Assembly (NCBI GenBank): GCA_964016885.1
Contig: OZ024742.1
Span: forward strand, 312,666,001-312,730,000
Direction of reading: 5' to 3'
From: Eledone cirrhosa
Taxonomy: Eukaryota
DNA: 64,000 nucleotides
A model generated the notes under the pieces. That model saw only the letters and a program-made list of their open reading frames with translations. It was not told the origin of the DNA and did not search any database. Shown here piece after piece: positions 1 to 64,000 of this stretch (position 1 is its first letter; every line of letters begins with the position of its first letter). The position numbers and the translations under genes are program-made.

Positions 1-200
1 TGAATTTCTGTGGTAGAGCCTGTAGCAGTGGAGACATCCAACACTTTTGGTCCCTGGAACACATCCCTGCTCGTTGCTATTGGAGCAGAGTTGGCTATCT
101 CTGCAGGATCCCACGAGGTGGAGTGGCTGTTCCAATGTGTCTCCTTCACCATTCTCCGGGGCAATTATTCTCCATCCTGTTGGCTGGGACCCAGAGGCAG
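1..200 (+). mobile_element. 3' fossil of a CRE-clade (restriction-like endonuclease) non-LTR retrotransposon
   Basis: ORF 10-207 reads VEPVAVETSNTFGP...IG..L...G..EVEWLFQCVSFTILRGN, matching the CRE C-terminal pattern F.P.A.ET.G..G....WL.QR.S..I.RGN. Confidence 0.65.
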
Positions 201-659
201 TGGGTAAGTTAGTTGGTAGTGGCGGATACTCATTTGAATGTCACTTTCACACATGTATTGTGTGCCTTTTTTAAAACTGTTGTATTAATTACATTAAGGG
301 TATGTGTATCTGTGGAATGCTCAGCCACCTACACTATTCCATAGTGAAGAAGTTCACTTCATAATTACATAAGTTCTTGTTCTATTTCACATGATAATAT
401 CTTGGACAAGTGTCTTCTACTATAGTCAGAGTTGACCAATACTTTGTGAGGAGAATACTATGCTTGTGGAAGCATGTTGCATATGTACGTGTGTAGGGCT
501 GGATTGTATATGTATGTGTGTAGGGCTGGATTAATCATTTAGCAAAATAAGTACATGTTTAGAACATCAAGGGAAGAGAAACATTAATTTGTTTAAATTA
601 AATGTATTTGTCATTCAAAGAAAAAGAAAAATGTTTTTGCAGACTTTATTTATGGGAGT

Positions 660-975
660 AGGTGGTGTATTGTCAGAGTCATTACAATGTTGAATAGAAT
701 GCTTTGCAGTATTCATTCCAGCTCTCTGCTCTCTCAGTTCAAATCCTGCTGAGATCAACATAGCCTTTCATCCATTCAAGGTCAATAAAAAAAAGTAGCA
801 GTCTAGTACTGGGTTGATTCTTCTTCTATATTTCTTTCTCTATCCATTTCTGGAAGAAATCAATTGTACTCAATCCTGGAGAAGGAGTGGGCTCCAGCAG
901 GTTTAAAAATGCCCTAAGAAATGCTGTATGTCAATATGGTGTCCCTATAACACCCTTAGGAATTATGGGTCCATT
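660..975 (+). mobile_element. tRNA-headed SINE with Meta-like central domain, long-tail variant
   Basis: GTTCAAATCC B-box followed by GCCTTTCATCC...GGTCAATAAA. The tail (tggaagaaat...aatgccctaagaaatgctgtatgtc) recurs at ~3030-3160, ~24780-24960 and inverted at ~21960-22100. Confidence 0.7.
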
Positions 976-1094
976 CCATATCATATATGGGAATGGAGAT
1001 TTTACCATAATCATTTTTAAGTGCTTAAGGCCTCAGAAGGATGTAATCTGGTCCTCTGTTTGTGGTGGGTGCATGTTTCACTGATATTTATCAA

Positions 1095-1250
1095 CAAAGA
1101 ATGCTGAGTTCAAATTCTGCCAAGGTTAGCTTTTCTTTTCATTCTTGTGGGGTCAATAAAATAAAGTACCAGTAATGCACTGGGCTTGATTTAATCGACT
1201 TTCCCCTCCCCACAAATTGCTGGCCTTGTGCCAAAAGTAAAAACAATTAT
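1095..1250 (+). mobile_element. tRNA/Meta-like SINE, 5'-truncated
   Basis: gagttcaaattctgccaaggttag...ggggtcaataaaataaagtaccagtaatgcactggg...ggccttgtgccaaaagta, the same family found dozens of times in the window. Confidence 0.75.
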
Positions 1251-2609
1251 TATTTTTTAATATTTTGTTAAATTTCTTTAACACTTAGTAAATGAAGATG
1301 CGCTGTGGTTATATGACGTGTTCATAAGTTCAAACCTTGCTTAAATCCTGTTACCATGTATAATGCCTTAGGCAAGGGATATAATAAATCTGATAGACTG
1401 GTTGACATCAACTACAACATTTATTTTACGTTTGAATGAATAACATTAGGAAAGGCAGCAAAAAACAATTATTTCTATAATATGTATAATTGATCCCTGT
1501 CATGCTAGCATAAAATGAATAGATAATTGATTAAAAAATAAGAAAGAATTTATAATAAAAGTAGCAAAGAGCCAAACATATCAAATGATGTATATAAGAA
1601 TACCTTGCAGGGTAGAAATAGAAATCATATATAAATTATACAGGTATCAAGAGAAAAATGTTTAATGTTCGACATAGTTTGTTTAATTTGATTGTATGTC
1701 AAACATTCAGTGCATTATTAAATAGATCCAGCATATTACATCAACAGCCAACCACTGGAACAGAACATTCACAATTTGTGATTTAATTCTATATACATAT
1801 ATTGTCTTTAACTGCATTTATTGTGTACAGTGTATAATTGATTTTTTTGCGAAAACATGTTGTAGTCTACAATTGGATTGTGTGTTAATTATACAGTTAC
1901 ATTATGCCTACAGAATGTATAGCCGACAGGTCACATTAGATATTAGATCTGCTAGGGCACACACACACAGACACTGAGTAATCTGAACGTGTAAATAACA
2001 TTTCTTTTTAAGAGAACAAAAAGAGAACCTATCAAAAATGACATGGAAAGGAAGAAGACTTTCCATAGATTTTATTGCATAATCAAAGATGAGAATTGAC
2101 ATAAAATTTTCCATATTGTCTCCTAATCATCATCATCATCATCATCATCCATCTGTTTTTTTTTTCTATGCTAGCATGGGTTCTGCTGGTCGTTATGAGA
2201 TAGTGTCTTCCTTGGTGGGTCAGAGGACAGTCCCTTGTTAAAATATGTTACATTTTGGCACAGTTTATATAACAAGATGTCTTTCCTAAAGCCAACCACT
2301 TTAGAAAGCGTATTTCTGGCATAAGTTAGACAAGACGTCACAGACTAGGTCAGTATTTAATCAGACTTACCATTCTCCTAGAATGGCTAGAGGCCGTGTC
2401 ATATGTATATATATACTTTCCAATTTTAGCATGGTTCCCACAGCAGGATGCTTTTCCTAATACCAACCCCTTGATGCATTTCTTTTTTGTAGCACCAGGA
2501 TTAAACTTAAACAAAAAGTTCTTTCAACCCTTTCTTTGTTTGGTAAGGTTTCTATGAAGGGAATTCCTTCTTATCACCAACCGTTTTATAAAGTGTACTG
2601 AGTGCATAA

Positions 2610-3165
2610 GGCAGTGAATTTGCAGAGTCGCTAGAACGTTGGATAGAATTCTTTATGGTATTCGTTCTGGCTCTCTGCTTCCTTGAGTTCAAATCCCACC
2701 GAGGTCAACTTTGCCTTTCATCCTTTCGAGGTCGATAAAAAAGGACTGGGTGCTTTTTGTCGAGTCACAAATTTTTGTTCCCCAGTGTAATTATTATAAG
2801 CAACATATGTGATGTACAAAATCCATTATTTGACAGTTGCAATTCAGAGCTATCCATCAATTGGTGATTAGGTCTTTCTTTTTGGGGGGGTTGGGGAAGA
2901 ACAAAATAAATATTGTAATATGAAAATTTGAAAATGTGAGATTCCAAAACTGTAATAAAAGTTGATCCCTACACCATCACCACCACAACCACTACAACCA
3001 CCACCAAAACACCACTGCACCAACACCACTGGGGTTGATTCTTTCTCTCTCTGGAAGAAATCTGCTGTACTCAGGGATGGGCTCTGCCAGGCTTAAAATG
3101 CCTAAGAAACGGCGTATGTCACTATTGTGTCCCTATGGATCTATCAGGAGTTACAGGACCATATA
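2610..3165 (+). mobile_element. Meta-like SINE split by a ~280-bp inverted insertion
   Basis: Head and central domain at 2610-2742; tail resumes at ~3023 (cactggggttgattc...). An uninterrupted version is at 660-975. Confidence 0.7.
2743..3022 (-). repeat. Inverted near-identical copy of 4968-5250
   Basis: The reverse complement matches 4968-5250; ORFs 2765-2947(-) and 5046-5228(+) differ at only 2 of 60 residues. Confidence 0.92.
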
Positions 3166-3389
3166 TACATATACATACTGAGTGCATATTTTTGTGGCAC
3201 CAGCACTAGGGAGGTTGTCATGCCCTTGACATAAGAAGAGAGTCCTCTCAATCCTTTGTTTGACATATTGTTATATTTCACTGGTTCAAATTAACTTACT
3301 GATTCAGGTATGTGAAAGTGAGTTTCAGTTTATTTATACATACATAAATACAGATATTTACATACATTTATGTACACACTGTACCTCCT

Positions 3390-4085
3390 CCTACCACCAC
3401 CACTACCACCAACCACCACCACCAACCATCACCACCACCACCACCACCACCACCACCACCACCACCACCACCACCACAACCAGAATCTATAAACAGATAC
3501 TATGTGGGAGTACAACTCACCATTGTGAGCACAGATGAACACCACCACCACTGCCACCATCGCCACTACCGCTACCACCACCATTGTCATTACCATCACT
3601 ACTGCCACCACCACCACTATTATCACCATCATCACCACTGCAACCACCACCATCACCACCACTACCAGCATTCCCACTATTACATCGTTACTAACACCAC
3701 CAGCAGCAGCAGTAGCACCACTGCAACCACCACCACCTCAACTCCACCACCACCACCACCACCACCACCACCACCTCAATAGCCACTGCCACCAGAATAT
3801 GTGAACAGATGCTATGTGGAATACAGTTCACTGCTCACCGTTGGGAGCACAGATGACCACCACCACCACCACCACTGCTATCACCATCACCACCACCACT
3901 ACCACCACTGCTACCACTACCACCACCACCACTGCCACCACTGCCACCACCATCACCACCACCACCATCACCATCACCACCACCACCACCACCACTGCTA
4001 CCACTACCACCACCACCACTGACACCACTGCCACCACCATCACCACCACCACTGCTACCACTACCACTACCACCACTGCCACTGC
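3390..4085. repeat. Degenerate (CAC)n microsatellite
   Basis: Direct reading. Contains a duplicated ~60-bp island (ccagaat...gagcacagatga) at ~3480 and ~3792. Confidence 0.95.
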
Positions 4086-4269
4086 TAACCTCTACTACTG
4101 GCACCATTGCCATAAAACTCAGTTACAATGTGGGAGAAACAGCTGGTCATTGTAAGAACAAAGTTTACAAGAGGTAACTGAAAGGGTTGGTGCCAGGAAA
4201 CGATTCTAGCTGGAACACACTCCTTCCTGCCCCAACCTATGCTAACATGGAAAAGTGGATATTGAAAGT

Positions 4270-5020
4270 GATGATGGTGGTGGTGGTGGTGGTAGTGGTT
4301 GTGGTGGTGGTGGTAGTGGTGTTTGTGGTGGTTGTGGTGGTGGTTGCAGTGGTTGTGGTGGTAGTGCAGTGGTGGTGTTTTGGTGGTGGTTGTAGTGGTT
4401 GTGGTGGTGTTTGTGGTGTTTTGGTGGTGGTGTTGGTGGTGGTGGTGTTGGTTGTGGTGGTGGTGGTGGTTGTGGTTGTGGTAGTTGTGGTGGTGGTGGT
4501 GGTTGCATTGGTTGTGGTGGTAGTGCAGTGGTGGTGGTAGTATTTTGGTGGTGGTTGTAGTGGTTGTGGTGGTGTTTGTGGTGTTTTGGTGGTGGTTGTG
4601 GTGGTTGTGGTGGTGTTGGTTGTGGTGTTTGTGGTGGTTGTGGTGGTGGTTGCAGTGGTTGTGGTGGTAGTGCAGTGGTGGTGTTTTGGTGGTGGTTGTA
4701 GTGGTTGTGGTGGTGTTTGTGGTGTTTTGGTGGTGGTGTTGGTGGTGGTGGTGTTGGTTGTGGTGGTGGTGGTGGTTGTGGTTGTGGTAGTTGTGGTGGT
4801 GGTGGTGGTTGCATTGGTTGTGGTGGTAGTGCAGTGGTGGTGGTAGTATTTTGGTGGTGGTTGTAGTGGTTGTGGTGGTGTTTGTGGTGTTTTGGTGGTG
4901 GTTGTGGTGGTTGTGGTGGTGTTGGTTGTGGTGTTTTGGTGGGGGAAGGGGGTTGTGGTGGTGGTTGTGGTGCAGTGGTGGTGTTTTGGTGGTGGTTGTA
5001 GTGGTTGTGGTGGTGATGGT
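4270..5020. repeat. Degenerate (GTG)n microsatellite with a 306-bp higher-order duplication
   Basis: The diagnostic 'gtagtattttggtgg' recurs with tatt at 4541 and 4847. Confidence 0.9.
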
Positions 5021-5229
5021 GTAGGGATCAACTTTTATTACAGTTTTGGAATCTCACATTTTCAAATTTTCATATTACAATATTTATTTTGTTCTTCCCC
5101 AACCCCCCAAAAAAGAAAGACCTAATCACCAATTGATGGATAGCTCTGAATTGGAACTGTCAAATAATGGATTTTGTACATCACATATGTTGCTTATAAT
5201 AATTACACTAGGGAACAAAAATTTGTGAC

Positions 5230-5465
5230 ACGACAATAAGCACCCAGTCCACACTGTAAAGTGGTCGTGTAGGTGACACGGTAAAAAGGCTCCCAGTCCA
5301 CACTGTAAATGTGGTTGGAGTTAGGAAGGGTGTCCAGCCATAGAAAACCTGCCAGAAACAGTTCTATACAAGTGAAACATAGTCACCCAACCAATCTTGC
5401 CTCAAGTGGGATAAACCCATGCTAGCATGGAAGATGGACATCAAACGATGATGATGATGATGATA
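5230..5465 (+). mobile_element. RTE LINE 3' UTR fragment ending in (GAT)n
   Basis: cacccagtccacactgtaaagtgg...gttaggaagggtgtccagc...cccatgctagcatggaagatggac...gatgatgat, matching the 3' UTR at 9200-9447. Confidence 0.8.
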
Positions 5466-5702
5466 CTGGCACTTGTCTTACCTAATTTGGCTGTGCTTAA
5501 TTCAAATCAGAAGTCAGATTTTCTCCAGAAGCTACAGATTTTTTGCAATTCAAATTTTTCATTCTTTACGAAATTTCAACTCCTTTTGCATAAATCCATG
5601 TTTTATCGAAGGAATTTATGATTATACTATCTTAAATTTGAGCTTCAAAGAACCATTTAAAAAAAAAAATAATTTATCCTCAACAGAATTTGATGGTAAT
5701 AA

Positions 5703-5882
5703 TCGTTTCTACTTTTGACACAAGGCCAGCAATTACCCCAGTGCATTACTGGTACTTTAATTTATCGACCTCGTAAGAATGAAAAGTAAAGTTAACCTCC
5801 ATGGGAATTGAACTCAGAACGTAAAGGGCCATAACTCTATGCTGCAAAGCATGGCGTCCGACCCTCTACCAATACTGCCAGG
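5703..5882 (-). mobile_element. tRNA/Meta-like SINE
   Basis: Reverse complement of the common SINE (tttctacttttgacacaaggccagc...gaactcagaacgtaaagggcc...). Confidence 0.75.
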
Positions 5883-6206
5883 TAATAATGATGATGTTGC
5901 AGTTACATATCATAAATCCGGAGTGGTTTCAAGTGTTTTGGTATTAAATGAGTAAAAAAAAAAAGAATTATGTAGTTCTAGATACACTATGCCCCAGAAA
6001 AAGACTAGATGGCCAAGGCTGGGATCCTTTGATCACAGTATCTATTCAATCTGGTCTGAAAAGGCTTTCAATAAACAACTATGCAGTTTCTCTTGGAATG
6101 ATTCATTAGGCCAAATACAACAGATTTTGAACTTGAGACACCAAGTCATCGTGAATTTTTCAACCATATTTCAACACTTTCCTGCTGAGTTAATAAGCTT
6201 TTCTGG

Positions 6207-6749
6207 GTGGGAAATGACAATGGGCTGGGTGGAGTAGGAATCATGGTAGCAGAAAAGTGGGCAGATAAGATAATAGACGTAAATAGAGTGAACGACAGAA
6301 TAATTAAAATAAGACTTGTCCTCAATAGAACTACTGTGACAATAATATCTGCATATGCACCACAATCCGGACTGCCTGGCATTATAAAAGACAGATTCTA
6401 TGAGACGTTATTGCTCACTACCTCCCAAATAACTGACAGTGACTACATAGTTATCGCTGGCGACCTAAATGGTCACGTTGGACAACATTGTGACGGCTAT
6501 GACGGAATCCATGGAGGCTATGGGTTTGGTACTAAAAATGAGGAAGGCTCCAGAATCCTGGAATTCTGTGACATAAATAACCTAACTATCTGTAACACTA
6601 ACTTCAAAAAACGAGACAATCACTTGATCACCTATAGATTGGGGGAACACACAAGCCAGGTAGATTATATCCTTACCAGGAGACGTGACAGAGTGTCTGT
6701 TGTAAACACTAAATCCCTCCCCCATGAAGAATGCACCTCTCAAAAATAG
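6207..6749 (+). pseudogene. Apurinic-like (APE) endonuclease domain of the RTE LINE
   Basis: GVGI, SAYAPQSG, IAGDLNGHVG, NEEG..ILEFC, ITY, QVDYIL motifs; premature TAG at 6747-6749. Confidence 0.9.
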
Positions 6750-7081
6750 ACTCATAATTAGCGACCTCATAGTCAGGATGAGACGTACTCGACAACAGAA
6801 GAGGACTATCCTCAGGAGAAAAATATGGAAGTTAAAAGACCCCACAGCCAGTAATAAATTTAAAAGCATATTACTTAATGCTTTTGATAGTAAGGAAGAG
6901 CAATTAGAGTCGTACAATATAGAGGAACAGTGGGAATTCCTGAAAGCTAACCTGCTGAAGGCGACAGATGAAACCTGTGGCCGGAGCAGACCTATAGGCA
7001 GGAGGAGAGTAACCCGGTGGTGGAACAGTAAAGTGGAGGGGTCAATAAAGGCCAAAAAGCAGGCTTCGAAAGCATGGCGGG

Positions 7082-8239
7082 ATGGGGGGAAGTAGAGAAG
7101 ACTATCAAGTGGCCAGGAGGGAAGCTAGGGGACGAGTGTACTTCGCAAGAAGGGAAGCAGAGGAAAGAAAGTTCAAGCATGTTCTACAACGCGAGGACCA
7201 AAAACATGAGGTGTTCAGGATTGCTAGGCAATGTGTCAAGGAAAACAGTGATATTGTCGGGGAGAAGTGTGTCCTTAATGATGATGGTGTACTTGCCATC
7301 ACTGACGCTGATAAGAAGGTAGCTTGGAAGTGTCACTACGAAAGGCTACTAAATGAGGAGAATAATTGGGAGAAAGACAGTCGCCCCCACATCGACCCAA
7401 TAGAGGGACCAGCAGTGCAAGTTGAAGGTAGTATAATAAGTAAGGCGATCAAAGACATGAAGACGGGCAATGCAGCCGGGCCTTCGGAAATAGTTGCTGA
7501 AATGCTGAAAGCATCTGGAACAGTGGGACACACTATGGTCACCCGGATAGTAAACCAAGTCATACAGAATGGGGTCGTTCCGAAGGACTGGCGCAGCAGC
7601 ATCATCATTAACTGCTACAAGGGTAAAGGTGATACCCTAGATAGGGGAAACTATAGAGGCATTAAATTAATTGACCAGGTCATGAAGGTCACAGAAAAAG
7701 TAATAGCGCAACTAATCAGAGAGCGAATTGATCTAGACGAAATGCAGTTCGGGTTTGTGTCAGGTAAAAGTACAACAGACACACTTTTCATTGTACGACA
7801 ACTACAGGAGAAGTACCTAGCTAAAATTAAACCCCTATACTTAGCTTGTGTTGACTTGGAGAAAGCCTTTGACAGAGTACCCTGCTCGATTATCTGGTGG
7901 GCCCTTAGAAAACTAGGTGTTGATGAATGGCTTGTGAGAGCTATACAAGCCATGTATAAAGAAACAGTCAGCAAGGTTAGAATTAACAACGAATATAGTG
8001 AAGAGTTTAGCGTAAATGTTGGTGTTCATCAGGGCTCCGTCCTTAGCCTACTATTTATTATTGCCCTTCAGGCTATAACAGAGGAGTTCAAGACTGGCTG
8101 CCCATGGGAACTCCTATATGCAGATGATCTAACGCTCATAGCTGAATCAATGGCTGAACTAGAGAAGAAATTCCAAACATGGAAGCATGGCCTAGAATCA
8201 AAAGCCTTAAAGTTAACTTGTCTAAGACTAAAGTTCTAG
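7082..8239 (+). pseudogene. Reverse transcriptase domain of the RTE LINE
   Basis: AAGP, KGKG...NYRGIKL, QFGF, DLEKAFDRV, GVHQGS, YADD; frameshifted on both sides. Confidence 0.92.
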
Positions 8240-9000
8240 TTTGTAGGAAGGAAAATAGGGCACCGGTCCCATCTGGGAAATGGCCATGCTCAGTGTATAG
8301 GAAAGGAGTAGGCAGAAACTCCATTTCATGTCCCAAATGCAAAGTATGGGTGCATAAAAGATGTAGTGGGATCACAGGTAAGCTAACTAAGAATATAGAT
8401 TTTATATGTGGCCGGTACTCTGGTGCAATAAGTAGCAGCAAGTGCCCACAGGATGCTAGCTCATTCCATTGCACAGATGGTTCTATAGAAATAGTGGACA
8501 GCTTCCGTTACCTGGGTGACAAAATCAGCAGTGGGGGAGGGTGCTCTGAAAGTACAGTAGCTAGAGTCAGAACAGGATGGAAAAAGTTCAGAAAGCTTAT
8601 ACCACTATTGGCCGCTAAAGGGTTCTCTCTAAAAATGAAAGGCAGGCTGTATGATGCCTGCATACGAACAACAATGTTACATGGCAGTGAGACCTGGGCA
8701 TTGTGTGCAGAGGATATATGCAGACTGGAGGGAAACGAAGCTTGCATGCTCCGCTGGATGTGTAATAGTAATATACGTGAACGGCAAAGCATAAATGAAC
8801 TAAGTGAGAAATTAGGAATACGAGGGAGCAGATGTTGTTTACTCGAGAGAAGACTACGTTGGTACGGTCACGTGATGCGCATGAAAGACGACAGCTGTAT
8901 AAAAAATTGCAGGGCGATAAAAATAGACGGTAGCCACGGAGTAGGCAGACCCAGAAAAACCTGGGACGACTTGATAAATTCCGACCTCACAGACTTCCAA
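8179..9000 (+). pseudogene. RTE C-terminal region with PHD-like Cys/His finger
   Basis: WPCSV(Y)RKGVGRNSISCPKCKVWVHKRCSG...FICGR, then FRYLG, HGSETW, RLRWYGHVMR. Confidence 0.85.
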
Positions 9001-9560
9001 GACAATGTCACTGGACCGAAAGCTTTGGCGCTACACAGTTATACAGAAGACCCGCCTTACCTAAGTACAAAGCGAAACCTACAGTCAGTAGGCACCTCTA
9101 ACAAAATACACCCCCATCCCACTACCCCCACCCCATCCACACCACCCCCTTAAATGTGAAGTTATGTTGGTACCACAACATCCAGTCCAAAACAAATGAG
9201 GTCGTGTAGGTGTCACGACAAAAAAAACACACAGTCCACGCTGTAATGTGGCCGTGTAGGTAACACGGTAAAAACCTCCCAGTCCACACTGTAAACGTGG
9301 TTGGTGTTAAGAAGGGCATCCAGCTGTAGAAAACCCACCAGACAGTCCTATATGAGCAGGACAACCAATCTTGCCTCAAGTGGGAAAACTCCCAGTCAAA
9401 CCCATGCAAGCGTGGAAGATGGACGTTAAACGATGATGATGATGATATATATCAGAGAGAAGGAATGAGAGAGACCCATGTTAGCGTGGAAAATGGACAT
9501 TAAATGATGATGTTAATATCTATCATCATCATCATCATTTTACGTCCGATTTTCCCTGCT

Positions 9561-9613
<53 letters not shown>

Positions 9614-9696
9614 GTTATTCCGGGTTGAATCGGAGGTAACCACAGATTCCTGATGATTTCTAATGAATGAAACAGTTTTAGTCCTGTAGAATCTCA

Positions 9697-9802
<106 letters not shown>

Positions 9803-9923
9803 TAACATATATATATATACATATATACATATATATATATAACATATATATATATATGTATATATGTACATGCACACACATATATATATGGATACATATA
9901 TATATATACATATGTGTGTGTGT

Positions 9924-10292
9924 ACACGACCGTGACTTCTGGCGTCACGCAGTAATACAGGGTACCCGACCTCCCATGGGTACATGCTGAAGCATATAAA
10001 CAATATGCCCCCCCCCCCCCCACCGCAAGGTGGTCGTGGAGGTGCCACGGCAAAAAAGCACCCAGCCCACACTGTAAAGTGGACGTGTAGGCGCCACGAA
10101 AAAGCACCCAGCACTCACTGTAAATGAGGTTGGTGTTAGGAAGGGCATCCAGCTGTAGAAATCAAGCCAGATCAGTTCCTGTATGAGCAAGGCATGGTCA
10201 GCCGACCAGACACTGCCCACAACAGGACAACCCGTCTAACCCATGCTAGCGTGGAAGAACGGACGTAAAACGGTGATGATGATGATGATGAT
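9924..10292 (+). mobile_element. RTE LINE subfamily B 3' end
   Basis: Near-identical to 27522-27884 and 42435-42849; (GAT)n tail; flanked by TA/TG microsatellite. Confidence 0.9.
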
Positions 10293-10538
10293 ATATGTGT
10301 GTGTGTGTGTGTGTGTGTATTGAACATGTTATCATAGAATGAGGCTGCATTTAAAATGTCAGTGGACTAAAGTTTGTGGAATTTTCTAATATCTGATATA
10401 AAGACATTTATATATTAAAAAAAAGCCTTAATTTTCATTCCTATTCTCAATACTCACTAGGGAGTAATGTTACATCTCAGTACATTCTTACTTGGGAGTT
10501 ATACCAATAAATAAATAAATATATTATAATAATAATAA

Positions 10539-10569
<31 letters not shown>

Positions 10570-10787
10570 AATAATAAGAAGAAGAAGAAGAAGGAGAAGA
10601 AAAAGCAAAGCAGGTATTGCAATGGCAACAGCAGCAACAACAACAAAAGCATGAAGATATTTTGATATTTTTCTTGCAGCTTAGACCAAACTGATTACAC
10701 ACCATCAGACCTTAACCTTTTCTATTTGGACTTTTCAGAAGAGTTAAATGAAAAATACAAAGAAAAAACTGAATACATACATAACCC

Positions 10788-10788
<1 letters not shown>

Positions 10789-10850
<62 letters not shown>

Positions 10851-10953
10851 TATATATATACATATATATATATGTATGTATATATATATATACATACATA
10901 TATATATATACATATATATATACATACATATATACATACATATATATGTATAT

Positions 10954-10984
<31 letters not shown>

Positions 10985-11103
10985 CATACATATATATATA
11001 TATATATATACATGCATACATACATACATACATATATATATATATGTATATACATACATATACATATATATATATATGTATATATATACATATATATATA
11101 TAC

Positions 11104-11138
<35 letters not shown>

Positions 11139-11147
11139 CATGCATAC

Positions 11148-11178
<31 letters not shown>

Positions 11179-11257
11179 CATGTATACATATATATATATA
11201 TATATACACACATATATATATATATATATATATACATGCATACACATATATATATAC

Positions 11258-11290
<33 letters not shown>

Positions 11291-11520
11291 CATGCATACA
11301 TACATACATCATCATCATCATCATTATCATCACCGTTTTACGTCCGTTCTTCCATGCTAGCATGGGTTAGACGGGTTGTCTTGTTGTGGGCAGTGTCTGG
11401 TCGGCTGACCATGCCTTGCTCATACAGGAACTGATCTGGCTTGATTTCTACAGCTGGATGCCCTTCCTAACACCAACCTCATTTACAGTGAGTGCTGGGT
11501 GCTTTTTTCCGTGGCGCCTT

Positions 11521-11597
<77 letters not shown>

Positions 11598-11642
11598 TAC
11601 ATGCATACATATATACATATACACATACATATATATATGTAT

Positions 11643-11676
<34 letters not shown>

Positions 11677-11815
11677 GTGTGTGGGCAGTGTCTGGTCGGC
11701 TGACCATGCCTTGCTCATACAGGAACTGATCTGGCTTGATTTCTACAGCTGGATGCCCTTCCTAATACCAACCTCATTTACAGTGAGTGCTGGGTGCTTT
11801 TTTCCGTGGCGCCTT

Positions 11816-11890
<75 letters not shown>

Positions 11891-11932
11891 TACATGCATA
11901 CATATATACATATACACATACATATATATATG

Positions 11933-11971
<39 letters not shown>

Positions 11972-11998
11972 GTGTGTGTGTCTTTATCTCTCTCTCTA

Positions 11999-12063
<65 letters not shown>

Positions 12064-12096
12064 ATGTGTGTGTCCTTCTCTCTCTCTGTCTCTCTG

Positions 12097-12131
<35 letters not shown>

Positions 12132-12256
12132 TTATATATGTATATGTATATATATATATGTATATATATGTATATGTATATATATGTATATATATATTTG
12201 TATATATGTATGTATATATATATATATGTGTATATATATACATATGTATATATATG

Positions 12257-12291
<35 letters not shown>

Positions 12292-12350
12292 GTATGTATA
12301 TATACATATATATATATATATACATACATACATATATATATGTATACATG

Positions 12351-12438
<88 letters not shown>

Positions 12439-12439
12439 C

Positions 12440-12472
<33 letters not shown>

Positions 12473-12690
12473 CATATATATACATATACATATTTATACA
12501 TATACATACATATATATACATATACATATATATACATTATATATATATATATAGACAGAGAGGGGGGAGAGAAAGACACAGACATACATACACACACATA
12601 TATATATATGTATATATATATATGTATATATATATATATAATATATATATATATAGAGGGAGAGAGATAAACACACATATATATATATAA
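10789..12690. repeat. Compound (TA)n/(TACA)n/(TATG)n microsatellite field
   Basis: Direct reading; source of the many YIYIYI pseudo-ORFs. Confidence 0.95.
11307..11814 (-). mobile_element. RTE subfamily B 3' UTR fragment, partly tandem-duplicated (295-bp period including a TA tract)
   Basis: (CAT)n then caccgttttacgtccg...; 'tgggcagtgtctggtcggc' occurs at ~11387 and ~11682. Confidence 0.85.
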
Positions 12691-13089
12691 ATACATAATA
12701 CAGGAATCACAGGAGGAGGAAAATTAATGTTCCTTTTTTGTTTTTTTTTCTGATTTCATTTCACTTTGATTTTTATTTTCATATTCATATTCTTGTTTCA
12801 TTATTAACTCTCTTGTCACTGAAGGTACAAAAACACAACTCAATTGAAAATTAGAATGAAACAGAAATGGTTGAACATGAAGTTCAGATCTAATGACAGT
12901 CTTTGTCTACAGGTTGTTTTCTCTTTAGATACTCCATACATCTTGAAAATGTCAATAGCAGCCTTGATGAATAAGTCAAAAATTTTCATCGGATTGTTAT
13001 TGTGTATGAAAAACTTTGTGTAAAAGTTTGCTACTTCATCTATCTTCTTCTTCTTCTTCTTCTTCTTCTTCTTCCACATTTACCTCTGC

Positions 13090-13460
13090 TGCCACCATCA
13101 CTGCTGCTGTCACCACCACCATTTACCTTGAAAACATCCCAATAATCATCCATAAAACCACCACCACCACCCCACCACCAACAACAACAACATTACCTCT
13201 TACCTTGTAACCATCCCAACAACCATCCATGTCACTACCATCACCTCCACCACCACCACCACCACTAATAACAACAACAACAACACCAATAACAACACAA
13301 CCACCACCATCATAACCACCCCCACGGTCACCACCACCACCACCACCACCACTTACCTTGCAACCATTCCAACAATCATCTATATAGCCACTCCCACCAC
13401 CATTACCATCACTACAACTGCCACCATCACCCCCTCCCCCAATCACCCCTACCACCACCT
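13090..13460. repeat. Degenerate (CAC)/(CAA)n microsatellite
   Basis: Direct reading. Confidence 0.9.
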
Positions 13461-13759
13461 ACAACAAAAACAAGAACAATGACATCTATAGCAGCTATTA
13501 CAATTCAGTACACACTTACATGTCTTCATAAGCAAACACATCATACATAACATATCATACACATTCTACATATCATACATAACATATACACATTCGACAT
13601 GCAATTTGTTAAATGTAGAAAGTAGCAGAGAAAAATATGTAAAAGCCAAATGACAAGTATCATATATTATTTTAAAATGTTGAAGAGAAGAGCTGAGGTA
13701 GTGTAACCTTTAGGTTGAAATATGACCATTCATATATGAAAGATAACTCAAGGGATTAA

Positions 13760-14130
13760 CCCTTTAGCATTTAACCTGTTGACTGCTGTGTATATTTTAC
13801 ACAGCTACAGTTGCTGTGCCGGGTTTTTTCATTAAAATGATTATTTTTTTAAACAAACGTTTATTAACAACACATATCTGAATGATTGACAAACTTCACA
13901 TCAATAAACTAATAACCTCATCTAGATTTGACATTATGAACTGTTGGAAAGGATTTCAAATATGTTAAGACAAGTTATCTCATCCGTGGCACTGGAATGC
14001 ATACATGTTATGATGAGTTATGTCTACGGCACTGAAGAGGTTAAACTGGCCATATCCGGCCAGAATTCTCTCACCCCTTTCTGTTCAAACTGGCTTCTCA
14101 TGATTATGTTAAAGTAGTGTTCTCAAAATA
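13760..14130 (+). mobile_element. piggyBac-like MITE (CCCTTTAGCATT end), truncated, containing a nested TTAA element
   Basis: TTAA-CCCTTTAGCAT at 13756; the family body (ggccatatccggccagaattctctc) resumes at 14045. Confidence 0.7.
13775..14040. mobile_element. Second TTAA-specific (piggyBac-like) MITE nested in the first
   Basis: TTAA at 13771-13774 and 14041-14044; imperfect TIRs cctgttgactgctgt / acggcactgaagagg. Confidence 0.65.
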
Positions 14131-14194
14131 AATAAATAAATAAATAAATAAACTAGAAACACTACTGTAAACAGTACACATATTTACTAGAGAA

Positions 14195-14348
14195 ATGTAT
14201 ATGAAATTTGGACAAGAAAAATGCACCAAGTCAACCATGAGGAGAGGAAGATTAATTAAGAATACTAATATCATGCTAGACAAAGAAACAGAGATATTAC
14301 AACAACCCCAGGCTTACAAATATTGTAAATACTTGAGTATAATACGAG
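14195..14348 (+). mobile_element. R4/Dong-like LINE RT fossil (part 1)
   Basis: MKFGQEKC...MRRGRL...NI.LD.ETEI......KYLSI matches the Dong/R4 pattern M.FG.DKC...G....YKYLGI. Confidence 0.6.
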
Positions 14349-14567
14349 AATTCTTTTTTTACCGAAAAAGTACTTCAAAACTAACAACTAAACTTTTAAC
14401 CAAATTAGTTATAAAGAAAAGACTGAATGACATGAAAATTTTACCAGCAATTGCAGTATTCAATTACTAATTTCATTTAATACTGTTAGAACATAACTCT
14501 ATCAGAGTTATGTTCTAACAATATTAAAAACTAGCACATAGTCTGAAATACAAAAAGTGTACCAGTA

Positions 14568-14730
14568 GGTTTTTTTATTGACGACATTTTAATGGCAACA
14601 ATTTCTATGTCTGAGCATTTTAATAAACTACAAGAGCTGCCAATACTGAAACTAATGGGCTTACTCTCAATGGAGAAAAATGTGCATTTTTTATCCAAGA
14701 AATTGATTATTTGGGTATCATATCTCCAGG
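14568..14730 (+). mobile_element. Ty3/Gypsy LTR retrotransposon RT fossil
   Basis: Manual translation GFFIDDILMATISMSEHFNKLQEL /frameshift/ TNGLTLNGEKCAFFIQEIDYLGIIS matches YxDDILI..EEH...GL.LN.EKC.F....YLG. Confidence 0.75.
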
Positions 14731-15269
14731 GAGACATGCCACCATATTATCACATGAAATAAATAACGAATTAGGGTTAACCATTTTTACTAGTTGTAGC
14801 TAAAATGATGCCCAAAAGAATTATATCAAAATAACGTAAGTGAAATGTTCTTGCGTTAATTTTCACATTAAATAAATTTTATTACTATCTGCCATCTTGA
14901 AAGTTTGCTATCATTACTAATAACAAACAAACCTTTACAACACTTGTTTGAGCATCTAGTATGTCACGTTGTATAGTGACATCAATCCTGTGACATAATT
15001 TAACAGTTTCCACTTTTTGTCATTACAAAAAAAATTACATGAGAAAATTTTGAAGTTAAAATTTGTTGTCAAACAAGAAAATGCACCTGTGATGCAAGTA
15101 TTTTTTGTTTTTTGTTTTTGTGTTTTTAAATAAATGAATAAAATTCGACATTGAGATAGAGTTTGTGAGTTTGGGTTTGACTTGGGATTTTTGTCTTAAA
15201 TTTGCATATGGTTTTACACTCATGATCAACTTATACAGCGCTTAGGAATTAATGAACTAGACAGAGTGC

Positions 15270-15375
15270 AACGTTCACAAATGAAAGAAAAGGTTAGGAG
15301 AGAATATTATAAACTCATTAACTTCATACTCAACACAGATCTTAATAAATAAAAAATATAATAAGCATTGAACAG
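15270..15375 (+). mobile_element. R4/Dong-like LINE fossil (part 2)
   Basis: MKEKVRREYYKLINFILNTDLN matches the block that follows YKYLG in Dong/R4 elements. Confidence 0.55.
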
Positions 15376-15489
15376 ACATATAATCAAAGAAATTCTAGCT
15401 GTGACAGCCTCCACCCCATCTTATTTATACATCTAGGTCTACATTATTTAATGTATCCTTCCTTTTTTAAAGCTAGTAGTGTGGTTTTA

Positions 15490-15672
15490 CCCTTTAGTAT
15501 TTACATTACTCTATATTTACAATTGTATTTTTGTGGTAAAACCTTTATCTTAAATGTCATTTATTTTGAGAACAATACCTTAACATCAGTATGAGCTGTC
15601 AGTTACAGCCAGTTTGAACAGAAAGAGGTGAGAGAATTCTGGCCGGATATGGCCATTTTAAATACTAAAGGG
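15490..15672 (-). mobile_element. piggyBac-like MITE
   Basis: TIRs CCCTTTAGTATTTA...TAAAATACTAAAGGG followed by TTAA; same family as 47095-47314. Confidence 0.75.
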
Positions 15673-16519
15673 TTAATGAGATTCAGCTGTTATTTCTAGT
15701 ATTAAGAGAACAGGAAGGGACTCTCCCATCAACAGATTAATAGTTTTGTATTATACTAAGTCAGTTTAGAATTATAAACCATTAAAATAACTGAAGAGTT
15801 GTTTTAGTATGAATTTTGATTATTTACTTTAATTTTTTTTTTTTTTTTGACATAATGATGAAGAAAATATCTTTGAAACAATTAAGTTTGATTCTTTACC
15901 TAAATTATGGTTTATTTATGTAAATCACCAAAGAAAAAAAAATCAATTAATGAATATGGCTGAAAAGCTTGTTTATTAATTGAAGGAGAAGAAAAAGCTA
16001 CTGCAGATCCAAACAGAAAAAAAAAAAAAAAAAAAAAAACATTGAATGACGTAAAATGACAAAATTTTAAGTTGTAGAAATAAGAGATATTTTTTTTAAA
16101 AATTAGTTAAAATAAATAAATTTCTAAAAAAAAAAAAATAATAATTCAAGACATTAATCAAAAGTGAAAATAATTGCCAAAAAAAAAAAAAATAAATAAA
16201 AATTAAAACGAAAAATATTAATTTAATTAAATTGCAGGAAAAAGTAATTGCAACCAGTTGTATTATTTATTTTTTTATTTTTTTATTTTAATTGAGAGAA
16301 AAATTGAAATAAATGAAATAAATAATAAAAAAAATATATATATAATGAAATCATATAAAAAAATATATTAAAAAATGTTAACTAGCAACAATAAAATAGA
16401 AGTTGATGAAAATTATTACTGTGATGTTGAGTTAAAGGCAGTGAGTTTGTATAAATGGTATAACACTAGTCTAAATGCCTTGTTGTATTTAATGTTTATA
16501 TTGATATGCAATGACAATA

Positions 16520-16832
16520 TGTGTGAATGGCCAAGCATGGATGAGTTTGGAGAGAAACTGTGTATAAGAGGAATAAACTGTAGTGTGCAAGAGAGAAGAC
16601 TATGTTGCTATGGCCATGTGATGTGCATGGATGATGACTGCTGGGGTGAAGAAGTGTCAGGTGATCCCAGTGGAAGGAAGACCACGGAAGACATGGGTGG
16701 AGGTGGGGAGAACTGACCTCAGATCGCTGAAGTTCACAAAGGACTATGACAAATGGAGAGATGCTGTGCTAAAGAGGACCATCCCACCCTTGCAAGTAGG
16801 GAAAAGCGGACGTAAAATGATGATGATGATGA
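16520..16832 (+). mobile_element. RTE LINE subfamily C 3' fragment
   Basis: VQERRL..YGHVM, GRPRKTW.EV.RTDLRSLK and a short 3' UTR ending in (GAT)n, as at 44600-44894. Confidence 0.85.
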
Positions 16833-16994
16833 TTTTCACTGCATTCATTCAAGCATGGCAATGCTAAAAGTAAATGTGGTGAGAGATTGGAGGCAACATG
16901 ACAATAGAGAGGTCCCTTTTAGCCTGCAGTGCATGAACCAACCTGCTGGAATGCACTTGGTACACTCTGTAAAGTGGCTGATAAATGAATAAAT

Positions 16995-19876
16995 AAGCAC
17001 AAGGCCAGAAATTTGATGGGAGGGGAAAGTCAATTAAATCAAACCCAGTCTATTACTGGTACTTTATTTTATCAACCCCATAAGGATGAAAGGCAAAGCT
17101 AACCTCAGCGGGATTTGATTTCAGAACGTAAAGGACCGTAACTCTATGCTGCAAAGCATGGTGCCTGAGACTCTACCACTTCTGCCAATCCACCACCCTA
17201 AAGTGGCTGATAAATGATCTCAGTCAACATAGAGTAGAGAGGACCCTTTGGTCTTGTTGAGGACTTGCCAGCTTCTCTAGTACTGGTGCCATAACAGAAT
17301 ACGCCCAGTACACTCTGTAAAGTGGTTGACAGTTGAATATAGACAATACAGGGTAAAGAGGACTTTTCTCTCTGGCTGAGCACATGACAACCTCTCTAGT
17401 ATTGGTGCCATGATAAAATGCACCAAGTACACTCTGTAAAGTGGTTGACAATTGAACAAAACAATATAAGGTAAAGAGGATTCTTTAGTCTGGTTGAGTA
17501 CAGGACAACCTCTCTAGAGCTGGTGCCATGATAAAATGCACCAAGTACACTCTGTAAACTGGTTGACAATTGAACAAAACAATATAAGGTAAAGAGAATT
17601 CTTCAGTCTGGTTGAGCACAGGTAACCTCTCTAGAGCTGGTGCCATGATAAAATGCACCAAGTACACTCTGTAAAGTGGTTAACAATTGAACAAAACAAT
17701 ATAAGGTAAAGAAGATTCTTCAGTTTGGTTGAGCACAGGACAACCTCTCTAGTGTTGGTGCCATGATAAAATGCAACCATACATTCTGTAAAATAATTGG
17801 TATTAGGAAGGGCATCCAACCATAGAAACCATGCTAACACATAAACAAGATGTGGTTATCTGACTATGTCTTGTTGAGGATGGTGACAACCCTTCCAACA
17901 CATGCTAGATGGAATACAGATGCATGACGATGACAATAATTGTTTCTACTTTTGGCACAAGGCCAGCAATTATCCCAGTGCATTACTGGTACTTTATTTT
18001 ATCGACCCCCTGTAAGGATGAAAGGCAGAGTTAACCTCAGCAGGATTTGAACTCAGACCGCAAAGGGATGTAACTCCATGCTGCAAAGCATGGCGTGCGA
18101 CCCTCTACCGATGCTGCCAATTCACCTCCCCAATGACAATAATGATGATTCTGAACTGAACCCCCCACCTTGTCTTTAATCTCACTAATGTCTATAAATA
18201 AGTACATTGGAGTTGATACAACTTCATCAATGTATATATACTGATTTTATAATTGGTTAAAAGAAATCAATACTCTGTGAAACTTCAAATTTAAAGACAG
18301 AAAGATATTTTAAATGATGTAGACTAAAATATATATATATGCTCCTGACAGAAAGAACAATGTGAAATAGAGTGTCTTTCATAAGGACTAATGCACTGGC
18401 CAGTCCAGGAATTGAACTCGCAACTTCACAATTGTGAATCCAATTCTCTAACCACTAAGCCACTTGGCCTCACATATGTAATCATCACATTATTTTATCA
18501 AGACACCAGAAGGATGAAAGGCAAAGTTGACCGTGGCAGAATTTGAACTAAGAATATAAAGAGTTGGAACAAATTGCACAAAGCATTTTGACCAATACTG
18601 TAATAATTCTGCCATTTCACCATTTTTTGCAAAAGATGTTAATGGTTGGTCTCTGATTTTTGCACAAGGGTAACAATTTTAGGGGAGGGGGGAATGTCGA
18701 TTAAAGCAACCCAGTGTATTACTGGTGCTTATTTTATTGATAAGGATGAAAACCAAAGCTAACCTCAGCAGGATTTGAAATCTGAATGTAAAGGATCATA
18801 CTGTATGCTGCAAAGCATGTTGCCCAACACTCAACCAATTCTGCCTATTCCCTGCTCTAATAATAACATAATGGGTGGGGGGAAAGTCGATTAAATCTAC
18901 CACAGTGCGTGACTGGCACTTTATTTTATAAAGCCTGTAAGGACGAAAGGCAAAGCTAATCTTGGTGGGATTTGAACTGAAAACGTAAAGGGCCATAATT
19001 TTATGCTGCAAAGCATAGTGTCTGACTCTTGACAGATACTGCCAATCCACTGCCCTAAATAATTGTTTCTACTTTTGGCACAAGGCCAGCAATTACCCAG
19101 TACATTACTGGTACTTTATTTTATCAACCCCGTATGGATGAAAGGCAAAGTTAACCTCGGCGGGACTTGAACTCAGACCGTAAAGGGACGTAACTATGCT
19201 GGAAAGCATGTCCAACCTTCTACCGATACTGCCAATTCACCGCCCTAAATAATAATAATAATAATTGTTTCTACATTTGGCACAAGGTCAGCAATTATTC
19301 CAGTGCATTACTGGTGCTTTATTTTATTGACCACATAAGGATGAAAGGCAAAGCTAACCTCAGTGGGATTTGAATTCAGAACGTAAAGGGCCGTAACTCT
19401 ATACTGTGAAGCATGGTGCCTGAGACTCTACCACTACTGCCAATCCACTGCCCTAAAGTGGCTGGATTTGGTGGGATTTCAACTCAGTAAATAGGGGTAA
19501 CCCTATGCCATAAAGCATATTGTCCGACACTATCAATACTGCCAATTTACTGCGATAATAATAATGATTTCTAGTATAGGCACAAGACCAGTAATTTTGG
19601 GAAGGGGAAAGTCGATCATGTTGACCCCAGTACGTTACTGGTGCTTTATTTTATCGACCCTGTTCCTGATTTAGGCACATGGGCAACAATTTTAGGGGAG
19701 GGTAACTCGATTAAATCGACCTCAGTGTGTTACTGGTACTTTATTTTATCGATTATGCAAGGATGAAAGGTAAAGCCAATCTCATCAGGATTAGAACCCA
19801 GAACATAAAGGGACATAACTCTATGCTGCAAAACATGGTGTCCAATGCTCTACAAATACTACCAAACCACCACCCT
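16995..19876 (-). mobile_element. Cluster of about nine co-oriented Meta-like SINE copies
   Basis: Repeated 'ggcacaaggccagcaatt...actggtactttattttatcgacccc...ggatgaaaggcaaag...gaactcag' units near 16995, 17938, 18490, 18650, 18870, 19060, 19262, 19565 and 19662. Confidence 0.8.
17240..17790 (+). repeat. ~118-bp minisatellite (~4.5 copies) leading into an RTE-like tail
   Basis: 'tctctag' anchor near 17273, 17392, 17510, 17627 and 17745; followed by ggtattaggaagggcatcc. Confidence 0.85.
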
Positions 19877-20189
19877 ATGCAAAGATATTAACAATAAGCA
19901 TTTCATTAATTTGCAAGACCGAGCTCAAAATCTCTCCTCATGAATAAAACAAGCCATAATCATTTCATTTGGAAATAATGCTGAAGGTTTTATGATCACC
20001 ACCTTTACTTCAAGTAGATTTTTATGAGGAATAGTACAAAGGCATCATTACACCATATAATGGTTGAAGGTGATCAGCTGTAACAATAGTCATTGAGAAA
20101 AACAAAACCAAAAAATGAATAAATAAGAGAGATATAATGAAAACATCGCCTATACCGTCTGTATCATGATAGTTTGCATATCAATTCTG

Positions 20190-20700
20190 CTCTATCATTA
20201 TCATCAATATCATTATTATCACCATTACCCCCATCACCATCACCACCACCACTACCACCACCACCACCACCACCACCATCACTATCACCACAACCACTGC
20301 CCATCACCACCACCACTACCACTATCACTACCCATCACCACCACCACCATCACTACCACCACAACCTCTGCCCATCACCATTTCCATCATCTTTACCACC
20401 ACCACCACCACCACTACCACCACCAGCACCAGCACCAGCACCAGCACCACTACCACCACCAGCACCTCCTCCAGCCACCACCACCACCACCACCACTACC
20501 ACCACCAGCACCACCTCCAGCCAGCACCACCACCAGCACCAGCACCACCACCTCCAACCACCTCCGACCACCTCCAACCACCTCCAACCACCTCCAACCA
20601 CCACCTCCAACCACCTCCAACCACCTCCAACCACCACCACCACCACCACCACCACCACCACCACCACCACCACCACTACCAAGAAGAAGAAGAAGAAGGA
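20190..20700. repeat. (CAC)n / (CCACCTCCAA)n microsatellite
   Basis: Direct reading. Confidence 0.9.
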
Positions 20701-21419
20701 GTGTCTATTTACATTACACATAAACAATATGTCCAACACCGTAAGAGTCAGATGAGGATAATGGTACTCACAACATTTATAAAGTATCAAAAGGAGCCTG
20801 CAGGTTTAGACAAAAATTGCCCCAGAACGTCTCATCCAACCCATGCCAGTATGGAAAAGACAATGATGATGATGAATTTCATTCCACTCACACCTTACAA
20901 GTAATATATATTTTGTTGATCATGTAACTAACCTGTTAGAACAGAGAACTAAGAACAGACCTTCCTTCACACCGAACTAAATTTAGGATGGAGGAAGAGG
21001 AGGATGAGGAGAATGATGAGGATGGGGATGTTTGAATTCAGTTTAGAGGGTATGACATCAAAAATAATTGAATATATTGACATATAAATAGGATACTATT
21101 CAAAATGTAATCAGATTTGACTATCCCAAAGTGGAATGGAAAATATCTCTGTCAGTTTTGATGATGAATGTTCCAGTTGTTCGATCAATAAAACAGCCTG
21201 CTCGTTAAATTAACGTATAAGTGACTGAGCATTCCACAGACACATGCAACCTTATTGTAATTCTCAGGGAAATTCAGTATGACAAGGCTAGTTCTTTGAA
21301 TTACAGATGCAATCCCTCCAATGGGCTTTCTCATAGTTTTCATTTACCCAATTTCCTTCACAAAGCTTGGGTGAAATCAAGGTTACAGTAAATCACACTT
21401 CCCTAATATGTCATATGAA

Positions 21420-21750
21420 GGCACATGACTTAGTGGTTAGAGTGTTGAGTTCACAATCATGAGATTGTGAGTCTGATTCCCAGACCAGGCAGTGTGTTGT
21501 GCCCTTAAGCAAGACACTTTATTTCATATTGCTCCAGTTCACTCAGCTGTAGAAATGAGTTGCGATGTCACTGGTGCCAAGCTGTATTGGCCTTTGCCTT
21601 TCCCTTGGACAACATCGGTGGCATGGAGAGGGAGTCTGGTATGCATGGGCGACTGCTGGTCTTCCACAAACAACCTTGCCCATATTTGTGCCTCAGAGGA
21701 CTAGGTGCAAATCCCATGGTCATTTGTGACCAAAGGGGGCCTTTAATATG
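21420..21750 (+). mobile_element. tRNA-headed CORE-like SINE
   Basis: A-box tagtggttagag, degenerate B-box, then tgtgcccttaagcaagacacttt...cagctgtagaaatgag (CORE-like). Confidence 0.7.
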
Positions 21751-21959
21751 TCATACACCTAGATTAAACCTGCAACCTTACGATTTCAAATCAAACATCT
21801 TAACCATTTGGCCATGATGCATTCATAACTGACATAGTCATTTTCTAGACCTAGAGACCTAGATATTGTTATTTAGCCCTAAGTCAATCCTGCTTGAACA
21901 AACCTCTGACCATTCCAGCAGTAACTCTACTAACTACATTGTCTAATGTAAAGTAAAGT

Positions 21960-22245
21960 GCCCTTAACTTCCAATGGAGTTGTAAAGGTGAGGTCCTGAC
22001 ACATGTTGTATCTTGGGGCATTTCAAACCTGGTGGAGCTCATCCCTCTCCAGGTTGGAATACAGCCAATTTCTTCCACAGAGAGAGGAACAATCAACCAC
22101 AGTATTTGACTGGTACTTTATTTATTGACCTCAGAAGGATGAAAGGTAAAGTTGACCTCGGTGAGATTTGAACTCAGAGCTTAGTGAGCTGAAACAAATA
22201 GCAAGACATTTTTAATATGATGCCCTAACAACCCTGCCAATTATT
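21960..22245 (-). mobile_element. Meta-like SINE, long-tail variant
   Basis: Reverse complement similar to 660-975. Confidence 0.6.
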
Positions 22246-22817
22246 GTCTAATGTATCCTTTTTATTTAAAAACTTGTAGAGTGTAATGAGAGAGAGTGAT
22301 TTGGCTGTTTTTTCTAGCAAGTTAAGTTACCACATAGAGATTCCCATGCTAGAAATCCTTATCATAAATGATGATATATGTAGCTGAAGCATCATATAAA
22401 CATATTCACTTCCTGATCAAAGTATAGAGTAAATTGGATTCTCTGAACTTTTGTATCAAGGGATCGAAACATAGCATTGTAAGTCATTTATAAATTTCTA
22501 ATTAGAAATATTCTCTGTGGCAGAGAACATTATGGAAATCAAGGATCCTTTGATAGTTTATAAGAAGGATTTGAGGATGCAATGAAAGATGATAGGCTTA
22601 ACTATTAAATGTAGAGAAATTCAGAAAATAGGGAAAAGAGAAAGAAGGGTAGGCAAGTAAAAATATAAAGGGATAGATGGGGAGAGATAGAGAGGGGGAG
22701 AAAGTTTGAAAGAGAGAGACAGGGAGAGAAAAAGAGAGAGCAGAGGGAGAGAAAATGAGAGAGAAAGGGAGAATATGAGGGAGTAGGGGAGAGAAAGAGA
22801 GAGTGATCAAGTTAGCA

Positions 22818-22891
<74 letters not shown>

Positions 22892-23031
22892 CAGTAGGGA
22901 GTAATAGAGAAATAAATATGTATATTTTGCATCTAATTTTCATTGAGCTTTTATGGAACAACGAAATGGAGAATATTTCGATTTATTTATACCTGTTACA
23001 CCCCCCCCCCCCCCCCACACACACATATATG

Positions 23032-23175
23032 GAGGCACATGGATTAGTGGTTAGAGCATTGGCCTTGCAATCGAAAGGTTGTGAGTTCAATTCTCAGACC
23101 GGGTGATGTGTTGTTTCCTTGAGCAAGACACTTTATTTCACATTGCTCCAGTTTACTCAGCTGTAGAAATGAGAT
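23032..23175 (+). mobile_element. CORE-like SINE 5' part
   Basis: tagtggttagagc...gagttcaattc...ccttgagcaagacactttatttcacattgctccag, same family as 21420. Confidence 0.7.
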
Positions 23176-23405
23176 GATAGGGACTGGGGTCCCTATCATT
23201 CCACTGCAAAGTGGTTGTGTAGGTGCCACGGCAAAAACCACCCAGCACTCACTGTAAATGAGGTTGGTGTTAGGAAGGGCATCCAGCTGTAGAAATCAAG
23301 CCAGAATCAGTTCCCATCCCACCCTTGCAAGCAGGGAAAAGTGGACATAAAATGATGATGATGATGATGATATATAGTTATGTAATAAACAACATAAAAT
23401 AATTA

Positions 23406-23468
23406 TTTCCTTTACCAGTGGTTTCTTGAAGACAGATGTTGTGTCTGTCTTCAGTCGTCAGAATGAAT
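23406..23468 (-). ncRNA. Type I hammerhead ribozyme
   Basis: Minus strand: ttcatt-CUGACGA-ctgaagacaga..tctgtcttcaa-GAA-acc act ggt-A(cleavage)-aaggaa. One mismatch in stem I. Confidence 0.7.
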
Positions 23469-23979
23469 AAAAAATATGGTGTCATCATCATCATCATCAT
23501 CATCATCATCGTTTAACGTCCATGTTCCACGCTTGCATGGGTGTATTTATTAAATATGGATTTGAAAACAAAATTTAGGAAATATGAAAGTGAGGCTGAA
23601 AAAAACAGGTGAAAAGGAAATAGGGAAAAAAATAAAAAATATATATATAAAAAAATATAAATATCCAGAACGTAAACATACACACACTCAACTACGCGCA
23701 TATACTAAATAGTATATAGACGGATACTTTCTCAAATAAGCGTATTTGCGTCTACATAGAAATACGGACAGGAACATAAATACATACACATACATATACA
23801 CAGATATATACATAAATACATACACATACATATACACACTCAAAAATGTACACACAGATATGGGCAGTAGTTAGGAAGCAGGAATAACTAAATAAATAAA
23901 TAAGAACAAAAAATACAAAAAATATATGTATATATATATATATATATATATTTATGTAATAAACAACATAAGATAATTA

Positions 23980-24039
23980 TTTCATTTACCAGTGGTTTCT
24001 TGAAAGCAAACAAATCTGCTTTCAGTCATCAGAATGAAA
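23980..24039 (-). ncRNA. Type I hammerhead ribozyme (left arm of palindrome)
   Basis: Reverse complement of 24118-24177. Confidence 0.75.
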
Positions 24040-24117
24040 AAATCCTGGTGTTTTTATTGAATGTGGATTTAAAAAACGTTTTTTTTAAATCCACTGTCAA
24101 TAAAAACACCAGGATTT

Positions 24118-24177
24118 TTTCATTCTGATGACTGAAAGCAGATTTGTTTGCTTTCAAGAAACCACTGGTAAATGAAA
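24118..24177 (+). ncRNA. Type I hammerhead ribozyme (right arm of palindrome)
   Basis: Stem I tttcatt/aatgaaa; CUGAUGA 24125-24131; stem II tgaaagca/tgctttca; GAAA 24158-24161; stem III acc/ggt; GUA 24168-24170. Confidence 0.8.
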
Positions 24178-24270
24178 TAATTATCTTATGTTGTTTATTA
24201 CATAACTATTAAGCTCTGTAACCTACATAGAGCACTCTTTCTTCCTGGACCTTTCCAACGGAATTACTTC

Positions 24271-24325
<55 letters not shown>

Positions 24326-24689
24326 AAAATCAAAATCATAATCAAAAACAAAATAAAGTTTAAAAAAGGGGGGGGGGGTACGTGTTGACAGCGATAGGTG
24401 TGAGTGTGTGTGGGGGAGGGGGAGGGGGAAATAAATAAAAACAACTTAAATATAAACAAATACAAAAGATATGCATATACATATATATATATACACATAC
24501 ACATATACACATAAACATGCATATATACCTATACACACATGCAAACACACACACACGTATATATGTGTGTATATATATAAAATAAATATACGTACACATA
24601 CACATACATGTGCATACATATATATATATACATATATAAATATAAATTCTATATATATATATAGAATAAAAGAGAAAACACAGGTAAGC

Positions 24690-24960
24690 AGCTCTATGTG
24701 TTCAAAGTTCAAATCCTGCTGAGGCCAACTTTGCCTTTCATTCTGTTGAGATAGATAAAAAAAAGATCAGTACTGTGGTCGATTCTCCCTTTATGTCTCT
24801 TTCTCACTACCTCTCTCTCAGTCTTTCTTTCTTATTCTGGATGAGAACAGCTGTGTTCTCACCTGGAGAGGGATAAGCTCCACCAGGTTTTAAATATCCA
24901 AGACATGCTGCATGCTATGACAGCTCCCCTATGATTCTATCAGGAGTTATGTGTCCATAC
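24690..24960 (+). mobile_element. Meta-like SINE, long-tail variant
   Basis: gttcaaatcctgctgaggccaactttgcctttcatt... plus the tail shared with 807-975. Confidence 0.65.
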
Positions 24961-25494
24961 ATGCATACATACCTCTGATTATGGAAAATAAAAATTACTA
25001 CTACATTTAATTTATTTATCACAATTGTGTGAATTAAATTATTGGATACAGGCATAGCTCTGCAGTCAAGAATTTCATTTTACATGCATGAGGTCTTCCG
25101 TTTAACCCTTCCATGACCGCAGTTCTAATGAAATACACCCTATTTTAATTAGTTAATAAAGAATTTTGAGGGATTATTTAAAATTATTAATCATTTCCTT
25201 ACTAAGATAGTAAGGTTCCTATATAAGAATGTAAGGTTCCTATATAAAATTATGTTTGAAGATTTTAATTCAAATTGGAAACCTTTAAAATGGATGATTT
25301 TATTTCACAGAACAAGAGCTGGTTTTGGCTGGGTTGGAGAAAAGCCTTTACCATAGCTTTGAGTCAATCCAAACCTTGTGAGTTAAATTGGGTAGATAGA
25401 AACTGTGTGGAAGCCTGTCAGATAGATTGTGCTTGTAATTCAAATGTCTAGTTTTGTGACATTGTGTCATCTTGATTCAGCTTTGGAATAGGTG

Positions 25495-26050
25495 TTGTTG
25501 TTCTTCTTTTGGAGTTGAAGATGACCACAACTTCAATTTTAGGTGTAGGATCTTTGGCTGTGGGTCCAGAGGTGACTAGTGAAGCTAATCCAGGCATGAA
25601 AACCATGTTCATGTGTGGGGCAGATGTGAGTATGTGCTGCAATAGAAGTGGAATTGGCTCATGCTATAGATGTTGAGTGTTTCCTCTGAGCTTCTGTGAT
25701 GTAGATGTATCTAGTTTTTGCAGCACATACTCCCTCAAAGATTTTATTTCGAGAGGTTGAGCGATATAGAGCAAATGATTTCTTGCTACTGGAATTGACG
25801 TTGAGGATTTGAGGGACATTTTAAAATTGTCTTTGAAATATTTCTTCTGTCCACTGACTGAGCGTTTGCCCTGGCTCAGCTCTCCATACAGTAGCTGCTT
25901 CGGTAGTTTGCTGTCAGACATCTTGAAAACATGACCTAGCCATTTGACTTGAGTCTGCTGTAGGAGGGTGTAGATACTGTGGGTGCAAACCCGTTTCAAG
26001 ACCTCCATGTCTGGGATTAGTCCTGTCACTATATGGAAGCAGCTCAAATG
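25495..26050 (-). mobile_element. BovB-like RTE LINE 3' fossil
   Basis: QVKWLGHVFKMSDSKLPKQLLYGELSQGKRSVSGQKKYFKD matches QLRW.GHV.RM...RLPK...YGEL..GKR..GGQKKR.KD; decayed terminal Zn finger (..SHLWTH) and short (ACA)n tail. Confidence 0.8.
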
Positions 26051-26994
26051 GAAATGGTTCACCGAACAATCATCATCCATACAAACCATGTACTTAGAAA
26101 CATTGTATAGAAGCAGACATGATTTTATTTTGAATCACACTGTGTTAGTGCTATCACCAATTTAATGCGTAATTCATTTATCTCCTTTATGAGCATAATA
26201 AATAAATTGTCTGACAATATTAATATTTATCAATATTTTACACTTTATGCATATCGAGGAGAAAAACCAAAATGACCCCACCACATTCCACAAAAAACAA
26301 TAAAAGAACAAAAAAAGAAAACAATTATCTATTTATTAAATTATTTATTTATTTATGCTAATGGTTGAAGTAAACAAAACAACAACAAAAAACAACAACA
26401 AACAAACAAAAAACAAACAAACAAAAAAATAATAAATTATTTTCATAGACATTTCTGCTAATTAGCCATAACGAGCAGTTACATCATATGATTTTCATAG
26501 AGATATATTAACAATGAGATTCTACTTTGAAGATTTTTGCACATCTTATCAGTACGTTATTAAAATTATGAAGGAAATTTTATATTAGTCTTTGATATAT
26601 TTTAACACAGTAGCCATTACGTGCCTAGCATTGTTATGTGTAAGTTATTGCTACAAAATAGTCGTCAAAAATAAATATTATTTATCAGTACACATCAGCC
26701 TCAATTAAGTGAAAATGAATGTAAGTGAGACTGAGATAGATACAAATAGTGATAGATTGATGGATACACACACATATATATAACACAAGCACGTATATAT
26801 ATATATATATATATATATATAGGAAGAGACTTAGAGAGAATGAGAAAGAGAGAAAGAGAGAGAGTGCGTGTGTGTGAGAGAGAAAGAGGGTGGAATATGA
26901 GAGCTGTAGTGTAAATGATAGTGTGTGACTTTTAGAGAGACAGATGGATCATATATGTATAAATATATATATATGTGTGTATATATATATATAT

Positions 26995-27880
26995 ACAGTA
27001 GACAGCTTCTGCTACCTAGGTGACCGAATTAGCAACGGAGGTGGGTGTTCAGAAAGTACAATAACTAGGGTAAGAACGGGATGGAAGAAGTTTAGGGAAC
27101 TACTACCACTGCTAGCTGCAAAAGGCTTCTCCCTCAGAATGAAAGGCAGACTGTATGATGCGTGTATCCGAACAGCGATGTTGCATGGTAGTGAGACCTG
27201 GGCGCTGAAGGTGGAAGACTTACGTAGATTAGAGAGAAACGAAGCCTGCATGCTCCGATGGATGTGTAACAGTAATATACGCGAACGACAAAGCATAAAT
27301 GAATTGAGAGAGAGACTGAGCATAAGAGGAATCAAATGCTGTGTGCAGGAGAGGCGGTTGCGCTGGTATGGACATGTGATGCGTATGAAGGATGACAGCT
27401 GCATAAAAAGGTGCAGAGCACTAGAAGTTGATGGAAACCGCGGAGTGGGGAGACCCAAGATGACCTGGGATGAGGTGATAAAAGCCGACCTTACCCAACT
27501 ACACCTCTCAAAGACAATGACACACGACCGTGACTTCTGGCGTCACGCAGTAATACAGAGTACCCGACCTCCCATGGGTACATGCTGAAGCATATAAACA
27601 ATATGCTCCCCCCCCCACCGCAAGGTGGTCGTGGAGGTGCTATGGCAAAAAAGCACCCAGCCCACACTGTAAAGTGGACGTGTAGGCGCCACGAAAAAGC
27701 ACCCAGTACTCACTGTAAATGAGGTTGGTGTTAGGAAGGGCATCCAGCTGTAGAAATCAAGCCAGATCAGTTCCTGTATGAGCAAGGCATGGTCAGCCGA
27801 CCAGACACTGCCCACAACAGGACAACCCGTCTAACCTATGCTAGCGTGGAAGAACGGACGTAAAACGGTGATGATGATGA

Positions 27881-27884
<4 letters not shown>
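26995..27884 (+). mobile_element. RTE LINE subfamily B, 5'-truncated
   Basis: VDSFCYLGD...RLRWYGHVMR...GRPKMTW, 3' UTR and (GAT)n; both ends abut (TA)n. Confidence 0.92.
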
Positions 27885-27920
<36 letters not shown>

Positions 27921-28010
27921 TAATAATTGTGAAGACTAAAATTCAAAGAGGGCTCGATAAGGATAAATATATATCAAATATATAAGAATCCTAGAGCAAA
28001 TATTTATTAA

Positions 28011-28861
28011 AACAACAGATTAAAGTTTGAGCAAAGAATCGCTGCTTTCACCCTTAACGGGATCTTCTGAAACTAAAAAAATCAATCTGTGAACGCAGAA
28101 ATAAATATTTCGAAAAACGTTGCAACCGAAGGAAGACAGGAAAACGATACTTTGGTTCGTGAAGACGTTCCCTGGCAATGAACGGAAAAAAACGAAGATA
28201 AAACGCCGTTATGTGGTTTGGGGAGAATAATTAAACGCAACGACAAAACCACATTTATGATATAAATGAAGTCGTAGACTAATATTCTATTTAGGAAAGC
28301 GAATGATTTTCGGCTTCAGAGTTAAGAATAATGTAAATAAATTAGTGGAACGAAAATGACAAAGGTTATTAAAAACAATAATAAATATAACATACACACA
28401 TCCAAATACGTACATACACGTGCAAACAAACACCCGCCATGCATGCATAAACATGCACGTACACATAAACACGCACACACATACATAAACCCGCACGACA
28501 CATGTACCCGCACACATACGAACGTATACACCAAATACCATAAAAAAATATATATGTGTGTATGTATATAATTATATTAACGTATATAAATATACACACA
28601 TAAATACGTATATAACGCACGTACACACATACCTACAGGTAAATACACATATGTTCACCGAATGTACGTCAGCCAAAACACAAAGCACACATATACACAA
28701 CATACATACGTGCAAACACGCATACACGCATACACACACAAATACAAAATACACATATACACATAACCATATACACATAATATAATATATACACCTATAA
28801 CAAATACAAGCATATATGCGTACGAGAAAGTATACGTACCTTCACAAAACATACGGGTAAG
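28011..28861 (-). repeat. 3' pseudo-LTR of PLE-1 (inverted partner of 31114-31929)
   Basis: Reverse-complement identity read along the whole length. Confidence 0.88.
28024..28074 (-). ncRNA. Hammerhead-like motif with variant core (CAGAAGA) in PLE-1 pLTR
   Basis: agttt-CAGAAGA-tccc gttaa gggt-GAA-agca..tgct-C-aaact; U4 is replaced by A. Confidence 0.5.
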
Positions 28862-28948
28862 TTATACTTACCTATACAAATATGTAAAGATGTAAACATA
28901 AAACATACTTAGCTACCACATCAAGACGTAAATTATCCGCGTATTGTA

Positions 28949-30930
28949 CTATCCGCAAGGGTATAATGTGGGGCTGTAATACAGGAAAGTTTTATGCAAT
29001 TTATGTTTACAAGCCGAAATTGCCTCAGATTTTTTGTTTAAGATGTTGTCATTGGCGTAGAGTATTTCCAGGGCTTCGACGGCGCAAAGATCACATGGTC
29101 TTTCATTTCCGTTATACGATCTAGCCTTAGCTAGGATCTCCCAGTGTAACCTATATTGGGGGTGGTTGTCTTTTAGACTCCAGATATAAGCTGAAAGTGA
29201 CATCATATTCCTTCTTAAAGGGTTAAGAAAATAATGGGTGTGCATGTAAAGGCGCTGCTTGAATCTATTGGCGGGTAACCCTATGTAGGCCCTACTAGAC
29301 GTGGGTGTTTCGACCTTACATTTGTAGACAATGTTACTGGAGAGGCATTTCCCGGATAGAGGGCAGTCAACCCGATTCCTACAATTACAGTTAGTACTAG
29401 CTACAGGGTTGCACGTGTTACTACGGCTAGGTAATTTAGCTAAATTTGAAGCAATGATGTTATGTGCAAAATTAGGAGTCGTAGAGTAAGATATTTTAAT
29501 GGTATTTCTATTAAAAATATTATTATATTTATGTGCTGAGGGGAAATGCTTCTTAATAAGGGAGAGAAAAATCTTAGCTAATGGTGCGGCCACCTCCATA
29601 TTATATGATAGGTTAAACCATATAATGAGTCGGAATCTATTTTTCCTTGGTCTATACTCATACTTAGTATATGCTACCTTATCGACAAATCCACTCCGAG
29701 CAAGAACTTCATTGTAATATGTGGAATGGTCGGTGAAAATATGCTCGTTTGTAGATAGACGGGAAAGCCTCAAAGAAACGTTTGTTACTAGGTTCTTGGT
29801 TATGCTGGCAGGATGGTTAGAATGCTTGCTTATGTAATTAAGCGTATCATTCGGCTTTCTATACGGGTAGTGCAAGCCATTCGACAAATTGAGGGTAACG
29901 TCGAGGTAATTAACGACCGAGAGGTTGGCCTCAACCTGTATGGAGAGGTTGAAGCCTTTAAAGAAGGCTGTGAGTTATTTTCTGAACTTGTCGCAAGCGC
30001 GTGGACCGCACTTTGTCATGGTCAAAAGACCATCATCACGGTACAAACCACCGCCCACATTGGGGAATTCTTCCTTGATAGAGAAAAGAGGGAAAAGGCC
30101 GATAAAATCTGTAACCTCCGCCGAATCGCTGGCGCCCATACTCACGTCGAATGGGGTACTATTAGATTTTTTTTATCCAAATAGAGTTGTCGAAATTAAT
30201 CACATACTTACGGGCATTGAGGATGACATCAACTTCGAAATCCTTAACCACCGTGAGCATTTTAGCGAAATTGATAGCTCTAAGAAGAAGTGGTAAAGTG
30301 ATTGAGGAGTAGTAGTTATTGATGTCGAATTGGATAAAACGGCAATGTTCCTTGTTGCATATGCCATTGAACCAATCAATCACCGCGAAAGAATTATTCC
30401 ACAGTGCAAGAGGGGCCAAACTTCTAATTTCAGGTATAATTCTATCTAAAATCCTTTTACTAAGTCTACCTAAATCAGACTTCGTAGGGTTAATAAGCCG
30501 AATAGAGGGGCTGTTGACGAAATTGGGTTTATGATCCTTCGGTGTAAAGTGGGGAGCAATTAGGATCCAAAGGTTCAGTCCAGTCCTGAATGTTGAGTTC
30601 AGAAGTGATTTTAAACCTAGCATCGTTGATGTCATTAATGGCACGCCGATTGGTTTTCCGGTAATCCTTAGTTACAGCATTATGTAGCAGTTGAAGGTAA
30701 GTATTGCGTCCACTTGAAATAGATTGCCAGTTTTGTCGGAGTAGACGTGCACGGCATTAGAACCCTTAATAGAACGAATTTTATTCTTCAGGTTCTGCTG
30801 GAAGGAATTGCTTCTATTCCGAAATTTCATACTCCGTATGAGTTCCAATACATCATTTTCGAAGGGTAGCAATGCTGGGTTACTCGGAGGGTTATTATAA
30901 GTTTTAAACCCAAATTTATCCCGTTTATTG
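28949..30930 (-). pseudogene. Frameshifted Penelope-like RT/GIY-YIG polyprotein
   Basis: Track ORFs 30672-30872, 30162-30644 and 28949-29887 are consecutive pieces of one PLE protein. Confidence 0.88.
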
Positions 30931-31113
30931 TCCGCTTTCCCTAGTTATCAAAATAAAAGGCACGCCAACGCAACCTTTTAAGGAACGAATCCGTTTTCTG
31001 TATCAGAAGTTTCAGGTATGCCTTCCTGCTAGGTACGGGTATGTTCTTTGTAGAAATATTCAGGTGTTGTTTCTGCATGATGAATATAAGTCAATAGAGT
31101 GCTCAACCGAGGG

Positions 31114-31929
31114 CTTACCTGTATGTTTTGTGAAGGTACGTATACTTTCTCGTACGTATATATGCTTGTATTTGTTATAGGTGTATATATTATATTATAT
31201 ATACTGTTATATGTGTATATGGTTATGTGTATATGTGTATTTTGTGTTTGTGGGTGTATGCGTGTTTGCACGTATGTAAGGTGTGTGTATATGTGTACTT
31301 TGTGTTCTGGTTGACGTACATTCGGTGAACATATGTGTATTTACCTGTAGGTATGTGTGCGTGCGTTATATACGAATTTATGTGTGTATATTTATATACG
31401 TTAATATAATTATATACATACACACATATATATTTTTTATGTGTATTTGGTGAATACGTTCGTATGTGTGCGGGTACATGTGTCGTGCGGGTTTATGTAT
31501 GTGTGTTTATGTGTACGTGCATGTTTATGCATGCATGGCGGGTGTTTGTTTGCACGTATATGTACGTATTTGGATGCGTGTATGTTATATTTATTATTGT
31601 TTTTAATAACCTTTGTCATTTTCGTTCCACTAATTTATTCGGTTTCCTAAATAGAATATTAGTCTAGGACTTCATTTATACCATAAACATGGTTTTGTCT
31701 TTGCGTGTAATTGTTCTCCCGCCCCACATAACGACGTTTTATCTTCGCTTTTTTCCGTTCATTGCCAGGGAACGTCTTCACACACCAACGTATCGTCTTC
31801 CGATCTTCCTTCGGTTGCAACGTTTTTCGAAATATTTACTTCTACGTTCACAGATTGATTTTTTTAGTTTCAGAAGATCCCGTTAAGGGTGAAAGCAGCG
31901 ATTCTTTGCTTAAACTTTAATATCTGTTA
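31114..31929 (+). repeat. Inverted pseudo-LTR copy at the 5' side of PLE-1
   Basis: cttacctgtatgttttgtgaagg (31114) is the reverse complement of ~28839-28861; the match continues to ~31928. Confidence 0.88.
31866..31916 (+). ncRNA. Hammerhead-like motif with variant core (CAGAAGA), inverted pLTR copy
   Basis: Same fold as 28024-28074; cleavage triplet CUU. Confidence 0.5.
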
Positions 31930-32267
31930 TTTTAATATATATATAGATATTTTTTAATATATATATATATATGTTATTTTGCCCGAGAAAATATCTGTGT
32001 GTGTCATCAAATGTTGTACACACATAGATATTTTTTCAATTTCCAATTGAGTTCTTAGCACGTGGCCTGAATTCCTTTCAGAATTCATTGTCATGCGCAT
32101 GTATTGTTTTTTTAGCGGTAATTTACTTCCTCATTTTACAAATCAGTTTGAGCACTTCTTTAAAACTGCTGGACTGGCAACCTGACAGATACCTCAGGCA
32201 CAGAGGATGATGATTATCGCTCAATACTGATGTTGGTTAGATTATCAATATTAGTATTATTGGGGCA

Positions 32268-32394
32268 CCCACTGATGAATTATAGGAGCCCACTTGAATA
32301 TATATCTATTGATGGTATATAAGCTCCTACATAAATTGGTATAATTTCACCCAAATTGTAGGAATCCTATAATGAAACGAGACGTCCGTCTGGG
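32268..32394 (+). ncRNA. Type I hammerhead ribozyme, array unit 1
   Basis: CCCA-CUGAUGA(32272-8)-attatagga...tcctataat-GAA-acg agacgtc cgt-C(32390)-UGGG. Confidence 0.78.
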
Positions 32395-32974
32395 AAGAGA
32401 TATATTAGATATGTCTCATATGAAATAATACAGCCAATTTTCCACGCAATACTTTTAGTTAGCATCCCGAACGCATAATTGGGAATATAATCACTTATTT
32501 CCTAATGTTTGTTGAGTGTGTTGGAATTTGGCCGGAGTATCGCTAAAAAGCTTTCTCCGATATTGTATTTATTTATTTACTCTTGGTGCAGCAGATTCGA
32601 AAAAATTCCTGGTATAAGGTTAGCATTTCTTTGTTTATTTTTTATATATGAATATTGATTGTTCCTTATATCTCATTCTGTTATTTTGCCCGAGAAAATA
32701 TCTGTGTGTGTCATCAAATGTTGTACACACATAGATATTTTTTCAATTTCCAATTGAGTTCTAAGCACGTGGCCTGAATTCCTTTCAGAATTCATTGTCA
32801 TGCGCATGTATTGTTTTTTTGGCGGTAATTTACTTCCTAATTTTTTGAATCAGTTTGAGCACTTCTTTAGAACTGCTGGACTGGCAACCTGACAGATACC
32901 TCAGGCACAGAGGATGATGATTATCGCTCAATACTGATGTTGGTTAGATTATCAATATTAGTATTATTGGGGCA

Positions 32975-33101
32975 CCCACTGATGAATTATAGGAGCCCAC
33001 TTGAATATATATCTATTGATGGTATATAAGCTCCTACATAAATTGGTATAATTTCACCCAAATTGTAGGAATCCTATAATGAAACGAGACGTCCGTCTGG
33101 G
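32975..33101 (+). ncRNA. Type I hammerhead ribozyme, array unit 2
   Basis: Same as unit 1; GUC at 33095-33097. Confidence 0.78.
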
Positions 33102-33678
33102 AAGAGATATATTAAATATGTCTCATATGAAATAATACAGCCAATTTTCCACGTAATACTTTTAGTTAGCACCCCGAACGAATAATTGGGAATATAATCA
33201 TTTATTTCCTAATGTTTGTTGAGTGAGTTGGAACTGTCCGGAGTATCGCTAAAAAGCTTTCTCCGATATTGTATTTATTTATTTACTCTTGGTGAAGCAG
33301 ATTCGAAAAAATTCCCGGTATAAGGTTAGCATTTCTTTGTTTATTTTTTATATATGAATATTGATTGTTCCTTATATCTCATTCTGTTATTTTGCCCGAG
33401 AAAATATCTGTGTGTCATCAAATGTTGTACACACATTGATAATTTTTCAATTTCCAATTGAGTTCTTAGCACGTGGCCTGAATTCCTTTCAGAATTCATT
33501 GTCATGTGCATGTATTGTTTTTTTGGCGGTAATTTACTTCCTCATTTTTTGAATCAGTTTGAGCACTTCTTTAGAACTGCTGGACTGGCAACCTGACAGA
33601 TACCTCAGGCACAGAGGATGATGATTATCGCTAAATACTGATGTTGGTTAGATTATAAATATTAGTATTATTGGGGCA

Positions 33679-33805
33679 CCCACTGATGAATTATAGGAGC
33701 CCACTTGAATATATATCTATTGATGGTATATAAGCTCCTACATAAATTGGTATAATTTCACCCAAATTGTAGGAATCCTATAATGAAACGAGACGTCCGC
33801 CTGGG
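33679..33805 (+). ncRNA. Hammerhead, array unit 3, cleavage triplet mutated (GUC to GCC)
   Basis: Sequence reads gacgtccgcctggg instead of gacgtccgtctggg. Confidence 0.7.
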
Positions 33806-33829
33806 AAGAGATATATTAGATATGTCTCA

Positions 33830-34687
33830 TCTATATATATAAAACTGTGGTTGTCTGTCTGTCTATCGATTTTTGGCACACATCTCCTCTTAGAATCTCT
33901 GACGGAATTGCACCGAAATTGCTATACTTGTACATTGAGCCCTAGCGAAGACATCGGAAAAAAAATATTTCAAATTGACCCACCCTATGTGACGAAATCG
34001 AATATAATGTATCGATTTTTCAGCGTAAGTTATCAGTTATTTCCCTTTGTTCTGTTTACATTGAGCGTCTTACGTAAAAAATTACGCTGGCTTTCTCAGC
34101 GTTTAAAATGACATTAACACAATACACGAACAGTTGTCGAGCCAGCAAAATATTGACCTGCAAAATTCATCAGTTCGAACACTAAGCTTCCGTTTTGCTT
34201 CATTTCCATTTAAAAGCCTTTTAAAACAATATTTTTACTTGAAAACAAGTCTATTTAAAGACTACGTAAAACAAGCAAATATTTCGTCGTTAGGCGTGCA
34301 GACAGACAGTCGTGCAGAGAGGTGATATAGGCGTGCAGACAGACAGTCGTGCAGAGAGGTGATATAGGCGTGCAGACAGACATAACTGATAATTTGGTTA
34401 CGCTAATGTTTTTATCTGCGTTGCAGTGTTTACATTTTCGATCTTTGTTAATAAATAACCAGTGCAGTTTTTATCCCCAGCATCCTCTTTTGTTATAACA
34501 TTCGGGTTATGGTTATGTTTTCTTAACTTCATAAGGCATATTGTTGTTTGAGGGAATATTAATCAAAAACACCACATGCAAGTCTGCACAGTAGACACTA
34601 CAGTTTTTAAGCCAAAAAAGAAACTTAACATTGTAACTTTAACACAGCTACTGAGCGACCCCGAGCAACGCCGGGCTTTACTGCTAG
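33830..34687 (+). mobile_element. Non-autonomous Helitron (858 bp)
   Basis: Starts TC, ends CTAG, subterminal hairpin cccgagcaacgccggg at 34660-34675; inserted between A and T of gtctca|tatgaaa with no TSD (empty site visible in the other units). Confidence 0.92.
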
Positions 34688-35240
34688 TATGAAATAATAC
34701 AGCCAATTTTCCACGTAATACTTTTAGTTAGCACCCCGAACGAATAATTGGGAATATAATCATTTATTTCCCAATGTTTGTTGAGTGAGTTGGAACTTGG
34801 CCGGAGTATCGCTAAAAAGCTTTCTCCGATATTGTATTTATTTATTTACTCTTGGTGAAGCAGATTCGAAAAAATTCCCGGTATAAGGTTAGCATTTCTT
34901 TGTTTATTTTTTATATATGAATATTGATTGTTCCTTATATCTCATTCTGTTATTTTGCCCGAGAAAATATCTGTGTGTCATCAAATGTTGTACACACATT
35001 GATAATTTTTCAATTTCCAATTGAGTTCTTAGCACGTGGCCTGAATTCCTTTCAGAATTCATTGTCATGTGCATGTATTGTATTTTGGCGGTAATTTACT
35101 TCCTCATTTTTTGAATCAGTTTGAGCACTTCTTTAGAACTGCTGGACTGGCAACCTGACAGATACCTCAGGCACAGAGAATGATGATTATCGCTCAATAC
35201 TGATGTTGGTTAGATTATCAATATTAGTATTATTGGGGCA

Positions 35241-35367
35241 CCCACTGATGAATTATAGGAGCCCACTTGAATATATATCTATTGATGGTATATAAGCTCC
35301 TACATAAATTGGTATAATTTCACCCAAATTGTAGGAATCCTATAATGAAACGAGACGTCCGTCTGGG
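35241..35367 (+). ncRNA. Type I hammerhead ribozyme, array unit 4
   Basis: CUGAUGA 35245-35251; GUC 35361-35363. Confidence 0.78.
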
Positions 35368-35538
35368 AAGAGATATATTAGATATGTCTCATATGAAATA
35401 ATACAGCCAATTTTCCACGCAATACTTTTAGTTAACACCCCGAACATATAATTGGGAATATAATCACTTATTTCCTAATGTTTGTTGAGTGTGTTGGAAT
35501 TTGGCCGGAGTATCGCTAAAAAGCTTTCTCCGATATTG

Positions 35539-35623
<85 letters not shown>

Positions 35624-35792
35624 ACAGTGAGAAAGAGACGATTATTAGGAAGAAAAATATATTTTTTTCCTATTTTGTTTCTCAGTCTCTTTTTTCTGGG
35701 TTAGAAAATGATTAAAACGAAATGCTTTACTTTGTGTGAAGTGTTAAGGTATTTGTTAAGGTATTTATTTATTATTTATATATATATATATA

Positions 35793-35880
<88 letters not shown>

Positions 35881-36191
35881 TAGGTATCCACTGTAAGTTG
35901 TGGGGTCTATTCTGTATGAAGAACTCAATGTAATCCATATGTTGGAAATGTTGTAGGTTAAGATAAATCTCAGAAAACAATAAAACATTAAAAGGAAAAC
36001 AGAGTCATGATATAAGTTGGAACAATGAAATAAAAAATCAAATCATTAGATATATACTCCACTGCTTTACGATCGTTTCTATATGGTGATAATACATTGT
36101 ATCTATACTCAGTTATTGATCTATGTAAGTTTACAAACTATCAGATAGAGAGAATATTTACTTACATGCATGTCACCAGCTGTTTATTACG

Positions 36192-37890
36192 ATGGGATCC
36201 ATGGACTCTGCTCAAGTTACAGACCTCGTTGGACTATTTCTGCTCTATAACATTAATGACTCTTTTCCCCACCTCAACGGTGGTCTTTATCGGGATGATT
36301 GTCTATTGTTATCTAACAATCTTAGCAATTAAAATATAGAGAAGAACAAAAAGCAAATTAGAAAATTCCTCAAGGACTATTACAGCCTTAACATCACTTT
36401 TGAAAACACTTCAAAAGTAGCTAATTTCCTTAATGTTACCTTAGATCTCTCTATGAATACTTATCATCCATACCACAAACCTTACCAGATCTACATTATG
36501 TACATTCACGATCTAACCACCCAGGCTCTATACTCAAGAACTTAGTATATAACATTTCTCTTAGACTTTCTAAATTATCTTCCAATGAAGATATATTTTA
36601 TAATAATGCACCCTTCTACAACGAGGCCTTAACTAGAAGTGGATATAAAGAAAAAATCTCATATATCCCCAACACTACTATGGACCAAAACATAAAACCT
36701 AACAAAAACTACAAACACCAAAAAATACCATTGAAACAAATACCTAAAGTGGTTATTCCTATTACACCAAACAACCGAAAAACCACAACAACTATTACTA
36801 CACGATCAATGACCAATGTTATCAACCCACATATGAATACTAAGCACTCAAAATCTCATAATCTACCCCAAAATAACACCAAATACAACCACGATGATTT
36901 ACCAAATTCCACAAATAAGGACACTAACCATAGGAACTCTTCTAGAACACAACACAATAATATAAGGGATAATAAAAACTTAACTAAAAACCGCAAAAGA
37001 AACATAACATGATACAACGCACCCTTCAACCTGCAAACTATTGGACAAATCCCCCCCAAAATTTTTGAAATACTACATAAACATTTTCCACCAAACCACA
37101 GATACCACCAAATATTTAACAAATATACTGTTAAATTCTCATACTCTACATCAAACAATCTCAAACAAAAAATAAGCAACTGCAACATTTATAAACTTAA
37201 AAATAATATGACTACACCACTGCAACATAATTTAAATAGGACTGCACCTTTTAAAAAGACAAATAATACAATCCTTCAACCTAGAAAACACAACCACCCA
37301 AATCACCAACACAAAAACAACAGAACACAAAATTACAATACAACTCTAGCACCAAACCACCCACAAAGCAACCTTCATTCTCCTGCTATCATTAATTACA
37401 ATAGCAATAGATCAAGAATAAATGAGAATAGTATAGGCACCCCCCAAAACCATCTTACGTATGGCTGTAATTGCAGAAATAGAAGCATTTGCCCCTTAAA
37501 TGGAAACTGTTTGATAAATAATGTAGTATATAAATGCACTGTGCTACTACAGACTCCAACAAAACATATATAGGATCTACATCAAACGCATTTAAGAAAA
37601 GATTTTACGCGCACACTAGTAGTTTCAACAATACTAAACTAGCAAACACCACATCTTTAGCTGAAGCGGTAAATAATTATAAAAAGAAAAAAATAGATTT
37701 TAAGTTATCGTGGAACACCATTCTACAAAAAACTCCATATCTTGGAAACAGGAGGGAATGGGGATTCTGTTCAGGAGAGATCTTAGAAATTAATAAATCT
37801 AAGGACGATTTATTAAATAAAAGACAGGAATTGATCATAGTCTGTAATCACCGTATACGAAAAACATTTAAATACTATAAACCTAATTAA
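36192..37890 (+). pseudogene. Frameshifted Penelope-like RT (C-terminal half) + GIY-YIG
   Basis: Manual translation plus track ORFs 36680-37012, 37208-37573 and 37534-37890. Confidence 0.85.
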
Positions 37891-38541
37891 ATACTATAAA
37901 CCTAATTAAATATTCTAAATAGCAACTCACTATAATTCCGTATTGAATAACATTTATTAGTACCTCTTTCCCCTAATTATATGCTTTCATGCTTATTTTT
38001 GCCTTTTAATGTTTTAGCTTCCTTAGATTTATGCGTTAATTACTAAAGGCAGCAAGATACACAGCCACCCGTAATTGCATGAGAGAAAATAAACATCTAT
38101 GTATGATATGGAAATATATTTATGTGTGTATATATTTGTGTGTATATATGAATATTTCCAGATACTTTTTAGGTATGACTTTCCGTATTTATCCTTTGTA
38201 TGAAATATTGATTGTTCTTCCGGTATCATATCTCTGTTTTTAGCCTAAGAAAATACCTATATGCGTGTATAAATAATACATGCATATATTTATTTTTTTA
38301 TATCCAATTCAGTTCTTCACGCATGGTTAACATTATTGAAAGAATTAATTGACCCACGTGCATATTATTTTATTATTTTATGTTTTGCGATGACCTCCCC
38401 TTTCTGCATATTTGCACATTTGTCGGGCATCCACATGTAAGAAGAGTATACATATGCTCACACAAGTGTGTATATATATATATGTATGTGTGTTGTATAT
38501 GTATATATATATGTGTGTGTATGTATGTGTATATATATATG

Positions 38542-38572
<31 letters not shown>

Positions 38573-39432
38573 GTGTATATATGTGTATATGTGTATGTAT
38601 GTATGTGTGTGTCTATATGTATGTACATGTATATATGTATGTATGTGTGTGTGTGTATATATATATATATATGTGTGTGTGTATATGTGTATGTATCTGT
38701 ATATGTATATATGGGGGTATAGATGTGTATGTGTGGATATAGATATATATGGATATGTATATATATGATTATATGCATGCGTGTGGATGTGTATTTAGGT
38801 TTGCATCTATTTTCACGTATGTATATTTTGGTTAGATATCAATATAACTGTACCTCTCTCTATATGTGGTGTGAATATATGCACTTTGTAGACTATGAAA
38901 TTTATGTGTTTTAACTATGCCAACATGTACTTATCTGAGTTTGATTGTTTATGCATAAACATACTTAGTAATATTTTAGAGTGTATAATATGTTATATTA
39001 TACTGAGTTCAATTTACCACACCGTACTATATGCTGTTGGTTAAGTTGTATATTATCGCATTATTATATCACATTATCTTATTATAATTTTCATCTTTTA
39101 ATATACTATCTTTCCTAGCCATAACATTAATTTATATTCACCTTAAAACTCAATACAACACTAATCACCATTTATTTTGACATTCCTTTTAAATTCACTA
39201 TACAAGACACATTCAACTATCAGTTTGACAATCCCCTTTCTAATAGATTTTTATGCCATTTCTACTAACACCTTTCAACCATTCCTTTCAAAGGGTCATG
39301 ACCTCAACTAAAGTGTATTACTTTTCATCTTAACACCATATGAAAAAAACAATTTGATTCGTTAGTTCTTCAACTACCTCCAAATATGGACATGATACTA
39401 ATTCTGAGTGAAATTATTATTGAATAAAATTA

Positions 39433-39572
39433 TTATTGCTTTTGAAAACAGCTGGTGATATGCATGTAAGTAAATATTCTCTCTATCTGATAGTTTGTAA
39501 ACTTACATAGATCAATAACTGAGTATAGATACAATGTATTATCAGCATCTAGAAACGATCGTAAAGCAGTGA
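39433..39572 (+). ncRNA. Type I hammerhead with U3-A8 variant core (UUGAAAA) in PLE-2 pLTR
   Basis: Stem I ttattgctt/aagcagtga; core TTGAAAA 39442-39448; long stem II cagctggtgata/tatcagcatcta; GAAAC-GATC-GUA. Confidence 0.62.
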
Positions 39573-39629
39573 AGAAGTATATCTCTAATGACTTGATATT
39601 TTATTTCATTGTTTCAACTTATATCATGT

Positions 39630-39665
<36 letters not shown>

Positions 39666-40443
39666 GTTTAACGTCCGTGTTCCACGCTTGCATGGGTTTG
39701 GACGGGGGTTTTCCCCCTTGAGGCAAGAGTGATTGTCTTGCTCGCATAGGACTGTCTGGCAGGTTTTCTACAGTTGGATGCCCTTCCTAACACCAACCAC
39801 ATTTACAGTGTGGGTCTGGGAGGTTTTTACCGTGTTGCCTACACGGCCACATTACAGTGTGGACTGTGTGTTTTTTTGTCGTGACACCTACACGATCTCA
39901 TTTGTTTCGGCCTGGATGGTGTGGCACCAACATAACTTTACATAGAGGGGGCGGTGTGGCTGGGGTGGGGGTGGTGGGATGGGGGTGTATTTTGTTAGAG
40001 ATGCCTACTGGCTGTAGTAGGTTTTACTTTGTATTTAGGTAAGGCGGGTCTTCTCTATTACTGAGTACCGCCAAAGGTCTCGGTCCAGTGACATTGTCTT
40101 GGTGAGGTGTAACTGTGTGAGGTCGGAGTTTATCAGCTCGTCCCAGGTTTTTCTGGGTCTGCCTATTCCGTGGCTACCGTCTATCTTTATTGCCCTGCAC
40201 TTTGTTATACAGCTATCGTCCTTCATGCGCATCACGTGTCCATACCAACGTAGCCTTCTCTCTAGTAAACAACATCTGATCCCTCTTATTTCTAATTTTT
40301 TCCTTAGTTCGTTTATGCTTTGTCGTTCACTTATATTACTATTACACATCCAGCGGAGCATGCAAGCTTCGTTTCTCTCTAGTCTGCGTATATCCTCTGC
40401 ACACAATGCCCAGGTCTCACTGCCATGCAACATTGCTGTTCGT
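39630..40443 (-). mobile_element. RTE LINE subfamily A, 5'-truncated
   Basis: RTAMLHGSETW...RLRWYGHVMR...GRPRKTW; 3' UTR like 9060-9447; (CAT)n; 5' end abuts (TA)n. Confidence 0.92.
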
Positions 40444-40681
40444 ATATATATATATATATATATAATCATATCTCATTTTGTTTGACCCGTTTAGCTTGTT
40501 CGCTCTCTTGGCTATAGTGGCTATGGCTTCTTAACCATCGTCTCAGTGTGTATGATCATTTTAACTTATGTTTAAAGCTCTGCTATCCTCTTCATATGCA
40601 TGGAGCGCTTGTCTGCACATTATTGAAGTTGCGTTTCGCTAATTTCTACCCGCCGAAATGCGATTCTCGAAATGCGATATT

Positions 40682-40714
<33 letters not shown>

Positions 40715-40920
40715 ATATATATACATATTATATACATATTATACATATATATATATATATCTAGGGAGTGTAACTTGGAGTTACTGCAGGTTCACCCGGG
40801 TGAGCACTCGATGTTTAGGTTCACTCCTGTGTTGAGGTGTAGAACTATACAGAGTGTAATATATTGAAAGGATAACAAGGACGATTGGTATAAGAAAAAT
40901 TTTTCTTATACCATTTTAAA

Positions 40921-41007
40921 GGGTCTGTCGAGCTGGCGATTATTGAGTCGGGTAAGATCGATACAGATCAAACCTTGAACTGATCGGTGGCGAAACGCGC
41001 GTCACCT
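40921..41007 (+). ncRNA. Hammerhead with core substitution (CUGUCGA), inside a 24-bp inverted repeat (40866-40889 / 41032-41055)
   Basis: gggt-CTGTCGA-gctggcgatta..tgatcggtggc-GAAAC-GCGC-GUC-acct. Confidence 0.55.
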
Positions 41008-41052
41008 ACCAATAAATGTAATGAAGGAGTAACCAATCGTCCTTGTTATCCT

Positions 41053-41142
<90 letters not shown>

Positions 41143-41145
<3 letters not shown>

Positions 41146-42849
41146 AGAGTTATAGCACAGTTGATTAGGGACCGGGTGAAAATAGACGAGATGCAATTTG
41201 GGTTTGTACAAGGAAGAGGCACCACTGATGCCCTCTTCCTTGTGAGGCAATTACAGGAAAAGTACCTAGCTAAAAGTAAGCCACTCTACTTGGCATTTGT
41301 CGACCTTGAGAAAGCCTTTGACAGAGTTCCACGTGCTGTAATCTGGTGGGCTCTTAGAAAACTAGGAGTAGATGAATGGCTTGTGAAAGTGGTACAAGCC
41401 ATGTATAGGGGAGCAGTCAGCAAAGTTAGGATTAGCAATGAGTATAGCGAGGAATTTAGTGTACAGGTTGGGGTCCACCAGGGCTCCGTTCTTAGCCCCC
41501 TCTTGTTCATCATAGTCCTGCAGGCAATAACAGAGGAGTTTAAGACCGGATGCCCATGGGAACTCCTCTATGCTGATGACCTCGCACTCATAGCTGAATC
41601 TATGGTAGAACTAAAAAGAAAGGGTCTCAAAGTCAACATGACAAAGACTAAGGTCCTTGTAAGTAGACGAGAAAACAGAACCCATATCCCCTCAGGGAAA
41701 TGGCCTTGCTCAGTATGTAGGAAAGGTGTAGGTAGGAACTCCATTCTCTGCCCCAAATGCAAACAATGGGTACACAAGAGATGTTGTGGGATCTCAGGAA
41801 GCTTAATTAAGAATGTAGGCTTCACATGCAGCAGCTGTGCTGAGACAGCAAGCAGCAAACAGCCACAGGAAACAAGTACCACCAATCTCTGGGAGGGCTC
41901 TGTAGAAACAGTAGACAGCTTCTGCTACCTAGGTGACCAAATTAGCAGCGGAGGTGGGTGTTCAGAAAGTACAATAACTAGGGTAAGAACGGGATGGAAG
42001 AAGTTTAGGGAACTACTACCACTGCTAGCTGCAAAAGGCTTCTCCCTCAGAATGAAAGGCAGACTGTATGATGCGTGTATCCGAACAGCAATGTTGCATG
42101 GTAGTGAGACCTGGGCACTGAAGGTGGAAGACTTACGTAGATTAGAGAGAAACGAAGCCTGCATGCTCCGATGGATGTGTAACAGTAATATACATGAACG
42201 ACAAAGCATAAATGAATTGAGAGAGAGACTGAGCATAAGAGGAATCAAATGCTGTGTGCAGGAGAGGCGGTTGCGCTGGTATGGACATGTGATGTGTATG
42301 AAGGATGACAGCTGCATAAAAAGGTACAGAGCACTAGAAGTTGATGGAAACCGCGGAGGGGGGAGACCCAAGATGACCTGGGATGAGGTGATAAAAGCCG
42401 ACCTTACCCAATTACACCTCTCAAAGGCAATGACACACGACCGTGACTTCTGGCGTCACGCAGTAATACAGAGTACCCGACCTCCCATGGGTACAAGCTG
42501 AAGCATATAGACAATATGCCCCCATACCCCCCACCGCAAGGTGGTCGTGGAGGTGCCACGGTAAAAAAGCACCCAGCCCACACTGTAAAGTGGACATGTA
42601 GGCGCCACAAAAAAGCACCCAGCCCACACTGTAAAGTGGACGTGTAGGCGCCACGAAAAAGCACCCAGCACTCATTGTAAATGAGGTTGGTGTTAGGAAG
42701 GGCATCCAGCTGTAGAAATCAAGCCAAATCAGTTCCTGTATGAGCAAGGCATGGTCAGCCGACCAGACACTGCCCACAACAGGACAACCCGTCTAACCCA
42801 TACTAGCGTGGAAGAACGGATGTAAAACGGTGATGATGATGATGATGAT
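41143..42849 (+). mobile_element. RTE LINE subfamily B, 5'-truncated (RT, intact Cys finger, 3' UTR)
   Basis: QFGF, DLEKAFD, GVHQGSVLSP, YADD, CSVC..CPKC..HKRC..CSSC, RLRWYGHV; (GAT)n; flanked by (TA)n. Confidence 0.95.
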
Positions 42850-42870
42850 ATATATATATATATATATATA

Positions 42871-44894
42871 AAGGGTGGGAGTAGGGAAGGATATACAGCC
42901 GCTAAGAGAGAAGCTAGACGTCAGGTGTACTTAGCACACAGGGAGACTGAGAGTAGGAGGTTTGAGGTTTGCCAATGTTCTGCGACGGGAAGATCAGAGG
43001 TGTGCAGTGTTCCACATTGCAAGGCAGTCTGTCAATGCAAATCAGGATGTTGTTGGCGATAAATGTGTCCGCAATTGTGCCGGTGTACTTAGTGTCACGA
43101 ATGATCCGAAAAAGGAGGCCTGGAAATGTCATTATGAGAGACTGATGAATGTGGAGAACGAATGGGAGAGAGAGAAATTACCCTCAGTAGTTCCGACAGA
43201 GGGACCAGCTATTGAGATTGACTAATATAGGGTTCAAGAGGCGATTAAGGAAATGAAAAATGGTAAGGCTGCTGGACCATCGGGTATAGTTGCTGAGATG
43301 CTGAAGGCATCAGGGGACGTAGGCACTAAACTGGTTGCACACATCATCAATCAGGCTATATATGGTGGTGTCATACCCAAAGACTGGTGCAGCAGTATTC
43401 TCATAAATTGCTACAAAGGTAAAGGGGATGCTCTGGAGAGGAGCAATTATAGGGGTATAAAACTGATGGATCAGGTTATGAAAGTGGCAGAAAGGATATT
43501 AGCACAACTAATTAGAGAAAGGGTCAAAGTAGATGAGATGCAGTTTGGTTTTGTGCCTGGGAAGAGTACAACAGATTCCTTCTTCTTGGTGAGACAATTG
43601 CAAGAGAGGTTCTTAGAGAAAAATAAGCCACTATACTTAGCCTTTGTTGACCTAAAGGTGGCCTTTGATAGGGTACCCCTATCTGTCATCTGGTGGTCCC
43701 TAAGGAAACTAGGTGTTGAGGAATGGCTTGTGAGGACTGCAAACTTTGTACAGAGGTATTGTCAGTAAAGTCAGGGTAGGAATGGAGTTTAGTGAAGAAT
43801 TGCAGATACAAGTAGGAGTACATAAAGTTTCGATCCTCAGCCCGCTCTTGTTCATTATAGTCCTCCAAGCCATAACAGAGGAGTTTAAGACTGACTGTCC
43901 ATGGGAACTTCTCTATGTTGACGATCTGGTTCTTATAGCAGAATCAGTAGAGGAGCTAGAGAATAAATTCTGGCTATGGATACAGCAGTTGGAAGCAAGA
44001 GGACTGAGAGTGAACCTACCTAAGACAAAAGTGTTGATGAGTAGAAAAGAGGACAAAACTCTGATTCCGCCAGGGAAATGGCCATGTTCGATATGTAGAA
44101 AAGGAACTGGCATAAATTCTATAAAATGCACACAATGCAGATCCTGGGTACACAAAAGATGTAGCAGGATATCAGGAAAGCTAACAGGTAGGGAGAAATA
44201 CGTATGCAGTAGATGTACAGGGAAATTAGACAGTAGAAGTCCCATTGATAGACACATTTTTCAAATGCAGGTGGGTGCTATAGAAGTGGTGGATAGCTTC
44301 CGGTACCTAGGAGATCAGATTAGTATGGGAGGAGGGTGTTCCGAGGCCATAGTATCTAGAATAAGGACGGGTTGGAAGAAGTTTAGGGAGCTGCTTCCTC
44401 TGCTGACGAAGGGTTTCTCTCTGCATACAAAAGGCCGGTTATATGATGCCTGTATGAGCAGTGCGATGTTGCATGGTAGTGAGACATGGGCAGCAACTGC
44501 AGAGGATATGCGACGGCTGGAGAGAAATGAGGCAAGCATGCTCCGTTGGATGTGCAGTGTCAATGTGCATGAATGTGTTGAGAGAGAAACTGTGTCTGAG
44601 AGGGATAGAATGTAGTGAGCGAGAGAGGAGACTGAGGTGGTATGGATATGTGATGCGCATGGAGGATGACCGATGGGTGAAGAAGTGCCAGGAAATGCCA
44701 GTTGAAGGAAGACGTGGTAGAGGTAGACCACAAAAAACATGGGCGGAGGTGGTGAGAACAGACCTCAGATCGCTGAAGCTCACGGTGGAGATGACAAAGG
44801 ACCGTGACAAGTGGAGAGATGCTGTGCTGAATAAGACCCGCCCACCCTTGCAAGCAGGGAAAAGCGGATATAAAATGATGATGATGATGATGAT
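42871..44894 (+). mobile_element. RTE LINE subfamily C, 5'-truncated and frameshifted
   Basis: KAAGP, NYRGIKL, QFGF, YVDD, CSIC..CTQC..HKRC..CSRC, RLRWYGYV; short 3' UTR and (GAT)n; flanked by (TA)n. Confidence 0.93.
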
Positions 44895-44922
44895 ATATAT
44901 ACATATCATATATATATATATA

Positions 44923-45068
44923 TAATGAAGGAAGTGTGGTAAGGAACCAGGTGGACCAGAGTACTTGATACTTAGGGTAGTAGAGTAGGTAATAGGAAAA
45001 GAGTCAGGTTCCCGATGGCCGTTTCAACAGTTAGATCCAATCTAGCTGTCGGGGTCCTGACTCTTTCC

Positions 45069-45070
<2 letters not shown>
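44923..45070 (-). mobile_element. Short hairpin element with a core-deleted hammerhead scaffold (PLE pLTR-like)
   Basis: Shares its 3' ~80 bp with 54603-54688; minus strand has gacagctaga/tctaactgtt-GAAAC-GGCC-AUC but no CUGAnGA; flanked by (TA)n. Confidence 0.45.
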
Positions 45071-45100
<30 letters not shown>

Positions 45101-45339
45101 CACATATTTATATATAATATATACATACATATATACACATATACTGATATATATATATTGAGAGCATTGTGAGAACTCTTTAGTTGTGTCAAGAATATAG
45201 CAACCTCCCAGTGTCCCTTGTAAAGGGGTTGGTATTAGGAATGTCATCATGCTGTAGAAGCAATGCCAAAACCTTAAATATAAGTTCACAGCCCATTTAC
45301 GCAGACAGTAGATTAAGTTCTCTCTTTGTCTATAAAAAA

Positions 45340-45660
45340 GGGCACTAAGGGTAAGAGGAGTTTGAATTTAGAATTTTCCTCTCCTAGATAGGTTGCTCCT
45401 GCCAAGCAGTCCTATTGCTCACCATTTCAAGTAAGCAGGGTTTTACATTTAAGAGTTCTCTTCTCCTAAATATGTTGCCTCTGAAAATCAGTCCTATAGT
45501 ACTTCTATTCAAGCAGACTATTGTTTTGATAGTTGTTGACTCTGTGCTGGGGTCATCCATCCTTTTGACAGTCTTTATTTTCCCTGCTGGGTTTCTAGAA
45601 ACCTTCGTAACCAGGCTGGGTTGGTGTGGGAGGGATGGTTTAGTCGTTGATGATGACCTG
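45340..45660 (-). mobile_element. Possible RTE 5' UTR remnant
   Basis: Two decayed copies of ggcaac..tctaggagaaggaaaactct..attcaaac, a motif I associate with RTE 5' UTRs (recall only). Confidence 0.35.
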
Positions 45661-46389
45661 ACCATGAAGCACATTGCACTGTATTACATGTTACCAGTAA
45701 TGCTCAAAGCAACCTCACCCCTTCCCCCCCCCACAAACATACACAAGCACACATACACATGCATGTACTCACACATGCATGTACACACACATACACACTC
45801 TCTCTCACATGCACACAGTTATTTCAGCCAAACTATAGCTTTATATTCATATCTGTAATTATTGGAGTACTTAGATACATAACTAACTGCCTCAGTACCA
45901 AAACTAGAAAAGCTCAGCTTCTGAAAACTAGAAAGGCCTGATAATTAAGAAATTATAGTTACAAGCCTTTAATGGAATTGTGAAAATATGTAAAACAAGT
46001 TAATCCTGTAATAAGTGCATATACATACATTTAGACACACGGACATATGTAAACATACATATACAGAGTTCAAGAAAGCCAGATCTACACATATGGGGAC
46101 ATGCATCACATATACATATATGTGCAGATAAATGTATACATATCTATGTGTATGTTGTCTAAATTCCAATGAAATAGTCTTGTTTTTAGGCTAAAGACTG
46201 TCTCGTTTCATTTTGGTGAACATCTTTTTAAATAAACCAAAATAATCTACATAAATACTTCTGAAACTCCATTGACTATGTCAGTGATAAGCATGTGTGT
46301 TACTTTTCAACATTTCAACAACTATCCCTGATGGTCTAGCTGCTTTCTCAGCATACATATTCTGAATGCTGGCCATGACCATTGTGAAG

Positions 46390-46690
46390 GTAAGCACTCA
46401 GATGGGATAATCCTCTTCTCATTCAAGGGACACCATGTGTTGTGACACCTTCTCCAGCTCCATGTAATGCTGCCTATAACACTAAGTAGAGAAATATAGC
46501 AAAATATTAGGACTTGACTGACCCCCTTCCTTTTCATACCAGTTGTTGTCAAGATCTTTAGTGTCCTTAGTCTCCAAACTGCCATTTTTCTCTGCAAAAT
46601 TAGGAGAAGTGTATCTTGCCTGAGAAGAGAGCCCTGTGAGGTGAAGTAGCTGATGCAGTGTCACTGGCTGTTCTCTGAAATAATGCCTTT
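46390..46690 (+). mobile_element. CRE-clade RLE domain fossil
   Basis: Manual reading SDGIILFSFKG..CCDTFS ... FIPVVVK...TAIFLCKIRR...EP.EVK.LMQ, resembling PDG...WD.TC.DT ... F.PVAVET...EPRE..WL.QR. Confidence 0.5.
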
Positions 46691-46815
46691 GCCCTTTTTG
46701 GGGCATAGCTGAGATATACTATCTAGACTGGGGTATGGAGTCTGATACTCTCCTTTACTTAGTATTTGCAATATTACTTGCAAGCTGTTGAAGTGTGTAT
46801 GCATATTTTGGTATG

Positions 46816-46849
<34 letters not shown>

Positions 46850-46867
46850 CATATTTTTTTTATTTAC

Positions 46868-47015
46868 TTACATAATAAACAACACAATATAATTATTCCA
46901 ATTAAATCTTTGGTAATGGAATAATTATATTGTGTTGTTTATTATGTAATTAATTAGCTCTGTACTATACATAGAACACTCTTCTTTCCTTACCTTTTCT
47001 ACAGAAATACTTAAT
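46868..47015 (+). repeat. Relative of the 24.1-24.3 kb hammerhead element's 3' part, with a 33-bp perfect inverted duplication
   Basis: 46868-46900 is the reverse complement of 46917-46949; 46911-47010 aligns to 24166-24270. Confidence 0.75.
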
Positions 47016-47094
47016 ACATACACACACACATATATATACATATATCAAATGAAAAAATGGAGTTAAAGATTCATGTTAATCCCCTGTAATTTAA

Positions 47095-47314
47095 CCCTTT
47101 AATGTTCAAACTGGCCAAAACTGGCCAGAATTCTCCACCTCTTTCTATTGAAACTGGCTGTAACCGGTTGCTCATACTGATGTTAAGGTTTTGTTCTCAA
47201 AATAAATACTTTCAAAATCTCATAGATTCGATATTATGTGAGATAATTATGCGAGGTAAAGCCTTTACCATGAAAATATAATAGTATATATAGAGTAATG
47301 TAAATGCTAAAGGG
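47095..47314 (+). mobile_element. piggyBac-like MITE, complete
   Basis: TTAA-CCCTTTA...TGCTAAAGGG-TTAA. Confidence 0.82.
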
Positions 47315-47919
47315 TTAATGAGTTCAAGGTATAATTACTGGGCTCTTCACAATATAATATATAGAGGAGAACGCATAAAAGAGTATGTTTTGAATTACGA
47401 GGGGTAGATAACCACTAGAATGAAATGCATAAAGTCTATGAAAAGTGTGGAAAATACATAGTGATTGGAAAGGTAAATTAAAATCCACAAACCCACCTTT
47501 ATAACTATAAAACACCTGGACAGACTCAAAGAAGAGACGGTTTTGCCATAAACAGTGTCAGAACCATAACATCCCAGGGTTTGTCAACACGTTTGATTCA
47601 GTCATCTAAAGTCTCTTTCGTAGTGCAGTCCATATCATCTTTACACCTGTTGACAAACCCCCAATAATTATATTTTCCCCCAAAATGCATTACAATTCAT
47701 GTATATGTTATGTTTATTGCATATCAAAGTTTTTTATATCTAGGTTGATATTTGGTAATAACAGTTAAATTAGTCACTACAACTAAATTGACCAAATTTG
47801 ACCTCCCCACTCAATTCAGAAATGCTTCCACCATCCCTGAATATATAAATATACAGATAAATACCTATGTATATATATAGTTAGTTGGGGCATTATCACA
47901 GATATTTTATTCTTTAGAT

Positions 47920-48091
47920 CAGGCATGTCATTTTACAAGCATACCTGCGGCCCACACAAAGGTTTTACAGCATGAGCATGTTTTATTTTCGTTATATAAA
48001 AATTAGTTGTAATGTGTTCAATTAGTTGTCATGTGTGGCCCTCAGACAACATATATGTGGCCCTTGGGGGACCCTCAGTTTGACATGGCTG
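47920..48091. mobile_element. hAT (Charlie-like) MITE
   Basis: TIRs caggcatgtca / tgacatggctg; 8-bp TSD ctttagat / ctttatat; internal tg(c/t)ggccc motifs. Confidence 0.7.
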
Positions 48092-48319
48092 CTTTATATA
48101 GTTTATCTAGAACAAGATGACTTTGTATAATCCATCAATCTTCACACTATTGATTGTTGCAAGAAGCTGTGGATAGAGAAAGCAAGTTAACCTTCCCTTT
48201 TGTTATTATATTTCTAGTGGAAGACATTGACTTTGATTTTCAAATAATTTTGTAAACCAACCAAAAATTTGGAGGGATTTAGTAATATAAATAACTTTTT
48301 TCCTTACTAAGCTAGTGAG

Positions 48320-49015
48320 GGTGGTGGATTATTAGAATCGTTAGTGTTTTGGGTAATATGCATAGCAGTATTTTATTACAGCCTGCTACATTCTGGCTTC
48401 AAATAATGCTGAAGTCAACTTTGTTTTTCATCCTTCCAGGATCGATAAAAATAAAGTACCAGTTAACTACTGAGGTTAATGTAATTGACTTTCATCTTGA
48501 ACAAAATATTTCTGGCTTTGTGCCTTTGTTAGAAACCATATTTAAGCTGGTGTTTGGAACATATCTTAACAAAGGTTCGCAGATGAAATTATGATAGAAG
48601 GTTTTGAAGTAAATATAAACACTTTAAAAGAAGCAGTTTTGTACCATAGAACCATAAACAGTTTCAGGCAGTTTGGTATAAAAATGTTTAAGCAAAATTA
48701 CTGAGACATTAATTGAACTTGTGACATGGACATTGCCATCAGCAGTTCCTCACAACCCTAAGTCATTCCCACACAGATATATAGATATCTGTTTTAGATG
48801 ATTGTTAGAGATATCACATTTACAATAATTGTTTCTACTTTTGGCACAAGGCCAGCAATTACCCAGTGCATTACTGGTACTTTATTTTATTGACCCCGTA
48901 AGGATGAAAGGCAAAGTTAACCTCGGCGGGATTTGAACTCAGAATGGCAAGGGCCGTAACTCTATGCGTCAAAGCATGGCATCCGACCCTCTACCGATAC
49001 TGCCAATCCACCACC
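48320..49015. mobile_element. Two Meta-like SINEs (48320-48540 +, 48826-49015 -)
   Basis: Family diagnostic ttcatcc...gataaaa..aagtaccag and its reverse complement. Confidence 0.7.
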
Positions 49016-49081
49016 AATAATGAGTTCTCAATATAAGTTGAGTCACTACTTCTCTGAATTGAGAGCTCACAACTCCGATTT

Positions 49082-49327
49082 ACAGACAAATGGTTAGAAT
49101 GTCTCAGGAAAGAATTGCAGGACAGATTTTACAGGCAAACCAGCTGGCAGAAGATACAGGGGTAGACCTCTAGCAAGATAGTTGGATAACATCCATGATC
49201 TCGGCTAATCTCACTTAGGGATCGAGCCAGATCAACTGGAGATGGTTGTTGCTGACAGGACTCACTGGAAGATGTGCTAGAGGATTCTGCTCCCACAACC
49301 TCTAAGGAATAAGTGGGTGAAGAAGAG
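49082..49327 (+). mobile_element. Rex3/Expander-like RTE 3' fossil
   Basis: VRMSQERIAGQIL...GR.RGRP...LDNIHDL..SHLGIEP..L..V.ADRTHW...LLPQP. Confidence 0.6.
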
Positions 49328-50419
49328 TTCTCAATACAAATTGTATATAATTTTGTATTGTATAGTATTGATAAAAATCATATTTGATATTGATTCTTCA
49401 TTGAAAGATTGTAGGAAAAAGATAGACACATATCCATACATTCATGTATGTGTGTGTGTGTGTGTGTGAGTATGTGTGTGTGTATGCATGTGAATGTATG
49501 TATGTATATATGCATGCATATATGTATGTGTGAATGTATGTATGTATGTGAATGTATGTATGCATGCATATATGTATGTATGTGTGTGTGTGAATGTATG
49601 TATGTATGTGTGTGAATGTATGTATGCATATATATATATGTACGTAAAGTAATGCTGACTCCATTAATTTGCTAAAATTATCACCTATGATTTGATCTTT
49701 TATTTCTCTATATTTGATCTTTCTACTTGATATTAACGATAGAGATTTGTCTCTGCCTCTAAAAGACAAGTGTGTCTTTATAAAGAATTACAGTTCTTAC
49801 ACAAATTATTATAACAGTCAATATAACTTATGTGGTAATTTAGTAGTGTATCATTTTATGATTGTATTTGAAAAATTCAGTGATTCACAGATAATATTGA
49901 AACTTTGGTTAGGATTGTTTTGAGAAAACCAATACAGTGTGCGTTAGAAATATAGGCATGAAAATGTGACTCAAATAAGGACAAACAAAACAGTTAACAC
50001 TTTTACCTTATATTTCACTTTTAACTTATATTTCACTTTTATCTCATATTTCAGCACTAGAATCCCTTTCTCAAAAGAAGAAAATGGAGTGTGATGTTGA
50101 TAGGGAGATTTACTACCTCTTCTCTTTAAATTGCTGGCCTTGTGCTAAAAATAGTAACAATTATTATTAGGTTCTACCTTCTAGAGTACTTCACGAAAGG
50201 TTGGCAGAATCGGTAGATCGTTGGATAATATGCTTTGCGGTATAGAGTTATGGCCATTTACGTTCTAATTTCAAATCCCACCAAGGTCAGCTTTGCCTTT
50301 CATCCTTATGGGGTTGATAAAATAAAGTACCTGTAATGTACTGAGGTCGATTTAATTGACTTTCCATTCCTATTCAAATTTTTGGCCTTTAAACAACTAT
50401 TTCGGTTGATAGAATCGAT

Positions 50420-51483
50420 AGAGCATCACCCACCCCATCATCACCACTCCACCACCCCTATCACCACCATTACCACCATCACCACCACCACCACCACCAT
50501 CATCACAACCACCACTGCTACCCCCATCACCATCATCATTACCACCATCACAACCACCACCATCACCACCATCACAACCACCACCACTACCCCCATCACC
50601 ACCGCCAGCACCACCACCTCCATTAATACCCCCATCATCATCATTACCTCTCCACCATCACCACCTTCACAACCACCACCATCACCACCAATACCCCCAT
50701 CATCATCATTACCTCTCCACCATCACCACAACCTTCACCACCTCACAACCACCACCATCACCACCAATACCCCCATCATCATCATTACCTCTCCACCATC
50801 ACCACAACCTTCACCACCATCACAACCACCACCACGATCATCATAACCACCACCAGCACCATCATAACCACCATCACCATCACCATCACCACCACCACCA
50901 TCACCACTATCACAACCACCACAACCACCACCACCACCAGCACCACCACCACCATCACAACAACCACCACCACCACCATCACAACCACCACCACCACCAC
51001 CGCCATCACCACCACCACCACCACCACCACCACCATCACAACCACCACCACCACCATCACAACCACCATCACCACCACCACCATCATCACCACTACCATC
51101 ACAGCCACCATCACCACCATCAATACCCACCACCACCACCACCACTACCATCACAGCCACCACCACCACCATCAATACCCACCACCACCATCACCACCAC
51201 CACCACCACCACCACCACCACCACCACCACCACTACCACCACCACCACCACCACAACCACCACCACCACCACCACCACCACCACCACCACCACCACCACC
51301 ACCACCACCACCACCATCACCACCACCACCACCACCATCACCACCACCACCACCACCACCACTACCACCACCACCACAACCACCACAACCACCACCACCA
51401 CCACCACCACAACCACCACCATCATCACCACTACCATCACAGCCACCACCACCACCACCACCACCACCACCACCACCACCACT
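50420..51483. repeat. (CAC)/(CAT)n microsatellite
   Basis: Direct reading. Confidence 0.95.
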
Positions 51484-51654
51484 AAATTATTAGTATAACT
51501 ATTGTATATATTTGTTAAATTCCTGAGTATATATCATTAGTTATTTCAACTTCCTGTGATTTACACCAACCACACATGTTTGTTGATAGAAAATATTACT
51601 TTATCGACATTTCTTTCCTAATATTAGCTTATCATTATCATTATCGGCTGCATT

Positions 51655-52870
51655 ACTGTTCTTGTTGTTGTTGTTAGTGTTGTTGTTGTTGTTGTTGTTA
51701 CTGTTATTTTTGTTGTTAGTGTTGTTATTGTTGTTGTTACTGTTGTTTTTGTTGTTATTGTTGTTATTGTTGTTGTTGTTACTGTTGGTTTTGTTGTTAG
51801 TGTTGTTATTGTCATTGTTGTTAGTATTATTGCTTTGGTTGTTGATGTTATTGTTGTTTTTGTTATTATTGTTGTTAGTGTTATTGTTGTTGTTGCTATT
51901 GCTTTGGTTGCTGTTGTTATTATTGTTGTTGTTGCTATTGCTTTGGTTGTTGTTATTATTGTTGTTGTTAGTGTTAGTGTTGTTGTTGTTGCTATTGCTT
52001 TGGTTGCTGTTGTTATTATTGTTGTTGTTAGTGTTGTTGTTATTGCTTTGGTTGTTGTTGTTATTTTTTTTGTTGATATAATTATTAATATTTTTGTTGT
52101 TGTTGCTGCTGTTGTTATTATTGTTGTTGTTAGTGTTGTTGTTGTTATTGCTTTGGTTGTTGATGCTATTGTTATCGTTTCTGTTAGTATTGTTGTTGAT
52201 GCTGTTGTTGTTATTGTTGTTAGTATTATTTTTGTTGTAACTATTAATATTTTTATTGTTGTTGCTGTTGATGTTGCTGTTATTGTTATTTTTATTGTTA
52301 GTGTTATTTGTTGTTACTATTAATATTGTTTCTACTGTTGGCACAAGGCCAGCAATTACCCAGTACATTACTGGTACTTTATTTTATCGACCCCATAAGG
52401 ATGAAAGGCAAAGATAACCTCGGCGGGATTTGAACTCAGATCATAAAGGGAGGTAACTCTATGCTTCAAAGCATGGTGTCCGACCCTCTACCAATACTGC
52501 CAATCCACCGCCCTTTTACTATTGCTTTGGTTGTTGTTGTTATTGTTATTATTGATTTAGTTGTTGTTATTCTTGCTAGTGTTATTTTTGTTCTTGTTGT
52601 TAGTGTTGTTAGTATCATTTTTGTTGTGGTTGTTGCTATTGATGCTTTGGTTGTTGTTGTTGTTGTTGTTATTATTATTGTTGTTACTATTAATATTTTT
52701 GATGTTGCTATTGCTTTGGTTGTTGTTATTGTTGTTACTATTAATATTGCTGTTGTTGTTGATGCTGTTGTTGTTATTACTGTTGTTGCTACTGTTATTG
52801 TTATATCTATTGTTGTTGTTGCCGCCATTTTGTTGTTACTGTTGTTGTTACTGTTGTTGTTGTTGCTGCT
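51655..52870. repeat. (GTT)n microsatellite interrupted by a Meta-like SINE (52325-52513, -)
   Basis: Direct reading; poly-N/L/V pseudo-ORFs. Confidence 0.92.
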
Positions 52871-53249
52871 GCTGCTGCCACACCCACCTCTCTCATTGTT
52901 TCTGTTCTTTTACTATTATTGTTGTTGTAGTTGCTTTATTCTCACCACCATCAGCACCACCAGTACCTTCCATCATCCATCACAACCACCACCACCACCA
53001 CTACCAACACCAAACACCACCACCACCACCACCATCAAACACCACCATCAGCACCATCCCTACCACTATCATCACCATCACCACCAGCAGAAAGTGTATG
53101 TGTGTGCATGCTTGTGTGTGTTTGTAATCATATGTGAGGATTATTATACATACATATATAAATATATATGTGTATGTATGTATGTGTGTGTGTTTGCTTA
53201 AGTAATAATAATAAATATAAATATATACAAACATGTATGTTTATATGAA

Positions 53250-54480
<1,231 letters not shown>

Positions 54481-54484
<4 letters not shown>

Positions 54485-54688
54485 AAAATGTTTAAACCAG
54501 ACAGCAGAGCTTAAGCCATTTTGACAGCTATTTCTGGACTCAACTGAGTCCAGAAATAGCCGTCGAAACGGCTTGAGCTCTGCCGTCTGGGTTAAACATT
54601 CTCCTATTACCCACTCTACTACCCTAAGTTTTGAGTACACTGGTGCTTTATGGTCCATCTGGTTCCTTACCACACTTCCGTCGTTATA
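54481..54688 (+). mobile_element. Fold-back element carrying the 3' half of a hammerhead (PLE pLTR-like)
   Basis: ~62-bp inverted arms 54481-54606; GAAAC-GGC..GCC-GUC-UGGG at 54565-54591; tail shared with 44923-45000; flanked by (TA)n. Confidence 0.55.
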
Positions 54689-54718
54689 TATATAAATACA
54701 TATATACACCTATATATA

Positions 54719-54829
<111 letters not shown>

Positions 54830-55527
54830 ATGTATATGTATGTATGTGTGTACTTAGATTACTTATATAAAAGGAACAATAAGATTTTATGAGAGGAAAA
54901 TGAAGTGAACATCGATTGTGAAATTGTCCTCTCTAGTTTATTGTTCTGTTCTTGTTTTTCTCTAATCAGAAAGGGAGACTGTGTGTGTGTGTGTGTGTTG
55001 TGTATATGTATGTGTCCATATATGTGTGTGTCTATGTATGTATGTGTCCTTATATGTGTGTGTCTATGTATATATATGTCCATTATATGTGTGTCTGTGT
55101 CTATGTATGTATGTGTCAATATATGTGTGTGTCTATGTATGTATGTGTCCTTATATATGTGTGTCTGTGTCTATGTTTGTGCATGTCTGTATGCATGTAT
55201 ATGTCTATGTATGCATATGTGTGTGTGCGAGAGAAAGAGTATGTGTGTGTGAGTACATGTGTGTGAGTGTGTTGCATGTATGCATGCAGACATGCACTCG
55301 CTGCATATATCTTAGTGCCGTTGGGTTAGGTTAGCAGTCACAGTGTCTGTTAGTTCAACAATGACATCATCATCATTATCAGCATCTTCAACAGCTCCAC
55401 CACCTCCCCCACCAGATAAACTAAACTACCAGTAAAATATTGGGGTGTATGAATATAATAAGTGTCCCCTCCTCAAACATTTCTGGCTTTGTTCCTAAAT
55501 TAGAAATCATTACTTAAACGGAGAAAA

Positions 55528-57200
55528 GGGCAGTGGTCTGGCAGAATTGGTAGAGCATTGGACAAAATGCTTTGTGGTATTTGTTCTGGCCCTTTACATT
55601 TTGCGTTCAAATCCTGCCGAGGTCAACTGTGCCTTTCATCCTTCCACGTTTGATATAATAAAGCCCCAGTAAAGCACTAAGATCAATTTAGTTGATTTCC
55701 CCACTCTGCATAAATCTGCTTGTGCCTATCTTAGAAACAATTATTTAATCTGTTGTCAGCCTTCACTGAATATATCTATGATCAAAAACGTTTCTGCCAT
55801 GATCATCCCATTTATCTTCTAGACGCACATTATATATGTAGTATTATATCACCTGCCTCAGGGTAGTGGATTGGCAGTATCAGTAGAGTATTGGACACCA
55901 TGCTTTGCAGCATAGAGTTATGGTCCTTTACAGTCTGAATCCAAATCCCGCCAAGGTTAGCTTGTTTTTCATCCTTACGGGGTCGATAAAATAAAGCACC
56001 AGTAATGCACTGGGGTTGATTTAATTGACTTTCCTCTCCCTCAAAATTGCTGGCCTTGTGCCTATACTAGAAATCATTATATTACCTTTCTTTTAGATGG
56101 TAGAGTGCAGTTTAAAGCTTTTGTTACTATATTTCTATTGAAAGATACTGGTGTTTGGAACATAACTTAACAAAAGTTATTAGATAAAATTATAATTGAA
56201 CATTTAAATTTAAATACTAGTGCATTGACAAATCATGGCAGTTTTCCTAATGATAGAGAAAAATTTTTTAATCATTTTAAAAATAATCAAGAATTTAAAG
56301 GAAGTTAATAATGGTTTTTGATTTAGGCATAAGACAAATAATTTGTTGGGAGGGAGAAGTTGATTAAATTAACAACAGTGTATTACTGGTATTTTATTTT
56401 ATTGACCCCATAAGGATGAAAGGCAAAACTAATTTTGGTAGGATTTGAATGCAGAAGATAAAGGGCTGTAACTACATACCACAAAGCATGTTGTCCGATT
56501 CTCTGCCGATACTGCCATTCGTTGCTTTTGAGGGATTTAATAATACAACTAAATTTCTCATTAAGCTGGTATTTGGAGCATAATTTAACAAAGTTTCATG
56601 CATGAAATTATTACAGATTCTTTTTTATTCACCTGATATTCCCCCTCCATACACACACATGCATGTATCTGTGTGTATATCATGACTCATACACTGTTCA
56701 CTTTCCTGACATATGTACATTATTGGCAGTGGATTGGCAGTAGCGGTAGAGGGTCGGACGCCATGCTTTGCAGCAAAAAGTTACGGCCCTTTATGATCTG
56801 AGTTCAAACCCCGCCGAAGTTAACTTTACCTTTCATCCTTACGGGGTCGATAAAATAAAGTACCAGTAATACACTGGAATAATTGCTGGCCTTGTGCCAA
56901 AAGTAGAAACAATTGTTCTATGTACTATACATGCACCTTTGATGAGTAGTAGTGTACCTGAACACTGTATACAATAATTTTCATTATTATTATTCATTAT
57001 TATAAATATAAAGGGCGGTGGATTGGCAGTATCGGTAGAGCGTCAGACACCATGCTTTACAGCATAGAGTTATGGCCCTTTGCGTTGTGAGTTCAAATCC
57101 TGCCGAGGTTAACTTTGCCTTTCATCCTTATGGGGTTGATAAAATAAAGTACCAGTAATGCACTGGGTAATTGCTGGCTTTGTGCAAAAATAGAAACAAT
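55528..57200. mobile_element. Cluster of five Meta-like SINEs (~55528+, 55860+, 56312-, 56724+, 57012+)
   Basis: ggcggtggattggcagtatcggtagag (A-box-like)...gttcaaatcc (B-box)...gcctttcatccttacggggtcgataaaataaagtaccag. Confidence 0.82.
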
Positions 57201-57223
57201 TATTAGAAATATAAAGGCTTTAA

Positions 57224-57809
57224 CCATTTAGCATTTAAACCAGCCATATCCAGCCAGAATTCTCTCCCCTCTTTCTGTTCAAACCGGTCGTAACCGGCCC
57301 CTCATAATGACATGAAGGTATTCTTCTCAAAATAAATTATATCAAAATCTCGTAGATTCGATATTATGTGAGATAATTATGTAAAATGAAGCCTTTACCA
57401 CAAAAATCAAATAGTAAATATAGAGTGACCTCTGGCATCATGCAGTCATACAGAAGACCCGACTTCCCACGGGAACAAGCAGACACTGAAGCATATAGAC
57501 AATACGCTCCCATCCCCTCCCACTGCAAAGGGGTTGTGGAGGTGTCACAACAAAAAGTCACCCAGCCCACACTGTAAAGTGGTCGTGTAGGCACCATGGA
57601 AAAAAAGCACCCAGTACTCACTGTAAATGAGGTTGGTGTTAGGAAGGGCATCCAGCTGTAGAAATCAAGCCAAATCAGTTCCCGTATGAGCAAGACAAGA
57701 GACAAGGTCACCCAACCTGACACTGCCCACAACAGGACTAATCTGTGTTAGCGTTGAAGAATGGACATAAAATGGTGATGATGATGAGTGTAATGTAAAT
57801 GCTAAAGGG
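57224..57809 (+). mobile_element. piggyBac-like MITE interrupted by an RTE-B 3' fragment (~57428-57785)
   Basis: TTAA ends at 57220 and 57810; RTE UTR with (GAT)n flanked by duplicated gagtg. Confidence 0.8.
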
Positions 57810-58147
57810 TTAAATTAAACAGCTTTGTATCATAGAACCAGGGGTAGTTTCAGTATTTTGGGGATAAAAAGAAAATGTAAAAGGAAATTTGGCTGCGATT
57901 TCTAGCAGGTCAAGCAACCATGCAGTGGTTTACTTATTATAAGAAAATAATTCTGTATGATGTGTTTCTGCAGACAACTGGTTGTCAGTGTTGGGTGAAT
58001 TCTGACCAAGCCAACATCATTTGAAAATGTTTGTCTGGAGCAACATAAAATTTGTAAGTAATTCAAGACCTTTACAGATAAATGTCATGAGAAATTATAC
58101 TGGTGAATGTATAGACAAGTGTTCTTCTGAACTACATTATAGGGTAG

Positions 58148-58930
58148 GGTGATGGTGGTGATGATGGTGGTGAGGAGGAGGGGGATAGTGGTGGTGAGGA
58201 TGGTGATGAGGACGATGAGGATGGTGATCATGATGATGACCATAATGGTGATGATGATAGTGATGATGAGGATGGTGATGGTGATGCTGGTGGTGATGAT
58301 GATGAGGATGATGATGATGACCATAATGGTGATGATGATGATGGTGACCATAATGGTGATGATGATGGTGATGATGACCATAATGGTGATGATGATGATG
58401 ATGATGATGACCATAATGGTGATGATGGTGGTGATGATGACCATAATGGTGATGATGATGACGAGGATGGTGATGATGATGGTGACGATGATGGTGATGA
58501 TGATGGTGATGATGGTGATGATGATGGTGATGATGGTGATGATGGTGGTGATGATGGTGGTGATGATGGTGATGATGATGGTGGTGATGATGGTGATGAT
58601 GGTGATGATGGTGATGATGATGGTGGTGATGGTGGTGATGGTGGCGATGATGGTGATGATGGTGGTGATGATGGTGATGATGATGGTGGTGATGATGGTG
58701 ATGATGATGGTGGTGGTAATGGTGATGATGACGGTGATAATGGTGATTATGATGGTGATGATGATGATGATAATAATAATGATGATGTAGATGATGATGT
58801 AGTGATTGTAATGATGATGGGGATAATGAGTTTGAAGATGATGAGATTCATAACAATGATAATGATGATAATGATGATGATGATAATGATGATGATGATA
58901 ACGATGAAGGTGTTTATCATGATGACAGTC
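58148..58930. repeat. (GAT)/(GGT)n microsatellite
   Basis: Direct reading. Confidence 0.95.
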
Positions 58931-59275
58931 ATAAATAAATTGTAAAGAAACAGATCATCATCATCATCATCATCGTCTTGACAACCACCTCTAACATTTG
59001 ATCGTCATCATCATCATCAACATCAATATTCAAACTACCACCAATTCCTTAATCATTATTATCAGCAGCCCCGCCACTATTACTCCAAACACCATCTTCA
59101 TAATCCTTACCAACATTATTATCACCACCACCATTCTGAGTTCAAATCCCGCCGAGGTTGACTTTGCTTTTCATCCTTACGGGGTCGATAAAATAAAGTA
59201 CCAGTAATACACTGGGTAATTGCTGGCCTTGTGCCAAAAGTAGAAACCATTATTATCACCACCACCGCCACCACC

Positions 59276-60332
59276 ACTAGTACCTCTTCCTTCACTACTA
59301 TTACCCCCACCACCACCACCACTAGCACCTCTTCCTTCACTACTATTACCCCCACCACCACCACCACTAGCACCTCTTCCTTCACTACTATTACCCCCAC
59401 CACCACCACCACTAGCACCTCTTCCTTCACTACTATTACCCCCACCACCACCACCACTAGCACCTCTTCCTTCACTACTATTACCACCACCACCACCACC
59501 ACTAGCACCTCTTCCTTCACTACTATTACCCCCACCACCACCACCACTAGCACCTCTTCCTTCACTACTATTACCACCACCACCACCACTAGCACCTCTT
59601 CCTTCACTACTATTACCACCACCACCACCACTAGCACCTCTTCCTTCACTACTATTACCACCACCACCACCACCACTAGCACCTCTTCCTTCACTACTAT
59701 TACCACCACCACCACCACCACCACCACTAGCACCTCTTCCTTCACTACTATTACCACCACCACCACCACTAGCACCTCTTCCTTCACTACTATTACCACC
59801 ACCACCACCACCACTAGCACCTCTTCCTTCACTACTATTACCACCACCACCACCACCACCACTAGCACCTCTTCCTTCACTACTATTACCACCACCACCA
59901 CCACCACCACCACTAGCACCTCTTCCTTCACTACTATTACCACCACCACCACCACTAGCACCTCTTCCTTCACTACTATTACCACCACCACCACCACTAG
60001 CACCTCTTCCTTCACTACTATTACCACCACCACCACCACTAGCACCTCTTCCTTCACTACTATTACCACCACCACCACCACTAGCACCTCTTCCTTCACT
60101 ACTATTACCACCACCACCACCACTAGCACCTCTTCCTTCACTACTATTACCACCACCACCACCACCACTAGCACCTCTTCCTTCACTACTATTACCACCA
60201 CCACCACTAGCACCTCTTCCTTCACTACTATTACCACCACCACCACCACCACTAGCATCTCTTCCTTCACTACTATTACCCCCCCCCCCCCTCCCACCAC
60301 TACCACTAGCATCTCTTCCTTCACTACTATCA
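59276..60332. repeat. Minisatellite: constant actagcacctcttccttcactactatt plus variable (ACC)n, about 24 units
   Basis: Direct reading; unit lengths vary in steps of 3. Confidence 0.95.
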
Positions 60333-60564
60333 TCACCACTACCACTGACTTCACTACTATCACTACCATTACCATAATCTTTACTACCATCCTAATCACT
60401 ATCCTCTTCCCCTCCTCATCTGCCACCTTATCACCTCTATGAAAAGCTGTAGTTGTTACCTCTAGCAATTTCACCTCTATTACCATTATCTAGATCTTTA
60501 TCATCCATATCATCACTATTATCATCACTACAATCATCATCTCTGGCCAACAAACAGGCTTCTA

Positions 60565-60830
60565 CATGGTCTAGTGGTTTAGCAACTTCCACTCACAATC
60601 ATAAATTTGTAAGTTCGATTCTCAGATCAGGTGGTGCTTTATGTCTTTGGATGTTGCTCCAGTTCACTCAGCTGGAAAGAAATGAATACCAGTTGCAGCA
60701 ATAGCAGCAGATGGGAGTTAACTCTGTAACAGACTGGTGTTCTATCCAGAGGGAAGTCTTGTAATCTCAGTTGCTTAATGACCAATGAAATTGGAATAAG
60801 CTCTGGTCTGATGTGCTTCTGGATGGTCCA
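60565..60830 (+). mobile_element. Decayed CORE-like SINE
   Basis: tggtctagtggttta..gttcgatt..ttgctccagttcactcagctgg. Confidence 0.55.
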
Positions 60831-61061
60831 AACTTTAACTATCAGCCAAATCTTTATCATCCTCATCATTTCTGATAAGCAATTAAACCTCTATATGATT
60901 GCTTGACCTACAAGAAACAACAGTCAAATCTACCTTAACACTTTAGCATTTAAACCGGCTGTATCCGGCCAGAATTCTTTCATCACCATCATCATCACCA
61001 TATACTATGTATTTAAACAAACAATGTATTTTACTGATTCTCAACAAATACTGAATAATAA

Positions 61062-62065
61062 TGGTTTCTGATTTAGGCACAAGGCCAACAATTTTAGGGG
61101 ATGGGAAAGTCAATTAAATCGACCCTGGGGCATTACCGGTGCTTTATTTCATCAACCCCATAAAGATGAAAGGCAAAGCTAACCTCGGCTGGATTTGAAC
61201 TCAGAACGTAAAGGGCTGTAACTCTATTCTGCAAAGCATGTTGTGTGTTGCTCTACCAATACAGCCAATCCCTTTATTAATAATCGTTTCTACTTTTGGC
61301 ACAAGGCCAGCAATTACACCAGTGCATAACTGGTGCTTTATTTTATTGACCCCCACAAGGTTGAAAGGCAAAGCTAACCTCGGTGGGATTTTGAACTCAG
61401 GGCCATAACTCTATGTTGCCAAGCATGTTGTGTGTTGCTCTACCAATATTGCCAATCCACCACCCTTTATTAACAATGTTGATATATTCGTGAAAATGCC
61501 TTCCTTGTAGCTTTGAATAAACTCTATACTTTGGAGTTTCTTTTATGCTTTGTACTCTTGTTCAATGGTTTCTGTTCACCATATAAAGTTTGTTTGTAAG
61601 ATAGCTTTTGTCTGATAACATTCTAAACTGGCTGTCATGTAAATTTGTGCAGTTAGATAATAACTTTTATTTCCAGTGATGATCAAATATGGGTTGAAAC
61701 CTAATGACTGGTGATATAAAAAACAATACAAAAGGTAGAATAACTGTTATATTGGAATTAGGGCAGTTGGATGGAGGGAAAAGTTCAATGATTGAATGGA
61801 TTATTGAAACTTAAAAGGAACTGTGAAGATTATAATTTCACCAGAGCTATGAAGAAATATAGTTTCTGATTTAGGCACAGGGCTAGCAAGTTGAGGATGG
61901 CTTAAGTCAAGTATATTGACCTCAGTACTTTACTAGAATGATAATTTATTGAACTCAAAAGGATGAAAGGCAACGTTGACCTCAGTGTGATTTGAGCCGA
62001 GAATGTAAAGAGCCATAACTAAATGCTACAAAGCATTTTGTTCAACACTCTAATAATGCTACCAA
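61062..62065 (-). mobile_element. Three Meta-like SINEs (~61062, 61283, 61861)
   Basis: Reverse complement of the common SINE. Confidence 0.72.
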
Positions 62066-62255
62066 TGTTAACATCATAAATATTTTACTTGTTGAGAGTG
62101 AGTAAAATATATTTGCGTAATTATGAGTTGTATGGCTCTCTTTATTAACTTATCAAAATAGTTACACAAAAATGTTACTTCCAAATTATTTCAGAAATAT
62201 ATATATATGATATAGGTGATTATAGTGGAGTATACCACTATTATTGTTGGTAAGG

Positions 62256-62394
62256 TGAAAGAAACTCTATGCACATGAACATCCTCAGTTCATCAGGGGT
62301 TTATGAATAAGTCATATATATATATATATGACTTATTCAGCTGTTTTAAACCCCTAATGAACTGAGGATGTTCATGTGCATAGAGTTTCTTTCA
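62256..62394. repeat. ~140-bp palindrome centred on (AT)n, containing a CUGAUGA half-hammerhead (minus strand)
   Basis: tgaaagaaactctatgcac...gtgcatagagtttctttca; TCATCAG at 62290-62296. Confidence 0.8.
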
Positions 62395-62404
62395 TATATA
62401 AATA

Positions 62405-64000
62405 CCTCCCCCATGAAGAATGCACCTCCCAAAATAGACTGATAATTAGCAACCTAATAGTCAGGACGAGACGTACTAGACAGCAGAAGATGACTATCCT
62501 CAGGAGAAAAATATGGAAGCTAAAGGACCCCACAGCCAGAAATAAATTTAAAAGCATACTACTTGATGCTTTCGACAGTAAGGAAGAGCAATTAGAGTCG
62601 TACAATATAGAGGAACAGTGGGAATTCCTGAAAGCAAACCTGCTGATGGCGGCAGACGAAGTCTGTGGCTGGAGCAGGCCTGTAGGCAGGAGGAGAGTAA
62701 CATGGTGGTGGAACAGTAAGGTGGAGGAGTCAATTAAGGCCAAAAGCAGGCTTGGAAAGTATGGCGGGATGGGGTAAGTAGAGAAGACTATCAAGTGGCC
62801 AGGAGGGAAGCTAGGAGACAAGTGTACTTTGCAAGAAGGGAAGCAGAGGAAAGAAAGTTCAAGCATGTTCTACAATGCGAGGACCAAAAACGTGAGGTGT
62901 TCAGGATTGCTAGGGAATGTGTCAAGGAAAACCGTGATATTGTCGGGGAGAAGTACTTAATGATGACGGCGTACTTGCCATCGCCGACACTGATAAGAAG
63001 GTAGCTTGGAAGTGTCACTACGAAAGGCTACTAAATGAGGAGAATAAATGGGAAAAAGACAGTCTCCCCCCACATCGACCCAATAGAGGGACCAGCAGTG
63101 TTAGTCGAGGGTAGTATAATAAGTAAGGCAATCAAAGATATGAAGATGGGTAAGGCGGCTGGGCCTTCGGAAATAGTTGCTGAGATGCTGAAGGCATCTG
63201 GAACGGTGGGACACACCATGGTCACCTGGATAGTTAACCAAGTCGTACAGAATGGGGTTGTTCCGAAGGACTGGCATAGCAGCATCATCATTAACTGTTA
63301 TAAGGGTAAAGGAGATGCCCTAGATAGGAGTAACTATAGAGGCATTAAATTAATCGACCAAGTCATGAAGGTCACGGAAAAAGTAATAGCGCAACTAATC
63401 AGAGAGAGAATTGATCAAGATGAAATGCAGTTCGGGTTTGTGTCAGGCAAAAGTACCACAGACGCTCTTTTCATTGTACGACAACTACAGGAGAAGTACC
63501 GGGCTAAAAGTAAACCCCTATACTTAGCTTTTGTCGACTTGGAGAAAGCCTTCGACAGAGTCCCCTGTTCCATTATCTGGTGGGCTCTTAGAAAACTAGG
63601 TGTTGACGAATGGCTTGGGAGAGCTATACAAGCCATGTATAAAGAAACAGTGAGCAAGGTTAGAATTAACAACGAATATAGTGAAGAGTTTAGCGTAAAA
63701 GTTGGTGTCCATCAGGGCTCTGTTCTTAGCCTCCTACTATTTATTATTGCCCTTCAGGCTATAACAGAGGAGTTCAAGACCGGCTGCCCATGGGAACTCC
63801 TATACGCAGATGACCTAATGCTCATAGCTGAATCAATAGCTGAACTAGAGAAGAAATTCCAAACATGGAAGCACGGCCTAGAATCAAAAGGCCTTAAAAT
63901 TAACCTGGCTAAGACTAAAGTTCTAGTTTGTAAGAAAGAAAATAAGGCGGCGGTCCCTTCCGGGAAGTGGCCATGCTCAGTGTGTAGGAAAGGCGTAGGT
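62405..64000 (+). mobile_element. RTE LINE subfamily A, 5'-truncated, runs off the window
   Basis: Colinear with 6716-8310 (LPHEEC..., RT motifs, YADD at ~63800-63815, WPCSVC at the end); stops and frameshifts. Confidence 0.95.

What the first reader, a model, noticed from the sequence alone, without database searches (positions are those of the whole stretch)
23377..24272. Second hammerhead family: palindrome with a ribozyme on each strand, plus a paralog with covarying stem II
Seen: a ~250-bp loopless palindrome places identical canonical hammerheads on the minus strand (23980-24039) and plus strand (24118-24177). About 575 bp upstream, a diverged minus-strand copy (23406-23468) keeps the core (CUGACGA, GAAACCACUGGUA) while stem II changes from tgaaagca/tgctttca to tgaagacaga/tctgtcttca, i.e. 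compensatory change. No ORF is attached and the element is bounded by (TA)n. Inference: a non-autonomous PLE/retrozyme family with partial tandem plus inverted structure under selection for the fold. A transcript across the palindrome would form long dsRNA that masks the ribozyme.
Basis: partly seen in the sequence, partly recalled or inferred. Interest (0 to 1): 0.72.

Follow-up and report, generated by a model that had tools for sequence, protein, structure and literature searches.

The report
Mirror-image ends of Penelope retrotransposon
The palindrome is two back-to-back cut-short ends of an abundant protein-coding Penelope-type jumping gene, sitting inside an older copy of a sister family; it was likely made in one insertion event, and it is an ordinary example of a known insertion pattern rather than a new ribozyme device.

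Summary
The sequence observation holds; the interpretation mostly does not. The 262-bp palindrome and its two identical hammerhead motifs are real. They are the head-to-head 3' ends (pLTRs) of a 5'-truncated Penelope-like element with Hydra-clade motifs. In longer genomic copies the same end runs straight into a ~710-codon RT-endonuclease ORF. The upstream 'paralog' is a separate sister-subfamily copy (23374 to about 24650); the palindrome inserted into its internal (TA)n tract. So this is a nested insertion, not a partial tandem, and not a retrozyme. Stem covariation is real between subfamilies, but sampled copies show no extra core conservation (2.6% vs 2.3% flank). The ribozyme has C·A at 10.1/11.1, a layout already seen in published Hydra hammerheads. 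Such palindromes are common (29 of 89 sampled loci) and published for PLEs. A useful by-product: 24 of 25 classifiable pairs join one short end with one tailed end, and arms nearly always share lineage markers (4 of 145 discordant, 65 expected). That fits one RNA copied from two start sites. Reads did not bridge the centre (inconclusive). This scan already reported the same class at other loci.

The parts
23948..24076 (-). Left arm: 5'-truncated pLTR of subfamily A, ending at the short 3' terminus (site 1, no tail)
   Evidence: 57 of 100 sampled subfamily A motifs end at this position
24078..24273 (+). Right arm: 5'-truncated pLTR of subfamily A plus tail, ending at the long 3' terminus (site 2)
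   Evidence: 40 scored copies 96-100% identical, 2345 candidates; 35 of 100 end here; this end runs into the ORF in full-length copies
23980..24039 (-). Type I hammerhead motif, left arm (predicted; cleavage untested)
   Evidence: identical to 24118-24177
24118..24177 (+). Type I hammerhead motif, right arm: stem I 6 bp, C10.1.A11.1 mismatch, stem II 10 bp, palindromic 3-bp stem III, GUA site (cleavage untested)
24210..24273 (+). 64-nt tail between the two 3' termini; holds a 7-bp hairpin (24217-24237) that recurs across subfamilies
23922..23951 (.). Left half of the (TA)n target, internal to the subfamily B copy
   Evidence: empty sites in L254 and L101
24274..24323 (.). Right half of the (TA)n target
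23374..23480 (-). 3' end of the subfamily B copy, with hammerhead motif 23406-23468 (stem I mismatch), ending at site 1
   Evidence: 40 scored places, best matches 95-97%; 267 exact stem II matches
23481..23539 (.). Fragment of an abundant SINE-like repeat with (TCA)n, interrupting the B copy
   Evidence: 44 hits among fetched loci; B copies are continuous here
23540..23941 (-). Subfamily B 3' UTR, proximal part
24305..24650 (-). Subfamily B 3' UTR, distal part, beyond the inserted palindrome; far end approximate
   Evidence: L133, L254, L101 collinear across the insertion point
23030..23372 (+). SINE-like repeat whose (GAT)n/TA end abuts the B copy's 3' end
   Evidence: 102 hits among fetched loci, best 95-97%

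Best explanation
The palindrome is a pair of head-to-head, 5'-truncated 3' ends of an endonuclease-encoding Penelope-like retrotransposon with Hydra-clade motifs, lying in a (TA)n tract inside an older sister-subfamily copy, and it was likely made in a single insertion event. Shown: family membership, link to the ORF, nesting, two fixed 3' termini 64 nt apart, and same-lineage arms across the family. Inferred: the element's protein, supplied by a full-length copy, nicked both strands of the (TA)n. One nick primed reverse transcription at the outer start site (tailed arm) and the other at the inner site (short arm), probably on the same RNA. Both cDNAs stopped early and were joined at a self-complementary A/T run. 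The hammerhead is the normal pLTR ribozyme, likely kept by selection in the active source lineages and a decaying passenger here. It would be expected to cut poorly as a monomer and to be masked in a read-through transcript.
For: ORF link: the window's 24081-24273 is followed directly by the ORF in L061 and in 6 of 30 loci. L085 holds ~710 codons in one frame with 2 stops. 24 of 124 protein matches lie in stop-free frames of 708 codons or more. All 12 fetched carry RMRWK, SDKT, YRDDG, CxCx5C, CxxC..E and N..CxH, and 11 of 12 have a pLTR on both sides. The predicted structure (pLDDT 92.9) matches telomerase RTs best. Atlas neighbours carry GIY-YIG and RVT_1 in part of their members. These motifs are the Hydra signature in PMC8557442 section 11, whose supplement lists Hydra-1_Obim, Hydra hammerheads with the same stem II base, and Penelope-13_HM with an inverted copy and a hammerhead on both strands. 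Structure: 29 of 89 motif-sampled loci are head-to-head; 24 of 25 classifiable pairs are site 1 + site 2 (p=2e-7 against independent choice). Arms are discordant at 4 of 145 marker comparisons against 65 expected. Two internal RT start sites and extension of both strands were shown in vitro for another PLE (PMC11167929). Nesting.
Against: The window's own arms are the one pair (1 of 22-23 comparable) that differs at a lineage-marker dinucleotide, and the right-arm haplotype was seen in 0 of 101 copies. A template switch, gene conversion or a polishing error is needed to explain it. No read or contig was shown to span the centre. The stop-free ORFs examined belong to a younger sister subfamily C (83-84% in the pLTR, 90% in the ORF); no stop-free subfamily A ORF was seen among those examined. 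Pfam and PDB sequence searches gave no significant hit, and no tree with reference Hydra sequences was built. The unit is 4.1-4.7 kb and the tail 64 nt, longer than the published <3 kb and 30-40 nt. The two-strand priming step is inferred from a Poseidon-clade element.
Confidence: 0.9

Rival explanations
1. Same element, different mechanism: the mirror arm arose by self-priming or fold-back copying of one cDNA or of an antisense template, with the endonuclease trimming one end to leave a single tail.
For: Proposed in PMC3846280 and in PMC8557442's remark on tail resolution (passages). Same-lineage arms and overlaps at 17 of 29 junctions fit this too.
Against: Non-inverted copies end at either site (38 and 21 of 60), so both are independent ends. 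In L301, L116 and L109 one arm holds only tail sequence that the other lacks (2 of 66 by the script's rule, L109 by inspection). Fold-back cannot give that, although a later deletion at the centre could.
Confidence: 0.3
2. A non-autonomous PLE derivative or retrozyme that spreads as a short unit, with the paralog as a partial tandem.
For: Most copies lack the ORF. 59 of 100 sampled motifs have 5' ends within about 35 nt upstream to 48 nt downstream of the window's truncation point. A preprint derives animal retrozymes from pLTRs (10.64898/2026.07.22.740005, part 1).
Against: No shared 5' end; no short same-strand tandems in 100 listed places; direct ORF linkage; the paralog is a nested target from another subfamily.
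Confidence: 0.05
3. This palindrome is an assembly fold-back artefact.
For: No record spans the centre in the runs laid (the tool warns that blanks can be false).
Against: The arms differ at three positions, two of them a family-wide polymorphism. The left arm stops at the family's site 1 while the right carries the tail, like 24 of 25 other pairs. Arms across the family differ by 2.75% at non-marker sites.
Confidence: 0.03
4. The locus has been co-opted by the host as a regulatory hairpin or ribozyme switch.
For: The arms are 98% complementary and the right-arm core is intact.
Against: Arm similarity is within the family range; core decay equals flank decay across copies; the paralog's stem I is mismatched.
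Confidence: 0.03

Closest known systems
Hydra-clade Penelope-like elements, incl. Hydra-1_Obim and Penelope-13_HM (Craig et al. 2021, PMC8557442; section 11, passages, supplement parts 1-2 and passages seen)
   Same: Single RT + C-terminal endonuclease ORF with RWK, DKT, CxCX5C and CxxC/CxH motifs; (TA)n targets; hammerhead near the 3' end with an extra, often mismatched pair before a Y-R pair and a G-C pair; inverted 5'-truncated copy with a hammerhead on both strands (Penelope-13_HM). By eye, 23 of the first 40 residues match Hydra-1_Obim.
   Different: A different family from Hydra-1_Obim (different hammerhead sequence). Unit 4.1-4.7 kb because of a long microsatellite-rich 3' UTR. Tail 64 nt. 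Clear pLTR-ORF-pLTR arrangement (Hydra-1_Obim is listed as having no pLTR). Many subfamilies, 14,119 motif matches.
Metazoan PLE hammerheads (Cervera and de la Pena 2014, PMC4209133; parts 1-2 of 4 seen)
   Same: Type I, long helix II, short helix I, palindromic helix III, many families per genome with covariation, and pairs 100-700 bp apart on opposite strands.
   Different: Their consensus has one extra nucleotide after A9 and a conserved G10.1-C11.1 pair. Here the conserved G-C lies two steps out on both sides (49 G-C and 10 G.U of 67 motifs).
PAc Poseidon element of Anolis (Frangieh et al. 2024, PMC11167929; parts 1-2 of 4 seen)
   Same: Two internal RT start sites that define the tail; AT-rich targets; both strands cut and extended; hammerhead dispensable for insertion in vitro.
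   Different: Poseidon clade; its ORF starts inside the hammerhead, here about 220 nt downstream of it; the paper parts seen give no genome-wide analysis of inverted pairs.
Non-LTR retrozymes (10.64898/2026.07.22.740005; part 1 of 5 seen)
   Same: Non-coding, hammerhead-bearing, pLTR-related.
   Different: Defined by tandem monomers each with a hammerhead; not found here.

Membership tests
EN+ Penelope-like element | Single ORF with telomerase-like RT and C-terminal GIY-YIG-type endonuclease | tested here: met
   Not in the window copy but in linked full-length copies. The endonuclease call rests on motifs and Atlas neighbours; Pfam gave no hit.
EN+ Penelope-like element | pLTR-ORF-pLTR partial tandem | tested here: met
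   11 of 12 stop-free subfamily C copies; subfamily A examples L130, L134, L136
EN+ Penelope-like element | Adjacent inverted 5'-truncated copy, tail at one end | tested here: met
   29 of 89 loci; 24 of 25 with one tail; tail is 64 nt rather than 30-40
EN+ Penelope-like element | Hammerhead motif in the pLTR | tested here: met
Hydra clade | RWK and DKT motifs | tested here: met
   12 of 12; subfamily A L085
Hydra clade | CxCX5C linker; CxxC and CxH around the conserved E and N | tested here: met
   12 of 12
Hydra clade | (TA)n insertion preference | tested here: met
   flanks printed
Hydra clade | CCHH motif absent from the endonuclease | tested here: inconclusive
   None seen by eye; no alignment to canonical CCHH endonucleases made
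Hydra clade | Phylogenetic placement with reference Hydra RTs | not tested
Hydra clade | Generally short, under 3 kb (descriptive in the paper, not treated here as defining) | tested here: not met
   period 4.1-4.7 kb
Canonical type I hammerhead | CUGANGA, GAAA and NUH core on three helices | tested here: met
   (right arm); the paralog's stem I is mismatched
Canonical type I hammerhead | G10.1-C11.1 pair next to the core | tested here: not met
   C.A here; the first position pairs in only 24 of 67 motifs
Canonical type I hammerhead | Self-cleavage | not testable with these tools
   needs an in vitro assay
Non-LTR retrozyme | Tandem non-coding monomers each with a hammerhead | tested here: not met
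   0 of 100 listed places with a same-strand neighbour within 1 kb (by inspection); ORF-linked

The most novel reading that the evidence does not exclude
One Penelope RNA is read twice in a single insertion. Two copies of the protein hold two start sites 64 nt apart, on either side of a conserved hairpin, and each primes from the opposite strand of a nicked (TA)n. That would explain why mirror insertions almost always carry exactly one tail and share lineage markers, and it gives a genomic rule that tests the unresolved origin of PLE inverted repeats.
Probability: 0.45. Interest if true: 0.5.

Novelty: new member of a known kind. Interest (0 to 1): 0.22.

Why it matters
The locus itself matters little: it is one of hundreds of similar stumps. 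The family is a good test bed. It has over 14,000 hammerhead motifs in many subfamilies, stop-free ORF copies, and a strong one-tail-per-palindrome rule. These allow two open PLE questions to be tested: how inverted insertions form, and whether a hammerhead lacking the 10.1-11.1 pair cleaves or matters for transposition.

Tried and rejected
Rfam at gathering and E-value thresholds: no hammerhead hit, only generic hairpin matches. First clade guess Neptune: dropped for Hydra. Idea that the displaced G-C pair is a new ribozyme variant: dropped, because the published Hydra table shows the same layout; Lunse et al. 2017, which may describe such variants, could not be read. Idea that the two arms come from different templates, prompted by the window's pair: rejected for the family (4 of 145 discordant). 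Idea of a capped transcription start at the palindrome centre: not supported; 5' ends are spread, with only 16 of 100 in the peak bin and no consistent extra G. Raw-data check of the centre: no spanning record and 0 laid, which is no test (short contigs, reduced-representation reads). Expression: no RNA holder listed. Pfam, PDB sequence and profile searches of the ORF: nothing significant. Earlier findings near this place: none. R-scape-type statistics were not run; covariation counts are raw and not corrected for relatedness.

Full report
Observation. The palindrome is as described: arms 23948-24076 and 24081-24209, 98% complementary, centred on C|G at 24077/24078. The two hammerhead motifs are identical. 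In isolation each folds into a type I hammerhead with a 6-bp stem I, a 10-bp stem II and a 3-bp self-complementary stem III. The pair next to the core is C.A, not G-C. The upstream motif (23406-23468) also has a 10-bp stem II, with two double-sided changes and one G.U to G-C, but its stem I carries a mismatch. Rfam recognises none of them. The window lies in a 3.0-Gb genome. An octopus is inferred from similarity to Hydra-1_Obim; no call names the organism.

It is a dispersed repeat end. The stretch 24081-24273 has 2345 candidate matches. The 40 scored are 96-100% identical, and 15 of them, the window included, have an adjacent inverted partial copy. Exact stem II patterns give 871 matches for this subfamily (A) and 267 for the paralog's type (B), with 0 in controls. 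A looser core pattern gives 14,119 against 2.

It belongs to a protein-coding element. Walking upstream through a microsatellite-rich UTR led to endonuclease and RT fragments. In L061 and in 6 of 30 further loci, the window's end is followed directly by the ORF. L085 holds about 710 codons in one frame with two stops. Of 124 protein matches, 24 lie in stop-free frames of at least 708 codons. I fetched 12 of these 24. All have ORFs of 709-714 residues and belong to a younger sister subfamily C. Eleven have a pLTR on both sides, with a period of 4.1-4.7 kb where both hammerheads were found. A and C ORFs are 90% identical; B-linked fragments are 87-89% identical to A. Homologues are mostly about 700-730 residues and 41-58% identical. 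The predicted structure matches telomerase RTs best. Pfam and PDB sequence searches found nothing significant.

Clade. RWK, DKT, CxCX5C, CxxC..E and N..CxH are present in 12 of 12. These are the features given for the Hydra clade (PMC8557442 section 11). That paper's supplement lists an octopus member, Hydra hammerheads with the same extra pair at the base of stem II, and Penelope-13_HM with an inverted copy and a hammerhead on each strand. No tree was built. The unit here is longer than the 'generally under 3 kb' reported.

The paralog is the target, not a tandem unit. B copies elsewhere match the window at 23374-23480, 23540-23941 and 24305 to about 24650. In L254 and L101 these parts are continuous across a plain (TA)n. 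So a B copy inserted first, and the A palindrome landed in its internal (TA)n. A 59-nt SINE-like fragment also interrupts it.

Two 3' ends and the palindrome rule. I took the first 100 listed of 871 subfamily A motif matches. The sample is chosen by an intact stem II and comes from the start of two contigs. Of these, 57 end at site 1 (window 24209), 35 at site 2 (24273), 6 elsewhere and 2 run on towards the ORF side. Forty-one extend 60 nt or more upstream; the other 59 have scattered 5' ends. Of 89 distinct loci, 29 are head-to-head pairs: 24 join site 1 with site 2, 1 joins two site 1 ends, and 4 have an unclassifiable end. The 60 single copies end at site 1 (38), site 2 (21) or elsewhere (1). 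Independent choice predicts 47% mixed; 24 of 25 gives p=2e-7. Adding the loci gives 45 arm pairs, three loci counted twice. Arms disagree at 4 of 145 comparisons of five partly linked polymorphic sites, against 65 expected for unrelated copies. At other sites they differ by 2.75%, against 3.4% for random copies. Each palindrome therefore comes from one source lineage and the arms then decay separately. The window is the exception: 2 of the 4 disagreements are its linked dinucleotide, and its right-arm haplotype occurred in 0 of 101 copies. This is unexplained. A few loci have one tail-only arm, which fits separate priming but could be later deletion.

Covariation and selection. Among 67 distinct motifs from several subfamilies, stem I pairs hold in 57-67 of 67 at six positions with several pair types. 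The third stem II pair is G-C or G.U in 59 of 67, while the first pairs in only 24. These counts are not corrected for relatedness, and the core was fixed by the search pattern. Within subfamily A, eight core positions outside the pattern are changed in 21 of 808 cells, against 68 of 2929 in the flank (p=0.60). The fold is kept between source lineages (selection inferred), with no sign of selection on inserted copies.

Mechanism. Shown: identity, nesting, two termini, pairing rule. Taken from published work on another clade: both target strands are cut and extended, reverse transcription starts at two internal sites that define the tail, and the hammerhead is not needed in vitro (PMC11167929). 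Inferred: the two nicks primed at the two sites, probably on one RNA, and the short cDNAs joined at an A/T run. The main rival is self-priming or fold-back (PMC3846280). I put the identity at 0.9 and two-site priming at about 0.6 against 0.3 for fold-back. PLE hammerheads cleave weakly and as dimers in vitro (PMC4209133). A read-through RNA would be predicted to form a long duplex (-192.5 kcal/mol), but transcription here is unknown.

Artefact check. No contig or read was shown to span the centre; these data could not test it. Arm differences and the family-typical asymmetry argue against fold-back in assembly.

Novelty. Inverted pLTRs with one tail (PMC8557442, PMC3846280) and opposite-strand hammerhead pairs (PMC4209133) are in print. 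Six searches and the passages read showed no count of end pairing or arm marker sharing, but the library is partial. Lunse et al. 2017 was seen only as a title in a reference list. Also seen: PMC6765202 and PMC13282606 as passages, and the retrozyme preprint part 1 of 5, without its supplements. Earlier notes of this scan reached the same class at other loci; they are unchecked leads, read after my own analysis. Verdict: a new family member of a known kind, low interest for the locus, moderate for the mechanistic rule.

Noticed in passing
window 29003-31078 (-): A near full-length, broken RT-endonuclease ORF of a distant Hydra-like family, 40-45% identical to the subfamily C protein.
   Followed up: partly
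window 36186-37851 (+): Fragments of another distant Hydra-like ORF, 28-52% identical.
   Followed up: no
window 46865-47015: A third, shorter head-to-head pair of related ends in TA repeats, again one short arm and one tailed arm; most of the hammerhead is missing.
   Followed up: partly
L327:3300-3405: All 12 stop-free subfamily C copies carry a decayed older pLTR-like segment inside the 3' UTR (77-82% to the window end; GUG at the cleavage triplet in L327). This suggests the long UTR grew by insertion into its own TA tracts.
   Followed up: partly
window 24217-24237 and L137-L206: A 7-bp hairpin just 3' of site 1 recurs in 17 distinct sequences across subfamilies; the search motif itself selects for it, so the count is biased.
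   Followed up: partly
L327:500 and other subfamily C copies: The youngest subfamily has G.U in place of the otherwise conserved G-C stem II pair and CUGAGGA in the core.
   Followed up: no
L133:3200-3280; L129:1330-1800: The (TA)n tract in the B 3' UTR that took the palindrome here holds unrelated insertions in two other B copies, so it may be a recurrent target.
   Followed up: no
window 9643-9684 (+): A hammerhead-core-like string with no stable stem II; probably chance.
   Followed up: no
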